Source: Candidatus Latescibacterota bacterium
Lineage (GTDB): Bacteria > Latescibacterota > UBA2968 > SICM01
Assembly: GCA_965217865.1 (NCBI GenBank)
Contig: CBDCJO010000002.1
Location: 4,096,001 to 4,160,000 of the forward strand
Direction of reading: 5' to 3'
Length of the DNA stretch: 64,000 nt
Shown piece after piece: positions 1 to 64,000 of this stretch (positions are counted from its first letter, which is position 1; each line of letters opens with the position of its first letter). The notes beneath the pieces were generated by a model. The model was given only the letters and a program-made list of their open reading frames with translations. It had not been told where the DNA came from and made no database searches. A program made the translations under genes and the position numbers.

Positions 1-309
1 ACTGTAGTCCCGGTTCGACTCGTTCGCCATGGTGTCGAAAAATTGGTATCCAGATCTCAGGCGAAGCGGTTGCTGGCAAGGGTCGATCGTTTTAATACGG
101 TCATTCTTGATTTTCAAGATGTCGATTCGATCGGAAGGGCTTTTGCCGATGAGATATTTCGTGTCTTCGAAAAAAACAACCCGAGCATTCTACTCATGAC
201 CATCAATACTGTTCCTCACGTGGAGAAAACGATCACATACGCTCGCGAAAATAGTCACGTGGGATTGCCACACTCTCGTGATTCGTCGTTCGTGATCCGA
301 GATTCGTAA
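1..309 (+). CDS. DUF4325/STAS-like domain protein, 5'-partial
   Basis: Frame is open from base 1; LVSRSQAKRLLARVDRF..VILDF..V..IG.AFADEIFRVF is typical of the DUF4325 C-terminal STAS-like domain. Confidence 0.75.
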   Translation, partial: TVVPVRLVRHGVEKLVSRSQAKRLLARVDRFNTVILDFQDVDSIGRAFADEIFRVFEKNNPSILLMTINTVPHVEKTITYARENSHVGLPHSRDSSFVIRDS

Positions 310-572
310 TTCGCGCAGCTTGTTATCGTGCTGAACCCAATGGCCTTTTGTGGCCAAAATTTGTGGGACCGGTCTCCAGACCGGGAACTGGCTCTGTAGG
401 GCCATGAACTCCTGGTTTTCCGATCTCCGAATCACGATCCACGATCCACGGCTTCTCCGATCCCCGAATCACGATCCCGAGCACCGGCTTTTCCGATCCC
501 TGGGCTTGACTTTCCTGCCACTGCCAGGGCTTCTGTCTTTTACTTTCTCACGTCTCACTTTTGGAGGCTTTA

Positions 573-1568
573 ATGATGAAGATCGGCACCACAATCAGGC
601 CCGACTGGCTGGAACATCCGGGAGATTTCACCTTCCTGAAGCAGATCGGCGTCGACTGTGTGAACATCACGATGGACATCTGTCCTGGATTTAAAGAATC
701 CGGTGGTCGTCTGAATCGGGAAGGACTGGAGCGCATCGTTGAGATCGTCGATAGCGCCGGCCTGAAAGTCGAGCGCGCGAATGCCCAGAGCAAATTCCTG
801 GAGGCCGTCTATCTGGATAAGGAGGGGGCCGATCAAGAGATCGACAATCTTGTCTACAACATCGAGCTCTGCGGGGAGTTCAAGTTTCCGGTCGTGGGCA
901 TCCAGTGTTTCCAGGCAAACCAGCTTGCGGGCTTCCTTGAAACGAACTATCATTGGGTCGAGGGGCGGGGCGGTTATCGTAACCTGAAGGTGGAACTTTC
1001 CGACCTGCTCGATCGGCCCGCTCCCCCGGGCGTGCCCACCCACGAAGAGCTTTGGGAACGGACGGTCAGGATTTACCGGACGGCCGTACCCGTTGCGGAG
1101 CAGTTCGACATCAAGATCGCGATGCACGGCAACGACCCGCCTGTGCCCTCACTCTCCGGAGTGCCTCAGATCCTTTACGACTTCGCCGCGTTCGACCGGC
1201 TCTTCAAAGAGGTACCTTCGGCCAACTGCGGGATGACATTCTGTGTGGGAACCCGGTACGAATCCGGTGAGGATGTTCTAAAAGGGATTAAAAAATTCGG
1301 CGGACAGGGTAGGATCTTCCACGTCCACTTCAGGAACGTGCAGGGCAGGATTCCCGAAATCAAGGAGTATCAGGAAGTGATCCCGGACACCGGCGATCTC
1401 AACATGGCCCGCGTCGCCAGGGCCCTTCAAGAAGTGGGCTATGAGGGTGTGATCGACCACGATCACATCATGAAGCTGACCACCGACGGTCCGGCGGGAA
1501 GAGAATACATCGCTTACTGCGTTGGCCACATGAGGGGAATTTTACAGTCGCTTGAGGATCGTGGCTAA
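573..1568 (+). CDS. Mannonate dehydratase (UxuA)-family / xylose-isomerase-like TIM-barrel protein
   Basis: GGAGG RBS; motifs LKQIGV, AMHGNDPP, TFCVG, IFHVHFRNV, GDLNM, DHDH. Confidence 0.75.
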   Translation: MMKIGTTIRPDWLEHPGDFTFLKQIGVDCVNITMDICPGFKESGGRLNREGLERIVEIVDSAGLKVERANAQSKFLEAVYLDKEGADQEIDNLVYNIELCGEFKFPVVGIQCFQANQLAGFLETNYHWVEGRGGYRNLKVELSDLLDRPAPPGVPTHEELWERTVRIYRTAVPVAEQFDIKIAMHGNDPPVPSLSGVPQILYDFAAFDRLFKEVPSANCGMTFCVGTRYESGEDVLKGIKKFGGQGRIFHVHFRNVQGRIPEIKEYQEVIPDTGDLNMARVARALQEVGYEGVIDHDHIMKLTTDGPAGREYIAYCVGHMRGILQSLEDRG

Positions 1569-1584
1569 TCCTATGGGATCGTTT

Positions 1585-1780
1585 GGGAGGGTCCGCGGCC
1601 TCGCGGGCCGTAATCGGTTAACCGAGGCCGATAGCGCCTCACCCCTATTCAAACCCGTTCAACATTAAAATTCATCAAATTCCCCTGAAAACCGCCAAAC
1701 CTTTGACCCCAGGGGATTCTGAAAACCCTTCCCTTAACGATAGGAATGTTAGCGGACACCGAGGCCGGCGTCCCTCCCAT
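1585..1780. repeat. REP-like GC-rich palindromic cluster
   Basis: GGGAGGG...CCCTCCC ends, short internal hairpins and repeated ACCGAGGCCG units in an intergenic region. Confidence 0.4.
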
Positions 1781-1885
1781 CTAATCGGCCAGTTTCCGGG
1801 ATGGCTCGCGCCATCGCATTGTTCCCATTCTGTATTCTAACTTCTGTATTCTGTCTTCCTTTTGCAATTTCATAGGAAACCAACC

Positions 1886-3187
1886 ATGGGAAGTGACGAC
1901 TTACAGAATCTCCTCGACCGCGCCAACCGATATCTTGTCGGCGGATGTACGGGAATGTTCCGCATGCCGGATGACGTCGTCACCGTGTTCCACGACGGGG
2001 AGGGCAGCCGCCTCTTCGACGTGACCGGGCGGGAGTACATCGACTACGTCATGGGTTCCGGTCCTCTGATCCTGGGACACGCCCATCCCGCAGTCGTCGA
2101 CGCCGTGCGGCACCAGGTCGGCCTCGGAACCACCTTTTTCGGCCTCCACGCCCCGGTCATCCGCCTGGCGGAGCGCCTGGTCGAGGCCGTACCCTGCGCA
2201 GAGCGTGTCCGCTTCACCTCATCCGGGAGCGACGGCACCTTCTCCGCCCTCCGCCTGGCCCGGGCTTACACAGGCCGCGAAAAAATACTCAAATTTGAAG
2301 GGGGATGGCACGGCGGACACGACTACGCCCAGCAGAGCGCCTACCCCCCCATGCCTGGGGACGGGCCGGTCTCCATACCCGACTGCGACGGCATTCCCAA
2401 AACCGTGTCCGAGACCGTGCTCGTGGCTCCTTTCAACGACGCTGGCATCGCGGCCGAAGTCATAAACAACTGTGCTCAGGATCTCGCTGCCGTGATCGTG
2501 GAGCCCCTCCAGCGTGCCATCCGTCCGGTTTCCGGTTTCCTCCAGGCCCTGCGTGAAGCCACCGAAGCCCACAATGTTGTCCTCATCTTCGACGAAATCG
2601 TCACCGGTTTTCGCATAGCCTGGGGCGGCGCCCAGGAACGTTACGGCGTAGTTCCCGACATGGCCGTCTACGGCAAATCCATCAGCGGAGGATTTCCCAT
2701 GGCCGCGATTTGCGGCCGCGCGGACATTATGGACTGTGCCGATCCCAGGCGGAGGGGCAACGACAGTTATGCGTTCATCAGCAGCACCGCAAACGGCAAC
2801 CCGATCGGAACTACCGCCGGCCTGGTCTGCCTTGACGAACTCGGGAAAGAAGGGGTCTACCCCCGCCTCTACGCGATTCCCAATCAACTCAAAGACGGTC
2901 TGGAAAGCCTGGGCCGTGAGCGGGGTCTCCCCCTCCGGGTCTTCGGCGAAGGCCCCGTATTGCAGCCCTTTTTCACCGATATCGAAATCCGCAACTATGC
3001 CGACACCCTCAAGGCCGACGCCAAGGCCGCATCGCAATTCGGCCGTGAAATGATCAAGCGCGGCATCTACGTCACCCCGGGCGGCAAGCTCTACCTCTCG
3101 CTTGCCCACTCCGAATCCGATGTCGATCGCACACTCGAAGCCGCAAAAAGCGCGCTCGGGGAGGTCCGGGTAGAAGGAGTAAGCTGA
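1886..3187 (+). CDS. Class-III PLP aminotransferase (glutamate-1-semialdehyde aminomutase-like)
   Basis: YIDYVMGSGPLILGHAHP, KFEGGWHG, LIFDEIVTGFR, YGKSISGGFP (PLP lysine). Confidence 0.85.
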   Translation: MGSDDLQNLLDRANRYLVGGCTGMFRMPDDVVTVFHDGEGSRLFDVTGREYIDYVMGSGPLILGHAHPAVVDAVRHQVGLGTTFFGLHAPVIRLAERLVEAVPCAERVRFTSSGSDGTFSALRLARAYTGREKILKFEGGWHGGHDYAQQSAYPPMPGDGPVSIPDCDGIPKTVSETVLVAPFNDAGIAAEVINNCAQDLAAVIVEPLQRAIRPVSGFLQALREATEAHNVVLIFDEIVTGFRIAWGGAQERYGVVPDMAVYGKSISGGFPMAAICGRADIMDCADPRRRGNDSYAFISSTANGNPIGTTAGLVCLDELGKEGVYPRLYAIPNQLKDGLESLGRERGLPLRVFGEGPVLQPFFTDIEIRNYADTLKADAKAASQFGREMIKRGIYVTPGGKLYLSLAHSESDVDRTLEAAKSALGEVRVEGVS

Positions 3188-4155
3188 TGGACCTCTTTTT
3201 GGACAAAACAACCGTTGTCGGCGCCGGGCTCATGGGGAGCCAGATCGGGCTCGTCCTCGCCCTGGGCAGCAGGGAGACAGTCCTGATCAGCCGACATCAG
3301 GAAAGCCTGGACACGGCCCTGGAAAACCTCGGACGTTATGTCACCGACCTCCACCGACACGATGGGCTCCGCGACGAATCTCCCGAATCCGTCCTGGGCC
3401 GCATCCGGACCACCACCGACATGGAATCTGCCGTAGCAGATGCGGACTTCGTCGTCGAATCCATCCCCGAGGACCTGGAGGCCAAACAGGCGCTCTTCGA
3501 GCAGCTTGACGCGATTACCCCTCCTGAAACCCTCCTGGCGAGCAACACCTCGGGCCTGCCCATCACGCAGCTGGCCGCCCACGCCAAGCACAAAGGCCGG
3601 ATTGCAGGATCTCACTTCGTCCAGCCGGGCCATATCGTGCCCGTCGTGGAGGTCGTTCGCGGGGAGGAGACCTCGGACGCGGCGATGGACAGGATCGCGG
3701 CCATCTGGGAAAGCCTCGGCAGGCTGCCCCTCCGTATCAACCGGGACGTGCCCGGCTTTTTGATCAACCGCCTTCAGCACGCCCTCATCCGGGAGGCCGT
3801 AGACCTCCTGGCATCCGGCGTGGCCAATGCGGAGGATATCGACCTGGCCGTGCGGCTGGGCCTTGCCCCCCGCTTTACCACGGCCGGTCCCCTGGAACAG
3901 CGGGACATCAACGGCTTGAACATGCACGTCCGGGTGGCGGAACACCTCTGGAAAACCCTGGGTGGATGGGAAGGTCCCCTTGCTTACCTCCAGGACATGG
4001 TCGCCCGGGGAGAAACCGGTCTGGAATCCAGCAAGGGTTACTATGACTGGTCCAACCGCGACCCCAAAGCCGTACGGGCGGAGAAAGACGAACAACTCCT
4101 CCGCAGAACCCGACAAGTCATGACCGACTGGGAAACGGAACGGAAAAGGGGTTGA
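3187..4155 (+). CDS. 3-hydroxyacyl-CoA dehydrogenase family protein
   Basis: GAGLMG Rossmann motif, VVESIPEDLEAK, LASNTS, HFVQP, PGFLINRLQ; start overlaps upstream stop (TGATG). Confidence 0.9.
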   Translation: MDLFLDKTTVVGAGLMGSQIGLVLALGSRETVLISRHQESLDTALENLGRYVTDLHRHDGLRDESPESVLGRIRTTTDMESAVADADFVVESIPEDLEAKQALFEQLDAITPPETLLASNTSGLPITQLAAHAKHKGRIAGSHFVQPGHIVPVVEVVRGEETSDAAMDRIAAIWESLGRLPLRINRDVPGFLINRLQHALIREAVDLLASGVANAEDIDLAVRLGLAPRFTTAGPLEQRDINGLNMHVRVAEHLWKTLGGWEGPLAYLQDMVARGETGLESSKGYYDWSNRDPKAVRAEKDEQLLRRTRQVMTDWETERKRG

Positions 4156-4189
4156 TTCTAAAAAACCAACCCTGATTTGGATTTACCTC

Positions 4190-4320
4190 GTAGGGGCACG
4201 GCATGCCGTGCCCCTACACCAATTTTGTCCTCCCACCCCATTCCCGTAGGGGCGAGGCAATGCCTCGCCCAATGATTCATCCATACCATCCATGGCCGAC
4301 CACATCGGGTCGCCCCTACA
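4190..4320. repeat. GTAG-type REP/BIME cluster, copy 1
   Basis: Perfect 28-bp palindrome GTAGGGGCACGGCATGCCGTGCCCCTAC, then GTAGGGGCGAGGCAATGCCTCGCCC and a CGCCCCTAC end; same arrangement at 12104-12234. Confidence 0.85.
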
Positions 4321-4374
4321 CCCCTCCCTGTTTTTCGTCAAGAACATCCTTAATCAACATCGCTGTAAAAAACC

Positions 4375-4403
4375 AAAAGGCCCCGGAAATGTTCGGGGCC
4401 TTT
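4375..4403. terminator. Likely bidirectional intrinsic terminator
   Basis: AAAAGGCCCCGGAA-ATG-TTCGGGGCCTTT hairpin between convergent genes. Confidence 0.65.
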
Positions 4404-4569
4404 ATTTTATGCGTGAAAAAAAGGGCGACTTTAACCTCGCCCCAATGGATTTTCAATCTTCAATCTTCAATTCTCTGACCTCCTACCCCTAACTTCCGAC
4501 CTCAGACGAATTTAGGTCTTCTTCTGACTTCTGTATTCTGTATTCCGGTCGGGATGGGTGGAGGAGTGG

Positions 4570-6628
4570 CTATATCTCCTTCCCAAACGCCCCCGCAAAA
4601 AGAAAGAAGTCGTCAAAATCGATCTTGTTGTTCCCGTCCAGGTCGAAACGGACGTTATCACCAGTCGGCTCCTGACTGAACGCGGCTGCAAACAGGAAGA
4701 AATCCTCCAGATCCACTTTGCCGGTCCCGTCGAAATCGGGAGATGTCCCCACGGCATAAACGACCCCGGACAGGCGAAGGTTCGTGGGATCCCCCGCGTT
4801 GTGATCGATCAGGAGGCTGGCCGACTTCGTTCCCCGGAGATGTCGGAGAAAATATCACCGTGATCGTCTCGGACCCTCCCGAAGCGATCGTGACCTGAGT
4901 CGTCGAGACCTCGTACTCGGAAGCGTGTGTCCCTTCCACGGTGATCCCGGTGATGGAGAGGTCCTCGGTGCCCGGATTGTTAATCGTGAAAGATCCCTGG
5001 TCGGTTGTCTCCGCCTCCACACCGTCGAACGACACGACGTCGGCCTGAAGGCCGAGGACCGGTCCGCCCTCTGCGACGGCGGTCAGGTCGACAATGAGCT
5101 GGTCCCCGGCGTTGTGATCCACGTGAACAATGATTGACTTATTCCCGATAGAAGCAGGATCGAATGTAATCGTTATGGTCTCCGACCCCCCGGGTGCGAT
5201 CGTGGCCGATGCCGGGGAGACATCGAATTCCGAAACATCGGCCCCCTCCAGGGTGATCGCTGTGATGGATAGATCCGAGACGCCCGGGTTCGTGATCGTC
5301 CCCTGAACGGCGTTCTCACCCACCTTGATGGTCTCCAATGCCAGGGTGGAGGCAGACAGGCTGATCTCCGGGCCGACCTCCACGGCGAACCCGGTTACGT
5401 CGATCCCCTTGGACCCGGCATCGGATTCCACAAACAGGACAGCCGACCGGACCCCTTTCCTGCTGGGGGAAAAAATCACGGTGATCGTCTCGATGCCCCC
5501 GGGGTCGATCGTGGGCAGCGTCTCCTGCCCCTGGTAATCCCTTCTTCCCGCACCACTGAACGTAAACTCCGTGAGGGTCAGGGGCCCGGTTCCGATGTTC
5601 GAGACCTCCAAGGTCTGCCCGGAACTCCCCCCGACCCCCGTCGTGTCGAAGGCCAGGGATGTGACCATCAGGGCAAGAATCCCATCGGGCCCCACGCGGC
5701 GGACGCGGTGGTTCGCCGTGTCGGAGAAATAGATATTTATGCCGTCCGCATCCACGGCCGCCTTGCTGGGAAAGTTCAACTTCGCCTTGTTTGCCGGACC
5801 CCCGTCCCCCGAATATCCACCTTCGACATTCTGGAGTCTATCCCACTCCGTCCCCGTCCCCGCGAGTATCTTGATCCTCCCGAGGCCCACACGGCGGATG
5901 CGTTGGTTTCCTGTGTCGACGATGTAGACGTTTCCTCTGGAATCTGCAGCTACTCCCTCCGGCCACCACAGGGAGGCATCCGTGGGCTTAACGTCATCCC
6001 GGATCAAAGCCCGATCACCCCGCCCGCCCGCAAAGGTCGTGATGCTCCCGGCGCTCACGAGGCGGATGCGGTGATTTCTCGTGTCCGCGATGAACAGGTC
6101 ACCGCTTGCATCAACGACCACGTCGGACGGAAATGCCAACCTGGCCTCTGTAGCCGGCCCTCCGTCCCCGTCGAAACCTCTCTCGCCCGTACCCGCGATG
6201 GTCTCGATGATCCCGTCGAGGCCCACGCGGCGGACGCGCTGATTCGAGTAGTCGGCGATGTATATATTTCCCTTTGAGTCCACGGCCACGTCCCTCGGAA
6301 TATTTAAGAGGGCCTGTGTCGCCGGTCCCTCGTCCCCTGAAAAACCCGGATCTCCGGTTCCCGCAATGGTCGTGATGATCCCGTCGAGGCCCACGCGGCG
6401 GATGACGTGATTTCCCGTGTCGGCAATATAGATGACCCCCTTTTCATCAATGAAAATGCCTTCGGGTTCCATTAACTTGGCCTCGTTTGCGGGACCTCCA
6501 TCCCCTGAATATGCACCCGATACCGAACCCGCAAAGGTCGTGATTTTATCCGATGCCTCAACAGCAGCCAGGTTTCCCGGTTGCTGAAGGCAGAGCACAC
6601 AGATAATAACCATGCATAGACGTGACAT
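4570..6628 (-). CDS. Secreted NHL-repeat beta-propeller + 3 ASH/Ig-like domains + dockerin/EF-hand-like tail, paralogue 1 (+1 frameshift near 4833)
   Basis: Signal peptide MSRLCMVIICVL; GDGGPA..A.L..P.GVAVD repeats; an extra base in the C-run at 4832-4835 relative to paralogue 2 splits ORFs 4658-6796 and 4570-4752. Confidence 0.8.
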
Positions 6629-7096
6629 AACGACTTTCCTCAGAATATCCGATTTGGGCACCGGAACAGATGCGGTCAGATCGTTTGGCTTTTTCCTGCC
6701 ACTGCCACTATTCATTGAACATTGAATATCGGAAAATTGAATATTTGAACAACTCACGACTTTCTTATGTTCCAATGGATCTCCCTTGATCTTCAATCTT
6801 CATTCTTCAATCGTCGATCTTCAATTTCTCTGGCCTCCGACCCCTGCCTTTGCTTTCCCACCACTGCCACTGCCCCCTGCTACTGCTTTCCCCTGGCCCC
6901 CGACTTTTGATCCCTATTCCCGTCTCCCGACTGAGTTGAATTAGGTCTTCTTCTGACTCCTGTCTTCTGTATTCTATATTCCGGTGGGGATAGGCGGAAG
7001 GGTCTTCCTTCAATCGTCCATCGTCTATGGTCCATCGTCTTCATTTGCATTTTCCATTTTCCATTTCCCTTATTAGGGCTCATGGCAGAGGAGTGA

Positions 7097-9361
7097 CTAT
7101 AGTGTCTTCCCGAATGCCCCTGCGAAGAGGAAGAAGTCGTCAAAATCGATCTTGTTGTTCCCGTCCAGGTCGAAACGGGCGTTATCACCTGTCGGTTCCT
7201 GACTGAATGCGACCGCAAACAGGAAGAAATCCTCCAGATCTACTTTGCCGGTCCCGTCGAAATCCGGAGATGTTCCCACGGCATAAACCACCCCGGACAG
7301 GCGGACCGTCGTGGGATCCCCCGCGTTGTGATCGATCAGGAGGCTGGCCGACTTGGTCCCCGGAGATGTCGGAGAAAATATCACGGTTATCGTCTCGGAT
7401 CCTCCCGAAGCGATCGTGAGCGCAGTCGTCGAGACCTCGTACACAGACGCGTGCGTCCCTTCCACAGTGATGCCCGTGATGGAGAGGTCCTCGGTGCCGG
7501 GGTTGTTAATCGTTAACGATCCCTGATCAATTGTCTCCGCCTCCACGCCGTCGAACGACACGACTTCGGACGGAAGCCCCAGGACCGGTCCGCCTTCTGC
7601 GACCGCGGTCAGGTCGACAATGAGCTGGTCCCCGGCGTTGTGATCCACGTGAACGGTGATTGACTTATTCCCGATAGAAGCAGGATCGAATGTAATCGTT
7701 ATGGTCTCCGACCCCCCGGGTGCGATCGTGGCCGCGGTAGGGGAGACCTCGAATTCCGAAACATCGGCCCCTTCCAGGGTGACCCCGGTGACGGACAGAT
7801 CCGAGACGCCCGGGTTCGTGATTGTGATCGTCCCCTGAACGGCGTTCTCACCGATTTTGACGGTCTCCAATGCCAGGGTGGAGGCAGACAGGCTGATCTC
7901 CGGGCCGCCCTCCACGGCGAACCCGGTTACGTCGATCCCCTTGGACCCGGCATCGGATTCCACAAACAGGACGGCCGACCGGGCCCCTTTTCTGCTGGGG
8001 GAAAAAATCACAGTGACCGTCTCGATGCCCCCGGGGTCGATCGTGGGCAGCGTCTCCTGCCCCTGGTAATCCCTTCTTCCCGCACCACTGAACGTAAACT
8101 CCGTGAGGGTCAGGGGCCCGGTTCCGATGTTCGAGACCTCCAGGGTCTGTTCCGAACTCCCCCCGACCCCCGTCGTGTCGAACGTCAGGGATGTGAAGGT
8201 CAGCGCGAGGATCCCGTCGGGCCCCACGCGGCGGATGCGGTGATTTTGAACGTCGGAGAAATAGACGTTTATGCCGTCGACATCCACGCCCCACGGCACG
8301 TTCAGCTGGGCCTGGTTCGCCGGACCTCCGTCCCCCGAATATCCCCCTAAGACATCGCCGTCCGGATTTTTCTCGAACCCCGAACCCGCAACCGTATCGA
8401 TGATCCTGCTTCCGTTCACAACTCGGATGCGTTGATTGAAGGTGTCGGCGATGTAGACGTTTCCTTTGGAATCCGCGGCCACCCCATGCGGCCACCAAAA
8501 GGCTGCTTCCGTCGCCCGGACGCCGGTCCTGAGTTGCGCCCTGTCTCCCCGTCCGCCGGCAAAGGTCGTGATGACCCCGGTGATGTCCACAACGCGGACG
8601 CGGTGATTTCTATAGTCGCAGAAGTAGATGTCCGCCCCGTCTATGAAGATGTCGGTCGGGGAATTCAGCTTGGCCTCTGTAGCCGATCCCCCGTCCCCCC
8701 CGAAATCTCTCTCGCCCGTACCCGCGATGGTCGTGATGACCCCCGAGAACGCGTTCACTTTGCGAAGGCGGTGATTTTCCTGGTCTCCGATGTACACGTT
8801 CCCCGTTCTATCCACGGCCACCCCTTGCGGCCTGTCCAGTTCGGCCTCTGTGGCGAGTCCCCCGTCCCCGGAAAAACCACCCACCAAAGCTCCTCCACTC
8901 CCTACTTGGGGTTCGGTTCCCGAACCCGCAAAGGTCGTGATGATCCCGTCAGGATCCACAACGCGGATGCGGTTATTGAGGCTGTCGGCGATGTATATGT
9001 TCCCCTTTGAATCCACGGCCACGTCGGCCGGATAATTTAAGAGGGCCTCTGTCGCCGGTCCCCCGTCCCCGGAAAAACCCTCATCTCCGTTTCCGGCAAT
9101 GGTCTCGATGATCCCGTCCAGGCCCACGCGGCGGATGCGCTGGTTACCGTAGTCGGCGATGTAGAGAACCCCCCTTTCATCCAGGAACAGGCCCCTCGGA
9201 GTCGTTAACTTGGCCTCATTGGCCGGACCCCCGTCCCCTGAAAATCCCCCCGTCACCGAACCTGCAAAAGTCGTGATTTTATCCGTGCCCTCAACCGCGG
9301 CCAGATTTCCCGGTTCCTGAAGGCAGAGCACAAAGACAATAACCATGCACAGACGTGACAT
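7097..9361 (-). CDS. Secreted NHL-repeat beta-propeller + 3 ASH/Ig-like domains + dockerin/EF-hand-like tail, paralogue 2 (intact)
   Basis: GGAGG RBS before the ATG at 9361; teneurin-like NHL repeats; three Ig-like repeats; C-terminal DFDGTGKVDLEDFFLF...DLDGNNKIDFDDFFLF. Confidence 0.88.
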   Translation of the reverse strand: MSRLCMVIVFVLCLQEPGNLAAVEGTDKITTFAGSVTGGFSGDGGPANEAKLTTPRGLFLDERGVLYIADYGNQRIRRVGLDGIIETIAGNGDEGFSGDGGPATEALLNYPADVAVDSKGNIYIADSLNNRIRVVDPDGIITTFAGSGTEPQVGSGGALVGGFSGDGGLATEAELDRPQGVAVDRTGNVYIGDQENHRLRKVNAFSGVITTIAGTGERDFGGDGGSATEAKLNSPTDIFIDGADIYFCDYRNHRVRVVDITGVITTFAGGRGDRAQLRTGVRATEAAFWWPHGVAADSKGNVYIADTFNQRIRVVNGSRIIDTVAGSGFEKNPDGDVLGGYSGDGGPANQAQLNVPWGVDVDGINVYFSDVQNHRIRRVGPDGILALTFTSLTFDTTGVGGSSEQTLEVSNIGTGPLTLTEFTFSGAGRRDYQGQETLPTIDPGGIETVTVIFSPSRKGARSAVLFVESDAGSKGIDVTGFAVEGGPEISLSASTLALETVKIGENAVQGTITITNPGVSDLSVTGVTLEGADVSEFEVSPTAATIAPGGSETITITFDPASIGNKSITVHVDHNAGDQLIVDLTAVAEGGPVLGLPSEVVSFDGVEAETIDQGSLTINNPGTEDLSITGITVEGTHASVYEVSTTALTIASGGSETITVIFSPTSPGTKSASLLIDHNAGDPTTVRLSGVVYAVGTSPDFDGTGKVDLEDFFLFAVAFSQEPTGDNARFDLDGNNKIDFDDFFLFAGAFGKTL

Positions 9362-9611
9362 AACGACTTTCCTCCGAATATCCGATTTGGGCACCGAAAC
9401 CGATGCGGTCAGATCGTTTGGCTTTTTCCTGCCACTGCCACAGCTACTTCCTTTTGCCGTCTCACGTTTCACGTTTGGTGTTCTGTTTCCATTTTCCATT
9501 TTGCACCTTGCATTTCCTTCCCCTGACCTCCGTCCATCGTCTCCGGTCTGCGGTTAATTTTGCATTTTCCATTTTCCATTTCCCTTATTAGGCCTAATGG
9601 CAGAGGAGTGA

Positions 9612-11786
9612 CTATAGTGTCTTCCCGAAAGCCCCCGCAAAAAGAAAGAAGTCATCAAAATCGATCTTGTTGTTCCCCCGTCCAGGTCGAAACGGACGTT
9701 ATCACCAGTCGGCTCCTGACTGAACGCGGCTGCAAACAGGAAGAAATCCTCCAGATCCACTTGGCCGGTCCCGTCGAAATCCGGAGATGTCCCCACGGCA
9801 TAAACCACCCCGGACAGGCGGACCGTCGTCGGATCCCCCGCGTTGTGATCGATCAGGAGGCTGGCCGACTTGGTCCCCGGAGATGTCGGAGAAAATATCA
9901 CCGTTATCGCCTCGGACCCTCCCGAAGCGATCGTGACCTGAGTCGTCGAGACTTCGTACTCAGAAGCGTGCGTCCCTTCCACTGTGATCGCGGTGATGGA
10001 GAGGTCCTCGGTGCCCGGGTTGTTAATCGTGAAAGATCCCTGATCAATTGTTTCCGCCTCCACACCGTCGAACGACACGACGTCGGCCTGAAGGCCGAGG
10101 ACCGGTCCGCCTTCTGCGACAGCGGCCAAGTCGACGGTGAGTTGATCCCCGGCGTTGTGATCCACGAGCATAGTGATTGACTTATTCCCGATAGAAGCAG
10201 GATCGAATGTAATCGTTATGGTCTCCGATCCCCCGGGTGCGATCGTGGCCGAGGTGGGGGAGACCTCGAATTCCGAAACATCGGCCCCTTCCAGGGTGAT
10301 CCCGGTGATGGACAGATTCGAGACGCCCGGGTTCGTGATCGTCCCCTGAACAGCGTTCTCACCCACCTTGATGGTCTCCAACGTCAGGGTGGAAACCGAC
10401 AGGCTGATCTCCGGACCGCCCTCCACGGCGAACCCGGTTACGTCGATCCCCTTGGACCCGGCATCGGATTCCACAAACAGGACGGCCGACCGGGCCCCTT
10501 TTCTGCTGGGGTTAAAAATCACTGTGATCGTCTCGATGCCCCCGGGGTCAATCGTGGGCAGCGTCTCCTGCCCCTGGTAATCCCTTCTTCCAGAACCGCT
10601 GAACGTGAACTCCGTGATGGTCAGGGGCCCGGTTCCGATGTTCGAGACCTCCAGGGTATGTTCGGAACTCCCCCCGACCCCCGTCGTGTCGAAGGCCAGG
10701 GATGTGACCATCAGCGCGAGGATCCCGTCGGGCCCCACACGGCGGACGCGGTGATTTAGATAGTCGGAAAAATAGACGTTTATGCCGTCTGCATCCACGG
10801 CCACGCCGTAGGGTCGGTTCAGCTCGGCCTGGTTCGCCGGACCCCCGTCCCCCGAATCTCCGCCTATGACTTGGTCTAATGCATCTTTCTCGAATTTTGA
10901 ACCCGCAAGGGTATCGATGATCCTGCTTGAGTTCACAACTCGGATGCGGTGATTGCCTGTGTCGGCGATGTAGACGTTTCCTTTGGAATCCGTGGCCACC
11001 CCGGAGGGATACCACAGGGCGGCGTCTGTAGCCGACACGTTGGTCCTGAGTTGCGCCCGGTCTCCCCGTCCGCCGGCAAGGGTCGTGATGACCCCGGTGA
11101 CGTCTATAAGGCGGATGCGGTTATTTATCCCGTCCGCGATGTAGAAATCCCCCCCGTCTATGTCGATGTCGTTCGGCTGGTACAGCCAGGCCTCTGTAGC
11201 CGGTCCCCCGTCCCCCCCGCACGTTCCCCGATCTATCCACGGCCACCCCCTTCGGCCAGAACAGTTTGGCCTCCGTAGCCGGTCCCCCGTCCCCGGAAAA
11301 ACCACCCATCAAACCTCCTCCACTCCCTACATGGGGTTCGGTTGCTGAACCCGCAAAGGTCGTGATGATCCCGTCAGGATCCACAACGCGGATCCGCTGA
11401 TTGTTGGAGTCGACGATGTACACGTTCCCTTTTGAATCCACGGCCACACCGAACGGGTCGTTAAGGCTGGCCTCCGTAGCGAGCTCCTCGTCCCCTGAAA
11501 AATCCGCATCTCCGTTTCCGGCAATGGTCTCGATGATCCCGTCCAGGCCCACGCGGCGGATGCGGTAGTTTCTTGTGTCGCAAATGTAGAGGACCCCCCT
11601 TTCATCCAGGAACAGGCCCCCCGGATTCGTTAACTTGGCCTCATTGGCCGGACCCCCGTCCCCTGCAAATCCGGGCGAATCCGAACCTGCAAAGGTCGTG
11701 ATTTTATCCGTGCCCTCAACCGCGGCCAGATTTCCCGGTTCCTGAAGGCAGAGCACACAGACAATAGCCATGCATAGACGTGACAT
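9612..11786 (-). pseudogene. NHL/Ig-like/dockerin-like paralogue 3, disrupted in this sequence
   Basis: Relative to paralogue 2, 92 bp (equivalent to 8703-8794) is missing at 11219/11220 and two extra C occur near 9676; may be an assembly artefact. Confidence 0.7.
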
Positions 11787-12021
11787 AACGACTTTCCTCC
11801 GAATATCCGATTTGGGCACCGGAACCGATGCGGTCAGATCGAAATCGCTTTCTTAATACCATCACACCAGTGCCGGGATTGGTCCCGGAGAACAGTTCCT
11901 CATATAAAAACGTAAAGCCGCATCTATCCGGATGCGGCTGGTTGCGGTTCCCCCGTATATTTTACGAGTTTCCATCGCCTCCCTCCCAGGGAGAGTGTTT
12001 TAAACTCAATCGACTTTAGAA

Positions 12022-12051
12022 AAATTACGGGAGGATGTATGGGAATGTCAA
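12022..12051 (-). promoter_or_regulatory. Candidate sigma70 promoter for the NHL array
   Basis: TTGACA-N18-TAATTT on the minus strand. Confidence 0.4.
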
Positions 12052-12103
12052 GCGAAATCCGATTTGTGTGTTCGTCAAAACTCTCCTGAATCGGATTGCC
12101 CTC

Positions 12104-12234
12104 GTAGGGGCACGGCATGCCGTGCCCCTACACCAATTTCATCTGCCCACCGATTTCCGTAGGGGCGAGGCGGTGCCTCGCCCGATGATTCGTCCAAATC
12201 CCATCGCCGGGCGACCACATAGGTTCCCCCTAAC
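12104..12234. repeat. GTAG-type REP/BIME cluster, copy 2
   Basis: Same 28-bp palindrome and second hairpin as 4190-4320. Confidence 0.85.
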
Positions 12235-12492
12235 GCCTGACCTCCGATTCCCGTCTCACGTTTGACGTTTGACGTTTGACTGATTTTCAATCTCCTTTGA
12301 CCCCTGGCTTTTCCCTAACCTCTTACCTCCAGCCCCTGTCTTTTGCATTTTCCTTTACTGACACCTGTTCTATCTTTTGTCTGAGATCGCCCGAAAAAAC
12401 GGGGGCAAGGTCGAAGCAAGATCCTGGTTGCCTGTAGGGTTGAGAAGGGATACATATTTTGGGATATCCCTGACCTCACAGGAGGAGTAAAG

Positions 12493-12828
12493 ATGGAGCA
12501 ACTGTCCTCAAACAGTGACCCGGTCAAGAAGCGCAGGAGCTTGTCCCCGGAACAGAAGTATGAGATTTTCCTTGAAGCCAGCCGGGGAGATGTTCCCATT
12601 GCACAGGTGCTGCGGAAATGGGGCATTCATTCCTCGGATCTAAAGCGTATTCGTGAGTCGGTCAAGTCCGGGGCCCTCAAGGAGTTCAAGGGTCGCCGGA
12701 GCCGCAAGCCGATGGTATCGGCTGAGGAGGTGGAGCAGCTGCGCAAAGAGCGGGCACGCCTGGAGCAAACGATCATTGAGCAATCTGTGGAACTTTCCCT
12801 GCTAAAAAAAAGTGTGAATGGGATCTGA
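12493..12828 (+). CDS. IS3-family transposase OrfA (HTH)
   Basis: HTH plus coiled coil; ends over an A8G slippery site at 12804-12812. Confidence 0.85.
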   Translation: MEQLSSNSDPVKKRRSLSPEQKYEIFLEASRGDVPIAQVLRKWGIHSSDLKRIRESVKSGALKEFKGRRSRKPMVSAEEVEQLRKERARLEQTIIEQSVELSLLKKSVNGI

Positions 12829-12851
12829 CAGGCCCGATCAAGGGCCACCGG

Positions 12852-13839
12852 GTGCAAGCTGAGGTCAAACGCGAGATCCTCTTAATGGTCCATCGGGCCA
12901 AGGAGAAAGGGGTGAAACTCACCCGTTCTTGCGAGATCCTACAGCTTCCCCTCCAGCGGTATTGTGCCTGGAGCCGGCGAGATCGAGAAGAGAAGCTGGA
13001 TGGGGTGTCGGACCCGCTTTTGGATGGGAAGCCCGGGCCCGCCCCTGATGAGGCCCCACACGGATGAGACCTATGCCGATCTGCCTCCCCATCAGCTGGC
13101 GGTGGTAGCCTCAGAGAAGGGGGTAGTGCAGGCCTCGGCCTCCAGCTTCTACCGACAGGCCAGGAAAGAACGTCTGGCACGCAGGAAACAGGTGAGGACG
13201 CCGGTCAAGCAGAGCAAGCCCCAGGTCAAACCTGAAGGTCCTAATCAGGTCTGGAGCTGGGACCTGACCTACATCCCATTTTTCGGTTTGTTCCTGTATT
13301 TTACCGCCATTCTCGACGTGTATTCCAGGAAAATCGTAGGATGGAAGCTCTCCTTCAACGCGACCGTGGAGCAGGTCAAACAGGCCTGGGATCAAGCCCT
13401 TGCCAACGAAGGACTGCTGGACCTGGACACTGGGCCCATAAGCTTGACAGCCCTCTCAGATCACGGATCTCAGATGAAGGCCAAATCGATGGCCCAATTC
13501 TTCAAGGACCTGGGCATCTCGCAGCTGTTTGCCCGATATCAAACACCCACGGACAACGCCTGGATCGAAGCCTTTTTCCGGACATTCAAATACGACTGGC
13601 TGCGCTTCCAGGACATCTTCACATTCCATCAACTGGAAGGCCTGATTGATTCCTTCATTCACAGCTACAACGCCGAACGCTATCACGGGGCAATACAGTA
13701 TGTCACGCCTCTTCAGAGGCATAAAGGCCAGCATCAAAAGATTCTTCACCACCGACAAGGTCGAAAGGAGGAGGCTCGGCAGCGCCGCATAGAAATCAAT
13801 CGGCAAAGAACATCCCAGACCATCCACAAGGCTGCCTGA
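12852..13839 (+). pseudogene. IS3-family transposase OrfB (rve/DDE), frameshifted by a 44-bp deletion
   Basis: WSWDLTY, SDHGSQ, DNAWIEAFF motifs; 988 bp versus 1032 bp in copy 2; deletion between GGAT microhomologies near 13062-13065. Confidence 0.85.
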
Positions 13840-13891
13840 ATCTTGCTTGGACCTTTATCTGCTTTTCTCTTGTTATCTCAGAATAGATACA

Positions 13892-14140
13892 GTCGGCAAC
13901 GCATGGGAGTTTGATCGGTTCAGTCCGATGGATGCGATACCGGCCACGGTCAATCTCACCACCTACTCGGGTGGTTCGACCGATTTCATCGAAACGCCGC
14001 TTCAGATGGTGGTTAAGGAAGTAGAGGAGGGACGCCTGACGCCCAGGATCGGGCGTGTGTTTCAACTGGATGCCATCGTTGAAGCGCACCGCTGCATGGA
14101 AGACAACGCAGCCGGTGGCAAGATCGTCGTCCTCACCTGA
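13892..14140 (+). pseudogene. 3' remnant of a zinc-binding ADH / NADPH:quinone reductase truncated by the IS
   Basis: VGNAWEFDRFSPMDAIP...IVEAHRCMEDNAAGGKIVVLT begins right after the IS end. Confidence 0.7.
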
Positions 14141-14362
14141 AGAAAGGAAATCATGCCTACCAACCGGCGCGCTCCGCCACCTCTTAAGGGGTATACGATT
14201 CTGCCAGCCTTAACCACCCGACACAATTACTTGGAAGTGTTTGACAAAACCGGTTAGTTGATTACCTTTGGGCCATTGATCTTAAAATAAGCCAATAGCG
14301 GCTATTCGAAGTGTCTGAAGCGACCAAAGCAATGTTCATCGCCTAACAGGAAGGAGGCACTC

Positions 14363-14791
14363 ATGGCTTCAGAAGTCGTTGTGCGATCCGTGTCTGGGGA
14401 GCGGTTCACCCAGGAGGCCGAAACCGGAAGACACAAACTCCTGGGGGATGAGCCGGAATCCTTTGGCGGCTCCGATCGCGGCCCCGGGCCCTACGAATAC
14501 TTGCTTATCGCGCTTGGAACGTGAACGTCCATCACACTCCGCATGTATGCGGAGCGGAAAGGATTCGCACTGGAGAGCGTTGAGGTACGGCTCAGTCACG
14601 GGAGGATTCACACAAAGGACTGTGAGGATTGCGAGACTAAAGAGGGAATGCTCGATGAGATCCAGAGCCGGATCCGTATGAGTGGGGATCTCGACGCCGC
14701 CCAGCGCACCCGGCTGTTAGAGATCGCTACCCGTTGCCCGGTACATCGGACGCTCACTTCCGAGATCAAAATTCGAACGATGGAAGATTGA
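14363..14791 (+). CDS. OsmC/Ohr-family (YhfA-like) selenoprotein, in-frame TGA at codon 54
   Basis: AGGAGG RBS; DEP..FGG.DRGPGPYEYLLIALGT-[TGA 14522-14524]-TSITLRMYA...CPVHRTL; the TGA sits at the conserved Cys. Confidence 0.85.
14537..14554 (+). promoter_or_regulatory. Putative bacterial SECIS hairpin
   Basis: CTCCGCAT-GT-ATGCGGAG perfect inverted repeat 12 nt after the UGA, with apical GU. Confidence 0.65.
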
Positions 14792-14951
14792 CTTCCGTCA
14801 AACGTCAAACGTGAGACGGGGAAGACCCTTCCGCCCATCCCCACGGGAATACAGAATACAGAGTCAGGAAACCGGGGGGTAGGGTGTCAAAGGTAAGGGG
14901 AAACGTCGCTCCCCAAAGCAATAGTTCACGACGCAGGATCAGGGAGGCAGC

Positions 14952-16070
14952 ATGAGCAAACGAGTGGCAATCGTCGCCGGCGGCAGAACCCCCTTCGTCA
15001 AAGCGGGCAAAACCTTCAAGGATCTGGGCCCTCTCAGGTTGGCCTGTCATGCAGTGAGCGGCCTGATCGAGCGGCACGGCATCGACCCGGACAGCATCGA
15101 GGCCATCGCTTACGGGGTGGTCGTACCGGATCCGCGGCGACCGAACCTGGCACGCGAGATCGTTTTCGAGACCGGCCTTCCGACGCGTATTGAGGCGCAG
15201 ACCATCTCCTCTTACTGCATCACGGGCTTGCGCACGCTCACGGTAATCGCCGATGCGATCGCCAGCGGGCGGATCGAGGTTGGCCTCGCAGGAGGCGTCG
15301 ACTCTCTTTCACACTCCGATCCGGAGACGCTTCAAGAGCCCACCACGGGGCTCTCGATGGGTGAGCATACGGAGATCACACGCGGGGAATGGGAGATTCC
15401 CCGGGAGCGGCAGGATGAAATCGCCCTCGCCAGCCATCGAAATGCCATCGCCGCCCGGGATCGTCTTGTCGAGGAGATCCTCCCGCTCCTCGGCGAAGAG
15501 CGCGACACCGGTCCGCGAGAGGGCACCTCCCTGGAGGCCCTCGCCGCGCTGAAGCCGGTGTTCGATGAGAACGGCACGATCACAGCAGGCAACGCCTCGC
15601 CGCTCACCGACGGAGCCACCGCTGTCCTTCTCATGAGTGAGCAGCGAGCCCGCCTCGAAGCTCGGGAGCCGCTGGCCTTTATCCGCGACATGGAGTACGG
15701 CGCGATCGATCCAGAGGAGGGGCTGCTCATGGCACCGGCGGTGGTGGTGCCGCGTCTCCTCGGCCGAAACTCGCTTACGCTCCCACAGATCGATCTCATC
15801 GAGATCCATGAGGCCTTTGCAGCCCAAGTGCTGGCCAACGCCGTGGCCTGGGAGCGAGGGTGGAAGGCTGAACCCACGGCACCCGTCGACTGGGACCGGG
15901 TCAATGTCTCAGGCAGCTCCATCGCAGTGGGTCATCCCTGGTCGGCTACAGGCGGACGCATCGTCACGACCCTCGCCAACGAGATGGCCCGTCGGGACGC
16001 GCGAAACGGGCTTGTGAGCATCTGTGCCGCTGGCGCCATGGCCGGAGCGTTCCTCTTGGAGCGGAGTTGA
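14952..16070 (+). CDS. Acetyl-CoA C-acyltransferase (thiolase, FadI-like)
   Basis: GGRTPFVKAG, YCITG catalytic Cys, TAGNASPLTDGA, HEAFAAQ, GHPWSATG, SICAAG. Confidence 0.9.
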   Translation: MSKRVAIVAGGRTPFVKAGKTFKDLGPLRLACHAVSGLIERHGIDPDSIEAIAYGVVVPDPRRPNLAREIVFETGLPTRIEAQTISSYCITGLRTLTVIADAIASGRIEVGLAGGVDSLSHSDPETLQEPTTGLSMGEHTEITRGEWEIPRERQDEIALASHRNAIAARDRLVEEILPLLGEERDTGPREGTSLEALAALKPVFDENGTITAGNASPLTDGATAVLLMSEQRARLEAREPLAFIRDMEYGAIDPEEGLLMAPAVVVPRLLGRNSLTLPQIDLIEIHEAFAAQVLANAVAWERGWKAEPTAPVDWDRVNVSGSSIAVGHPWSATGGRIVTTLANEMARRDARNGLVSICAAGAMAGAFLLERS

Positions 16071-16275
16071 GCCTCTCGATGCAACCGCACAGCCGTCGGA
16101 GAGCTTCTCTTGAAGATTTCGATTTTGTCCTATAACTGCAATCGTGGCTTATTGCTGGAAGGAAAGCGTCTTGGCCGCTTAAAAAGAAGAAGTGGTTGAC
16201 CCAAAGGAGTGTACTCTCAAGCTCCTGTCGGCAATTAATTTGTATTCACAACCCCCCCAAAAAAGGAGGACCCTC

Positions 16276-16566
16276 ATGGCTGTTAATGTCATTGTCGAGT
16301 TCCAGGCTAAGTCAGAAGCAGCGAGCCAGTTCAAGGGCCTGCTAATAGAAGCATTGCCAGATACCCGTGCTTACGATGGCTGTCAAGGCCTTGACGAATA
16401 CCACAATTTGGATGACGAAGGAAACATCGTGTTGGTCGAAAAGTGGGAATCTAGACAGCACTATGAGAAATATCTTGCGTGGCGTACTGAGAGCGGCATG
16501 ATGGACCAGGTGAGTGAGATGCTGGCTAGGGAGCCGAGCATCCGATACTACGAGAAAGTCAGTTAG
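16276..16566 (+). CDS. Antibiotic biosynthesis monooxygenase (ABM) family protein
   Basis: AGGAGG RBS; LPDTRAYDGC, LVEKWESRQHYEKYLAWR. Confidence 0.8.
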   Translation: MAVNVIVEFQAKSEAASQFKGLLIEALPDTRAYDGCQGLDEYHNLDDEGNIVLVEKWESRQHYEKYLAWRTESGMMDQVSEMLAREPSIRYYEKVS

Positions 16567-16745
16567 TGTGCTTTTGATGCCCAACATTAAATGACTCAAA
16601 CGCTAAGAGACTTATTGCTTTACCTTTGTCCGGCCATGTCGTTAGCCACAATTGCCCACCACCTAAAACAATTAGACGGGCAACGACTCTTGCGGCTGTC
16701 GTCATTCATGGATAGAAATTGACGGAACAATGAAAGGAGAAAGAG

Positions 16746-17429
16746 ATGGCACTTGATCAAGGAACCGTTCTCTCGGTGAACGTGGGAGGCATCCGTCAGT
16801 TCGATTACAACGGCAAACCGGCGGTGAGCGCGATCTGGAAATCGCCCGTCAAGGGCCGGATCGCTGCAAGGGGAGTGAATTTGGAGGGCGACGACCAGGC
16901 CGACCGGGAGGTGCATGGGGGTCCCGACAAGGCGGTATACGCATACGCAGTGGAGGACACGCGATGGTGGGAAGAAGACCTCGGTTGCTCGCTCGAGTAC
17001 GGCCAGTTCGGGGAGAACCTAACGACAGAAGGCATCGATGTGACCAGCGCCCTGGTCGGAGAGCGCTGGGAGATCGGAAGCATGGTGCTGGAAGTGTCGG
17101 AGCCACGCGTTCCCTGCTGGCGGCTGGGAGTGCGGATGGAGGACAAGCGTTTTCCCCGCCGCTTCACGGAGGTCGGGCGGCCGGGGACCTACTTCCGGAT
17201 CGCCGTGGAGGGGGATGTGGGTGCCGGAGATGAAATCCGGGTTGTGGAGCGACCCGACCACGACCTGTCGATCGGTGATGTGTTTCGCATCTACACGAAG
17301 GATCGAGATGAGATGGAGCGGTTGCTCTCGGTGCCGCAGATATCCTCAAGCTGGCAGCAATGGGCGGAAAAGGGACTTGAGAAGCGTCAAGGGCGAAGCG
17401 CGGATCCGGCCGACCCGGGGTGTTGTTAG
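16746..17429 (+). CDS. MOSC-domain protein (YiiM-like)
   Basis: SAIWKSPV, GDDQADREVHGGPDKAVY, FGENLT, EPRVPCWRL. Confidence 0.9.
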   Translation: MALDQGTVLSVNVGGIRQFDYNGKPAVSAIWKSPVKGRIAARGVNLEGDDQADREVHGGPDKAVYAYAVEDTRWWEEDLGCSLEYGQFGENLTTEGIDVTSALVGERWEIGSMVLEVSEPRVPCWRLGVRMEDKRFPRRFTEVGRPGTYFRIAVEGDVGAGDEIRVVERPDHDLSIGDVFRIYTKDRDEMERLLSVPQISSSWQQWAEKGLEKRQGRSADPADPGCC

Positions 17430-17476
17430 GGACCAATCTCATGGCAGTCCTCGTAACCAATTAAAAGATAACGACC

Positions 17477-18562
17477 ATGGCTAAGCCAAGAATCCTCGTT
17501 ACTGCGGCCGCCGGTCGTACTGGCTCACCCGCGGTGCTCCAACTGCTCGAGAAGGGATTTCCCGTACGCGCCTTCGTGAGGCGCAAGGACGCGCGGGCGA
17601 CCGTCCTAGAGCGGGCAGGCGCTGAGATATTCGTCGGTGACATGTTCGATTATCGGGACCTCCGAAAATCGTTGGTCGAAGTTCAACGCGCGTATCACTG
17701 CCCGCCCCTTTCGTCCAATCTTCTGCACAACACGATGCTGTTCGCTGTCGCGGCGCAAGAAGCCAAACTCGAAGTCGTGGCGTTGATGAGTCAGTGGAAT
17801 CCGCACCCCACCCACCCGTCGATCATCACGCGCGAACACTGGATCGCGAACCAGGTCTACCGCTGGATGCCGTCCGTGGACGTTATCCACGTCAACCCGG
17901 GCTTGTTCGCGTTCGCCTATCTCCTCGGTCTGCCAGCGATCGTCCACTTTGGCATGTTGATGGCGCCGTTTGGCGACGGCCTGAATGCGCCTCCCTCGAA
18001 TGAGGACATTGCGCACGTCGCGACAGGTGCGCTGTCCGATCCCACCGACCATATCGGCAAGAGCTATCGCCCGACCGGTCCCGAACTGATTTCACCGAAG
18101 GACATTGCCGGAATCCTGGGCAAAGTTCTCGGGCGCAAGGTCACTTACAAAGACGTGCCGTTCAAAGCGTTTAACAAGGCGGCCATCGCCCAAGGTTTTC
18201 CGCTTTCTGACATCGCTCCCCTGCGCTACTACACCGAGGAGATCAGAGAAGGCGCGTTTGCCGTCGGAGCACCGACCGATCACGTCCTCCAAGTCAGCGG
18301 AATCGCGCCTGAGGACTTCGAGTCGATCGCGCGTCGATATATCCAGAACCCGTCACTGATTCATCCGGCGCTTAAGGTCGGGTCGAAACTGAGAGCGATC
18401 GGATTCCTCCTCAGGATGCTTGATACCAGGCCGGCGGACCTTGACGCCTGGGAGCGTGACCGCGGCTACCCGCTCTTGAGCAATCCGGTTCTGTCGCAGG
18501 ACAGCGCCGAATGGCGTGCGACTGCCGAGCGACAGCAACTCAATCTTCTTCCCGACGCGTAA
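17477..18562 (+). CDS. NmrA-family NAD(P)-binding protein
   Basis: ILVTAAAGRTG Rossmann motif, VRAFVRR, DIAHVA, YRPTGPE. Confidence 0.8.
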   Translation: MAKPRILVTAAAGRTGSPAVLQLLEKGFPVRAFVRRKDARATVLERAGAEIFVGDMFDYRDLRKSLVEVQRAYHCPPLSSNLLHNTMLFAVAAQEAKLEVVALMSQWNPHPTHPSIITREHWIANQVYRWMPSVDVIHVNPGLFAFAYLLGLPAIVHFGMLMAPFGDGLNAPPSNEDIAHVATGALSDPTDHIGKSYRPTGPELISPKDIAGILGKVLGRKVTYKDVPFKAFNKAAIAQGFPLSDIAPLRYYTEEIREGAFAVGAPTDHVLQVSGIAPEDFESIARRYIQNPSLIHPALKVGSKLRAIGFLLRMLDTRPADLDAWERDRGYPLLSNPVLSQDSAEWRATAERQQLNLLPDA

Positions 18563-18639
18563 TCCGTGGAACCGGTTCGGGAACGAGGGGGACGGTGTTG
18601 CCAAGAGCCTCGCAGCCGGTGCAAAAACCCTAAATAAAA

Positions 18640-19479
18640 ATGAGCGACGCCAAGAACCCCCCGAGCCCGATCGAAAACCGAGATGACAGCGGCTACCGGT
18701 ACGAGAACTTCCGGGCGGCCCTGCTCCTGAACGACGCGCGGTTCTCGCCCGACGCCCTGCAGCTGGGCCAGGTCTTGCCCGACCGGATGCTGGTCAGCCC
18801 GGACGGCGAGGAGATCTCCTTGCGGAATGTTTCAGACGGGCGGCCGATCGTGTTGGTTACGGGTTCGCTGACCTGCCCGCTCACAATCAGCACCCTGCCG
18901 ATGTTCACCGAATTGTACCGGCGTTACCACGATCGCGTGGCTTTCGCTTTCATCTACACCCGGGAGGCCCATCCCGGAGAGAACGTCGGACAACCGGCCA
19001 CGCTACCAGAGAAAGTCGAACATGCGCGTCTATTGAAGGAGATCCACGGCCTGGACTGGCCGGTTCTTGTCGACGATCTGGATGGCACCCTGCACGGAAT
19101 GCTGGATACCAAGCAGAATTCTGTTCACATCCTCGGATCTGACGGAAGGATCATGTTCCGGGCGCTGTTTGCGGGCGACAGCGCCGTGGAGAAGGCGATC
19201 GTGGCCATTGCCGGGGGCGGGGAGCCGCACAAAAACCAAGCCCGCGGCAAACTGGCTGGTCCCATGAAGTCCGTCGGCTATATCGACGAAACCCTGCGAC
19301 AGGCAGGCTCACAGGCGTACCGCGATGTCATCAAGGCGGTACCTCCGATGGCGATGATGGCGATTATGTCCAGGGCCTTTCCCTTCTTGCCGAGAGTCAG
19401 CCGTGGATGGGCCGCGGCAGGTACTCTAATGGTCGGAGGGGCCGTGGTCCTATGGGGGCTCGCCAGGCTTTTTCTCTAG
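18640..19479 (+). CDS. Deiodinase-like thioredoxin-fold protein (Cys form) with C-terminal TM
   Basis: GSLTCP and FIYTREAHP match the deiodinase GSxT(U/C)P and YxxEAHP motifs. Confidence 0.7.
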   Translation: MSDAKNPPSPIENRDDSGYRYENFRAALLLNDARFSPDALQLGQVLPDRMLVSPDGEEISLRNVSDGRPIVLVTGSLTCPLTISTLPMFTELYRRYHDRVAFAFIYTREAHPGENVGQPATLPEKVEHARLLKEIHGLDWPVLVDDLDGTLHGMLDTKQNSVHILGSDGRIMFRALFAGDSAVEKAIVAIAGGGEPHKNQARGKLAGPMKSVGYIDETLRQAGSQAYRDVIKAVPPMAMMAIMSRAFPFLPRVSRGWAAAGTLMVGGAVVLWGLARLFL

Positions 19480-19669
19480 CCTCAGAGAGTCCGCGGCGCT
19501 GCCACACCCCAACCTCATCTTATCTATGGCGCATATCTTGCCCCGTTGTTGAATCCCACGGCCTCGTTAACGCACCTAAACCATCGGTTTTGGTAAGTTA
19601 GATTACCCCGACTTCGATTATGTCTCCAAAAGCAAGAGCTGAATCAGATCTGACTCAAGGGGGAGAGCG

Positions 19670-19963
19670 ATGGAGGAGCTGAACGCCGTAGTAACTCAGA
19701 AGATTGCGGTGGCGCCGGACCTGATAGTATTGCAGGTGACGCCCCGGGATTGGGATCTGCCCGAATTCGAGGCGGGCCAATTTGCGGTGCTCGGACTGCC
19801 ACCCGACGCGCCCCGGGCAACCTGGTCAGATCAGGAGGACGAAATTACCAACCCCGACAGGCTGATAAGGCGTGCGTATTCCATCGCATCTTCGTCAGTT
19901 GCCCGGGAGTATATGGAGTTTTATGTGACGATGGTCCGTTCGGGGGCTCTGACCCCGAGGCTG
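19670..19963 (+). pseudogene. Ferredoxin-NADP reductase N-terminal fragment
   Basis: FEAGQFAVLGL, RRAYSIAS, GALTPRL, then similarity ends and base composition shifts. Confidence 0.75.
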
Positions 19964-19964
19964 T

Positions 19965-20732
19965 GCAGCCGCGGGAACTATTATACCACCGCTTCAAAAC
20001 TTGCAACTGTTAGGTGAACTTAGATCTGAAACCTGGAGACTCGGTTATAACCTTTATGTGGGAAATGGTTCTACCACTAATGAGAACAATTTGGATTTGA
20101 ATGCTAATAAAAGTGTTGGAGCCCGGCTCTGGATAGAACCGACCCAGCAGAACTTGGCGATCGGCGCTTCTTTTTTTACGGAAAAGGGTGTCTTTGGAAT
20201 CAGGCCTCACGTGGATATGAAAGCAATGATGACAAAGGCTCTGTCTTTGGGGCTGACCCCGAACAAGATTGTGCCTATCCTGCCCACGGTTACAGAATCC
20301 GAAACCCGGCGTACTTGGGGTGTAGATGTCCGGTATGTTAAGCACAATTTTGAGCTTCGGGGAGAATTCGCCAAAAGTAGCATCTCAGATCTTTCCTTGT
20401 TGGATGCCTCAACTATTTCTGATACAACTCAAACTTACACATTTAACCGCTCAAATTTTTCAAAGAAGTTTTATTACGTTAATTTGAACTATACCTTTCT
20501 GGAGAAACTCACACCGTATTTTGAAATTAATGTATTTGAGGACCCTAGACATTTCGTGTTTCGAAATAAACTGCGAAGGTTAACGTTCGGGGGCGCTTTC
20601 AGGCCCCATTCTAATGTGGCAATAAAGGCGGAGTTTCACAATCACTTTTTTGGGGAGAAATTTAATAAGAAGCCTGGAAATTTCAAGAACTTCCAGATGT
20701 ATTGGACAGCGATATCCGTCTTTTTCAATTAA
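19965..20732 (+). pseudogene. 5'-truncated outer-membrane porin-like beta-barrel
   Basis: YNLYVGNG, NKSVGARL, ELRGEF, alternating strands and terminal FFN; no start or signal peptide before the junction. Confidence 0.55.
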
Positions 20733-20746
20733 GGGTGGTTCGGTCG

Positions 20747-21235
20747 ATGAATATGTGCAAACTATCCATTCTTTTGGTATCTGTTTTTCTGATGCTGAGT
20801 AATGTGAGACTCTACGCTCAAATCGTGGTGGTCGTGAATAGTAATAACCAGATAGATTCTCTTAGGTTGAGTGAATTGAGACGTATCTACCGGGCGGAGG
20901 TAACTGTGTGGGAATACGAAGAGGAAAAAGGATCAGATATTATACTCATCGATCATAAATACAAAACCAGAGCGGCCCGCCAATTCTATAAAAAGGTTGT
21001 GGGCTTATCGCAAGCAAGAATCCGTTTGGAGTGGATAGGCAGGTTGTTGAATGGAGAGCTTCAGAACTTACCCATTAAGCTGGTTTCAGAGATCGAGGTC
21101 TTGAAATATATCTCGCAACACGCTGGCGCAATTGGGTTCGTTCGCGTTGGCCAATTCAATTTATCAATAGGTTCGGTTAAGGCCGTAAAAATTGATGGAA
21201 AAGATTTTGAGAGTAAGGAGTATCCTATTCGATAA
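20747..21235 (+). CDS. Small secreted PBP/phosphate-binding-like protein
   Basis: Signal peptide; IVVVVNSNN..DSL...EL.RIY, GAIGFV, VKAVKIDG. Confidence 0.65.
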   Translation: MNMCKLSILLVSVFLMLSNVRLYAQIVVVVNSNNQIDSLRLSELRRIYRAEVTVWEYEEEKGSDIILIDHKYKTRAARQFYKKVVGLSQARIRLEWIGRLLNGELQNLPIKLVSEIEVLKYISQHAGAIGFVRVGQFNLSIGSVKAVKIDGKDFESKEYPIR

Positions 21236-21345
21236 ACTCGAATGTCGAGTATTTGCGGGAACATGGTTAAATTATTCCTGCCGAAACGGACGATTGGCAA
21301 TTGAGTCTCTCTGGACATCTCGTAATACCTAGGCTGAGGCAAATT

Positions 21346-23598
21346 ATGATACAAGGATTCAAGAATCTGCCGATACGACTGAAGATATCCAGTATTGCTA
21401 CAGTGGTACTTCTGTTGATTTCCTCTTTTGTGTTCCTCTACTTTCCACTAAAACAAAAGGCGCAGGTAACAAGGGCTTTGCAAAACAAAGCAGAGAGCAC
21501 AGCCCAAATGATAGCTAGCGGTGTATCGCTGGCCTTGGGAGAAGGGGATTTGGACTTTGTTCATCAGCTTTTCATTCTTGCGAGGAAGGACTCAGCCATC
21601 GTCTACCTTGGGGTATTGGATGAAAATGGGTCTCAACTCATTTCCTATAACCCCTATAACGTTCTAATACCCTCAAGGTTTGAAGCGGATGCTGGCACCT
21701 TTGAACACAACCAAGTATTACACACAAGAGTCCCTTTACCGATTGAGGAGGGTATACAAGGAAACTTAATCGTTGGCTTCTCACTGGAAGATCGAGATCA
21801 AGAGATCGCCCAAATCCGCTTGGTAGGATTTTTGCTCAGCGCAGCAATCTTTTTGTTAGGCCTATTAATGTCTAGTTACTTGAGCCGACTGATAACCACC
21901 CCCATACAAAGGCTTGTTAAGAGTGTAAATCAGATTGGATCTGGAGGACATTACAGTAACGTAATTGAAAAAGACAGTACAGATGAAATGGGAATACTCA
22001 TAGATGCCTTCAACGATATGAGTGCAAAGATCGAAACGCGTACCATGGAACTGCAACGGTCAGAGGTGCAGATGGAGGCTGTATTAGATACCGTTGGCGA
22101 AGGGATTATCGCAGTAGATGAGAGCTTAAACATTGTTATGGTCAATCAAGAGGCGGTCAATATTTGGAGATGTGGCCATAATGAATTGATCGGTGAAAAT
22201 CTACAGATGCTGATAAAACAGGAGAATCGTGATAAAATAGGTAATGGCTTGGTGCCAGATTTGAATGGGGCCTCTTCGATGCTGGGACAGTGGATGGAAC
22301 TTGAAGGACTTAGAAAGGATGGGTCAGAGTTTCCATTAGAGATCAATATTTCCCAAACAAAGATCGGTGAGCGCCTCCTCTTTACGGCAGCAGTAAGAGA
22401 CATTACCTCGCGGAAGCAGGCCGAGGAGCGCATCCTAGCGCAGGAGAGGCTGGCTTCGGTAGGTCAGCTTGCGGCAGGGATCGCACACGATTTCAACAAT
22501 ATGCTGACAGTTATGACGGGCTTTGCCGAGATTCTGAGGATGCGCTCCGATATATCTGATTACGTCAAGGGGCGTCTTGAGGTGATGATTCAACAGGGCA
22601 AACGTGCAGCACAACTGATAAGCCAAATCCTGGATTTCAGTCGCAAGACCGTTGCCGAGCGACAACCTACGGACTTGGAGCCATTCTTGAAGGAGGCCGT
22701 GAACCTATTTGATCGCACGATGCCAGAAACCATTCAAGTGGTGACCGAAGTTAGGAGAGGAAACTATATCGTCAACGCGAACATGACCCAGCTCCAGCAG
22801 GCCATCACCAATCTGGCGGTTAACGCCAGAGATGCGATGCCAGAGGGTGGAGAACTTCGAATCGGGCTCTCTCTCCTGCGTCTGGAGCCCGGCGACTCCG
22901 TGCCGATTGGATCCTCCACTTCCAGCATTGCTGCTCCTGACGTGGAGCCTGGCAATTGGGTGGTGTTAAAGGTATCTGATACCGGTGTAGGGATGCCGCC
23001 GGAAGTAGTAGCGCGCATCTACGAGCCGTTCTTCACGACCAAACAACCCGGAAAGGGGACCGGTCTTGGACTGGCCCAGATTTACGGCATCGTGAAGCAG
23101 CACGACGGGTATATCGACGTGGAGAGCGAAGTAGGAAAGGGTACATTCTTCACAATCTACCTACCCCAAGCTATAGAGGAGGTCACCCATGTGGAGGAAC
23201 AGGAAACAACCCTCTCGAGAGGTCTCGGGGAGACGATCCTGATGGTGGAGGACGATCCTCAGGTTGGAACGGTGGTCAAGGAAATGCTGGAGCAATTGAA
23301 CTACCGGGTGGTCACGGCATCGAACGGCCGAGAAGCACTTGAGGTTTACGATACGCAACGCGACCAAATCGGGCTTGTGCTTACGGACGTGGTGATGCCG
23401 GACATGGGCGGCCTGGATCTGTTTGAGGCGCTGATAGAGAAAGACCCGAAAGTTCTGGTGGTGGTGATGACGGGGTATCCTTTGGGAGAGGTGGGCCCGA
23501 TTCAGCTACCCGAAGGTGTCAAAGCATTTTTGCAGAAGCCCCTTAGCCTTAACCAGGTGAGCAAGACGCTGAACAATGTACTGGCCAGAGAACGGTAG
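21346..23598 (+). CDS. Hybrid sensor histidine kinase (TM-HAMP-PAS-HisKA-HATPase-REC)
   Basis: GIAHDFNNML H-box, NLAVNARDAM, DTGVGM, GTGLGL, receiver LTDVVMP. Confidence 0.93.
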   Translation: MIQGFKNLPIRLKISSIATVVLLLISSFVFLYFPLKQKAQVTRALQNKAESTAQMIASGVSLALGEGDLDFVHQLFILARKDSAIVYLGVLDENGSQLISYNPYNVLIPSRFEADAGTFEHNQVLHTRVPLPIEEGIQGNLIVGFSLEDRDQEIAQIRLVGFLLSAAIFLLGLLMSSYLSRLITTPIQRLVKSVNQIGSGGHYSNVIEKDSTDEMGILIDAFNDMSAKIETRTMELQRSEVQMEAVLDTVGEGIIAVDESLNIVMVNQEAVNIWRCGHNELIGENLQMLIKQENRDKIGNGLVPDLNGASSMLGQWMELEGLRKDGSEFPLEINISQTKIGERLLFTAAVRDITSRKQAEERILAQERLASVGQLAAGIAHDFNNMLTVMTGFAEILRMRSDISDYVKGRLEVMIQQGKRAAQLISQILDFSRKTVAERQPTDLEPFLKEAVNLFDRTMPETIQVVTEVRRGNYIVNANMTQLQQAITNLAVNARDAMPEGGELRIGLSLLRLEPGDSVPIGSSTSSIAAPDVEPGNWVVLKVSDTGVGMPPEVVARIYEPFFTTKQPGKGTGLGLAQIYGIVKQHDGYIDVESEVGKGTFFTIYLPQAIEEVTHVEEQETTLSRGLGETILMVEDDPQVGTVVKEMLEQLNYRVVTASNGREALEVYDTQRDQIGLVLTDVVMPDMGGLDLFEALIEKDPKVLVVVMTGYPLGEVGPIQLPEGVKAFLQKPLSLNQVSKTLNNVLARER

Positions 23599-23944
23599 CC
23601 ACTCAAGGGCATCAGGTATCCACCGCGAAGCCGTGGAGTCTTAACCCGTGATGGAGGGAAACCACCGTTAAAATTAATCGTTAAATGCCCTTCTATATCT
23701 CCTTCGTTAGGATTTCGAGCTGTGGAGTCAAATTCTACCACGCTCACAGATACACAGCCATAATGAATCAGAATAATGGCCAACAGAGCAGTTGTGAGGA
23801 TTTTTATGAGGTCTTATGCGGGTATTGATTGTTGATGATGAGTTTTGTTACATTTCCTTATTGAACTGGTGAACTTTTAAAGTGGCTACCTTTGTCGAGT
23901 CGGGCATCACCTTCGAGTTTTCGCTTTCATCTCCGAGCCCTGCT

Positions 23945-25900
23945 CTACGCACTTCCCTCTTTGCGCTTCTTTAGAGCCGCCTCGATGCGCGGAATCCAGT
24001 CCTCCGCCTCCCGGGCCAGTGCCATGACAGGAAAAGGGTCCTCGTCGCTCGGTTCGACCTGTGGAAAGAGCAGCTTTTCGGGCCCCAGCACCGGACCCTT
24101 CATATCCAGTACGATCCCCCGCATTGCGGCCAGTGTTCTTCGCGCACGTCGGGACGTCCCGACCTCGCAGTCCCTGATCTTTTCCTCCACCGTGTCCAGG
24201 AAGCCAGGCAATCCTTGCCAGAACGACCGATGGTCTCGAAGTCTTTGCACGCATCCCTCCCAGAACGCCACATCCCTTTTCTGAACCCATTCTTCCAGTG
24301 TACTTCCCCCTGATTTGATGGGCCAGTTGCGTCCCTGCCATGTCCCCGAGACTTTGTGAACAACCTCAACCAGCTCCATCAAAAGATCCGTCATCTCCTC
24401 CGGGACCAGAGGATCGAAAAATTTCTGGTGGAGAGCCTTGCGAAAGTCTTCCATGCTTAGTTCCCTGTCCCAGGTGAATAGATTGAAACCAAACTGTGTG
24501 GCGCGGAAGCATAGCTCCTGCCCGTCGTAAGGCACGTCGTAATCGTGCCACAGGTTTGTCGTCTGGTACCAGCCGGGATCGCATTCGCTCACCACCCCCA
24601 CCATCCCGTCTGCAGCCGCTTCCTGACATTTCTCACTTATGTCCTCAAAGGACATCCGGTTGGCCGGAACCCACACTACGGCATTCGAAAAGTAGTGCTT
24701 GGGTGGAACTTTCGTGCCTCCTCGGGCAGGCATCCCGCCGGGCTGGGGCCGGCAGACCCACACCGTGAATCTCGGATCATCCATGCGGGAGATCTTCTCC
24801 AGATAGTTTACGTCCGTAGAGGCATTGCGGTATCCCAGCGTGATGGAGAGCTCCAGGTCGGGCTTGATCTTCCAGAGGCGTTCGAACAACTCCTCCAGAT
24901 AGCTTGCGAGCGATTCGCAGAACTGGCGGCTGCCGTCCTCGTCGATGACCCTCAAACAGAGTTCGCAGTCACAGCCCCCGTCCTCACCCCTGACCTCGAG
25001 CGCAAGACCTTCCACCCCCGGAAACGTCTCGAGGATTTCCGTCACATACTTTGTCGCGTACTCCCTGGATGCAGGGAAACTCGGACACCGGGATCGTACC
25101 TCCGGGTCTTCCCTGGTGCTGTGTGTATAATGCCATTCAAAAAGCCCAGTGTGCAGGTGAAGCTTGATCCCGCGTTTCCGAGCGTACGCGATGAGCTCTC
25201 GAATGGCATTATTGTTCATGGGACTGTCGCCGTAGCCCCAGGTGTAATCGCGTTTCCGTTCAGAATCCGTCTGTTCTGCCCAGAAGGAATCGGGGACGGA
25301 TTTCGAACGGTACATTCCCGAAATCCAGAACCACTGCCTGTTGAGCCCTGATGCCGCGAAATTGTCGATGACTCCCTTCCACCCCTCCGGGCTGTTCTTG
25401 GCCGCATTACCCCAGCAGGTCAGATTGTAAGCCGATCGATACCCGAAGTCCGGAACCTTCGAGAGCTCCTTTCCTTCAAGCACCAGACTCCGGCCTTCAG
25501 GGAGCCAGGCCCGATCAATCAGGTGTTGAACGCCGTACCGGACCCCGGCTTCAGTCCCTCCGACCACCGCCAGAACAGGCCTCCCGTTCCAAACTGCGCC
25601 CCTTAGGGCGAAGCCCTCCTCTCCCAGCCACTCGAGATTCAGATCCAGGTCCGACTCAAGCTCCTTTAGTATGGGATGTGTTTCAGGCTTGCCGAGCACA
25701 AGCAGCCCACACGACATTTTCCCGATCCGATCGGTCTCCTTTGCCGGAATACGGCGCGCCATTTCTCGACCTACAGCGTCCTGAAAGGTACTGACCGCAT
25801 CCTCGCAACTCCCGTCCCCCGGGGGAACCACGATGCAGGACACAGTCCCGTCGTCAAGGACCATCAGATTAAATTGCCTGGACCTGTAATTCGTCGCCAT
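23945..25900 (-). CDS. Glycoside-hydrolase-like protein (GH20b/GH67-type N-domain + TIM barrel)
   Basis: LGEEGFAL..VVGGTEAGVRYGV..L, PDFGYR, IRELIAYARKRGIKL. Confidence 0.55.
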   Translation of the reverse strand: MATNYRSRQFNLMVLDDGTVSCIVVPPGDGSCEDAVSTFQDAVGREMARRIPAKETDRIGKMSCGLLVLGKPETHPILKELESDLDLNLEWLGEEGFALRGAVWNGRPVLAVVGGTEAGVRYGVQHLIDRAWLPEGRSLVLEGKELSKVPDFGYRSAYNLTCWGNAAKNSPEGWKGVIDNFAASGLNRQWFWISGMYRSKSVPDSFWAEQTDSERKRDYTWGYGDSPMNNNAIRELIAYARKRGIKLHLHTGLFEWHYTHSTREDPEVRSRCPSFPASREYATKYVTEILETFPGVEGLALEVRGEDGGCDCELCLRVIDEDGSRQFCESLASYLEELFERLWKIKPDLELSITLGYRNASTDVNYLEKISRMDDPRFTVWVCRPQPGGMPARGGTKVPPKHYFSNAVVWVPANRMSFEDISEKCQEAAADGMVGVVSECDPGWYQTTNLWHDYDVPYDGQELCFRATQFGFNLFTWDRELSMEDFRKALHQKFFDPLVPEEMTDLLMELVEVVHKVSGTWQGRNWPIKSGGSTLEEWVQKRDVAFWEGCVQRLRDHRSFWQGLPGFLDTVEEKIRDCEVGTSRRARRTLAAMRGIVLDMKGPVLGPEKLLFPQVEPSDEDPFPVMALAREAEDWIPRIEAALKKRKEGSA

Positions 25901-26292
25901 CGCATCCTCTCCTCTTCAGTGTCTGTCTCCTACTCTTCCCCGATCCCTGCTCCATACATCGCAAACATCACGAACATACAAAATCCTTGCCTTCGGTAAA
26001 GGGTTTTGGCCAAGTCGTTCTTGAACATAACGCAAATTCGTTCACGTTCCAAGCAGGTGGGAAAAGCTCCCGGTGAAAATGATTCTTCACAGCTGTATCA
26101 AATCAATGTTATGTGGGTTGATAAGGGGTAGGACGACGTCATGAGGTGGTATAATTTACACATAGATCGAAAATCCCGGGACCCTTTCAGTCTTGATTTC
26201 TATAAAAGATTCCTTATATTCCTGTGTGTTGAAATGCGTTTGAGTTCTGAAATGGATTCAACTTCCTCTGGATCAGAAGAATAAGCCTATTG

Positions 26293-26365
26293 GGCCCGTT
26301 CGTCCAGAGGCCTAGGACGCAGGCCTCTCACGCCTGTAACACGGGTTCGAATCCCGTACGGGCCA
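26293..26365 (+). tRNA. tRNA-Glu (anticodon CTC), CCA not encoded
   Basis: Acceptor GGCCCGT/ACGGGCC, anticodon arm CAGGC-CTCTCAC-GCCTG, T-arm GGTTCGAATCCC. Confidence 0.95.
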
Positions 26366-26382
26366 AAAAGAATATGTGTAAG

Positions 26383-26411
26383 AAAAGGGGAACCCCCAGG
26401 GGTTCCCCTTT
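26383..26411. terminator. Intrinsic terminator after the tRNA (likely bidirectional)
   Basis: AAAAGGGGAACCCC-CA-GGGGTTCCCCTTT. Confidence 0.8.
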
Positions 26412-26583
26412 CAATTTGGTCTAAACGACCAAACGTTTCGCCCGGATCCCTCTTCTTGCTATGCCTTCGAAAGAATCTTCCCCCCCTTTACCTTTCTGGC
26501 CTTTTTCCGACGAAGCAGTTTCCGACGCTGCCGTAATCCTCTCCGCTTAATCTTGGTTCTCACAGTGATCCCTCCAGTTTTTT

Positions 26584-27447
26584 TCAGTGACCGTCTGCCA
26601 ATTGCAGGCTGTTCCATATATCGTCCGCAGGTTTGAGCACTGCGCCTTGATCTTCGGACTCCGTTGAGATTACCACAATGACCGCCCCGGGAGCGAGCCC
26701 CGAGCGCCGTAAGCGATGCACTTTTCCACCGGCGGCCTGCGGAGTGTCAAAACCCTCGATCACGACCCGGGTCAAACCGGATCCCGAGGTCGGCAGGGTT
26801 CGGGGCCCGTATCCCGACTTCCTCAGGCGCTGCGCCATCCTTTGGGCTTCCCGTTTATCTCGATAATCACCGACCTGGACGGCGAACCGATGCTCGATCG
26901 GGGGGGAGACCGACCGAGCATCGGAGGCCGCTGGCTCCTCAAGCGATCGATCGGATCGGTTGATGGAGCTTTGCCCGTGCCCCTCTCTGGGGGAGGATGG
27001 GAGGGGGTTAGGCTGTTTGACCAATCCCACGGATTTAACCGCTGGAATTTGACGATCCCCTGAAGGAATTTCTGGATGATATGCCGCGAGGAGACTTGTC
27101 TTCGGGTTTGGTTTCTTTCCCCCCATCTTCACCCGTTCCTCGGATGGACGGCTGGGCGATGGGCGAGTGGGAGGCGTCCTCTCGAAAAGGCCGATCTGCC
27201 AGAGCACTCCGATCAGGACAAGCGTTATCAATATCAGGTAGAGGAGAAGCTTTGCGGTCAGCCCCAACAGGGATGGACCCTTTTCGTCCTCGGATGGGGC
27301 TTCACCCTGATCTTCCTCCTCTTCCTCCGAAAGGAACAAACCCCTTACTTTCCCCAGGAGGTCGGTTGCGGGCTTCAATTTCTTTTTGAACTTCTCAAAA
27401 CGGGTAAGTTCTTTATGTTCGGATCCATAAGCATAGTAGGTATAGTT
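26584..27447 (-). CDS. Tyr cluster + TM + SPOR domain; probably the C-terminal part of the upstream Wzc
   Basis: FAVQVGDY...AQRMAQRLRKSGY..RVVIEGF SPOR signature; frame continues upstream through YTYYAYG to the Wzc stop. Confidence 0.7.
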   Translation of the reverse strand, partial: NYTYYAYGSEHKELTRFEKFKKKLKPATDLLGKVRGLFLSEEEEEDQGEAPSEDEKGPSLLGLTAKLLLYLILITLVLIGVLWQIGLFERTPPTRPSPSRPSEERVKMGGKKPNPKTSLLAAYHPEIPSGDRQIPAVKSVGLVKQPNPLPSSPREGHGQSSINRSDRSLEEPAASDARSVSPPIEHRFAVQVGDYRDKREAQRMAQRLRKSGYGPRTLPTSGSGLTRVVIEGFDTPQAAGGKVHRLRRSGLAPGAVIVVISTESEDQGAVLKPADDIWNSLQLADGH

Positions 27448-29584
27448 AGCGGAGATCCTGGAAATCCTCGCTTACATCGGCTCGGAGGCCGTTGAGGATG
27501 ACGCCCAGGACCGGGATGTTGACGTTGTCCATCTGAAGCTTTGCCCGTCGCAAAGCCCCACGGGATATCTGGCCGATTTTGTAGACCAGAAGGACTCCGT
27601 CCAGTTTCGTTCCGAGCACGGTTGCATCTGTGGCCTGGAGGATCGGAGGGGAGTCGAACAGGACGATGTCGTATTCCTCTCGTACCTGTGCAATAAACGC
27701 GTCCATCCGTTGGGAGTCGGTGATCTCAGCCGGGTTGGGGGGGATAGCACCGCTAGTGATGATGTTCAAGTTGTCCATCCCCGGGGTCAGCATGATGTCC
27801 TCCATCCCGATCCCGCCGGTCATGATGTCGGTCACCGTGCGAACGACGTCCTTCCAATCGTAATTTCCGAGTATGACATCCGTGAGCCCCGGCTCTCTAT
27901 CAAGGCCGAAAGTCCTGTAGATCGTAGGCCGCCTGAGGTCGCAATCCACGAGTAGAACGCGATTTCCCGCCTGCGCCATGGCGAGGGCGAGGTTTGCGAT
28001 CGAGACGCTCTTTCCCTCCTGGTTGGAGGCGCTTGTTACGGAGATGGCCTTGGCCCCACGCTCGACGTTGACGAACTGAATATTGGTGCGGAGCGCACGG
28101 TAGCTTTCCGCCAGAGTGGATTGCGGGTCGAAGTGGGCTGCCAGCCGGGAGCGCCTATCGAGTGTCTCGTTATCGCTAGCGGGCACCCCTTTTCGGATGA
28201 GAGATTCCTTGACATCGTCGATGTCGATCTGCGGGATGATACCGACCACGGATACACCAAGATATTCCTCGACATCCTCGATTGTTCCGATGGAGGTGTC
28301 CATCGTCTCGGCGATGAAGGCGAAAACGACTCCCAGAATCAGGCCCATGATGGTCCCGACCGCCGAAGTCGTGGTGGGATCGGAGGGGTTGGTGGGTGAA
28401 CCCGGCCTCAGGGCCCTCTGGATGATTTCGACCTCCTGGATCTCTTCCTTGCTTCTGATTTCCGCTTCCTGTGCCCGCTGCTCATAAAAGACAAGGAGTT
28501 CGTTCTTAAGCGAGAGCGCCTGTTCTAAACCGGCGAACTGGAGACCTATTTCCGGGAGTCGGTGATACTCCTTCTTGAGGTCATTCACCTTGGACTGCTG
28601 GATCAGCTCCCGTCGGCGGAGGGCTTCCCGCCGATTCCGGAGCGACTGGACCATGTTCCTGATGAGTTCATTCTTCCTGATGTCGATCTCATGCACCTGC
28701 GGGTGCTGGTTCGTAAACTCGATGAGAAGGGTATTTCGCTGCGCGTTGAGGTCATTCAACTGGGAGTTGAACTTGGCAAAGACCCCGCCCCCCTCGCTTG
28801 GGAGAATCGTCGCAAGGGTGGTTTCGGAGACGGCATCCGGGCTCCCCAGGTTTTTCAACACCTGGCCGATATTCTCGATGGCCGATTGTGTCACACCGAG
28901 GAGCTCTTCCGCACTGTTCAGCTGGCCCAGGACCTGTCCGGTCTGCGTGTCCACGTCCATCATGTTCTCCCGCTGCCGGAACTCTTTAATCCTCCGGGCG
29001 AGGTGGGCCACGCTGTCCCTCACGCTATCGCGCTGACTGAGGATGAATTCACGGGTTTTGAATGCCTGCCTGTTGGTGGTCTCCCGGTTATAGTCCCGAT
29101 AGGCAGCGGCTACTGCGTTTGCCAGGTTCCGTGCGGAATCGGCGTTGGCCGAAGTCGCGTTGATGTTGATGATGCTTGTCAGGCCATCGATACTGGTGGC
29201 GACTTTATTCTTAATCCCGAGGATTGCCGTGATCCGCTTCTCCTCCCTTACCGATGAGGTTAAGGCCTCCGTGGTATCCAGCCTCCCGGTCCGGATGGCC
29301 ACGCGCTCGAGGACCTCGTAGCTGGTGATGATCTCCTTCTGTGTGTCCAGATCGTCGATTCCACTGTAGTAGCTGACCGAGGTGCCGAAGCCGAACGGAT
29401 TTTCAGCCACTTCACTGATCTGGAAGCGCACCTTGGCGTCTGCCTTGAAGATGGGAGCCGGCTTGGAGGCCAACGAAGCGACCAAGCTGAACAGGCCCAG
29501 CATCAAGCCTGCGAAAACGATAATCGTCTTCCGCTTGCGTACGATGCGCCAGTAGTCTCGAAGGTTGACGTCGTATTGAGGCAT
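27446..29584 (-). CDS. wzc: Polysaccharide co-polymerase / BY tyrosine kinase (Wzc/GumC-like)
   Basis: Wzz-type N-terminus, coiled coil, TM, AESYRALRTNI, Walker A QEGKS, VLLVDCDLRRP, IVLFDSPP. Confidence 0.88.
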   Translation of the reverse strand: MPQYDVNLRDYWRIVRKRKTIIVFAGLMLGLFSLVASLASKPAPIFKADAKVRFQISEVAENPFGFGTSVSYYSGIDDLDTQKEIITSYEVLERVAIRTGRLDTTEALTSSVREEKRITAILGIKNKVATSIDGLTSIININATSANADSARNLANAVAAAYRDYNRETTNRQAFKTREFILSQRDSVRDSVAHLARRIKEFRQRENMMDVDTQTGQVLGQLNSAEELLGVTQSAIENIGQVLKNLGSPDAVSETTLATILPSEGGGVFAKFNSQLNDLNAQRNTLLIEFTNQHPQVHEIDIRKNELIRNMVQSLRNRREALRRRELIQQSKVNDLKKEYHRLPEIGLQFAGLEQALSLKNELLVFYEQRAQEAEIRSKEEIQEVEIIQRALRPGSPTNPSDPTTTSAVGTIMGLILGVVFAFIAETMDTSIGTIEDVEEYLGVSVVGIIPQIDIDDVKESLIRKGVPASDNETLDRRSRLAAHFDPQSTLAESYRALRTNIQFVNVERGAKAISVTSASNQEGKSVSIANLALAMAQAGNRVLLVDCDLRRPTIYRTFGLDREPGLTDVILGNYDWKDVVRTVTDIMTGGIGMEDIMLTPGMDNLNIITSGAIPPNPAEITDSQRMDAFIAQVREEYDIVLFDSPPILQATDATVLGTKLDGVLLVYKIGQISRGALRRAKLQMDNVNIPVLGVILNGLRADVSEDFQDLR

Positions 29585-29679
29585 AGTGGAAATGAAAGGT
29601 GAAAAGTGAATAATGCAAATTGCAAAATGAAACTGCGTGTTCAGGACCCGATATTACAGTTTGATTTCCGCAACAATCA

Positions 29680-30799
29680 CTAATCCTCGTTTTTGGGATC
29701 CGCCGGTTTCGGTGCGGATGGAACACCGGTCGAGACCCCCGCTGCACCGAGGCCCGTCCCCGCCGGCACGGAGAGGGTCTGGCCCGGTTGGAAAGATACG
29801 CCCCCAGGGCCCTCGACGATTGGGATGATACCCGCCCCTGATGTGTAGGCGGAAACGATCGTCGCCGGGAGGAACAGGGCATCCAGGATAGGCTCGACGA
29901 GGGATATGACGTGGTTCACGTCGGCCAGAACCTCTCGACCCACGTGGACGACGTCCCCTTGCTCGAGCACCATGTTCTGAGAGGGATCGCCTCTGTAAAG
30001 CTTCCGGGCGTTGACGGAGTAGATCGTCGGGTTATGCGGATTTTCACCCGTCCGGATGACGTGGACCCGACCCTCCGAGCACAAAGACTCGCCGGTCACC
30101 GTGGCCCGCCCCGGCGATAAACAGGATATCACCGTGTTCCACGATGACGTTCTGAGAGTTGTCCCCTTCGGTGAGAGCTTTTCGAAGGTTGAGAGCGTAG
30201 GTCCTTCCCCCCCGTGTCAGGCGGACTTCTTCGAGGCGAGCGTCGGGTTCGGCCCCTCCTGCATCCAGGATCTTCGACAGGGCCCTGGTGCGTCCCTGCA
30301 GGGGGTAGATGCCGCTGCCTCTCTTTTGGCCCCCCACGGCACCTACGGGTATGGAGATGGCTCCGAGGAGAAGCACCCGCTTGCTCACGTATTGTTCGAC
30401 CTTGACCCCGATCCCTGGGGATCGTATGTAGCGGGACATATCCCGGTTCAGGACCTTTTTTAACTGCGAAGGCGTCAATCCCTCGGCCTGGATGTCGAAG
30501 AGGATAGAGAAGGATATCTCGCCTTCCGGACCTACCTCCATCTTTTCAGTGACATTCTCACCGACCCGATGCAGGGTGACTTCGAGGATGTCACCGAATC
30601 CGATGATGTATTCCGGAACTCCGGCCACGAGCTTGAAAGGGAGGTTTTTGGGGTCTGAGTGTATAATATGGCCTCTCGAACCCCGAATCACGTCGGTTGT
30701 GTCAACCGGGATGGTCTCCTCGATCGCCAGGACGGTCATTGGCAGTCCTATTGTCATCGAAGTCGATAAGAGGAAGATATACAATCTGTTATTATTCAT
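29680..30799 (-). CDS. wza: Polysaccharide export protein (Wza-like, Poly_export + SLBB), broken near 30075
   Basis: EYIIGFGDILEV, IQAEGLTPSQL, SLBB repeats; second SLBB jumps from VFVLG to RVHVIR in another frame. Confidence 0.75.
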
Positions 30800-30860
30800 T
30801 TTGAAATTCCCGCTTTAGGAGTCTAAACTGTTCACAATTTTAACCTGTCTGTCTAGTTTT

Positions 30861-30911
30861 GGTCTAATATAGACTATTATACGTGCCCTGTCAAGTCTAA
30901 AATAGACTATT
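30861..30911 (-). promoter_or_regulatory. sigma70 promoter of wza-wzc with two palindromic operators
   Basis: TTGACA(30894-30889)-N17-TATATT; GTCTAA(T/A)ATAGACTATT at 30862-30878 and 30895-30911. Confidence 0.7.
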
Positions 30912-31015
30912 TTAAACAAATATTACCTGATAATTTTCCTGCAAACGGCTATAATCCTTTTTAATCAATTATAATCAATATATTATATATGGTCCATTTC
31001 AGACCATTATGGATT

Positions 31016-31489
31016 TCAGCCGGACATCCCCAGTTCATAAATTTTTTCAAATTCTTTCTTGGTAACGGGTTGTACTGATAACCGCTGTCCTTTTTGGACG
31101 AGCTTCATATCCCGGAGTTCCAGGGTGTTTTTCATTTCCCCTAGGGTCACGAATCTTTTAAGCTTCTTCTTCCATTTGATTTCCACCATCATCCATCTCG
31201 GGTGGTCTGAAGATGACTTCGGGTCATAGTATTTGGATTTCGGATCCCACGCGGTGTGATCCGGGTAGGCCTCTTTCGTGATCTCAGCGATTCCGGGAAT
31301 TCCAGTCTTCTCGCAACTCGAGTGATAGAACAGCACAAGGTCCTTTTCCTTCATGTCGTCTCGCATATAGTTGCGGGCCTGGTAGTTTCTGACACCCTCC
31401 CAATATGTGGTAGCATTAGGTGAGGCCTTGAGATCGTCGAAAGAAAATACTCCGGGTTCAGATTTCATCAGCCAATATCTTCCGGCCAC
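31016..31489 (-). CDS. EVE domain protein
   Basis: YWLMKSEP, WEGVRNYQARN, FYHS, RLSVQPV. Confidence 0.93.
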   Translation of the reverse strand: MAGRYWLMKSEPGVFSFDDLKASPNATTYWEGVRNYQARNYMRDDMKEKDLVLFYHSSCEKTGIPGIAEITKEAYPDHTAWDPKSKYYDPKSSSDHPRWMMVEIKWKKKLKRFVTLGEMKNTLELRDMKLVQKGQRLSVQPVTKKEFEKIYELGMSG

Positions 31490-31504
31490 ATAGACCTCCT
31501 TAAT

Positions 31505-31870
31505 TAAGAAAATGAAAAATGAAAAAGTCAGGGGTCAGGGAAAGCAGCAGCAGTTCCAGGGAAAATCTCACGTCGGCGTTCCAAATATTATAACGTCTTG
31601 GGGGAAATGCAAGGTGTAAAATGGAAAAAGTCAGGGGTCGGAGGTCAGAGGTTAGAGGTTAGAGGTCGGGGAAATTCAAGATCCAACTGAGCCAGTAGCA
31701 GTAGCAATTGGCAGTGGCAGGAAGGCCAAAGTCAGGAGTCGGAGATCGAGGAAATTGAAGATTGAAGATTGAAAATTGAAGACTATTGAAAAGAAATCAA
31801 AATAAGGCGACAAGAAAGTCCTTGGTTGTTCCAAATATTCAATATTTAATGAATAGTGGCAGGGAAGGCC
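31505..31870. repeat. Mosaic short-tandem-repeat intergenic element (example of a dispersed family)
   Basis: Arrays of AAATG(A/G/C)A, T(C/T)AGAGG, GGCAGT and TTGAAGA; 31811-31873 resembles the reverse complement of about 6685-6768. Confidence 0.75.
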
Positions 31871-32035
31871 AAAGACCCTTTGCGCACAAGGTCTGGGGCA
31901 AGTCTGAACTTGGGTGGTATCGCGCTCAGGATGACATCTTTACCCAGGAATCCCATCTCATAGGAACGGAGGTCGGGGAAGGCGCAATCCCTCTGGGGCG
32001 GCACAGGATGCCAAACAAGAGGGAACGAGGAATCC

Positions 32036-32872
32036 TTATACAAATTTTCTCAAGAAGTCCTTCCCTCGAATGAACCCCTCTTCACGCCCCTGTGTCTTAT
32101 CCTCGTGTTCTATTGACAGCACTCCATCATATCCGATTCTTCGTAAGGCCGCTATAAATGGGCCCCACGCGATATCCCCGAACCCGGGAATGACATAACG
32201 CCACCATCCCCGTTCCTGGTTGCCCAGGTACCTAAGTTTATGGACCAGGACCTCCGTGTCCTTTGCGTGTACGTGGAAAATTCGTCCGGCGAAGCGGTCC
32301 ACGGCTTCTAGATGGTCAATTCCCTGCCAGTAGAGATGGGATGGGTCGAAATTAAGGCCGAAGCATTCGTCCGGGAGGATCTCGAAGAGGCGATCCCATT
32401 CCTGCAGGTTTCTGATGTTGGTTGCAGTCCAGTTCTCCAGTGCGATTTTCACACCCTTTTTCGCTGCGCGGGGGAGTATCCTGGAGAAGACCCGTGGGAC
32501 GACTTGCTCAATGGTCTCCAACCGGGTCATTCCGGGAAGCGGCAGCCCGGCAAGGGTACCGACCACATTCACTTCCATTGCGTTTGCAGCATCGATCGTT
32601 TTGATCAGATGGTTCGCGACCGAACGCCGCGTTCGGGCATCCGGGTCAGTGGTGTTAATGTAACAACCTAGGCTGGAGATGCGAAGGCCTTTGTCCGACA
32701 CTTTCTTCGCGATCTCCCTTGCCTGGCGGGCGGTCAGGGTCGCCGGATCCAGGTGTGGACTTCCAGGTGTGGCGAGGATTTCCAGGGCATCGAAACCGTG
32801 ATCCAGAGCAAAATCGATCACGTGATCCAGACTTTTATCCCGGAAGGGTACTGTCAGGAGTCCGATTTCCAT
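32036..32872 (-). CDS. Sugar phosphate isomerase/epimerase (AP_endonuc_2 TIM barrel)
   Basis: IALENW, GLNFDPSHL, FHVHAKD, PGFGDIAW, LSIEHED. Confidence 0.88.
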   Translation of the reverse strand: MEIGLLTVPFRDKSLDHVIDFALDHGFDALEILATPGSPHLDPATLTARQAREIAKKVSDKGLRISSLGCYINTTDPDARTRRSVANHLIKTIDAANAMEVNVVGTLAGLPLPGMTRLETIEQVVPRVFSRILPRAAKKGVKIALENWTATNIRNLQEWDRLFEILPDECFGLNFDPSHLYWQGIDHLEAVDRFAGRIFHVHAKDTEVLVHKLRYLGNQERGWWRYVIPGFGDIAWGPFIAALRRIGYDGVLSIEHEDKTQGREEGFIRGKDFLRKFV

Positions 32873-32980
32873 GTGCGGGGTTCCTCCTTTAAAAGAAAAA
32901 ATCCCAGAACTTCCCTGGGACAAGGCTGTGAGAAAAAAGATATGTGGATTTGGTCTGGCAGCTAGGCGTGTTAATAGATG

Positions 32981-33583
32981 TTATCCGTACTTGATCCCGT
33001 CGATGAGTTCTTCCACCATCGGCAGCGGAGGATCCTCTTCTCGGATACGTCGAAAAGCCCGGATCTGGTCTACCTCGGCGGTAAGCCGGCTTATGGCCAG
33101 GGCGCGCCGTTCGTCGATTTGACCGGTCCAGACCGCTTCCTGGATCGAGGCCAGGAGGTTGTGTAGCCGTCGGCCGATGACAATTTCCTCCTCAGACATC
33201 GCGAAACGGTCAGCGGCCTCCGATGCGGAGATGTTGAATCCACCGATTCTGAGGAGGGCGTCGGCTTCTTCTAGGGCCATTAAAGGACTCCTTTGAAGAT
33301 TCTCCTGAAGCGCGACCTCCAGCGCCAGATCATCGGGGACACGGCGAACGATGGCGGGGATTTGAAAATGGCCGAGCCGACGGCAGGCCTCCACCCTGCG
33401 ACGACCGGAAATCAACAGATAACGTTCTTCCCGGGGGGACACCAACACAGGGATCAAGAGTCCGTAGCGCTCAATCGAGTGGGTGAGGTCCTCCAGCTCC
33501 AGGTCGCGTTTTCGGTGACGCAACGGAAGGTCATCATCGATTCGGTCGAGGGGGATATCGAAGAGCGTGTCTACCGAGGCCAT
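32981..33583 (-). CDS. ParB/Spo0J-like CTPase-domain protein (short, atypical HTH)
   Basis: SIERYGLLIPVLV, ISGRRR, ALQENLQR, EEA motifs. Confidence 0.85.
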   Translation of the reverse strand: MASVDTLFDIPLDRIDDDLPLRHRKRDLELEDLTHSIERYGLLIPVLVSPREERYLLISGRRRVEACRRLGHFQIPAIVRRVPDDLALEVALQENLQRSPLMALEEADALLRIGGFNISASEAADRFAMSEEEIVIGRRLHNLLASIQEAVWTGQIDERRALAISRLTAEVDQIRAFRRIREEDPPLPMVEELIDGIKYG

Positions 33584-33622
33584 GGATTGGTGTCGGATAT
33601 TCCGGTCTGACAGGAGGCGGAC

Positions 33623-34492
33623 CTACAGATTTTCCCACTCCGTCTCGGGCATGTCTTGGGAAAGCTTGAGGGCTCCGAGCGCCCCACTGTAGATCGGGTC
33701 GTCGACGACTCGGACCCGAGAGGAACCGAATTCGGCGAGGTCATTCTCGATGATCTCCGGCAGCCCCTTGATCTGACTGCCTCCCCCGGCCAAGATGATG
33801 TGATTTCGGAGTTCCTCCTGGAATTCCGGTTCAAAGGTCGTAATCAGTTCCCGGATCGAGGCCAGGGCATCGGGGAGTATGCTTTCGCACGACTCCTTCT
33901 GGTCGATGTCATCCGGTATCGTTCCGTGCATCCGGCAGAGGTCCAAGGTGCCCGCGCCGATGTCCACGATTAGGGCGTTGTTGTATATGCCCAGGCCGTA
34001 TGCCACGAGAAAGGGTTCAGAGACAACCATAACAGCATCCACGAGCCCCTGAACACTGTCGATAATCGCCTGTTTGTCGCTGAGGGTCGCCAGGGCCGGT
34101 GAACCGATGATGGTCCGAACGGTTTGGTTCTCTTTGACCTCGGCCAGAGAGATGACGTGTCTTACGAGTTCATCTCCGGCGATGGCCTCCCGTTCGTTTG
34201 TATCCCCTCCGTTCGTGGTGCGGTACTTGAGGATACCGTTTTCAAGAGGATAGACCAGATCAAGGGCCATCCGATTACGGATGCACTCTTCCCCGAAAAC
34301 GATGGGTTTCTGAATAAATTTATACGAGATCAGGTCTTTCGGCCACCCCACGACAGAGGGAACCGTACGTTTGATGCTCGTACTCGTGGCAATGGAGGAA
34401 TTGGCGGTTCCGAGATCGATTCCCAGGTAAACTACATTGCTTTTCGATGACTCTTGTTGATAAGGCGCGCTTGCTCCCGTCTCCTCCGCCAT
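33623..34492 (-). CDS. mamK: MamK-like actin ATPase
   Basis: YLGIDLGT, SVVGWPKD, YPLENG, VVSEPFLVAYGL, IVDIGAGT, ILAGGGSQIKGL, DPIYSGALGALKL..W follow MamK rather than MreB. Confidence 0.8.
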   Translation of the reverse strand: MAEETGASAPYQQESSKSNVVYLGIDLGTANSSIATSTSIKRTVPSVVGWPKDLISYKFIQKPIVFGEECIRNRMALDLVYPLENGILKYRTTNGGDTNEREAIAGDELVRHVISLAEVKENQTVRTIIGSPALATLSDKQAIIDSVQGLVDAVMVVSEPFLVAYGLGIYNNALIVDIGAGTLDLCRMHGTIPDDIDQKESCESILPDALASIRELITTFEPEFQEELRNHIILAGGGSQIKGLPEIIENDLAEFGSSRVRVVDDPIYSGALGALKLSQDMPETEWENL

Positions 34493-34584
34493 AGTTCGTT
34501 TACCTCCCTATAGACAAATTCGGGAAAGGGGCCCAAAAAAACAGGTGACAAGTGAAGAATGATCTCATCACCCAATCTGTCCGA

Positions 34585-34956
34585 CTAACTGTTTTCGGCG
34601 GGGCGAATTCTAAATTTTGAAGCCACCCCTCCGGGGATGGTTTGAATATCGGGTCTCGTCCTGTCGCGAAGACCGAGGGGATGACGTTCCTGTTGCGATG
34701 GGGGTGATGCGAGCTCATATTGTAGAACTTTTTCCTTCAATCCCGCCCGCCCCATCAGGGTGGAGAACGCAGCCGCAGATTGGCGGTCCTCAAAAGTTCG
34801 ACCGCCGAGGTCAAGGGTGGATATCTCCTCCGTTTGAGGTGAAAGCAATGCTTTCTCCTGGTCCATCCGGCGGCGAAGATATACGCTGTGCCGAATTGCC
34901 CGACCCTGTTCAAGGTCCTCGTCTCGGAGTATATTGATAAGATGATTAAGTCCCAA
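34585..34956 (-). CDS. Hypothetical protein in the mamA-mamK-parB-like operon
   Basis: 123 aa, co-oriented, about 22 bp after the TPR gene stop. Confidence 0.5.
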   Translation of the reverse strand: MGLNHLINILRDEDLEQGRAIRHSVYLRRRMDQEKALLSPQTEEISTLDLGGRTFEDRQSAAAFSTLMGRAGLKEKVLQYELASPPSQQERHPLGLRDRTRPDIQTIPGGVASKFRIRPAENS

Positions 34957-34978
34957 GCCTAAACCTTAATGCAGAACT

Positions 34979-35911
34979 TCAGTCCGATTTCTTGAAGAAT
35001 TCTATCGCTTTATCGTGTTCCCCCTTGGACTCATAAGCTAGACCGAGGCTCCGGTAGATGCCTTGAAAAGTGGGGGCGCGTTCCACGACGCGGAGGTAAG
35101 ATGCGACCGCTTCGTTGTAATTCTTGTTTTGAATGTGGACGGTCCCAAGGCGATAGTGGCTCTCCGCAATTTCAGGGGCCAGTTCGATGGCCTTCGTCAG
35201 ACAGCGCACAGCCTCGTCGTGGTTACCGTTTTTCGTGTAGATATCCGCAAGCTTGTAATATGCCTTCAGGTAGCTCGAGTCCAAGGAGATGGTTTTCCGA
35301 TAAGACTCGATGGCCTCACGGTGGTTCCCGGCATTATCGAAGGCCACGCCGAGTTTGAAGTTGGCCAAGGCATTCTTTTCGTCAAATTCGACGGTCTTAC
35401 TAAAGGATTCGATGGCCTTTTCATATTCTCCGTTGTTTCCGTTGTTGTTGTAGTTAATCCCGAGTCGGTCGTGTATGTAGGCCAGGTCTTCCTTTGACAG
35501 GCCGAATACATCCTCATAGAAGGAGACCGCCCGATCTGACAGACGCTTGGCGTGAAGGAGGAAGGAGTAGCAGGTGTTTTCAAAATCGCTTATCCGGTGC
35601 TCCAAACGATCAAGCCGAGCCTCGACATTTTTTAGCCTCCGGCCTTCCCCTTCATCTCCTTGCCAGGTCTCTTCACGAGCCCCCCAATCCTCAGTCAAGG
35701 TTTCTTTGGGGGATTTTTCTGCAGCGGGTTCTCCGGTCTCCTGACCCGTCTTGGATGGTATTTCTTCATCAGGAGAGGCGTACTCCTTCAGGACACTGGA
35801 CCTGGTCGATTCGGTGGAGGGGCGTCCCTTGAGCCCTACAGCTGGGGGTGGAATAAACAGCCGTTCCTTTCGTTTGCGCTTTGGGCCGGTGGGTCTCTGT
35901 TCTTGGTTCAA
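34979..35911 (-). CDS. MamA-like TPR protein with disordered/coiled-coil N-terminal extension
   Basis: About 5 TPRs; pre-TPR helix HAKRLSDRAVSFYEDVFGLS..D...GI and end AYESKGEHDKAIEFFKK resemble MamA; GAAGGGGG RBS before TTG. Confidence 0.7.
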   Translation of the reverse strand: MNQEQRPTGPKRKRKERLFIPPPAVGLKGRPSTESTRSSVLKEYASPDEEIPSKTGQETGEPAAEKSPKETLTEDWGAREETWQGDEGEGRRLKNVEARLDRLEHRISDFENTCYSFLLHAKRLSDRAVSFYEDVFGLSKEDLAYIHDRLGINYNNNGNNGEYEKAIESFSKTVEFDEKNALANFKLGVAFDNAGNHREAIESYRKTISLDSSYLKAYYKLADIYTKNGNHDEAVRCLTKAIELAPEIAESHYRLGTVHIQNKNYNEAVASYLRVVERAPTFQGIYRSLGLAYESKGEHDKAIEFFKKSD

Positions 35912-36131
35912 GGCGACCCCCCTTCAGAGGGAAGAATATTTTTGGGCGTGATCTTCGGGTATTCCCGAGAAGGAATGCTAAACCACTTACTTATGAGTGG
36001 GATAGGCATTGAAGAGAATGGCGGGGATATTCGGCGATGGCTCCCCCGAACGCTTCCCGGGCAACCGGGATGACCGACAATTTTATTCGGGATTATGGAA
36101 TATATAGGATTGAGATTAGTATAATACGCTA

Positions 36132-36242
36132 TATATAGTTAAAAGCGGTTAAGAAGTCAAGCCCTTTTTTTCATAGTTATTTAGAGCATATCCACACAGT
36201 TAAATAGATAGTTAAAAGGGTGAGAGAAGTCAAGCCTTTTTT
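36132..36242 (-). promoter_or_regulatory. Tandem duplicated sigma70 promoters for the mamA-like operon
   Basis: TTGACT-N17-TATCTA (36233-36205) and TTGACT-N17-TATATA (36160-36132) within a ~35-bp direct repeat. Confidence 0.65.
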
Positions 36243-36343
36243 AGTTCGCTTTTGATGGGGATTTGCCCCTTCTTACCGCAGTCAAATTTTGCCCCATCAA
36301 TGATTTACTTGACATGGGGTCGGCGGATTGCGTTTTTGAAGCG

Positions 36344-36958
36344 ATGGATGGATTTTTGCTTGCAGGGGGAGAGAGTCGGCGGATGGGGCGGAACAAAGCC
36401 CTGTTGCACGCCGGGGGCGTTCCGTTGATACGCCGGGTGGCAGACGCCCTCTCGATCGTGGCAGACCGGATGGTCGTAATTGCCAACGAACCTGAGGACT
36501 ATGGGTTCTTAGGCCTGCCGATCATCAAGGACCGGGTGATGGGCGCCGGGCCGTTGGGGGGTATTTACACCGCCCTGAAAGCGGCAGGTTCCGATCTGTG
36601 TTTTGTCCTGGCCTGTGACTTGCCTCTGATGCGCCCCGGTATGCTGAAAATCTTAGAGCAAAATGCACCGGGTTATGATGCCACAGTCCCTCGCACCTCT
36701 CGGGAGGATCACCCCCTGAGCGCGGTATACGCAACAACGGGACTGCGGTTCGCAGAGGCCCAGATCGAAAAAGGGGATTACAAGGTCACTCGGTTTCTGG
36801 ATCGAATCCGCACAAGGTGGGTCGGTCCCCAAGAGTGGGGAAAGGCGGATCCGGAAGGCCGGTCGTTCTTAAACGTGAATACCCCGGAGGATTATGACCG
36901 GATCCTCGAGTTCGTCGCTTGCGGAAAGAGGGAAAGAGATGATGGTTTTGGTTCATGA
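36344..36958 (+). CDS. mobA: Molybdenum cofactor guanylyltransferase
   Basis: LLAGGESRRMGRNKALL, GPLGGIYTAL, LACDLP, FLNVNTPEDY. Confidence 0.9.
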   Translation: MDGFLLAGGESRRMGRNKALLHAGGVPLIRRVADALSIVADRMVVIANEPEDYGFLGLPIIKDRVMGAGPLGGIYTALKAAGSDLCFVLACDLPLMRPGMLKILEQNAPGYDATVPRTSREDHPLSAVYATTGLRFAEAQIEKGDYKVTRFLDRIRTRWVGPQEWGKADPEGRSFLNVNTPEDYDRILEFVACGKRERDDGFGS

Positions 36959-37030
36959 CAATGCATTACAAAAATAGGACGCCTAACCGGGTAGGCATCC
37001 CAAATCGTTGAGACAGTTCAGTGGCAATGG

Positions 37031-37348
37031 CTATAGGGTTCCTGCCGGGATTTCGTAGGCCTTCTCCACCTCGTCGGTGGAAACCATCTCGATGGCATCC
37101 CACGGACATTCGCGCACGCACTGGATGCAGCCGATACAGTCTTCGACACGGACTTCACAATAGGAACCGATGCCGTCGAGCCCCGCAGCCTGCACATCCT
37201 CTTCCTCGATGCAGTCTGTAGGACAGAACTCGATGCACATGTTGCAACCCGTACACATATCCGGGTTGATGATGGCTATGCTCCGGGGCCGTTTCTTCTT
37301 CGGCACGATTTTATCGGCAAGCCAGGCATGTTCCGTGATTCGTGCCAT
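37031..37348 (-). CDS. 2[4Fe-4S] ferredoxin
   Basis: CTGCNMCIEFCP and CIGCIQCVRECP. Confidence 0.9.
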   Translation of the reverse strand: MARITEHAWLADKIVPKKKRPRSIAIINPDMCTGCNMCIEFCPTDCIEEEDVQAAGLDGIGSYCEVRVEDCIGCIQCVRECPWDAIEMVSTDEVEKAYEIPAGTL

Positions 37349-37357
37349 TTTTTGTGG

Positions 37358-37400
37358 TCCTTCGACTACGCGGCGCTGGTGCGCCGCTCCGCTCAGGATG
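37358..37400. repeat. CCTTCGACT...CTCCGCTCAGG REP-like element (also 46426-46470, 55344-55386)
   Basis: Three copies share ends and differ in the internal hairpin. Confidence 0.7.
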
Positions 37401-37504
37401 TAATCCGGTGCTAGCGGGTATTCGTCACAGGTCTAACCTTGATCGTTCATTTCGACTGTCCAAATGTAAAACAAACCGGTTATTTGTCAAGTGAGACGCA
37501 GGCC

Positions 37505-38368
37505 CTATTCCGTAAGGTGGTGGGCGAAGGCGAAGAGGATATATCCGACCAGGATGGTCGGGAACAGGTTCAATGGGCCGATCAAGAGGCCTGATGCAAG
37601 AAAGAATCCTCCCGTGAAGCCGGCGGCGGCAAGAAAAGCCAACCCTCTTCCGAACCTCCCGACGCTGTGCGGGAGAACCGCGGTGAATTCTCCCGCGGGT
37701 GCGAATACAAGCTTACCGCGCTGGCGTTCCACCTCCAGCCGGTAAAGCTTCGTCATCACCTTTTCGTCCGGTCTGTCCTGATAGACCAGGAGGACGTTTT
37801 CATATTTCGTGGAGATGATCCTGGCGAGCTTCCCGTCGCGTCGGATGGTCACTCCTGGACAGAACGTTGTTCCGTCACCACTTGCCGGAGGGGCATCTTG
37901 CGGTGGCGTCGGTTGGGCACGGGCCTTTGCCTGTGCCTTTTTTGCGGCCATGGCCTCCGCACTGACGGAAGGCTCCCGCCCCGGTTTTGTCGCTGCTTTT
38001 GGAGCGGAAGGGGTTGGAGATTTTTTCCCGCCCGCCTTGGCGGCTCGCATGGCCTCGGCCTTGGCCTTTGCCCGGGCAACGCGGTCGGTGATGGCGTCGA
38101 GGCTGGATAGGTCGATCGATCCCTCGTCGGGTGGGCTCTCCGTTTGCGCCTGGGGGGGGGCCTCCGGCACAGGAGAGGCCTCTGCAGAAGGCGTCTGGGA
38201 AACGGGCGTTGGGGCCGGAGAAGCGGGCCCGGAAGAGGATGGTGTTCCCCCTTCCGTTCCTCCGCCCGCCTTGGCAGCCCGCATCGCTTCTGCTTTTGCT
38301 TTTGCCCGGGCGACACGATCCGAGATTCCGTCGAACGACGACAGGTCCACCTTTTTTTCTTCTGCCAT
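37505..38368 (-). CDS. Hypothetical membrane protein with two DLS..D.I.DRVARAKAKAEAMRAAK repeats
   Basis: Pro/Ala-rich linkers and a hydrophobic C-terminus; the same motif starts the Rieske protein. Confidence 0.7.
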   Translation of the reverse strand: MAEEKKVDLSSFDGISDRVARAKAKAEAMRAAKAGGGTEGGTPSSSGPASPAPTPVSQTPSAEASPVPEAPPQAQTESPPDEGSIDLSSLDAITDRVARAKAKAEAMRAAKAGGKKSPTPSAPKAATKPGREPSVSAEAMAAKKAQAKARAQPTPPQDAPPASGDGTTFCPGVTIRRDGKLARIISTKYENVLLVYQDRPDEKVMTKLYRLEVERQRGKLVFAPAGEFTAVLPHSVGRFGRGLAFLAAAGFTGGFFLASGLLIGPLNLFPTILVGYILFAFAHHLTE

Positions 38369-38429
38369 TTTATGGATCCCAAAGGAAACGACTTTGGTTT
38401 GCGTGTATCGATGATCCCGCAAGTCGGAA

Positions 38430-38521
38430 AATTTATCTCTGTGACGATTCCCTGTCAATAGAAAAGTTGGAGAAATGCGGAAATGCGCCAAGTTGACAAC
38501 CCCTGGGAAAGTTGATATATT
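38430..38521. promoter_or_regulatory. Divergent sigma70 promoters
   Basis: Minus: TTGACA(38458)-N17-TAAATT; plus: TTGACA(38493)-N17-TATATT. Confidence 0.65.
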
Positions 38522-38574
38522 CGCGCGATTGATCCAGACGATCTCCCATCATCCTAATTGAACGACCTGAGGAA

Positions 38575-39498
38575 ATGGAAGAATCGAAAGACGAGGAATC
38601 CCCGTTAACCCCGGAAAGCCTGAGACGAATCTCAGAGGAGGCCGGCAAACCCGAGTCGACCGCTGAATCTCCGATGAAGATGGTCGGTCAGCTCGTTTTG
38701 TTTCCGTTGGCCATCGCCGGAGTCTGCGTGTCGATTTTTCTTCTCTACAGCTTGCTCGCGCAGGAGGAGCGTACTCCACGGGACTTACTGAACGACGTTC
38801 GAGTAGGCGGATCGAGCCGGAGGTGGCAGGCGGCCTATAGCCTCGCTGCTCTTCTCAGCAAGGCCGATGGGAAGGAAACCGGAGCTGCCCTGGTCCCAGA
38901 GATGATCCGCACTTTCGAGGAAGCAAAAAAAGACGATCCGAGGGTCCGGCAATATCTCGCCCTTTCGCTCGGTGAAATTGGCGACCGGAGGGCCACACCC
39001 GCGTTGATCCTTGCGCTGGAGGATGCAGATGATCGGACTCGAATTTTTGCGATCCGGTCCCTGGGATTTTTGCGGGATACGAGCAGCGTGACCGCGCTGT
39101 TAACTCAGGCGGAGTCGAGCGATCCGGGCATCAAAAAGGCGGTGTCCCACGCGTTGGGGCTGTTAGGTGACGACCGGGCGGTTCCCGCGCTCCGCGGGAT
39201 GCTCAACTCAGGTGATCCCAACGTACGATGGAATGCAGCGCTGGCGTTGTGTCGATTCAAGGATCGACCGGGATTGGGTGTGATCGAAGAGATGCTCGAC
39301 CGGGATTTTTTAAACCGGATATCGGCAATGAACGAGGAGCAGCGGGAAGAGGCCATGCTGAATGCCCTCCGGGGCGTCGTGCTGCTTCAAGAACGCTCGT
39401 TTGACCAGACGCTGAACAGGCTCAAAATGAAAGATCCCAGTCTCAAGGTGCGACAAGCCGCAATCGACGCGATCGAAGCCCTGGAACAACCGAGATGA
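38575..39498 (+). CDS. Membrane-anchored HEAT-repeat protein
   Basis: One TM, then DPRVRQYLALSLGEIGD..A.PALI.AL.D repeats. Confidence 0.85.
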   Translation: MEESKDEESPLTPESLRRISEEAGKPESTAESPMKMVGQLVLFPLAIAGVCVSIFLLYSLLAQEERTPRDLLNDVRVGGSSRRWQAAYSLAALLSKADGKETGAALVPEMIRTFEEAKKDDPRVRQYLALSLGEIGDRRATPALILALEDADDRTRIFAIRSLGFLRDTSSVTALLTQAESSDPGIKKAVSHALGLLGDDRAVPALRGMLNSGDPNVRWNAALALCRFKDRPGLGVIEEMLDRDFLNRISAMNEEQREEAMLNALRGVVLLQERSFDQTLNRLKMKDPSLKVRQAAIDAIEALEQPR

Positions 39499-39530
39499 CG
39501 GATCGGCTTCAAACCCTTTCCTGTTTTTCC

Positions 39531-39559
39531 TTGACAGGTATGATTATCCTTTTTAATTT
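39531..39559 (+). promoter_or_regulatory. sigma70 promoter of the Rieske/cyt b operon
   Basis: TTGACA-N17-TAATTT. Confidence 0.55.
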
Positions 39560-39625
39560 CAAAGTCTATACCTCGAAAACTCACTCCTTTTTATTAAGAA
39601 CGGCTGCTGTCTTTTTCAAAGCAGG

Positions 39626-40468
39626 ATGACAATGTCAGAAGAGGGCAAGGTCGACCTTTCCCAGTTCGACAGCATTCAGGATCGGGTGGCGAGGGCCAAA
39701 GCGAAGGCGGAGGCTATGCGCGCGGCCAAAGGCGGGGCCGCGGCCCCTGCTCCTGAACAAAAGGCCGAGACCTCGCCGGAGGCTGCACAAACGCAAGCTG
39801 AAGCTGCGCCGGCTGTCCCGGAGCCGAAGGCCGTGCCGGCTCCCCCTGAAACAGCACCGGAGCTCCCTGCACCCCCCCCCTTAAGTACCGTGGAGAAGGC
39901 GGCTGCGACCCGAAAGCAGCGGGCCGCGACGCTTTCCAAGGCGGCGAGGGCGACGAAGGCGTCGGAGCCGGCCGATGCGGCTGTGTCCCGCCGGGGATTT
40001 TTCTCGTGGCTGGCCGTGGCGTGGGTGGCCTTTTCCGCTGCGATGGCAGCCGGCGTCGCCGCGATGACCCGGTTCCTCTTCCCCAATGTGCTGTTCGAGC
40101 CTCCCCAGGCCTTCAAGGCCGGGCTGCCCGAAGACTACGATCGAGGGAAGGTGGACGAGCGGTGGAAGGAAAAATTTGGAGTTTGGATCGTCCGGAACGA
40201 GGAGGGAATATTCGCGCTTTCCACCGTCTGCACCCACCTGGGCTGCACTCCGAACTGGCTCGAGGGAGAGAACAAGTTTAAATGCCCCTGCCACGGAAGC
40301 GGGTTCTACAGGACGGGGATCAATTTTGAAGGTCCCGCCCCCCGTCCATTGGAGCGCTACCGGGTTGTCCTCGCAAGCGACGGACAGATCCTGGTGGACA
40401 AGAACAAAAAATACCAGCAGGAGAAGGGTCAGTGGAAAGACCCCGAGTCTTTCCTGAGACTGGCTTGA
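39626..40468 (+). CDS. qcrA: Rieske Fe-S subunit with long N-terminal extension
   Basis: Tat motif SRRGFF, CTHLGC and CPCHGS boxes, GPAPRPL. Confidence 0.92.
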   Translation: MTMSEEGKVDLSQFDSIQDRVARAKAKAEAMRAAKGGAAAPAPEQKAETSPEAAQTQAEAAPAVPEPKAVPAPPETAPELPAPPPLSTVEKAAATRKQRAATLSKAARATKASEPADAAVSRRGFFSWLAVAWVAFSAAMAAGVAAMTRFLFPNVLFEPPQAFKAGLPEDYDRGKVDERWKEKFGVWIVRNEEGIFALSTVCTHLGCTPNWLEGENKFKCPCHGSGFYRTGINFEGPAPRPLERYRVVLASDGQILVDKNKKYQQEKGQWKDPESFLRLA

Positions 40469-40495
40469 GGAATTCGTCGAGGGAGATATAATAAG

Positions 40496-41281
40496 ATGCC
40501 CAAAGCGTCCAATTTGATGGACCCAATCAAACGTTCTCAGATCTGGAAGTCGATCTTCCGGCACGACATCCCGTCCGAAGACCGGGGACGGGCACAGGTC
40601 GTTCTGACCAATGTCTTTCTGCACCTCCATCCCGTCCGGACGCCCAAATCAGGGATCCGTGTCCGCTATACGTGGTGCATGGGGGGGCTTACGTTTTTCC
40701 TCTTCCTCGTGGAGACGGTAACGGGCATCCTGTTGATGTTCTATTACCGACCGACTCTGGAGTTCGCCTACACGGATATGATCGACCTCGGTGAGCAGGT
40801 GCCGCTGGGCATCTTGCGGGAGATCCACAGGTGGGGGGCGCACGCGATGGTGTTGAGCGTCTGGCTCCACATGCTTCGGGTGTTCATGACGGGAGCCTAC
40901 AAGCCGCCCAGGGAGTTCAACTGGGCCATCGGCGTTATCCTTCTCATAGTGACACTCTTCCTCAGTTTCACGGGCTACCTGCTTCCCTGGGATCAGCTGG
41001 CCATCTGGGCGGTGACGGTCGGAACGAATATGGCGCGCGCCACCCCCTTCATGGGACACGAGGGGCCCGGCGCGGCATTCTTGAAGTTCGGGGACATCAA
41101 TCTGGTTCACGCCGGGAGCGACGTCCGCTTCGCCTTGCTCGCCGGACGGTTCGTCGGGGAGGGGACGCTGCTCCGCTTCTATGTACTCCACTGCCTGGCC
41201 GTTCCGTTTCTTGCCGCGCTTTTGATGGCGGTACACTTCTGGCGGGTTCGGAAGGACGGCGGCATATCAGGACCGCTGTGA
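40496..41281 (+). CDS. qcrB: Cytochrome b6-type (N-terminal cytochrome b) subunit
   Basis: [36 protein letters not shown]. Confidence 0.92.
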
Positions 41282-41348
41282 TCCGGGACCGCCGATTTCA
41301 TCGCAATCCCACCTTTTTCATTCATTATCTCCCTGGTTATAAAGAATC

Positions 41349-42425
41349 GTGATGTTCCTTAAAGAGGCCATCAATTTCATTTGCACACCCGAATACCTTC
41401 TTCCCCTCTCCGCCGTTCTTTTCCTCCTGGCCCTCCGCACCCGATTGATCTGGACCAACAAGGTCGGGCTGATCGCCCTTATCGGGACGATCGGTTTTTT
41501 TGTTCTCAGCATGTGGGACCCCGATTTCGCGATCATCGTCAAGAAACCGGACAACGTACCGATCGTATCCCTGATCTTTTTGATGGGCTTTTTCATCTGG
41601 TTCAGCATGAAACAGGGATATGAGAACGACGATCGGATCGCAAGGGGGGAGGCGGTGGCTGAGAAGGGGGAATTCCAGGAGAAGATCTTCACCTGGCCTC
41701 ACCTGGTCTACATCGAGTTCATCGCGCTGATCCTGTGCACGGTCCTGCTGGTGGCCTGGTCCATCCTGATCAAAGCCCCGCTGGAAGAGCCCGCGAATCC
41801 CGCCAAGACGCCCAACCCTTCCAAAGCCCCCTGGTACTTTCTCGGCCTGCAGGAGATGCTGGTTTACTTCGACCCATGGATCGCGGGCGTCGTGCTTCCC
41901 GGCATCATCGTCGTGGGCCTGATGGCCATTCCGTACATCGACCGGAACGGCAGAGGATCGGGGTACTACACCTTCAAGCAGAGGCCGTTTGCCATCACGA
42001 TCTTCCTGTTGGGTTTTCTGATCCTGTGGGTGCAGATGGTGGTGCTTGGCACTTTTCTACGGGGGCCGAACTGGAACTTCTTCGGACCGTATGAGTTTTG
42101 GGATATTCACAAGCTTGTTCCTCTGTCGAACGTCAACCTCTCCGAGTACATCTACGTCAAGGGATTTGCGACAGGTCTCCCGAAGAACATCCTCCTGCGG
42201 GAGATGTGGGGGTTTCTGCTGATTTTTCTTTATTTTACAGCGCTTCCACCGATCCTCTCACGGACCTGGTTGAAGGACTTTTATAACCAACTGGGATTCG
42301 TCCGGTACAATGTGCTCGCCTTTCTGCTCTTGACGATGCTCTCGCTCCCCATCAAGATGGTATTAAGATGGGTATTCAACCTGAAATACCTCGTCGCGAT
42401 TCCCGAGTTCTTCTTTAACATATAG
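41349..42425 (+). CDS. Cytochrome b C-terminal / subunit IV-like protein, extended
   Basis: APLEEPANP..TPNPSKAPWYFLGLQE, IPYIDRN, RPFA. Confidence 0.85.
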   Translation: MMFLKEAINFICTPEYLLPLSAVLFLLALRTRLIWTNKVGLIALIGTIGFFVLSMWDPDFAIIVKKPDNVPIVSLIFLMGFFIWFSMKQGYENDDRIARGEAVAEKGEFQEKIFTWPHLVYIEFIALILCTVLLVAWSILIKAPLEEPANPAKTPNPSKAPWYFLGLQEMLVYFDPWIAGVVLPGIIVVGLMAIPYIDRNGRGSGYYTFKQRPFAITIFLLGFLILWVQMVVLGTFLRGPNWNFFGPYEFWDIHKLVPLSNVNLSEYIYVKGFATGLPKNILLREMWGFLLIFLYFTALPPILSRTWLKDFYNQLGFVRYNVLAFLLLTMLSLPIKMVLRWVFNLKYLVAIPEFFFNI

Positions 42426-42565
42426 GAGAAAAAACGTCAAACGTGAGACGTGAAAAGGCAGTGGCAGTGGCAGGAAAAGTGCCAAGACTTGAGAATACAT
42501 TTTGACTTCTGTATCAATCCACTAAAACTTTAACATCTTAGGTATTCTACACAACGGAGCTTCGG

Positions 42566-45556
42566 TTGGAAGCGCCCCATTTCGTCGCTTACGTCTACCG
42601 GATCAACAGGGTCAACGCGATCTTCGCGCTCTCCAGCATCCTGCTCCTGGTCTTCCTGGTCTGGATGGTCTGGCAGGACTTTGACAGGGATTGGAAGCGG
42701 TTTCAGCGGGCGGCCAACCGGCTGGAGATCGCCAAGACGGAGGCCGAGCACGAGATGGCTGCGCAGGAGATCGACCGGGAGAGGCTGGGCCAGCTGGAGA
42801 ACGATCTGGGGGCTGCGCGCTCAAATCTTGCCCTTAGGGAGGGGGAGATCGAAGCCATTCAGGGGAAGGTTGACGACATCTCCGACAGGTTCTACAAGGC
42901 GGATATGGACTTCCGGTTTGCCAAGGCGGATTACGACGTGCTGCGTTTCGAGTATGAGGAGGCCGCCCTGCACTACGGAGAAGACGGGGCTGTGAAGGAG
43001 AAGGAGGAGCTGGACCGGCTCGGGGCCAGGATCAAGGGGGAACTCGCGATCGCGGTCGAGCAGGTCCAGGAGGAGGAGGCCGGGGAAACGAAGCGAATGA
43101 CAGACGCCACAGCGGATCGGGATGAGATCGAACGCCAGATCGCCGCAATGGAGAAGGCGACAAACCGGCTGGATCGGAAGCTGGCCGCCATTGGGGATAA
43201 CTTTTTCAACACCTTCTTCCGCAATCAACCGCTGCTGGATTTTCTGGCCCCGTCGGAGAAGGTCCTCCAGGTCGTGATTCCGGGCATTCTGGATGACGTG
43301 AACTTCGTTCAGGTTCCGAAGGTGGACCGGTGCCAGACGTGCCACCTGAACATCGACCGGCCCGGCTACGAGGTCGACGCTGAGACCGGCTTCTTCCAGG
43401 ATGATGCCCTCCGGGAACACATGGAGAAGGAACATGCGGACCTGTCGGAGCGGAAGGCCAATACCCGGGTGTTTGCGACCCACCCGAACCCGGACCTGGT
43501 TCTCGGGGGGGGGTCCCCACACCCGATCGAAAATTCGGGATGCACTATCTGTCACCTTGGCCGGGGGCGGGGGACCACGTTCACGAACACGGCGCACACC
43601 CCGAAGGATGTCGAAGAGGAAAATGCGTGGGAGGAACGTTACGGGTGGCATAAGATGCATTATTGGGAGCATCCGATGCTTCCGATGATCTACTCCGAGG
43701 CGATGTGCGCGAAGTGCCACAAGGGCGTGGTGGACATCCCGAAAGCGGACAGGCTGAATCGGGGGAGGCAGCTTGTTGAAACCCTGGGATGTTTCGGGTG
43801 TCACAAGATCGGGGGCTACGAAGGGCTGCGGAAGGTGGGGCCGGATCTGACGAGGATCAGGGGGAAGCTGGAACCGGAATGGGTTTCCAAATGGGTGAAC
43901 AACCCGAAGGACTTCCGGCCGACGACCAAGATGCCGCGCTTCTTCCATCTGTCGAACACAAGCGAACCCGAGGACCGGGCTCGAAGCATTGCGTTGATCA
44001 ATGGGATCACGGCTTATCTGTTCGAGAACTCGGAGGGGTCGTCCTATCCCCCGCCGCCTGTTCGGGGAAACCCGTCTCGAGGCCGAGAGCTGGTGGAGAA
44101 GGTGGGGTGCAAGGGCTGTCACGTGGTGGGTAGGGTGGATCAGACCGAGCGGTCGTACGACGACCGGAGCTTCGGTCCGAACCTGAACCAGATCGGGAGC
44201 AAGGTGAAGCTCGGGTGGCTGTTCGCGTGGCTGAAGGACCCTCACGACTACTTCCCGGAGACGCGCATGCCGGACCTCCGGTTGACGGATCAGGAAGCTT
44301 CGGACATCGCTGCGTATCTGATGATCTTCACGAATTCCGAATTCGAAGGAATGAGCCCGGAACGGACCGAGGACGCGGCCCGGGACGAGATGGCGTTTTT
44401 CTACTTGCGCGCCAAGATGACGGACAAACTGGCGCGAAAGAAACTTTCGGAGATGTCGGTCCGGGAAAAGGATCTGTTCCTGGGCGAACTGGCGATCTCC
44501 CGGCAGGGCTGCTACGGGTGCCACATCATCGGAGGATTCGAGAAGGCGCAGAAGATCGGGACCGAGCTGACGGTGGCGGGGGACAAGGCGATCGACAGGC
44601 TGGAATTCGGGTTCATCGACATCCCGAAAACACGGCACGATTGGTTCTTCCAGAAGCTGAAGGACCCCCGGGTCTTCGACGAAGGGAAGTTTAAGGCCTA
44701 CGACGAGAAGCTTCGGATGCCGAATTTCAATCTATCGGATGAAGACATCCATTCCATCACGATGGCGCTTCTGAGCTTCACGAAGGACGACGTCCCCCTG
44801 AGGAGCAAGAAGAATCTTTCTCCCTCTGAAATTGCGGTCGTGCGGGGACAACGCCTGGTCCGAGACCACAACTGCAGGGGGTGCCATATCATCGAGGATG
44901 CCGGGGGTGCGATCCGTCCATCAATCGCAGGGGCCTACGCGGAGGAGGGGCGTTCGGAGGCGGATGCCCTGGCCTTCAGCCCGCCTGTGCTTCACGGAGA
45001 AGGGGCGAAAGTCCAACCCGAATGGCTGTTTGAATTTTTGAAAAAGCCGACTCCGATCCGTCCCTGGCTGGAGGTGAGGATGCCGACGTTCGGGTTCTCC
45101 GACGGGGAAGCAACCGATATCGCCAAATATTTCTCCGCGCTCGACAACGAGGTCTTTCCTTACGAGACCATCCCGGAAAAAAGGATGAGGGGGAGGGAAA
45201 TGCGTGGGGCGCAGAAACTGTTCAGCAAGGAATATTTCGATTGCCTGAACTGCCACCAGGAGGGAGAGAAGAAACCCCTCGGGGATCCGTCGCGATGGGC
45301 CCCGGACCTGGCCAACGCGAGGGATCGGCTGAGGCCGAAGTGGATCGCGGATTGGTTGCGCGATCCGCAGAAGATCCAGCCCGGTACGAAGATGCCAAGC
45401 TTCTTCGACGAGATGATCTATTTGCCGGAGGAGATGAACCAATACCTGACCCTTCCGGAGGGCGTTGTTCCGGAGGACGGTCTGATTGAGATTCCGAGCC
45501 GGCCGGTGATCAATCTGGTGACCGATCACATTGTTTACGGGATGCATCAGAATTGA
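42566..45556 (+). CDS. Membrane-anchored octaheme c-type cytochrome with coiled-coil stalk
   Basis: 8 CxxCH motifs: CQTCH, CTICH, CAKCH, CFGCH, CKGCH, CYGCH, CRGCH, CLNCH. Confidence 0.9.
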   Translation: MEAPHFVAYVYRINRVNAIFALSSILLLVFLVWMVWQDFDRDWKRFQRAANRLEIAKTEAEHEMAAQEIDRERLGQLENDLGAARSNLALREGEIEAIQGKVDDISDRFYKADMDFRFAKADYDVLRFEYEEAALHYGEDGAVKEKEELDRLGARIKGELAIAVEQVQEEEAGETKRMTDATADRDEIERQIAAMEKATNRLDRKLAAIGDNFFNTFFRNQPLLDFLAPSEKVLQVVIPGILDDVNFVQVPKVDRCQTCHLNIDRPGYEVDAETGFFQDDALREHMEKEHADLSERKANTRVFATHPNPDLVLGGGSPHPIENSGCTICHLGRGRGTTFTNTAHTPKDVEEENAWEERYGWHKMHYWEHPMLPMIYSEAMCAKCHKGVVDIPKADRLNRGRQLVETLGCFGCHKIGGYEGLRKVGPDLTRIRGKLEPEWVSKWVNNPKDFRPTTKMPRFFHLSNTSEPEDRARSIALINGITAYLFENSEGSSYPPPPVRGNPSRGRELVEKVGCKGCHVVGRVDQTERSYDDRSFGPNLNQIGSKVKLGWLFAWLKDPHDYFPETRMPDLRLTDQEASDIAAYLMIFTNSEFEGMSPERTEDAARDEMAFFYLRAKMTDKLARKKLSEMSVREKDLFLGELAISRQGCYGCHIIGGFEKAQKIGTELTVAGDKAIDRLEFGFIDIPKTRHDWFFQKLKDPRVFDEGKFKAYDEKLRMPNFNLSDEDIHSITMALLSFTKDDVPLRSKKNLSPSEIAVVRGQRLVRDHNCRGCHIIEDAGGAIRPSIAGAYAEEGRSEADALAFSPPVLHGEGAKVQPEWLFEFLKKPTPIRPWLEVRMPTFGFSDGEATDIAKYFSALDNEVFPYETIPEKRMRGREMRGAQKLFSKEYFDCLNCHQEGEKKPLGDPSRWAPDLANARDRLRPKWIADWLRDPQKIQPGTKMPSFFDEMIYLPEEMNQYLTLPEGVVPEDGLIEIPSRPVINLVTDHIVYGMHQN

Positions 45557-45599
45557 TGGGCAAACTTAACGCAACCAACCTTTTACAGGGGGATGTTCG

Positions 45600-46328
45600 A
45601 TGAAGTACCGATATTTAACGGTGGTTATGGGGATATCAGCCCTGCTGGTTGTCCCGGATGTCCTCACGGCGGGGGGGACGGTTTCCGGTAAGATCGTCTA
45701 TGACGGAAAGGTGCCGGGCAGACGGAAAATCCAGATGGCGGCCGACCCGATCTGCGCGGCGAAGCATACCACGACCGTCCGCAGCGAGGCGATGATCGTG
45801 AATGAGAACGGGACGCTGAAGAATGTCTTCGTATACGTGAAGAAAGGGCTGGAGGGGAAGACGTTCGAGACGCCGACCGAACCGGTTGTCCTGGACCAGA
45901 ACGGCTGCATCTATAAGCCGCACGTGCTCGGCGTGCAGGCGGGGCAGCCGGTAAAGATCCTGAACAACGACGGGACGCTCCACAACATCCATCCCAAGCC
46001 GAAGGTGAACGAAGAGTTCAACCTGGCCATGCCGAAGTTCTTGAAGAAGAAGATCCGGACGTTCGAGAAGGCGGAGGTGATGATCCCGGTGAAGTGCGAC
46101 GTGCACCCGTGGATGCAGAGCTTCATCGGCGTCCTGGATCATCCTTTCTACAGCGTGAGTGGGGATGAAGGGGGATTTGAGTTCAAGGCATTGGGCGCCG
46201 GGACGTACACGATCGAGGCCTGGCACGAGATCTGCGGTTCGCAGACGCAGGAGGTCTCAGTGAAGGACGGCGAAGAAACGGCGGTCGAGTTCACGTTCAA
46301 GTTGCCCGCTCGGAAGAAGAAAAAATGA
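45600..46328 (+). CDS. Secreted cupredoxin-like / carboxypeptidase-regulatory-like domain protein
   Basis: Signal peptide; LDQNGC.Y.PHV, LHNIH, KCDVHPWM, GTYTIEAWHE. Confidence 0.75.
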   Translation: MKYRYLTVVMGISALLVVPDVLTAGGTVSGKIVYDGKVPGRRKIQMAADPICAAKHTTTVRSEAMIVNENGTLKNVFVYVKKGLEGKTFETPTEPVVLDQNGCIYKPHVLGVQAGQPVKILNNDGTLHNIHPKPKVNEEFNLAMPKFLKKKIRTFEKAEVMIPVKCDVHPWMQSFIGVLDHPFYSVSGDEGGFEFKALGAGTYTIEAWHEICGSQTQEVSVKDGEETAVEFTFKLPARKKKK

Positions 46329-46598
46329 AGGAACAATCGGGGAAGGTCATTCGGGGTTAGGTCAGACCCATAATTGAATCCTGGTTGTTCATCAAGAACA
46401 TTCTGCAGCAGATTTTTCTCGGGCGCCCTTCGACTCCGTTCCGCAAAAAACGCGGAACTCCGCTCAGGGTGTTTTCATTATGGTTTATGATTCCCTTAAC
46501 TATCGCGGGGTTCAATTTGCTCAGCCGAAACCAAAAAAAATGTCCGCATCTTCCGTGACTGTTGTAATGTAAGACTCTAATAGAGGGAGGGGCCCTGG

Positions 46599-47363
46599 AT
46601 GGAGGAAAAGCTCTACGGATACTGGCTTCCGATAAACGTCTCGACTTACGGCGGTGAGGTCGATCGTCTGATTAACGTGACGCACTGGATTATGATTGCC
46701 CTGTTCGTCGGGTGGGGGATCTATTTCTTCTACTGCCTGATCCGGTTTCGGGAGCGTTCCGACCAGGGGGCGGTCTATCAGCCGATCCGGGCGAAGGCCT
46801 CAAAATATGTCGAGATCGCGGTGATCGTCGCGGAGGCGGTCCTGCTGATCGGTTTTTCGATGCCGGTCTGGGCGCACTTCAAGCACGATTTCCCGGCGGA
46901 GAAAGATGCGCTTGTCCTGCGTGTGGTCGCAGAACAGTTCGCGTGGAACATCCACTATCCCGGGAGAGACGGGATATTCGGGAGGGCCGCGTCGGAATTC
47001 ATCAGCCCGAACAATCTTCTCGGCCTGGACCCGGACGATCCAAACGGGGGGGATGACCTCAACGCGATCAACCAGCTCCATTTTCCCGTCGACAAGCCTG
47101 TCATCGTCGATCTGTCGTCCAAGGACGTCATCCACAGCTTCAAGATTCCGGTGATGAGATTGACTCAGGACGCGATTCCGGGGACCCCGATCCGAATCTG
47201 GTTTAAGGCCAACAAGACAGGCACGTTCGATCTTGCCTGTGCCCAGCTCTGCGGGCTGGGCCATTACCGGATGAAGGGGACGGTCAGCATCGATACCCCT
47301 GAGGCGTTTACGGAGTGGCTGGAAGGGCAGTATGCCGACCTTGAGGAGGAGTTCGCCTTTTAA
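46599..47363 (+). CDS. coxB: Cytochrome c oxidase subunit II
   Basis: QFAW, DVIHSF, CuA motif CAQLCGLGHYRM. Confidence 0.93.
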   Translation: MEEKLYGYWLPINVSTYGGEVDRLINVTHWIMIALFVGWGIYFFYCLIRFRERSDQGAVYQPIRAKASKYVEIAVIVAEAVLLIGFSMPVWAHFKHDFPAEKDALVLRVVAEQFAWNIHYPGRDGIFGRAASEFISPNNLLGLDPDDPNGGDDLNAINQLHFPVDKPVIVDLSSKDVIHSFKIPVMRLTQDAIPGTPIRIWFKANKTGTFDLACAQLCGLGHYRMKGTVSIDTPEAFTEWLEGQYADLEEEFAF

Positions 47364-47375
47364 GGAGTCTTATCT

Positions 47376-49154
47376 ATGAGCACGGAACACGCTGAAGGTC
47401 ACGAGGAATTGGGATTCTGGCGAAATTACATCTTTTCCGTGGACCACAAGGTCATCGGGATCCAGTACACGATCACCGCGCTGGTGTTTCTTCTGATCGG
47501 GTTCAGCCTGATGATGCTGATGCGGTGGCAGCTGGCCTACCCGGGCCAGGCGCTTCCGTTCCTGGGCGGGCTTTTCGGGGAGCTCAACATGCCGGAGGGG
47601 GCGATGGTCCCGGAGTTCTACAACCAGCTCGGCGCGATGCACGGGACCATCATGGTCTTTTTGGGGGTCGTGCCCCTGGCGGTGGGCGGGTTCGGCAACT
47701 ATGTCCTTCCGCTTATGATCGGTGCCCCGGACATGGCGTTTCCCAAGATCAACATGGCGAGTTACTGGGCCCTGTTTGTGGGCGGTATCGTGATGCTCTA
47801 CAGTTTCTTCGTCCCGGGTGGGGCCGCGCAGTCCGGTTGGACGTCCTACACCCCGCTGGCCGACATCGCCCCGACGGGACAGACGTATTGGTTGATCGGG
47901 ATGATCTTTCTGATTACCTCATCGCTTCTGGGATCCCTGAATTTCATCGTCACGACGGTGCAGCTCAGGGCCGAGGGCCTGAGCTTCTTCAAGCTGCCGT
48001 TTTTCGTCTGGTCACAGTTTGTGACGGCTTTCCTGCTCCTCCTGGCGTTTCCGCCCCTGGAGGCCGCAGGCGTGCTCCAGTTGATGGACCGCCTGGCCGG
48101 AACGAGTTTCTTCCTCCCCAGCGGGCTGGTGGTGACGAACGAGCCCCTGGAGGTCAGCGGGGGCGGGAGCCCCCTGCTCTGGCAGCACCTGTTCTGGTTC
48201 CTCGCTCACCCCGAGGTCTATGTGTTGATCCTGCCCGGTATGGGGATCGTGGCCGAGGTGATCGCCAACAACACCCGGAAGCCGCTGTGGGGTTACCGGC
48301 CAATGGTCTACTCGCTGATCTTCCTGGGATTCATGTCGTTCATCGTCTGGGCGCATCACATGTTCATGACGGGTATGGGGACCACGATGAGCACGTTCTT
48401 CCAGACCACGACGATGATCATCTCGATTCCCTCGATCATCATTCTGACCGCTCTGGCCCTCAGCCTGCACGGCGGGTCCATCCGATTCACCGTCCCGATG
48501 CTCTTCGCACTGGCGTTTATCCCGATGTTCGCGATCGGCGGGCTCACGGGACTGCCCCTCGGGCTCACGACGGCCGACCTGCACCTTCACGACACCTACT
48601 ACGTGATCGGACACTTCCACTATATTGTGGCCCCGGGGACGATCTTCGCGCTGTTCTCCGGGATCTACTACTGGTTCCCGAAGGTCACGGGACGGATGAT
48701 GAATGCCACACTGGGGAAGATTCACTTCTGGCTATCGCTCATCTTCATGAACGGCGTCTTCATGCCGATGCTCTTCATCGGCATGACCGGGGTTTCCCGG
48801 CGGCTTTACGACCAGACGCAGTATGCATTCGGGGCCGAAGTGCAAGGCCTCACGGTGATGGGTTCGTGGTCGGCATGGCTTCTGGCGATTGCCCAGATTC
48901 CGTTCATCATCAACCTGATCGTGAGCCTTCGGAAGCGGGAGAAGGTTACGTCGGACAATCCGTGGGAGGCGACGACCCTGGAGTGGGCGACGCCCACCCC
49001 GCCCCCGCACGGAAACTTCCTCACGACCCCGAAGGTGTATCGCGGGCCCTACGAGTACAGCGTGCCGGGAAGGTCAACAGATTTCTGGCCGCAGAACCAG
49101 CCCGAGGAGGCTCCCCCGAAGCAACCCACGCAGCCGCAACCTGTATCGGGGTAA
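47376..49154 (+). CDS. coxA: Cytochrome c oxidase subunit I (A-type)
   Basis: DHKVIG, MHGTIM, DMAFP, HPEVY, WAHHMF, HDTYYVIGHFHY. Confidence 0.95.
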   Translation: MSTEHAEGHEELGFWRNYIFSVDHKVIGIQYTITALVFLLIGFSLMMLMRWQLAYPGQALPFLGGLFGELNMPEGAMVPEFYNQLGAMHGTIMVFLGVVPLAVGGFGNYVLPLMIGAPDMAFPKINMASYWALFVGGIVMLYSFFVPGGAAQSGWTSYTPLADIAPTGQTYWLIGMIFLITSSLLGSLNFIVTTVQLRAEGLSFFKLPFFVWSQFVTAFLLLLAFPPLEAAGVLQLMDRLAGTSFFLPSGLVVTNEPLEVSGGGSPLLWQHLFWFLAHPEVYVLILPGMGIVAEVIANNTRKPLWGYRPMVYSLIFLGFMSFIVWAHHMFMTGMGTTMSTFFQTTTMIISIPSIIILTALALSLHGGSIRFTVPMLFALAFIPMFAIGGLTGLPLGLTTADLHLHDTYYVIGHFHYIVAPGTIFALFSGIYYWFPKVTGRMMNATLGKIHFWLSLIFMNGVFMPMLFIGMTGVSRRLYDQTQYAFGAEVQGLTVMGSWSAWLLAIAQIPFIINLIVSLRKREKVTSDNPWEATTLEWATPTPPPHGNFLTTPKVYRGPYEYSVPGRSTDFWPQNQPEEAPPKQPTQPQPVSG

Positions 49155-49200
49155 CGGTTGCTCTGCGCTCATGAACAGAAGGTGACAGGAGGCGTCGATC

Positions 49201-49803
49201 GTGTCTGCCGAGGTTGAGATTCCATACGCTGTGAAACCCCATCCCATCACGGGGATTCCCAACGGAAAGTTGGGTATCTGGTTGTTTCTGGCCTCTGAGG
49301 TCATGCTTTTCGGGGCCCTGTTCTCTACGTACGTGCTGCTTCGCGTGGGCGCCGATACCTGGCCCAACGGATGGGACCTGCTGAATGTCCCCCTGGCGAC
49401 CTTAAACACGATGGTGCTGATTCTGTCGAGCGTTACCATGGTGATGGCATGGGCGTCTCTGAAGATGGAGAATTTCGGAAAGTTCCGGTTCTATCTGGGG
49501 TCGACAATCGTGCTGGCGCTGGTCTTCCTGGTGGTGAAATACATCGAGTACACGGCCAAGTTCGACCACCACATCTATCCGTCCACGAGCACGTTCTACG
49601 CGATCTATTTCACGCTGACCGGTCTCCACGGCCTCCACATCATCGGCGGGGTGCTGGTGAACACCTACCTGCTGCTGCCGGGCAGCGCGTTATGGCGGAC
49701 GGATCCTGAGCGGTTCACGAACCGGATCGAGTACGCGGGACTCTACTGGCACTTTGTAGACCTTGTCTGGATCTTCCTTTTTCCGGTCCTTTATCTCCTG
49801 TGA
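49201..49803 (+). CDS. coxC: Cytochrome c oxidase subunit III
   Basis: WLFLASEVMLFGALF, LTGLHGLH, YWHFVDLVW. Confidence 0.93.
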   Translation: MSAEVEIPYAVKPHPITGIPNGKLGIWLFLASEVMLFGALFSTYVLLRVGADTWPNGWDLLNVPLATLNTMVLILSSVTMVMAWASLKMENFGKFRFYLGSTIVLALVFLVVKYIEYTAKFDHHIYPSTSTFYAIYFTLTGLHGLHIIGGVLVNTYLLLPGSALWRTDPERFTNRIEYAGLYWHFVDLVWIFLFPVLYLL

Positions 49804-49858
49804 TGTCAGCGGATCTTATCGAATATCGCGGGAGACCTCAAGATAAAGGAGCCTTTAT

Positions 49859-50158
49859 ATGGACACTGTGAACCAAGAAGAGATCAAGAAACACGTCAGG
49901 GTCTACCTGATGGTGTTCGTCGCCCTGGCGGCATTGACGGCGGTGACGGTGGGGGTGGCCACCATCAGGTTGCCGATTCACTTGGCGGTTGGCCTCGCGC
50001 TGATTATCGCCACGGTGAAAGGCTCGTTGGTCGCCTGCTATTTCATGCACCTGATCTCTGAGGTCAAGGTGATTTACTGGGTGCTGATCATTACGGTGGC
50101 GTTTTTCATCGTCTTGATGTTGGTTCCTTCTCTCACCATGTTCGAGGGAGCGGGGTAG
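49859..50158 (+). CDS. Cytochrome c oxidase subunit IV
   Basis: KGSLVACYFMHL, three TMs. Confidence 0.88.
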   Translation: MDTVNQEEIKKHVRVYLMVFVALAALTAVTVGVATIRLPIHLAVGLALIIATVKGSLVACYFMHLISEVKVIYWVLIITVAFFIVLMLVPSLTMFEGAG

Positions 50159-50439
50159 GGGCCTTGGAAATGCAAAATGCAAAATGGAAAGTCAGAAGTC
50201 GAAGTCAGATGTCAGAGGTCGGAGGTCAGGGGGAATGAAGATTGAAGATCGACGATTGAAGATTGAGAAAACGTAAGCGTCAGACGTGAAGAAGGCAAAA
50301 GGCAGTGGCAGGAAGAGCAAAGGCAGCAGTAGTGGCAGTAGCGAAGCCGGCGATCGTTAGGGAATCATAAACGTCGCGCCGAAAGCAATGGTTCAGGTTC
50401 TGACAATACAAATTGACGTTCGTGACAATCCATACCGAT

Positions 50440-50646
50440 ATGTCTCTTAAAGCGTTCCACGTGGTTTTTATCTTCGTATCGACCGCCCTGACGGTCGGTT
50501 TCGGTTTCTGGTCCATTCGGGATTATCTCCATTCCGGAAATCCGGCAAGCCTGGCGATGGCGATCGGGGCCTTTGTCGGGTTTGTCGTTCTGGTGTGGTA
50601 TGCGAGGTGGTTCCTGCGCAAGCTAAAACACCTGAGCTATCTATGA
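50440..50646 (+). CDS. Small two-TM hypothetical protein
   Basis: MSLKAFHVVFI...; 68 aa; stop overlaps the next start (ATGA). Confidence 0.6.
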   Translation: MSLKAFHVVFIFVSTALTVGFGFWSIRDYLHSGNPASLAMAIGAFVGFVVLVWYARWFLRKLKHLSYL

Positions 50647-50978
50647 TCCGCGTTTTTCGTCATCTTTCCGCCGTAGTCCTGGCGTGTTGGGGAACCCTTC
50701 TGTATTCCAGGACCGCTGCGGCGTGCGCTGTATGCTTCGGCTCACCGGACTCGGCGATGGCACAAGGCGCAAAAGCGGGCATCCTCATCCTGCTGGGCGT
50801 CATCGGCGCGGTGTTGACGTGGATCGTGGCGGTCACCGTGTTCTGGATCCGGAGGGCCCGCAGGCTCCAGGCGGATGCCGTACCCCGTGCTGAATTTGTA
50901 GCGTTCGAGCCAGATCGGTTACAGCCCGAGATCCCAGGACGAAACGGACGGGATGTCGTTGCGGACGTGGAAAGATAG
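50643..50978 (+). CDS. Small membrane protein with CxxC (ACAVCFG)
   Basis: Signal-like N-terminus, CAVC, one TM; lies among the oxidase maturation genes. Confidence 0.6.
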   Translation: MIRVFRHLSAVVLACWGTLLYSRTAAACAVCFGSPDSAMAQGAKAGILILLGVIGAVLTWIVAVTVFWIRRARRLQADAVPRAEFVAFEPDRLQPEIPGRNGRDVVADVER

Positions 50979-50990
50979 AGAGGAAACCGG

Positions 50991-51968
50991 GTGCCCGCGT
51001 CCGACGTTGGTTCAGGTGAAATCTGGCTCCACCGGTTCGCAGTGTTGACTGCGGGTTCCACCTTCCTCCTGATCGTCGCAGGAGGGCTGGTGACGAGTAC
51101 AGGTTCGGGCCTTGCGGTTCCTGATTGGCCCCTTTCTTATGGAACCCTCTTTCCGCCCATGGTGGGCGGCATCGTTTACGAACACACGCACCGCGTTGTC
51201 GCCGCGTTCGTCGGCCTTCTGACGGCCGTTCTCGCGGCCTGGCTCTGGAAGTGTGAGCCGCGTCGCTGGGTCCGGAATCTCGGATTTGTGACCCTGGCCG
51301 CGGTGGTGCTTCAGGGAATCATGGGCGGACTGACCGTCCTGTATCTGCTTCCGACGCCGATCTCGGTTATCCACGCATGCCTGGCACAGACTTTTTTCTG
51401 TCTCACTGTGGGCATTGCGCTCTTCACTTCGGGGGGGTGGAAGAGACGGACTTTGCCTCTGGACGACGCGGGACGACTTCCACTAAGAGTTCTCTGCATT
51501 GTAACGGCGGCGGTGATATACCTGCAACTGGTCCTGGGCGCGGTCGTCAGGCACACGGAGTCCGGGCTGGTCATCCCTGATTTCCCCCTGTCCTTCGGAC
51601 ACCTCTTCCCGCCCCTGTCCTCCTTATCCGCGAATCCCGCAGCCCCCTTTCCGATATCCCTCGAGGAATATCGGAGCAGGGTGACCATCCACTTTGCCCA
51701 TCGGGCGTGGGCCGTTGCGGTAGTGATCTTTATCTTCTGGACAGCAGGTCTGATTCTCCGCCGATACCGGGATCGGAAGGAACTGGTTTATCCCGCGTTC
51801 CTTATGACAGGGCTTGTCTTCATCCAGTTTTGGCTGGGCGCGATGGTCGTCTGGCAACAGAAGCCGGTTCCGCTTACGACGGCTCACGTGGCTGTGGGGG
51901 CTTCTATTCTGGCAGCGAGCGTAGCTCTGACTCTCCGGGTTTTTCGGGTGACGTCGGTAAGGAAATGA
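50991..51968 (+). CDS. ctaA: Heme A synthase (COX15/CtaA family)
   Basis: GGLVTSTGSGLAVPDWP, EHTHR, HACLAQ, HFAHR, TAHV. Confidence 0.88.
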   Translation: MPASDVGSGEIWLHRFAVLTAGSTFLLIVAGGLVTSTGSGLAVPDWPLSYGTLFPPMVGGIVYEHTHRVVAAFVGLLTAVLAAWLWKCEPRRWVRNLGFVTLAAVVLQGIMGGLTVLYLLPTPISVIHACLAQTFFCLTVGIALFTSGGWKRRTLPLDDAGRLPLRVLCIVTAAVIYLQLVLGAVVRHTESGLVIPDFPLSFGHLFPPLSSLSANPAAPFPISLEEYRSRVTIHFAHRAWAVAVVIFIFWTAGLILRRYRDRKELVYPAFLMTGLVFIQFWLGAMVVWQQKPVPLTTAHVAVGASILAASVALTLRVFRVTSVRK

Positions 51969-52011
51969 AAAATGCAAAGTGCAAAATGGAAATTAAGGAG
52001 CAATCCCTGGC

Positions 52012-52917
52012 ATGAAATCACACGCAGATGCGATTGAGGCGGGTTTTCCGCTTACCTGGACGCGGGTTGCCGATTACGCGGCCTTGACGAAACCGCGCAT
52101 CGCAGGATTCGTATTGGTGAGCACGATGGTGGGTTTTATCATGGGATCGAGCGGGCACCTGGATCTGGAGTTGCTGCTCCACACCTTGATCGGGACGGCC
52201 ATGGTGGCGGGGGGGAGTGCGGCGCTGAATCAGTACCTGGAACGGGACCTGGATGCCAGGATGAAGCGGACATCGGAGCGGCCACTGCCTTCAGGTCGGC
52301 TTCATCCCGAGGAGGTCCACTGTTTCAGCACGCTCCTCTTGGCCTCCGGTCTCTTCTACCTCTGGCTTTCGGTCAACTTTGGAACCGGTCTGGTTGCAGC
52401 CTTAACGTCGTCGATCTACCTCTTTCTGTATACGCCGTTGAAGCGCAAGACAACTCTCAACACGGTCGTCGGCGCGGTTGCCGGGGCCCTGCCCCCCGTC
52501 GGGGGATGGGTTGCCGCTGCCGGAAGTCTCTCCCTTGCATCCTGGGCGCTTTTTGCGATCGTGTTTATCTGGCAATTTCCGCATTTCTTCGCGATCGCCT
52601 GGCTCTACCGGGAAGACTATGCTCGGGGCGGCTACCGGATGATCACGGCTGCCGATCCGGACGGGAGGAGAACCCGGAGACAGATTTTGGCCTACAGTCT
52701 TGTCCTCCTCCCTTGCAGCTTGATCCCAGCGCTCCTGGGCATGAGCGGGTTGCCGTATGGATTTGGCTCAGCCGTACTCAGCCTTGCCTTCCTGGTATTC
52801 GTCCTCCGTTTCTGTTTGTCGGGATCCAACGAACGTTCAAGGCTCCTGATGCTGGCCTCCCTCGTCTACTTGCCCATGCTGTGGACGGTCATGATATTCG
52901 ACCGGATTCTGTTGTAG
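52012..52917 (+). CDS. ctaB: Protoheme IX farnesyltransferase (heme O synthase)
   Basis: LTKPRI, ERDLDARMKRT..RPLPSG, YTPLKR, WQFPHF. Confidence 0.93.
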   Translation: MKSHADAIEAGFPLTWTRVADYAALTKPRIAGFVLVSTMVGFIMGSSGHLDLELLLHTLIGTAMVAGGSAALNQYLERDLDARMKRTSERPLPSGRLHPEEVHCFSTLLLASGLFYLWLSVNFGTGLVAALTSSIYLFLYTPLKRKTTLNTVVGAVAGALPPVGGWVAAAGSLSLASWALFAIVFIWQFPHFFAIAWLYREDYARGGYRMITAADPDGRRTRRQILAYSLVLLPCSLIPALLGMSGLPYGFGSAVLSLAFLVFVLRFCLSGSNERSRLLMLASLVYLPMLWTVMIFDRILL

Positions 52918-52918
52918 C

Positions 52919-53959
52919 GTGACACCTGCCATCCAAGCCAAGGGGCTATCCTACGCATACGGGGAACGGACCGCGCTCTCGGGGATCAACCTTCGGGTAA
53001 GCCCGGGAGAGATCTTCGGTCTGCTGGGGCCCAATGGCGGGGGCAAGACGACCCTCTTTAAGATCCTCGCGACACTGCTCTCCCCTTCCCAGGGATCTGT
53101 GAACGTCTTTGGAATGGATGTGGTCCGGGATGCCGATGCAATCAGAAGACGTATCGGTGTGGTTTTTCAGGACCCGGCACTGGATCCCCATTTGACGGTT
53201 TCGGAGAACCTTCACCACCAGGGACATCTTTACGGGATGCGTGGAAAGGGCCTGAAGAAGCGTATTGAGGCCGTGGTCGCCCGGCTGGGCTTATCCCCGC
53301 ACAAGGGTGATCTCGTCTCCCGGCTTTCGGGTGGGATGCGCAGAAGGGCGGATCTCGCCCGGGGTCTGCTTCACGAGCCTGAACTGCTGATCCTGGATGA
53401 ACCGTCGACAGGCCTGGATCCGTCCGCGAGAAAGGAATTTCGAGAGGACCTTGGCTTACTCAGGGAGCGAGAAGGGGTCACCGTTCTGCTGACCACCCAT
53501 CTTCTGGATGAGGCCGATGGCTGCGATCGAATCGGAATTCTGGACCGGGGCAAGCTGGTCGCTCTCGACAAACCCGAGATCCTTAAACGATCGGTCGGAG
53601 AAGAGGTGGTGAGCCTGCGGGTCAGATCGCCCGAGATTTTTCAGAAGGCGGTTCAGGAACGCTTGGGTCTTGAGACGATTGTGGTCGACGCAACGGTCCG
53701 TGTGGAGTGTCACGACGGACAAAAGGTAATGATAGAGTTGCTCAGAGCGTTTGACAATGAGATCGATTCGGTGACACTCGGCAAACCGAACCTCGAGGAT
53801 GTGTTTATCCATAAGACGGGTACTGCCTGGAGGTCGGAGGTCGGAGGCCAGGGAAAAGCAGAAGCAGTAGCAGTGGCAGCGGCAGGAAGAGCAAAAGCAG
53901 TGGCAGTAGCAAAGGAAAGGCAAAAGCAGGGTCAGAGGTCGGAGGTGAGGGGAAATTGA
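52919..53959 (+). CDS. ABC transporter ATP-binding protein (DrrA-like)
   Basis: GPNGGGKT, LSGGM, LILDEP; C-terminal tail encoded by repeat DNA. Confidence 0.9.
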   Translation: MTPAIQAKGLSYAYGERTALSGINLRVSPGEIFGLLGPNGGGKTTLFKILATLLSPSQGSVNVFGMDVVRDADAIRRRIGVVFQDPALDPHLTVSENLHHQGHLYGMRGKGLKKRIEAVVARLGLSPHKGDLVSRLSGGMRRRADLARGLLHEPELLILDEPSTGLDPSARKEFREDLGLLREREGVTVLLTTHLLDEADGCDRIGILDRGKLVALDKPEILKRSVGEEVVSLRVRSPEIFQKAVQERLGLETIVVDATVRVECHDGQKVMIELLRAFDNEIDSVTLGKPNLEDVFIHKTGTAWRSEVGGQGKAEAVAVAAAGRAKAVAVAKERQKQGQRSEVRGN

Positions 53960-53984
53960 AAATTGAAACGAGAGCGAGGCGGAT

Positions 53985-54761
53985 GTGGTTCTGGCTGTCT
54001 GGACGCTGTGGCTCCGTGAGATGGTCCGATTCTTTCGGGATCGACATCGGATGATCGGGGCTTTCGGCCAGCCCTTTATCATCTGGTTGTTGGTCGGTTC
54101 GGGGTTCGGCGAGTCTTTTCGTCCCCCTTCAGCATCCGTGTCCGGCAGCTACCTGGAGTACCTGTATCCGGGTACGCTGATGCTTGTCCTGCTTTTCACG
54201 GCTATCTTTTCTACGATTTCGATCGTCGAGGACAGACGCGAGGGGTTCTTGCAGGCGGTTTTGGTTTCCCCCATCTCAAGATCGAGTCTCGTGCTGGGGA
54301 AAATCCTGGGGGGGACAACGATGGCGCTTCTGCAGGGGGTTATCTTTCTTGTCCTGGCGGTCGTGATGGGTATGCCTTTCCGACCGACCGGGGCGGGCAT
54401 CGCCCTCGGACCCATCTTTCTGGTGGCCTTCGGGATGACGGGGCTGGGATTCAGCATTGCCTGGCGGATGCGATCGACCGCAGGCTTCCATGCCATTATG
54501 AACGTGTTTCTGATGCCGTTATGGCTCCTTTCAGGGGCCTTCTTTCCCAGGTCCGGAACCCCGGGCTGGTTGGGTCTGGTGATGGACTTTAATCCGCTGA
54601 CTTACGGGATGTCCTCACTGCGATACGCTCTTTACATCGAACATCCCTTCGCCCAAGAAGGATTGCCGCCGCTCCAGCTGTCCCTGGCCGTGACAGCCCT
54701 TTTCGGGGTCCTCATGTTTATCGTTTCAACCCTTTCGGTCAGGCGAGCCCCCTCAGGGTGA
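53985..54761 (+). CDS. ABC-2 transporter permease
   Basis: EDRREGFL..VLVSP, LSGAFFP, NPLTYG. Confidence 0.9.
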   Translation: MVLAVWTLWLREMVRFFRDRHRMIGAFGQPFIIWLLVGSGFGESFRPPSASVSGSYLEYLYPGTLMLVLLFTAIFSTISIVEDRREGFLQAVLVSPISRSSLVLGKILGGTTMALLQGVIFLVLAVVMGMPFRPTGAGIALGPIFLVAFGMTGLGFSIAWRMRSTAGFHAIMNVFLMPLWLLSGAFFPRSGTPGWLGLVMDFNPLTYGMSSLRYALYIEHPFAQEGLPPLQLSLAVTALFGVLMFIVSTLSVRRAPSG

Positions 54762-54788
54762 GGAGTTTGGATTCTGATACCGGTCTCC

Positions 54789-55190
54789 GTGTTACCGACA
54801 ATAAACGCGTTCCTGAACGGGATCAGCGCGAGTCTTCTTGCCGCGGGTTACCTGTGCATCCGAAAAGGGAGGGTGGGGGCCCATCGGGCGTTTATGGTCG
54901 CCGCCTTTGCGGTCTCGACCCTTTTTCTGTGTTCTTATGTTTATTACCACGTGAAGGCGGGTTCGATCCCATTCTCCGGCCAGGGCTGGATCCGGCCCGT
55001 CTATTTCACGATTCTGATATCGCATATTCTGCTGGCTTTCCTCCTGCTCCCCCTGGCGCTGACGACCCTGTTCCGGGCTTTCCGATCTGAGTTCGATCGC
55101 CACCGGAAGATTGCGCGATGGACCTTTCCGGTTTGGATGTATATCTCGTTGACCGGTGTGACGATTTACTGGATGCTCTATCGGATGTGA
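54789..55190 (+). CDS. DUF420 membrane protein
   Basis: LPTINAFLN, HRAFM, ILISHILLA, HRKIARWTFPVWMYISLTGV. Confidence 0.85.
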   Translation: MLPTINAFLNGISASLLAAGYLCIRKGRVGAHRAFMVAAFAVSTLFLCSYVYYHVKAGSIPFSGQGWIRPVYFTILISHILLAFLLLPLALTTLFRAFRSEFDRHRKIARWTFPVWMYISLTGVTIYWMLYRM

Positions 55191-55209
55191 GGGGGAAGCG
55201 GCTTATCGG

Positions 55210-55238
55210 TTGACATCGCGGGTCAAAGATGATATATT
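55210..55238 (+). promoter_or_regulatory. sigma70 promoter of nuoLMN
   Basis: TTGACA-N17-TATATT. Confidence 0.65.
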
Positions 55239-55436
55239 CCGCCCGTTTAAAAGCAGGGGCCGGAGGTCAGAGGTAAGGAGTAAGAAAAGCCGTGAAACGT
55301 CAAACGTGAAACGGGAAAAGCAGGATTGGAAGAGATGCTTTCGCATCCTTCGACTGCGGTCCGCAAGCGAACCTCCGCTCAGGATGTTTTGATCAGTCAT
55401 TCCCTGTAAGCCGATGTAATCAGGAAAAAGGCCTTT

Positions 55437-57509
55437 ATGATCTCCTGTTCGATTGCGATCCTGTTCCTTCCACTGCTTGCTTTCATCGTGCAGATCTTCT
55501 TCGGCAAACGGATTCCGCGCGGAGGGGATTGGGTCTCGACGGGTGCGATATTTCTCGCGTTGCTTCTCTCCCTGATCGTCCTGTTCAACGCAATCGGTGA
55601 ACGAAACCCGGACTATTTCGAGCGGGTGACGTGGACCTGGATGGACTTCGGTACCTCGAAACTCTCTCTCGGAATCCAGCTCGACAATATCGCTGCGATC
55701 ATGCTGGTCGTGGTGACCCTGGTCAGCGCCCTTGTGCATCTCTATTCGATCGGTTACATGCACAACGACCCGCTGTACCACCAGTTCTTCGCCTTCCTCT
55801 CTCTCTTCTCCTTCTCCATGCTCGGCCTTGTGCTGAGCGATAACTTCCTGAGTCTCTATATCTTCTGGGAATTGGTGGGCATTAGCTCCTATTTGCTGAT
55901 CGGGTTCTGGTTCGAGAAGCCTTCGGCGGCCGATGCGTGCAAGAAGGCGTTCATCGTCAACCGGATTGGGGACTTCGGGATGTTTTCGGGGATCCTGCTG
56001 ATCGTCTGGCAGGTCGGTCCCCTGGGTTATCAGGAAGTTTTCCAGGCGGTGGGCGACGGGGGGTTCGGAGGCGGGCTCCTGACGCTTACGGGCATCTGCC
56101 TTTTCGCAGGGGCCGTTGGAAAGTCCGCACAGTTTCCGCTTCACGTCTGGCTGCCGGATGCCATGGAGGGCCCCACACCCGTGAGCGCGCTGATTCACGC
56201 GGCGACGATGGTGGCCGCGGGGGTCTACATGGTGACCCGGATGTTCCCGATCCTGACACCCGACGCCCTTCTCCTGATCGCTTATGTGGGTTCGATCACC
56301 GCACTCCTGGGTGCGACCATCGCGATCGCGCAGAACGATATCAAACGGGTCCTCGCTTATTCGACCGTCAGCCAACTCGGCTATATGATGATGGGGCTGG
56401 GGGTGGGGGCCTATGTGGCCGGGTTTTTCCACCTGATGACCCACGCCGCATTCAAGGCCTGCCTGTTTTTAGGGTCCGGAAGCGTGATCCACGCGATGCA
56501 CGATGTGGTTCACGGCTCGGACCGGGATCCCCAGGACCTCCGGAATATGGGCGACCTCAAGACCTACATGCCCACGACCTACCGGACTTTTCTGATCGCA
56601 ACGATCGCCCTTTCCGGCGTGCCGCTCACGTCCGGGTTTCTGAGCAAGGACTCGATCCTGGCCGGGACGCTTGGATTTTCACTGGCGAATCCGGCCCATT
56701 TCCTGATCCCGCTGATCGGGTTCGGGGCAGCAGGGCTCACCGCCTTCTATATGTTCCGGCTTGTGTTCCTGACATTTCACGGCGAAGCACGATGGAAGGG
56801 ATCTGGGAGCGGTCACGCTGAGCCGCACGAATCGCCGAAGGTGATGACGATCCCGCTGATTGTGCTGGCCGCCTTGAGCCTCTGGTTCTGGTACAGCCCG
56901 AATCCCCTCTCACCGACCGGCTGGTTCCACGACATAGTCGTGCAGCCGGTGAGCCTAGCGACCGGCGTACACGAGTCGCAGGGCGGGATGGCGGAGACCG
57001 ATGTACCCCCTGGTCCTGTCCTTGCCGAGCACGGTGACGAAGGAGCGTCTCACGTCGCTGCGATGGCCCTGTCAATCCTCGTCGCGGGCACGGGCATCTT
57101 CATTGCATACAAGCTGTATTTCCTCCAGGGGAAGAGGTCGCTGGAGAAAGAGGCGCGCGCTCGAGAGAAGAACGGGCTCTACAAAGCGGTACTGAACAAG
57201 TGGTATTTCGATGAATTTTACAGCGCTTCATTCGTCCGGGGTACGCTGGCTTTGAGGCGGGCGCTTGGGTGGTTCGATCAGCATATCATCGACGGGATCG
57301 TAGATTTTACCGGGACCTTGACCATAATGGTGGCGAAGGTGGAGGGGCTGTTCGACAACTGGGTGGTGGACGGCCTTGTCAACCTTACGGGTGCGCTCGT
57401 CCGGCGGCTGGGCGACGGGCTGCGGCGCGTGCAGACCGGGCGGATCCAGAGCTATTTGATCATGGCGATGGCCGGAATCGTGCTGATGATGATTCTGAGA
57501 ATTATGTAG
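55437..57509 (+). CDS. nuoL: NADH-quinone oxidoreductase subunit L
   Basis: FWELVG, KAFIVNRIGD, GKSAQFPLHVWLPDAMEGPTPVSALIHAATMV. Confidence 0.93.
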   Translation: MISCSIAILFLPLLAFIVQIFFGKRIPRGGDWVSTGAIFLALLLSLIVLFNAIGERNPDYFERVTWTWMDFGTSKLSLGIQLDNIAAIMLVVVTLVSALVHLYSIGYMHNDPLYHQFFAFLSLFSFSMLGLVLSDNFLSLYIFWELVGISSYLLIGFWFEKPSAADACKKAFIVNRIGDFGMFSGILLIVWQVGPLGYQEVFQAVGDGGFGGGLLTLTGICLFAGAVGKSAQFPLHVWLPDAMEGPTPVSALIHAATMVAAGVYMVTRMFPILTPDALLLIAYVGSITALLGATIAIAQNDIKRVLAYSTVSQLGYMMMGLGVGAYVAGFFHLMTHAAFKACLFLGSGSVIHAMHDVVHGSDRDPQDLRNMGDLKTYMPTTYRTFLIATIALSGVPLTSGFLSKDSILAGTLGFSLANPAHFLIPLIGFGAAGLTAFYMFRLVFLTFHGEARWKGSGSGHAEPHESPKVMTIPLIVLAALSLWFWYSPNPLSPTGWFHDIVVQPVSLATGVHESQGGMAETDVPPGPVLAEHGDEGASHVAAMALSILVAGTGIFIAYKLYFLQGKRSLEKEARAREKNGLYKAVLNKWYFDEFYSASFVRGTLALRRALGWFDQHIIDGIVDFTGTLTIMVAKVEGLFDNWVVDGLVNLTGALVRRLGDGLRRVQTGRIQSYLIMAMAGIVLMMILRIM

Positions 57510-57694
57510 GGGTCGGACCTAAGCCCCCTGCGCCCCCTTCCCTAATTGACATATTTGGTTTGAACTGTCTCATAGACGAATTGCGGCTGAGCAAAGCGAA
57601 GGCCGCGATTGTTAAATTGTCTTTAATGAATTTGTCGGTCTTTCACATAAAGTTGGCTGATCGCTGACCGCTTAAATCCGGGAGGTCTTCTTTC

Positions 57695-59179
57695 ATGGGT
57701 CCCCTAACCCTGATCACGTTTATTCCGCTGTTGGCAGCGATCGTCATCCTCTTTATCCCGAAGGAGCGGGAGACGGCTGTCAAGGTCGTGGCCCTGATCG
57801 CGACGGCGATCTGCCTGCTGATCACGGTCGAGATCTATATGGGGTTTGACAACAGCAAACCCGGCGCGCCCGACCCGGAAGGGATGCAGTTCGTGGAGGG
57901 GCCCTACCCCTGGATCCCGTCGTTCAACATCACCTACTACATGGGAGTCGACGGGCTGAGCGCCCCGATGGTGATGCTGACCACCCTGCTCTCCTTCATC
58001 TGCATCGTGGCATCCTGGAACATCAAGCAGAGCGTTCGGGGGTATTTCTCCCTCTTCCTCCTGCTGGACGCGGGGATGGTCGGGGTGTTCTGTTCCCTGG
58101 ACTTCTTCCTGTTCTACATCTTCTGGGAGGTCATGCTGCTTCCGATGTATTTCCTTATCGGGATCTGGGGGAGTTCGGAGGACCGGCGGGAGTACTCCGC
58201 GATCAAGTTCTTCCTCTACACCCTACTCGGGAGCGTCCTGCTATTGCTGGCGATGCTGGCCCTATACAATAAGACCGGCACGTTCAACATGCTGACGATC
58301 ATGCAACAGTCGGAGACCTTCGGACACAATTTCCAGTTCTACATCTACATGGCGATGTTCATCGGGTTCGCGATCAAGGTTCCCATATTCCCGTTTCACA
58401 CCTGGCTCCCGGACGCCCACGTGGCCGCCCCGACGGCGGTCAGCGTCATCCTGGCAGGCGTCCTGTTGAAGATGGGGACCTACGGCATCTTCCGGTTCAA
58501 CTATCCCATGCTTCCGTGGGCATCGCAGTACTTCGCGTGGATGCTGGCAATTCTGGGGGCGATCAACATCATCTACGGGGCGTTGTGCGCCATGGCCCAA
58601 ACGGACCTGAAGAAGCTGGTGGCTTATTCGAGCATCAGCCACATGGGGATCTCGATGCTGGGGATGGCGGCGTTGACCCAGAAGGGGATGGTGGGCGGCC
58701 TGCTGCAGATGTTCAATCACGGAACGATCACGGCGATGATGTTCCTTCTTGTCGGCGTGGTCTACGACCGGGTACATCACCGGCAGATCGATAATTTCGG
58801 CGGCCTGCGGAAAGTGGTCCCGATCTACTCGGGGATCTTCAGCCTGGCGTTTTTCGCAGCCCTGGGCCTGCCGGGTCTGAGCGGATTCATCGGAGAGGCC
58901 CTCTGCTTCCTGGGGGCATTTCCCGTATACCCAATCATCACGATCGTCTCGCTGTCGGGTGTGGTGCTGACGGCGGGCTACGTGCTCTGGATGTTTCAGC
59001 GGGTGATGCTGGGGCCCCTCAACCCCAAGTATGAGAATTTAGCGGAGATCAACGGTCGGGAGATCTTCACGCTGGTGCCTCTCGGGGCCATCGTTGTTCT
59101 GCTCGGCGTCTGGCCCGCGCCCGTGCTGGACATGATGACGAGTTCGATGAAAAACCTTGCCCAGATCTTTGGAAATTAA
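57695..59179 (+). CDS. nuoM: NADH-quinone oxidoreductase subunit M
   Basis: GVDGLS, FWEVML, KVPIFPFHTWLPDAH, LLKMG, LGLPGLSGFIGE. Confidence 0.93.
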   Translation: MGPLTLITFIPLLAAIVILFIPKERETAVKVVALIATAICLLITVEIYMGFDNSKPGAPDPEGMQFVEGPYPWIPSFNITYYMGVDGLSAPMVMLTTLLSFICIVASWNIKQSVRGYFSLFLLLDAGMVGVFCSLDFFLFYIFWEVMLLPMYFLIGIWGSSEDRREYSAIKFFLYTLLGSVLLLLAMLALYNKTGTFNMLTIMQQSETFGHNFQFYIYMAMFIGFAIKVPIFPFHTWLPDAHVAAPTAVSVILAGVLLKMGTYGIFRFNYPMLPWASQYFAWMLAILGAINIIYGALCAMAQTDLKKLVAYSSISHMGISMLGMAALTQKGMVGGLLQMFNHGTITAMMFLLVGVVYDRVHHRQIDNFGGLRKVVPIYSGIFSLAFFAALGLPGLSGFIGEALCFLGAFPVYPIITIVSLSGVVLTAGYVLWMFQRVMLGPLNPKYENLAEINGREIFTLVPLGAIVVLLGVWPAPVLDMMTSSMKNLAQIFGN

Positions 59180-60670
59180 TTGGAGGAGCTGGAAGTGCCT
59201 CTGAACAATCTCGAAAGTTTGAACTACATCATGCCGGAGATCATTGTGACGATTTCCATCGTGGTGCTGGTGGTCCTGGATCTCGTGGTGGGGGGCGAGA
59301 AAAAGCGCTGGATGACAGGCCTGGTCCTGTTCATTCTTGCAGGAACGCTGTACGCCGTCGCGGATCTGTATGCCGCAGGGGAACGGCCGCTTTTTGGAGG
59401 CATGATTGCGCTTGACGGCTTCTCGCTTTTTTTCAAGATGATCTTCGTCGTTGCGACGATGATCGCGGCGATCTTCACACTGGAATCCTCGGATGTAGCG
59501 TCAAACCGGATCGGGGAGTTCTACGCCCTGATGTTGGCGATGGTTCTGGGCGGGTTCCTGATGTCCTCCGCGACGGATCTCCTGATGATCTACCTCGCCC
59601 TCGAGATGGTGAGCATCCCCTCCTACATCCTGTCGGGGTTTCAAAAAGGGGTCCGAAGATCGAGCGAGGCGGCCGTAAAGTATGTCATATACGGCGGGGT
59701 TTCTTCGGGTGTGATGATTTACGGTTTGTCCCTGCTTTACGGGGTGACGGGGACGACGAATATCTACCGGATGGGGGAGATCCTGGCCACATCTCAACCG
59801 TATCCGTTGACGCTGTTCGTGGGGATCGCGTTCGCGATGGCTGGCTTCGGGTATAAGGTGGCGACGGTCCCGTTTCATTTCTGGTGTCCCGATGTCTACG
59901 AAGGGGCTCCGACGCCCGTGACGGCCTTCCTGTCGATCGCGCCGAAGGCCGCGGGGTTTGCGATGCTGTCACGCTTTTTCTATTCCGGTTTCGCTCACCA
60001 GGAAGGTACGCAGCTGGTGTTCACGGGTGTGGATTGGCCGCTGCTGCTGGGGGTGATCTCCGCGTTCACGATGACACTGGGGAACACCGTTGCGATTTGG
60101 CAGGATAATCTGAAACGGCTTCTGGCCTACTCCAGCATCGCTCACGCGGGTTACATGATGCTGGGGGTGGTCACCCTGTCGGGAGCCGGGCTACGTGCCC
60201 TGATGTTCTATCTGATGGCATACCTGCTGATGAACCTGGGGGCTTTTCTGGTCGTGATCCTGATGGCCCCGAAGTTGAACGGAGAAGACATCCATTCGTA
60301 CCGGGGTCTTGGGAAGCGCTCGCCGTTCGTTGCGGTGGTCCTGACCATATTCCTACTCTCGTTGACGGGGCTGCCCCCTACGGCGGGGTTGATCGGGAAG
60401 GTCTATATTTTTGCCGCGCTGATCGAATACAAATGGTACTTGCTGGCGGTGGTGGGCGTGCTCAACAGCGTAGTGGCCCTTTTCTACTACGCTCGGATCA
60501 TCCGGGCGATGTTCATGGAAGAGCCGGCCACGACCGAAATGATCGTTTTGCCCCGACGCTCTCTGGCGATTCTTACCGCCATCGCCGCACCGACGGTCCT
60601 GTTCGGTCTCTACTGGGTGCCGTTGATAAATCTTGCGGACCGATCGATGCGGATGCTGTCGGGACCGTGA
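59180..60670 (+). CDS. nuoN: NADH-quinone oxidoreductase subunit N
   Basis: EAAVKY, KVATVPFHFWCPDVYEGAP, KRLLAYSSIAHAGY, LTGLPPTAG. Confidence 0.93.
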   Translation: MEELEVPLNNLESLNYIMPEIIVTISIVVLVVLDLVVGGEKKRWMTGLVLFILAGTLYAVADLYAAGERPLFGGMIALDGFSLFFKMIFVVATMIAAIFTLESSDVASNRIGEFYALMLAMVLGGFLMSSATDLLMIYLALEMVSIPSYILSGFQKGVRRSSEAAVKYVIYGGVSSGVMIYGLSLLYGVTGTTNIYRMGEILATSQPYPLTLFVGIAFAMAGFGYKVATVPFHFWCPDVYEGAPTPVTAFLSIAPKAAGFAMLSRFFYSGFAHQEGTQLVFTGVDWPLLLGVISAFTMTLGNTVAIWQDNLKRLLAYSSIAHAGYMMLGVVTLSGAGLRALMFYLMAYLLMNLGAFLVVILMAPKLNGEDIHSYRGLGKRSPFVAVVLTIFLLSLTGLPPTAGLIGKVYIFAALIEYKWYLLAVVGVLNSVVALFYYARIIRAMFMEEPATTEMIVLPRRSLAILTAIAAPTVLFGLYWVPLINLADRSMRMLSGP

Positions 60671-60752
60671 ATGGAAATGTAAAATGTAAAATGCAAAATT
60701 AACGGCAGACCGGAATCGCTAAATATTATTGGTTAAAGGCAAACAACTCCAT

Positions 60753-60779
60753 AGGGGCGATTTTAATGTCGCCCTTTTT
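60753..60779 (+). terminator. Intrinsic terminator after nuoN
   Basis: AGGGGCGA-loop-TCGCCCTT followed by a T-run. Confidence 0.65.
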
Positions 60780-60818
60780 AGCGCATAAGAGAAAAGCAGA
60801 TAAAGGTCCAAGCAAGAT

Positions 60819-61850
60819 TCAGGCAGCCTTGTGGATGGTCTGGGATGTTCTTTGCCGATTGATTTCTATGCGGCGCTGCCGAGCCTCCTCCTTTCGACCT
60901 TGTCGGTGGTGAAGAATCTTTTGATGCTGGCCTTTATGCCTCTGAAGAGGCGTGACATACTGTATTGCCCCGTGATAGCGTTCGGCGTTGTAGCTGTGAA
61001 TGAAGGAATCAATCAGGCCTTCCAGTTGATGGAATGTGAAGATGTCCTGGAAGCGCAGCCAGTCGTATTTGAATGTCCGGAAAAAGGCTTCGATCCAGGC
61101 GTTGTCCGTGGGTGTTTGATATCGGGCAAACAGCTGCGAGATGCCCAGGTCCTTGAAGAATTGGGCCATCGATTTGGCCTTCATCTGAGATCCGTGATCT
61201 GAGAGGGCTGTCAAGCTTATGGGCCCAGTGTCCAGGTCCAGCAGTCCTTCGTTGGCAAGGGCTTGATCCCAGGCCTGTTTGACCTGCTCCACGGTCGCGT
61301 TGAAGGAGAGCTTCCATCCTACGATCTTCCTGGAATACACGTCGAGAATGGCGGTAAAATACAGGAACAAACCGAAAAATGGGATGTAGGTCAGGTCCCA
61401 GCTCCAGACCTGATTAGGACCTTCAGGTTTGACCTGGGGCTTGCTCTGCTTGACCGGCGTCCTCACCTGTTTCCTGCGTGCCAGACGTTCTTTCCTGGCC
61501 TGTCGGTAGAAGCTGGAGGCCGAGGCCTGCACTACCCCCTTCTCTGAGGCTACCACCGCCAGCTGATGGGGAGGCAGATCGGCATAGGTCTCATCCCTTA
61601 AGAGGGCCGGGATTTGCTCTTTCTCCTCCCTCAGCAATCCGTGTGGGGCCTCATCAGGGGCGGGCCCGGGCTTCCCATCCAAAAGCGGGTCCGACACCCC
61701 ATCCAGCTTCTCTTCTCGATCTCGCCGGCTCCAGGCACAATACCGCTGGAGGGGAAGCTGTAGGATCTCGCAAGAACGGGTGAGTTTCACCCCTTTCTCC
61801 TTGGCCCGATGGACCATTAAGAGGATCTCGCGTTTGACCTCAGCTTGCAC
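60819..61850 (-). CDS. IS3-family transposase OrfB (DDE)
   Basis: 343-aa rve domain, -1 frame relative to orfA. Confidence 0.9.
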   Translation of the reverse strand: MQAEVKREILLMVHRAKEKGVKLTRSCEILQLPLQRYCAWSRRDREEKLDGVSDPLLDGKPGPAPDEAPHGLLREEKEQIPALLRDETYADLPPHQLAVVASEKGVVQASASSFYRQARKERLARRKQVRTPVKQSKPQVKPEGPNQVWSWDLTYIPFFGLFLYFTAILDVYSRKIVGWKLSFNATVEQVKQAWDQALANEGLLDLDTGPISLTALSDHGSQMKAKSMAQFFKDLGISQLFARYQTPTDNAWIEAFFRTFKYDWLRFQDIFTFHQLEGLIDSFIHSYNAERYHGAIQYVTPLQRHKGQHQKILHHRQGRKEEARQRRIEINRQRTSQTIHKAA

Positions 61851-61873
61851 CCGGTGGCCCTTGATCGGGCCTG

Positions 61874-62209
61874 TCAGATCCCATTCACACTTTTTTTTAG
61901 CAGGGAAAGTTCCACAGATTGCTCAATGATCGTTTGCTCCAGGCGTGCCCGCTCTTTGCGCAGCTGCTCCACCTCCTCAGCCGATACCATCGGCTTGCGG
62001 CTCCGGCGACCCTTGAACTCCTTGAGGGCCCCGGACTTGACCGACTCACGAATACGCTTTAGATCCGAGGAATGAATGCCCCATTTCCGCAGCACCTGTG
62101 CAATGGGAACATCTCCCCGGCTGGCTTCAAGGAAAATCTCATACTTCTGTTCCGGGGACAAGCTCCTACGCTTCTTGACCGGGTCACTGTTTGAGGACAG
62201 TTGCTCCAT
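61874..62209 (-). CDS. IS3-family transposase OrfA
   Basis: Protein identical to 12493-12828. Confidence 0.9.
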   Translation of the reverse strand: MEQLSSNSDPVKKRRSLSPEQKYEIFLEASRGDVPIAQVLRKWGIHSSDLKRIRESVKSGALKEFKGRRSRKPMVSAEEVEQLRKERARLEQTIIEQSVELSLLKKSVNGI

Positions 62210-62396
62210 CTTTACTCCTCCTGTGAGGTCAGGGATATCCCAAAATATGTATCCCTTCTCAACCCTACAGGCAACCAGGATCTTGCTTCGACCTTGCCCC
62301 CGTTTTTTCGGGCGATCTCAGACAAAAGATAGTACAACCCGCTCTCTCCAATGGGGCAGTGAATCAAGTATTCAGTATTTGAATACTTCAGGATCA

Positions 62397-63491
62397 TCAT
62401 TCGTCCAAACATTTGCGGTACCCAATCGCATGTTCTTTGTCAGCCAACCCGGTAGCAACCACACCCAGGGTGCCATCAGGCAGGATGTATGCTGCAGTTG
62501 CACCTGGCAAACTATATTCACGGTGGATGTTTTCCAACTCAGTCTGAAATCGGGACTTCAGAATCTGAGAGTTCGCCGAAACGGGCTGAAAGGTGGCTGT
62601 CACTGATATGAGACCGACCAGACCAAGCGAGAGAAATGCACCCTGACGTAGGCGAAACTCTCGAAGTCTTTCCGGATTGACCTGCATTTCTTTGCCAAAA
62701 CCAAATAAAATCGCGATGGACGCGGAGAACCAGGAAAAGGTATAAATGGTTTCACCCACTTCTGATAATTTCACGATTTCACCGGAAAAATTGAGCACCG
62801 CATGAAAAATCACCATCACCAGAATACTGCGATTCGTGTTGATATAAATCCAGGAAATTACGACACTCAAAAACACTATACCGCTAAAATGCAGCCAGGA
62901 TTCGAGCGTCCCGATGCCGAGATTCGCCTGATATGTACCAGGGATAAATGAGGCCGGTAGATGCCACAGTGACCAAACCCCGCCCAGAATCAAACTGGCA
63001 GTTACCGCACTGCATTTTGTCTGGAGGAGATCCTGGGCATAGCCCCGCCAGCCCAGTTCTTCGAAAAAAGGAACAAGGCTGATAATGGCGAGGGTCAGCA
63101 GATGATTCGATGGATCAGAGATAAAGGAAGCCGCCGATTCTCCCCAACCCAGACCGATGCCTCCGGTCATGCCGTCAATGGAGCCGGCCAGGACCTGCAG
63201 CAGAAATGGTAAACCAATGACGATGGCTAGCCAGACCAGGGACAGGCGCTTCACATCGATGATGCGATGCCAATAATCCTGGATTTCTTCCTTTGATTTG
63301 GTCAGATGGGTGAACAGAATTCCGGTTATGCCCGGACCCATCATAGCCAGCGTCAGCAAACCAAGCGATAGTGCCGGGTAGCTGCTCATATCCTTGACAA
63401 TCAAAATCCCGCACAAGCCCCAACTCAAGATAAAGGTCGTTAGGAAATAGATCCAGGGGCTTTTCATGTATGTTCTGTCACTTGAATTCAT
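62397..63491 (-). CDS. CPBP/Abi intramembrane glutamic endopeptidase fused to a truncated beta-lactamase-like serine hydrolase start
   Basis: EELGWRGY, WSLWHLP, FHAVLN, then a TM and LPGATAAYILPDG..VATGLAD before an abrupt end. Confidence 0.75.
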   Translation of the reverse strand: MNSSDRTYMKSPWIYFLTTFILSWGLCGILIVKDMSSYPALSLGLLTLAMMGPGITGILFTHLTKSKEEIQDYWHRIIDVKRLSLVWLAIVIGLPFLLQVLAGSIDGMTGGIGLGWGESAASFISDPSNHLLTLAIISLVPFFEELGWRGYAQDLLQTKCSAVTASLILGGVWSLWHLPASFIPGTYQANLGIGTLESWLHFSGIVFLSVVISWIYINTNRSILVMVIFHAVLNFSGEIVKLSEVGETIYTFSWFSASIAILFGFGKEMQVNPERLREFRLRQGAFLSLGLVGLISVTATFQPVSANSQILKSRFQTELENIHREYSLPGATAAYILPDGTLGVVATGLADKEHAIGYRKCLDE

Positions 63492-63524
63492 ACGTCATTT
63501 CCTTTCTTTATCTGGTTGTACCGA

Positions 63525-64000
63525 CTAAAAGTGATATAATGTTTGCATCATCATCGCGCGTTGAACTGTTTCGACCGTGAAGGGGCTATTTTTGGCATCT
63601 TCTAAAAGGATGTTGCTGACCCCGGTGAGTTGATAAGATCATAATCTTAGATATTTGGTACCTGATCTCCACGGCAACCATACTACTACGCAGGCCAGAG
63701 TCGGCCTTGAAAGCATTGAGCGATTTCGTCGCTCGATCAACTGTGTACCAGGTGTCGGCATAATTTTGATCCATAAAGTCAACACTGACCAGTCCCGATA
63801 CGGACAGTCGATCCGTGGCAGGTAATCCGATCATGTATTGGGCGGAATAAACACATCCATGTCGGGTCTCATCTTTTAAGCCCGCCTGGTTGTATTTCAC
63901 TGCTGTGGGATGGTAGGCAAGCGAGACGCCAAATAGCCCGACCGGAGAGGGATAAGCCAGCCTGACGTTAAGGGCCAGAGGGGTTTTCAAATTGGGCGAC
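63525..64000 (-). CDS. MipA/OmpV-family outer-membrane protein, 5'-partial, frameshift near 63630
   Basis: DQNYADTWY.V...F.A.SGL; the alternative frame gives the expected end LLEDAKNSPFTV...YHF-stop. Confidence 0.6.

Follow-up and report, generated by a model that had tools for sequence, protein, structure and literature searches.

The described systems closest to the locus reported here come from magnetotactic bacteria, from the ParB-type CTPases and from non-magnetic relatives of MamK. MamK of Magnetospirillum (5LJV/5LJW; NF040964) is the closest described actin, and MamA (NF040959; 3VTX, 3AS8, 4XI0) is a TPR protein which self-assembles and coats vesicles (PMC3905215). MamJ and the MamJ-like protein Mg-1g50 are encoded directly upstream of mamK and have short conserved motifs and a middle that is variable and rich in Pro and Glu (PMC10653835, PMC3905215). 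PadC of Myxococcus has a ParB-type CTP fold, is encoded apart from parA as are the orphan ParBs Noc and VirB, and belongs to a cytoskeletal (bactofilin) operon, binding CTP without hydrolysis (PMC10653881, PMC12704722). MamK relatives outside magnetotactic bacteria include saltatorellin and BeeR, for which the available text mentions no MamA-like or ParB-like partner (10.1101/817700; PMC11929497). Among 2798 MamK-like metagenome matches, 227 were accompanied by other mam genes (PMC7449369). The literature searches revealed no case of a MamA relative retained next to MamK, together with a linker and orphan ParB, where biomineralisation genes are lacking; the supplementary match lists of PMC7449369 may include the present actins.

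Such a set of genes is present in the window, by which is meant the whole stretch of 64,000 nucleotides analysed, from a Candidatus Latescibacterota genome. On the minus strand and in one orientation, genes for a TPR protein, a 123-aa ORF, an actin and a ParB-like protein follow one another between 32981 and 35911. They had been described in the initial annotation as tightly packed and as having tandem promoters of their own. Both points were borne out: the gaps, measured again, are 22, 92 and 39 bp, and two copies of TTGACT-N17-TAT(C/A)TA lie 73 bp apart, 7 of the 9 relatives examined having a matching motif (GC/CTTGACTT...TATAT) ahead of their TPR gene. The features are:

36205..36233, minus strand: promoter-like copy 1, TTGACT-N17-TATCTA, upstream of the TPR gene; motif conserved in relatives
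36132..36160, minus strand: promoter-like copy 2, TTGACT-N17-TATATA; relative G001 (L046) has one copy only
34979..35911, minus strand: MamA-related TPR protein, 310 aa, from NCBIfam match, structure and tree
34585..34956, minus strand: candidate adaptor (variable linker), 123 aa, with short conserved motifs and no family match
33623..34492, minus strand: actin of the MamK family, 289 aa in this deletion allele against 357 aa in the intact allele P0006
33898..33899, minus strand: junction of the in-frame 204-bp deletion in the actin gene (residues 199-266 of the intact allele)
32981..33583, minus strand: orphan truncated ParB/Noc-like protein, 200 aa, with Box I kept, GERR changed to GRRR and an acidic recognition helix
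32901..32921, minus strand: possible intrinsic terminator downstream of the ParB-like gene, a weak call (6 sites found against 6.7 expected)

A generic promoter scanner called neither tandem copy and found two other sites against 2.9 expected. The Rfam scan of the window returned one tRNA only and the GC content of the region is unremarkable. As to a mobile origin, no plasmid match was obtained and a viral scan with the MamK of L112 as query was empty. RNA run X17 gave short contigs over the operon, two of which span gene boundaries, although contigs cannot demonstrate transcription.

Sequence and predicted structure together place the intact actin in the MamK family. The best NCBIfam match of the window's copy is MamK (NF040964, 307 bits); the intact G001 orthologue and an intact conspecific allele score 406.8 and 397.6 bits against a family cut-off of 400, below which the MamK of L112, a true magnetosome-cluster protein, also falls (343.9 bits). 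The MamK-type signatures noted initially (SVVGWPKD, VSEPFLVAYGL, GALGALKL...W) are all present. The intact allele is about 40% identical to MamK, with fold, phosphate and catalytic motifs in common; its predicted structure matches the MamK filament 5LJV with a TM score of 0.88 and an rmsd of 1.7, and Foldseek ranks MamK first to third and BeeR fourth, with MreB at TM 0.77. The actin does not group with MreB, a gene for which is also present in the genome. In the tree, whose rows P0250-P0398 are labelled by HMM score only, the Latescibacterota actins and KSB1-like actins form a clade of their own (100/99), which does not fall within the MamKs sampled from magnetosome clusters. This clade is separate from that of BeeR, the model of which (NF053558) gives the actin 195.6 bits against a cut-off of 530; saltatorellin is set beside it by description only.

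The initial annotation overlooked that, compared with its relatives, the window's actin has lost 68 aa through the 204-bp deletion. The residues removed comprise one strand and all of subdomain IIB; the intact allele has all four subdomains. An assembly error was considered and rejected, since contigs of runs X1 (study P1) and X3 (P2), one of which may be the source data of the assembly, cross the junction without the insert. Both forms were seen in X2 (P2) and the insert is present in X7, X8, X13 and X17, while the contigs of X14 do not cover the junction. The deletion is therefore real and polymorphic across sequencing runs. Subdomain IIB makes longitudinal and nucleotide contacts (PMC11929497). 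Since abnormal polymerisation is to be expected without it, the operon copy of the window strain is probably inactive, conspecific strains retaining an intact actin.

The resemblance of the TPR protein to MamA in the pre-TPR helix and the last repeat, proposed initially, is supported by segment match, structure and tree. Its best NCBIfam match is MamA (NF040959, 127.5 bits). The orthologue scores of 127.5 and 145.3 bits lie below the cut-off of 200, as do those of two magnetosome-cluster MamAs (178 and 170 bits). Used alone, the pre-TPR segment of 3/3 orthologues matches only MamA among 18,950 models (E-value 1.4e-4 to 3.5e-4, profile positions 9-52); the segment of the G168 MamA also matches NF040959 and that of the L112 MamA does not. 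The predicted structure consists of a low-confidence, likely disordered N-terminus of about 90 aa, a long helix and about five TPR-type helix pairs, and the protein aligns in register with MamA from the pre-TPR helix through the last repeat; relative to MamA it has an N-terminal extension of roughly 100 aa. MamA is also its best natural structure in Foldseek. In a tree that included 19 generic TPRs, its sister group is made up of six MamA-type rows (98/91), four of which had magnetosome-cluster context seen; grouping with the G168 MamA was not rejected (p-AU 0.1). These comparisons identify the protein as a MamA relative, outside the generic repeats too.

The 123-aa ORF matched no NCBIfam family and the ESM Atlas gave no usable match. 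Besides a variable middle rich in Pro and Glu it has a helix motif at its N-terminus and the motif IPGG[IV]xx[RK]F, and relatives in families f3 and f4 possess an additional C-terminal ITIELQSH. This adaptor-like anatomy agrees with its initial designation as candidate adaptor. It is a variable linker, much shorter than MamJ, which it resembles in layout only.

The ParB-like protein has Noc/ParB as its best NCBIfam matches and Noc, ParB and Spo0J as its best structural relatives over the CTPase and HTH domains. It is closer to Noc/Spo0J (E-value 1e-37 to 1e-31) than to 6RYK (1e-8), which we take to be PadC, and its partner here is an actin and not a bactofilin. CTP Box I, ELxxSIxxxGxxxP as defined in PMC10653881, is kept (DLTHSIERYGLLIP), whereas Box II, GERRxRA, is altered to GRRRxEA in most orthologues and to GQRR in one, the glutamate being replaced. 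The orthologues measure 200-204 aa, against 289 for the canonical ParB of the genome, and have no C-terminal dimerisation domain; the recognition helix, RSTVAN in the canonical protein, has become an acidic EEEIVI/REEVAV. The ParA-binding motif (L/F/I)G(K/R)G(L/F/I) (PMC12704722) is absent (there is no LGKGL tail), and no parA adjoins the gene; the motif is present in the canonical ParB, which is encoded with parA elsewhere in the genome.

No full magnetosome cluster was found by query and HMM searches of this genome (96% complete, 2 contigs). L112 queries for MamM, MamQ, MamP, MamI-like and MamL-like proteins gave no match, those for MamE/O matched protease domains only, and HMM searches detected no mamB, mamQ, mamP or mamI. 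More widely, there is no MamP in 168 genomes of the phylum, no MamB-grade CDF in 132 of the class and no MamQ in G000, G078 and G103. The nearest outside relative, which the initial annotation missed, is G168 (locus L072), with a linker-actin-ParB operon that has the common IPxG..RF linker, a sister-clade actin and the same truncated ParB-like gene. Its mamA is not in that operon: it is part of a magnetosome cluster on another contig, together with mamM/B/Q/N/O-like genes and feoB.

In Candidatus Latescibacterota the four genes form a conserved operon that is gained and lost as a block. The linkage is conserved elsewhere: the order is the same in 11 of 72 actin loci, from 11 other genomes of the phylum, with all four genes in view in 10. 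Across the 168 phylum genomes the TPR gene (n=13) and the ParB-like gene (n=11) are confined to 12 actin-bearing genomes of families f1, f3 and f4 and one contig-end fragment, always adjacent to the actin gene. In G102 the block is cleanly missing between the same flanking genes. A link to the neighbouring cytochrome bc-like cluster was rejected because the cluster stays where the module is lost, cytochrome b being retained in 15/15 g13 genomes without the block. The actin is 72-90% identical across three families, and strain differences in the four genes follow a purifying pattern at the sequence level, 22 of the 26 among those listed being synonymous. Frameshifts or stops in several orthologues (L048, L052, L053, L061) reflect either sequencing error or decay.

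The initial interpretation held as to kinship and linkage and missed that the module tracks flagella. All 31 actin-positive genomes encode fliG and flagellin, and none of 80 flagellin-negative genomes has the actin; within f1, f3 and f4 the actin occurs in 12/16 flagellin-positive and 0/40 flagellin-negative genomes. The genera without flagella represent few lineages, which may have lost many genes jointly, and kin are not independent. The four-part set is not required for swimming: the actin is absent from 21 of the 52 genomes with flagellin, and in 19 f2 genomes it lies beside a coiled-coil gene while the TPR and ParB-like genes are missing.

As the magnet-making genes searched for are absent, the module likely positions some other cargo. 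The reading we prefer, tentatively and with the case for it nearly balanced, is that of a magnet-free track by which swimming cells would position a membrane-attached cargo. The intact actin would bind ATP and form treadmilling filaments of MamK type along the cell; the TPR protein would self-assemble through MamA-type N-terminal helices and coat the cytoplasmic face of the cargo, while the short motifs of the linker would tether coat to filament in the manner of MamJ. The ParB-like protein may serve as a CTP-loaded hub, probably neither hydrolysing CTP nor binding DNA, in a role like that of PadC on bactofilins. Most likely the track would place or partition something linked to the axis of swimming, either the flagellated pole or a membrane patch or vesicle aligned with it. 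Against a positioning role, the operon includes no membrane protein and the window allele itself is broken. Chemoreceptor arrays were rejected as cargo: only 3 of the 12 four-gene genomes have a CheA dimerisation domain, which G000 lacks.

It is possible, though on the whole doubtful, that the operon is a pre-magnetosome magnetoskeleton, a still extant, magnet-free coat-tether-filament-CTP module that positions membrane cargo in motile bacteria and from which magnetotactic bacteria recruited MamA and MamK. This is suggested by the TPR protein being sister to all sampled MamAs and by the actin following the host lineage (Latescibacterota with KSB1-like genomes).

Somewhat unlikely is the same positioning machine with a cargo unrelated to motility (microcompartments or a vesicle), the flagellar link reflecting joint gene loss in host-associated lineages. 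The vesicle-coating habit of MamA and the confinement of losses to few genera accord with this, and the genome has a microcompartment locus, BMC vertex genes being present in all 12 four-gene genomes. Of the 132 class genomes, however, 122 carry these genes, among them every g13 and g4 genome that lacks the module, so microcompartments and module do not co-vary; encapsulin is found in 0/12 four-gene genomes, and GvpA was not found in G000, where the positive control was silent too. An unlikely alternative has the ParB-like protein clamping DNA and coupling nucleoid or origin to the filament, as an actin-driven partition or nucleoid-occlusion device would. Its Noc, ParB and Spo0J relatives and its position after the actin gene in 11 genomes and in L072 fit such a role, but the acidic helix, the missing C-terminal domain, the GERR to GRRR change and the canonical parAB elsewhere do not. 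Quite improbable is a cargo-free structural or shape-changing filament with accessory proteins: MamK-like saltatorellin of the non-magnetic Saltatorellota forms filaments and is a proposed driver of shape change (10.1101/817700), and MamK-like genes in other phyla often adjoin coiled-coil genes, but the retention of a MamA-related coat protein would be left unexplained and MreB is present. That the operon is a decaying relic or displaced magnetosome-cluster piece without present function is very improbable, for although G168 has such a cluster, the window allele is broken and some orthologues are frameshifted, the actin's conservation across families, the synonymous excess within species, the conserved promoter and the absence of MamP, MamB-grade CDF and MamQ from the genomes searched argue against it.

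The preferred positioning track bears on whether bacteria possess a general actin-based cargo track, and the natural deletion allele and its intact counterparts provide a ready-made comparison pair. The presence of mamK with mamA is an unsafe marker of magnetotaxis. For MamA the module provides the closest outgroup that is non-magnetic, and as a testable four-protein system it bears on the origin of the magnetosome chain machinery; if the pre-magnetosome reading were true, the step of recruitment would be displayed by G168, in which operon and biomineralisation cluster are separate.

The four minus-strand reading frames that the initial annotation placed at 32981-35911, with gaps of 22, 92 and 39 bp, were all borne out on rechecking the window, and the actin motifs named there are present as described. 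The best NCBIfam matches of the products are MamA (TPR protein), MamK (actin) and Noc/ParB (ParB-like protein), with zero matches for the 123-aa middle ORF. The tandem promoters are two promoter-like copies upstream of the operon, genuine repeats 73 bp apart; a single-copy counterpart lies 5' of the TPR gene in seven of the nine relatives examined. Across the genome TTGAC-N-17-TAnnnT stands out as a clear peak (577 vs 68-138 for other spacings); at this spacing the final T is missing from the window's boxes, and a generic promoter scanner did not pick them up. The following neighbours were recorded in the window:

37505-38491, protein with motif DRVARAKAKAEAMRAAK twice (sequence motif)
39626-40468, Rieske protein with motif DRVARAKAKAEAMRAAK once, at its N-terminus (sequence motif)
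38575-45556, conserved bc-like respiratory cluster next to the operon (genes for HEAT-repeat, Rieske and cytochrome b proteins, and larger genes)

N-terminal stretches matching the DRVARAKAKAEAMRAAK proteins also occur in relatives.

The TPR protein is a relative of MamA. Among 32 matches to the MamA model in the host genome, it is the only one whose coverage starts at model position 9. When the segment of 59-63 residues that leads up to and enters the first repeat is scanned on its own, it matches MamA exclusively in three of three orthologues; the equivalent segment of MamA from G168, a sister-clade KSB1-like genome, also matches the model, and that of MamA from the Nitrospinota magnetosome cluster (L112) does not. 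The best natural Foldseek matches are MamA structures. FastTree united five TPR orthologues with six MamA-type rows (97) against 36 generic TPRs, the orthologues being sister, and IQ-TREE gave the same sister placement (98/91) against 19; MamA is thinly sampled in both trees, and TPR outgroups root them poorly. The AU test did not reject a grouping of the orthologues with MamA of G168 (p-AU 0.1). At 35429 the window's TPR gene has a 9-bp repeat expansion (NNG) that strains X7 and X8 and database protein P0148 lack.

The actin is a MamK-family protein, and the window's allele is broken. It aligns with MamK (5LJW) in two pieces, skipping MamK 184-250, and the actins of relatives carry 68 additional residues at the gap position; these are the only difference from database protein P0006, the intact conspecific allele. 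The P0006 model (pLDDT 92.6) has the MamK filament as its top structural match (TM 0.88, rmsd 1.7), and its stretch 199-266, missing from the window, comprises one strand plus two helices and a hairpin of what we take to be subdomain IIB. Since in filaments of BeeR and its relatives IIB grips the nucleotide and forms the contact along the strand (PMC11929497), the short allele probably cannot polymerise. The 204-bp deletion is natural, because sequencing runs contain forms with and without the insert. Among eight runs checked at the junction, contigs span it without the insert in X1 and X3; X2 holds both forms (the short arm, 58 letters at depth 14, falls below the 31-letter bridging rule; the long arm has depth 4); the insert is present in X7, X8, X13 and X17; and X14 leaves the junction uncovered.

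Orthologues of the middle ORF outside family f1 share 15-24% identity with the window's protein, an N-terminal helix motif and IPGG[IV]xx[RK]F; those in f3/f4 also have a C-terminal ITIELQSH. It looks like a tether: in the layout of its motifs and in its place directly 5' of the actin gene it resembles MamJ and Mg-1g50 (PMC3905215, PMC10653835). The fourth product, the ParB-like protein, does not qualify as a canonical ParB. It retains Box I together with a Box III of the ENLQ type, and has GRRR in place of GERR. Because Box II is altered, the recognition helix acidic, and the LGKGL tail and C-terminal domain absent, the protein would fit a hub that stays bound to nucleotide, not a clamp on DNA; PadC offers a comparison for such a hub (PMC10653881).

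The operon is real, conserved and selected. The proposed linkage recurs outside the window: TPR-linker-actin stands at 11 further loci out of 72 actin loci, the ParB-like gene being in view in 10. Among the differences listed between the window and strains X7/X8 across the four genes, 22 of 26 single-base changes are synonymous. The actin is carried by 31 of the 168 phylum genomes, 12 of them in f1/f3/f4 and 19 in f2; the TPR gene occurs in the first 12 plus one fragment, and the ParB-like gene in 11 of these 12. In f2 the actin is instead followed by a coiled-coil gene of about 178 aa (e.g. L059 11143-11679), conserved and starting MG(I/L)xxFLT(S/A)xRLK; at one f2 locus (L115, G023:C35) an insertion with a 342-aa ORF splits the actin gene after codon ~153. 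One genome, G102, has the same flanks with exactly the four genes missing.

Every one of the 31 genomes with the actin also has fliG and flagellin; the actin occurs in none of 80 flagellin-negative genomes and is missing from 21 of 52 flagellin-positive ones. This link is suggestive only, since losses are confined to few genera. No co-variation with the operon was seen for CheA (16 of 132 class genomes, three of 12 four-gene genomes), for BMC vertex genes (present in 122 of the 132) or for the neighbouring cytochrome b, and encapsulin was found in none of the 12. Flagellated class members carry multiple fliG copies (up to 11 matches per genome; seven at E<=1e-20 in the host, e.g. C2:5266644 and C2:2548043), two inspected copies lie outside flagellar clusters, and most class genomes with multi-copy fliG have no CheA match.

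The operon is not a magnetosome cluster. The lack of magnetosome partners reported for the window extends to the host genome (6.43 Mb in 2 contigs, completeness 96%, contamination 9%), where protein and HMM searches alike found no mam biomineralisation genes: queries from L112 detected no gene for MamM, MamP, MamQ or a MamI-like or MamL-like protein, and MamE/O queries matched only proteases. MamP is found in 0/168 phylum genomes, MamB-grade CDFs in 0/132 class genomes at E 1e-60, and MamQ is absent from the single-contig genomes G078 and G103. The host has one MamK-like locus plus MreB, and canonical parAB away from the operon. Its close relatives are labelled Ca. Latescibacterota/Handelsmanbacteria, some wrongly Gemmatimonadetes.

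The Latescibacterota and KSB1-like actins form one clade (100/99), separate from BeeR, within an unresolved MamK radiation that mixes genes from clusters with genes outside them. G168, apparently a magnetotactic member of the KSB1-like group, carries on C145 (L072) the linker and actin genes with the truncated ParB-like gene, and on a separate contig of equal GC (33.2 vs 33.6%), C135 (L146), a mamM/B/A/Q/N/O-like plus feoB cluster, although binning could mislead; the operon actin is its sole MamK-like gene found. The module may predate magnetosomes and have been recruited later, and the placement of the TPR protein as sister to the MamA-type rows leans this way. It could also be what remains of an ancestral cluster, retained for another job.

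Other MamK-like actins were encountered. In KSB1 and Caldithrix (L081 7725-14515, L089 7229-15910) two, one with a 370-920-aa N-terminal extension, precede three genes of the roadblock/LC7 type and one for a small GTPase, together resembling MglAB. Among archaea, Thermoplasmata have such actins at L087 and L100 (7462-12045), the latter directly 3' of cheA and cheD. Brocadiales and other Planctomycetota (L080-L097) have MamK-family actins that exceed the family cut-off (428.7 bits for L080), with a conserved helical gene 5' and no mam genes within the loci examined. P0291 (768 aa) fuses FtsZ to a MamK-family actin, possibly a gene-calling artefact.

The main-text literature searched yielded no description of the four-gene operon; the sources drawn on were 10.1101/817700, PMC7449369, PMC12748827, PMC12704722, PMC7602337, PMC3905215, PMC10653881, PMC7203096, PMC10653835 and PMC11929497. 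The operon likely works like the MamA-MamJ-MamK magnetoskeleton, to which it would add a ParB-fold regulator, with a mechanism and cargo that we infer, in bacteria in which no magnetosome genes were found.
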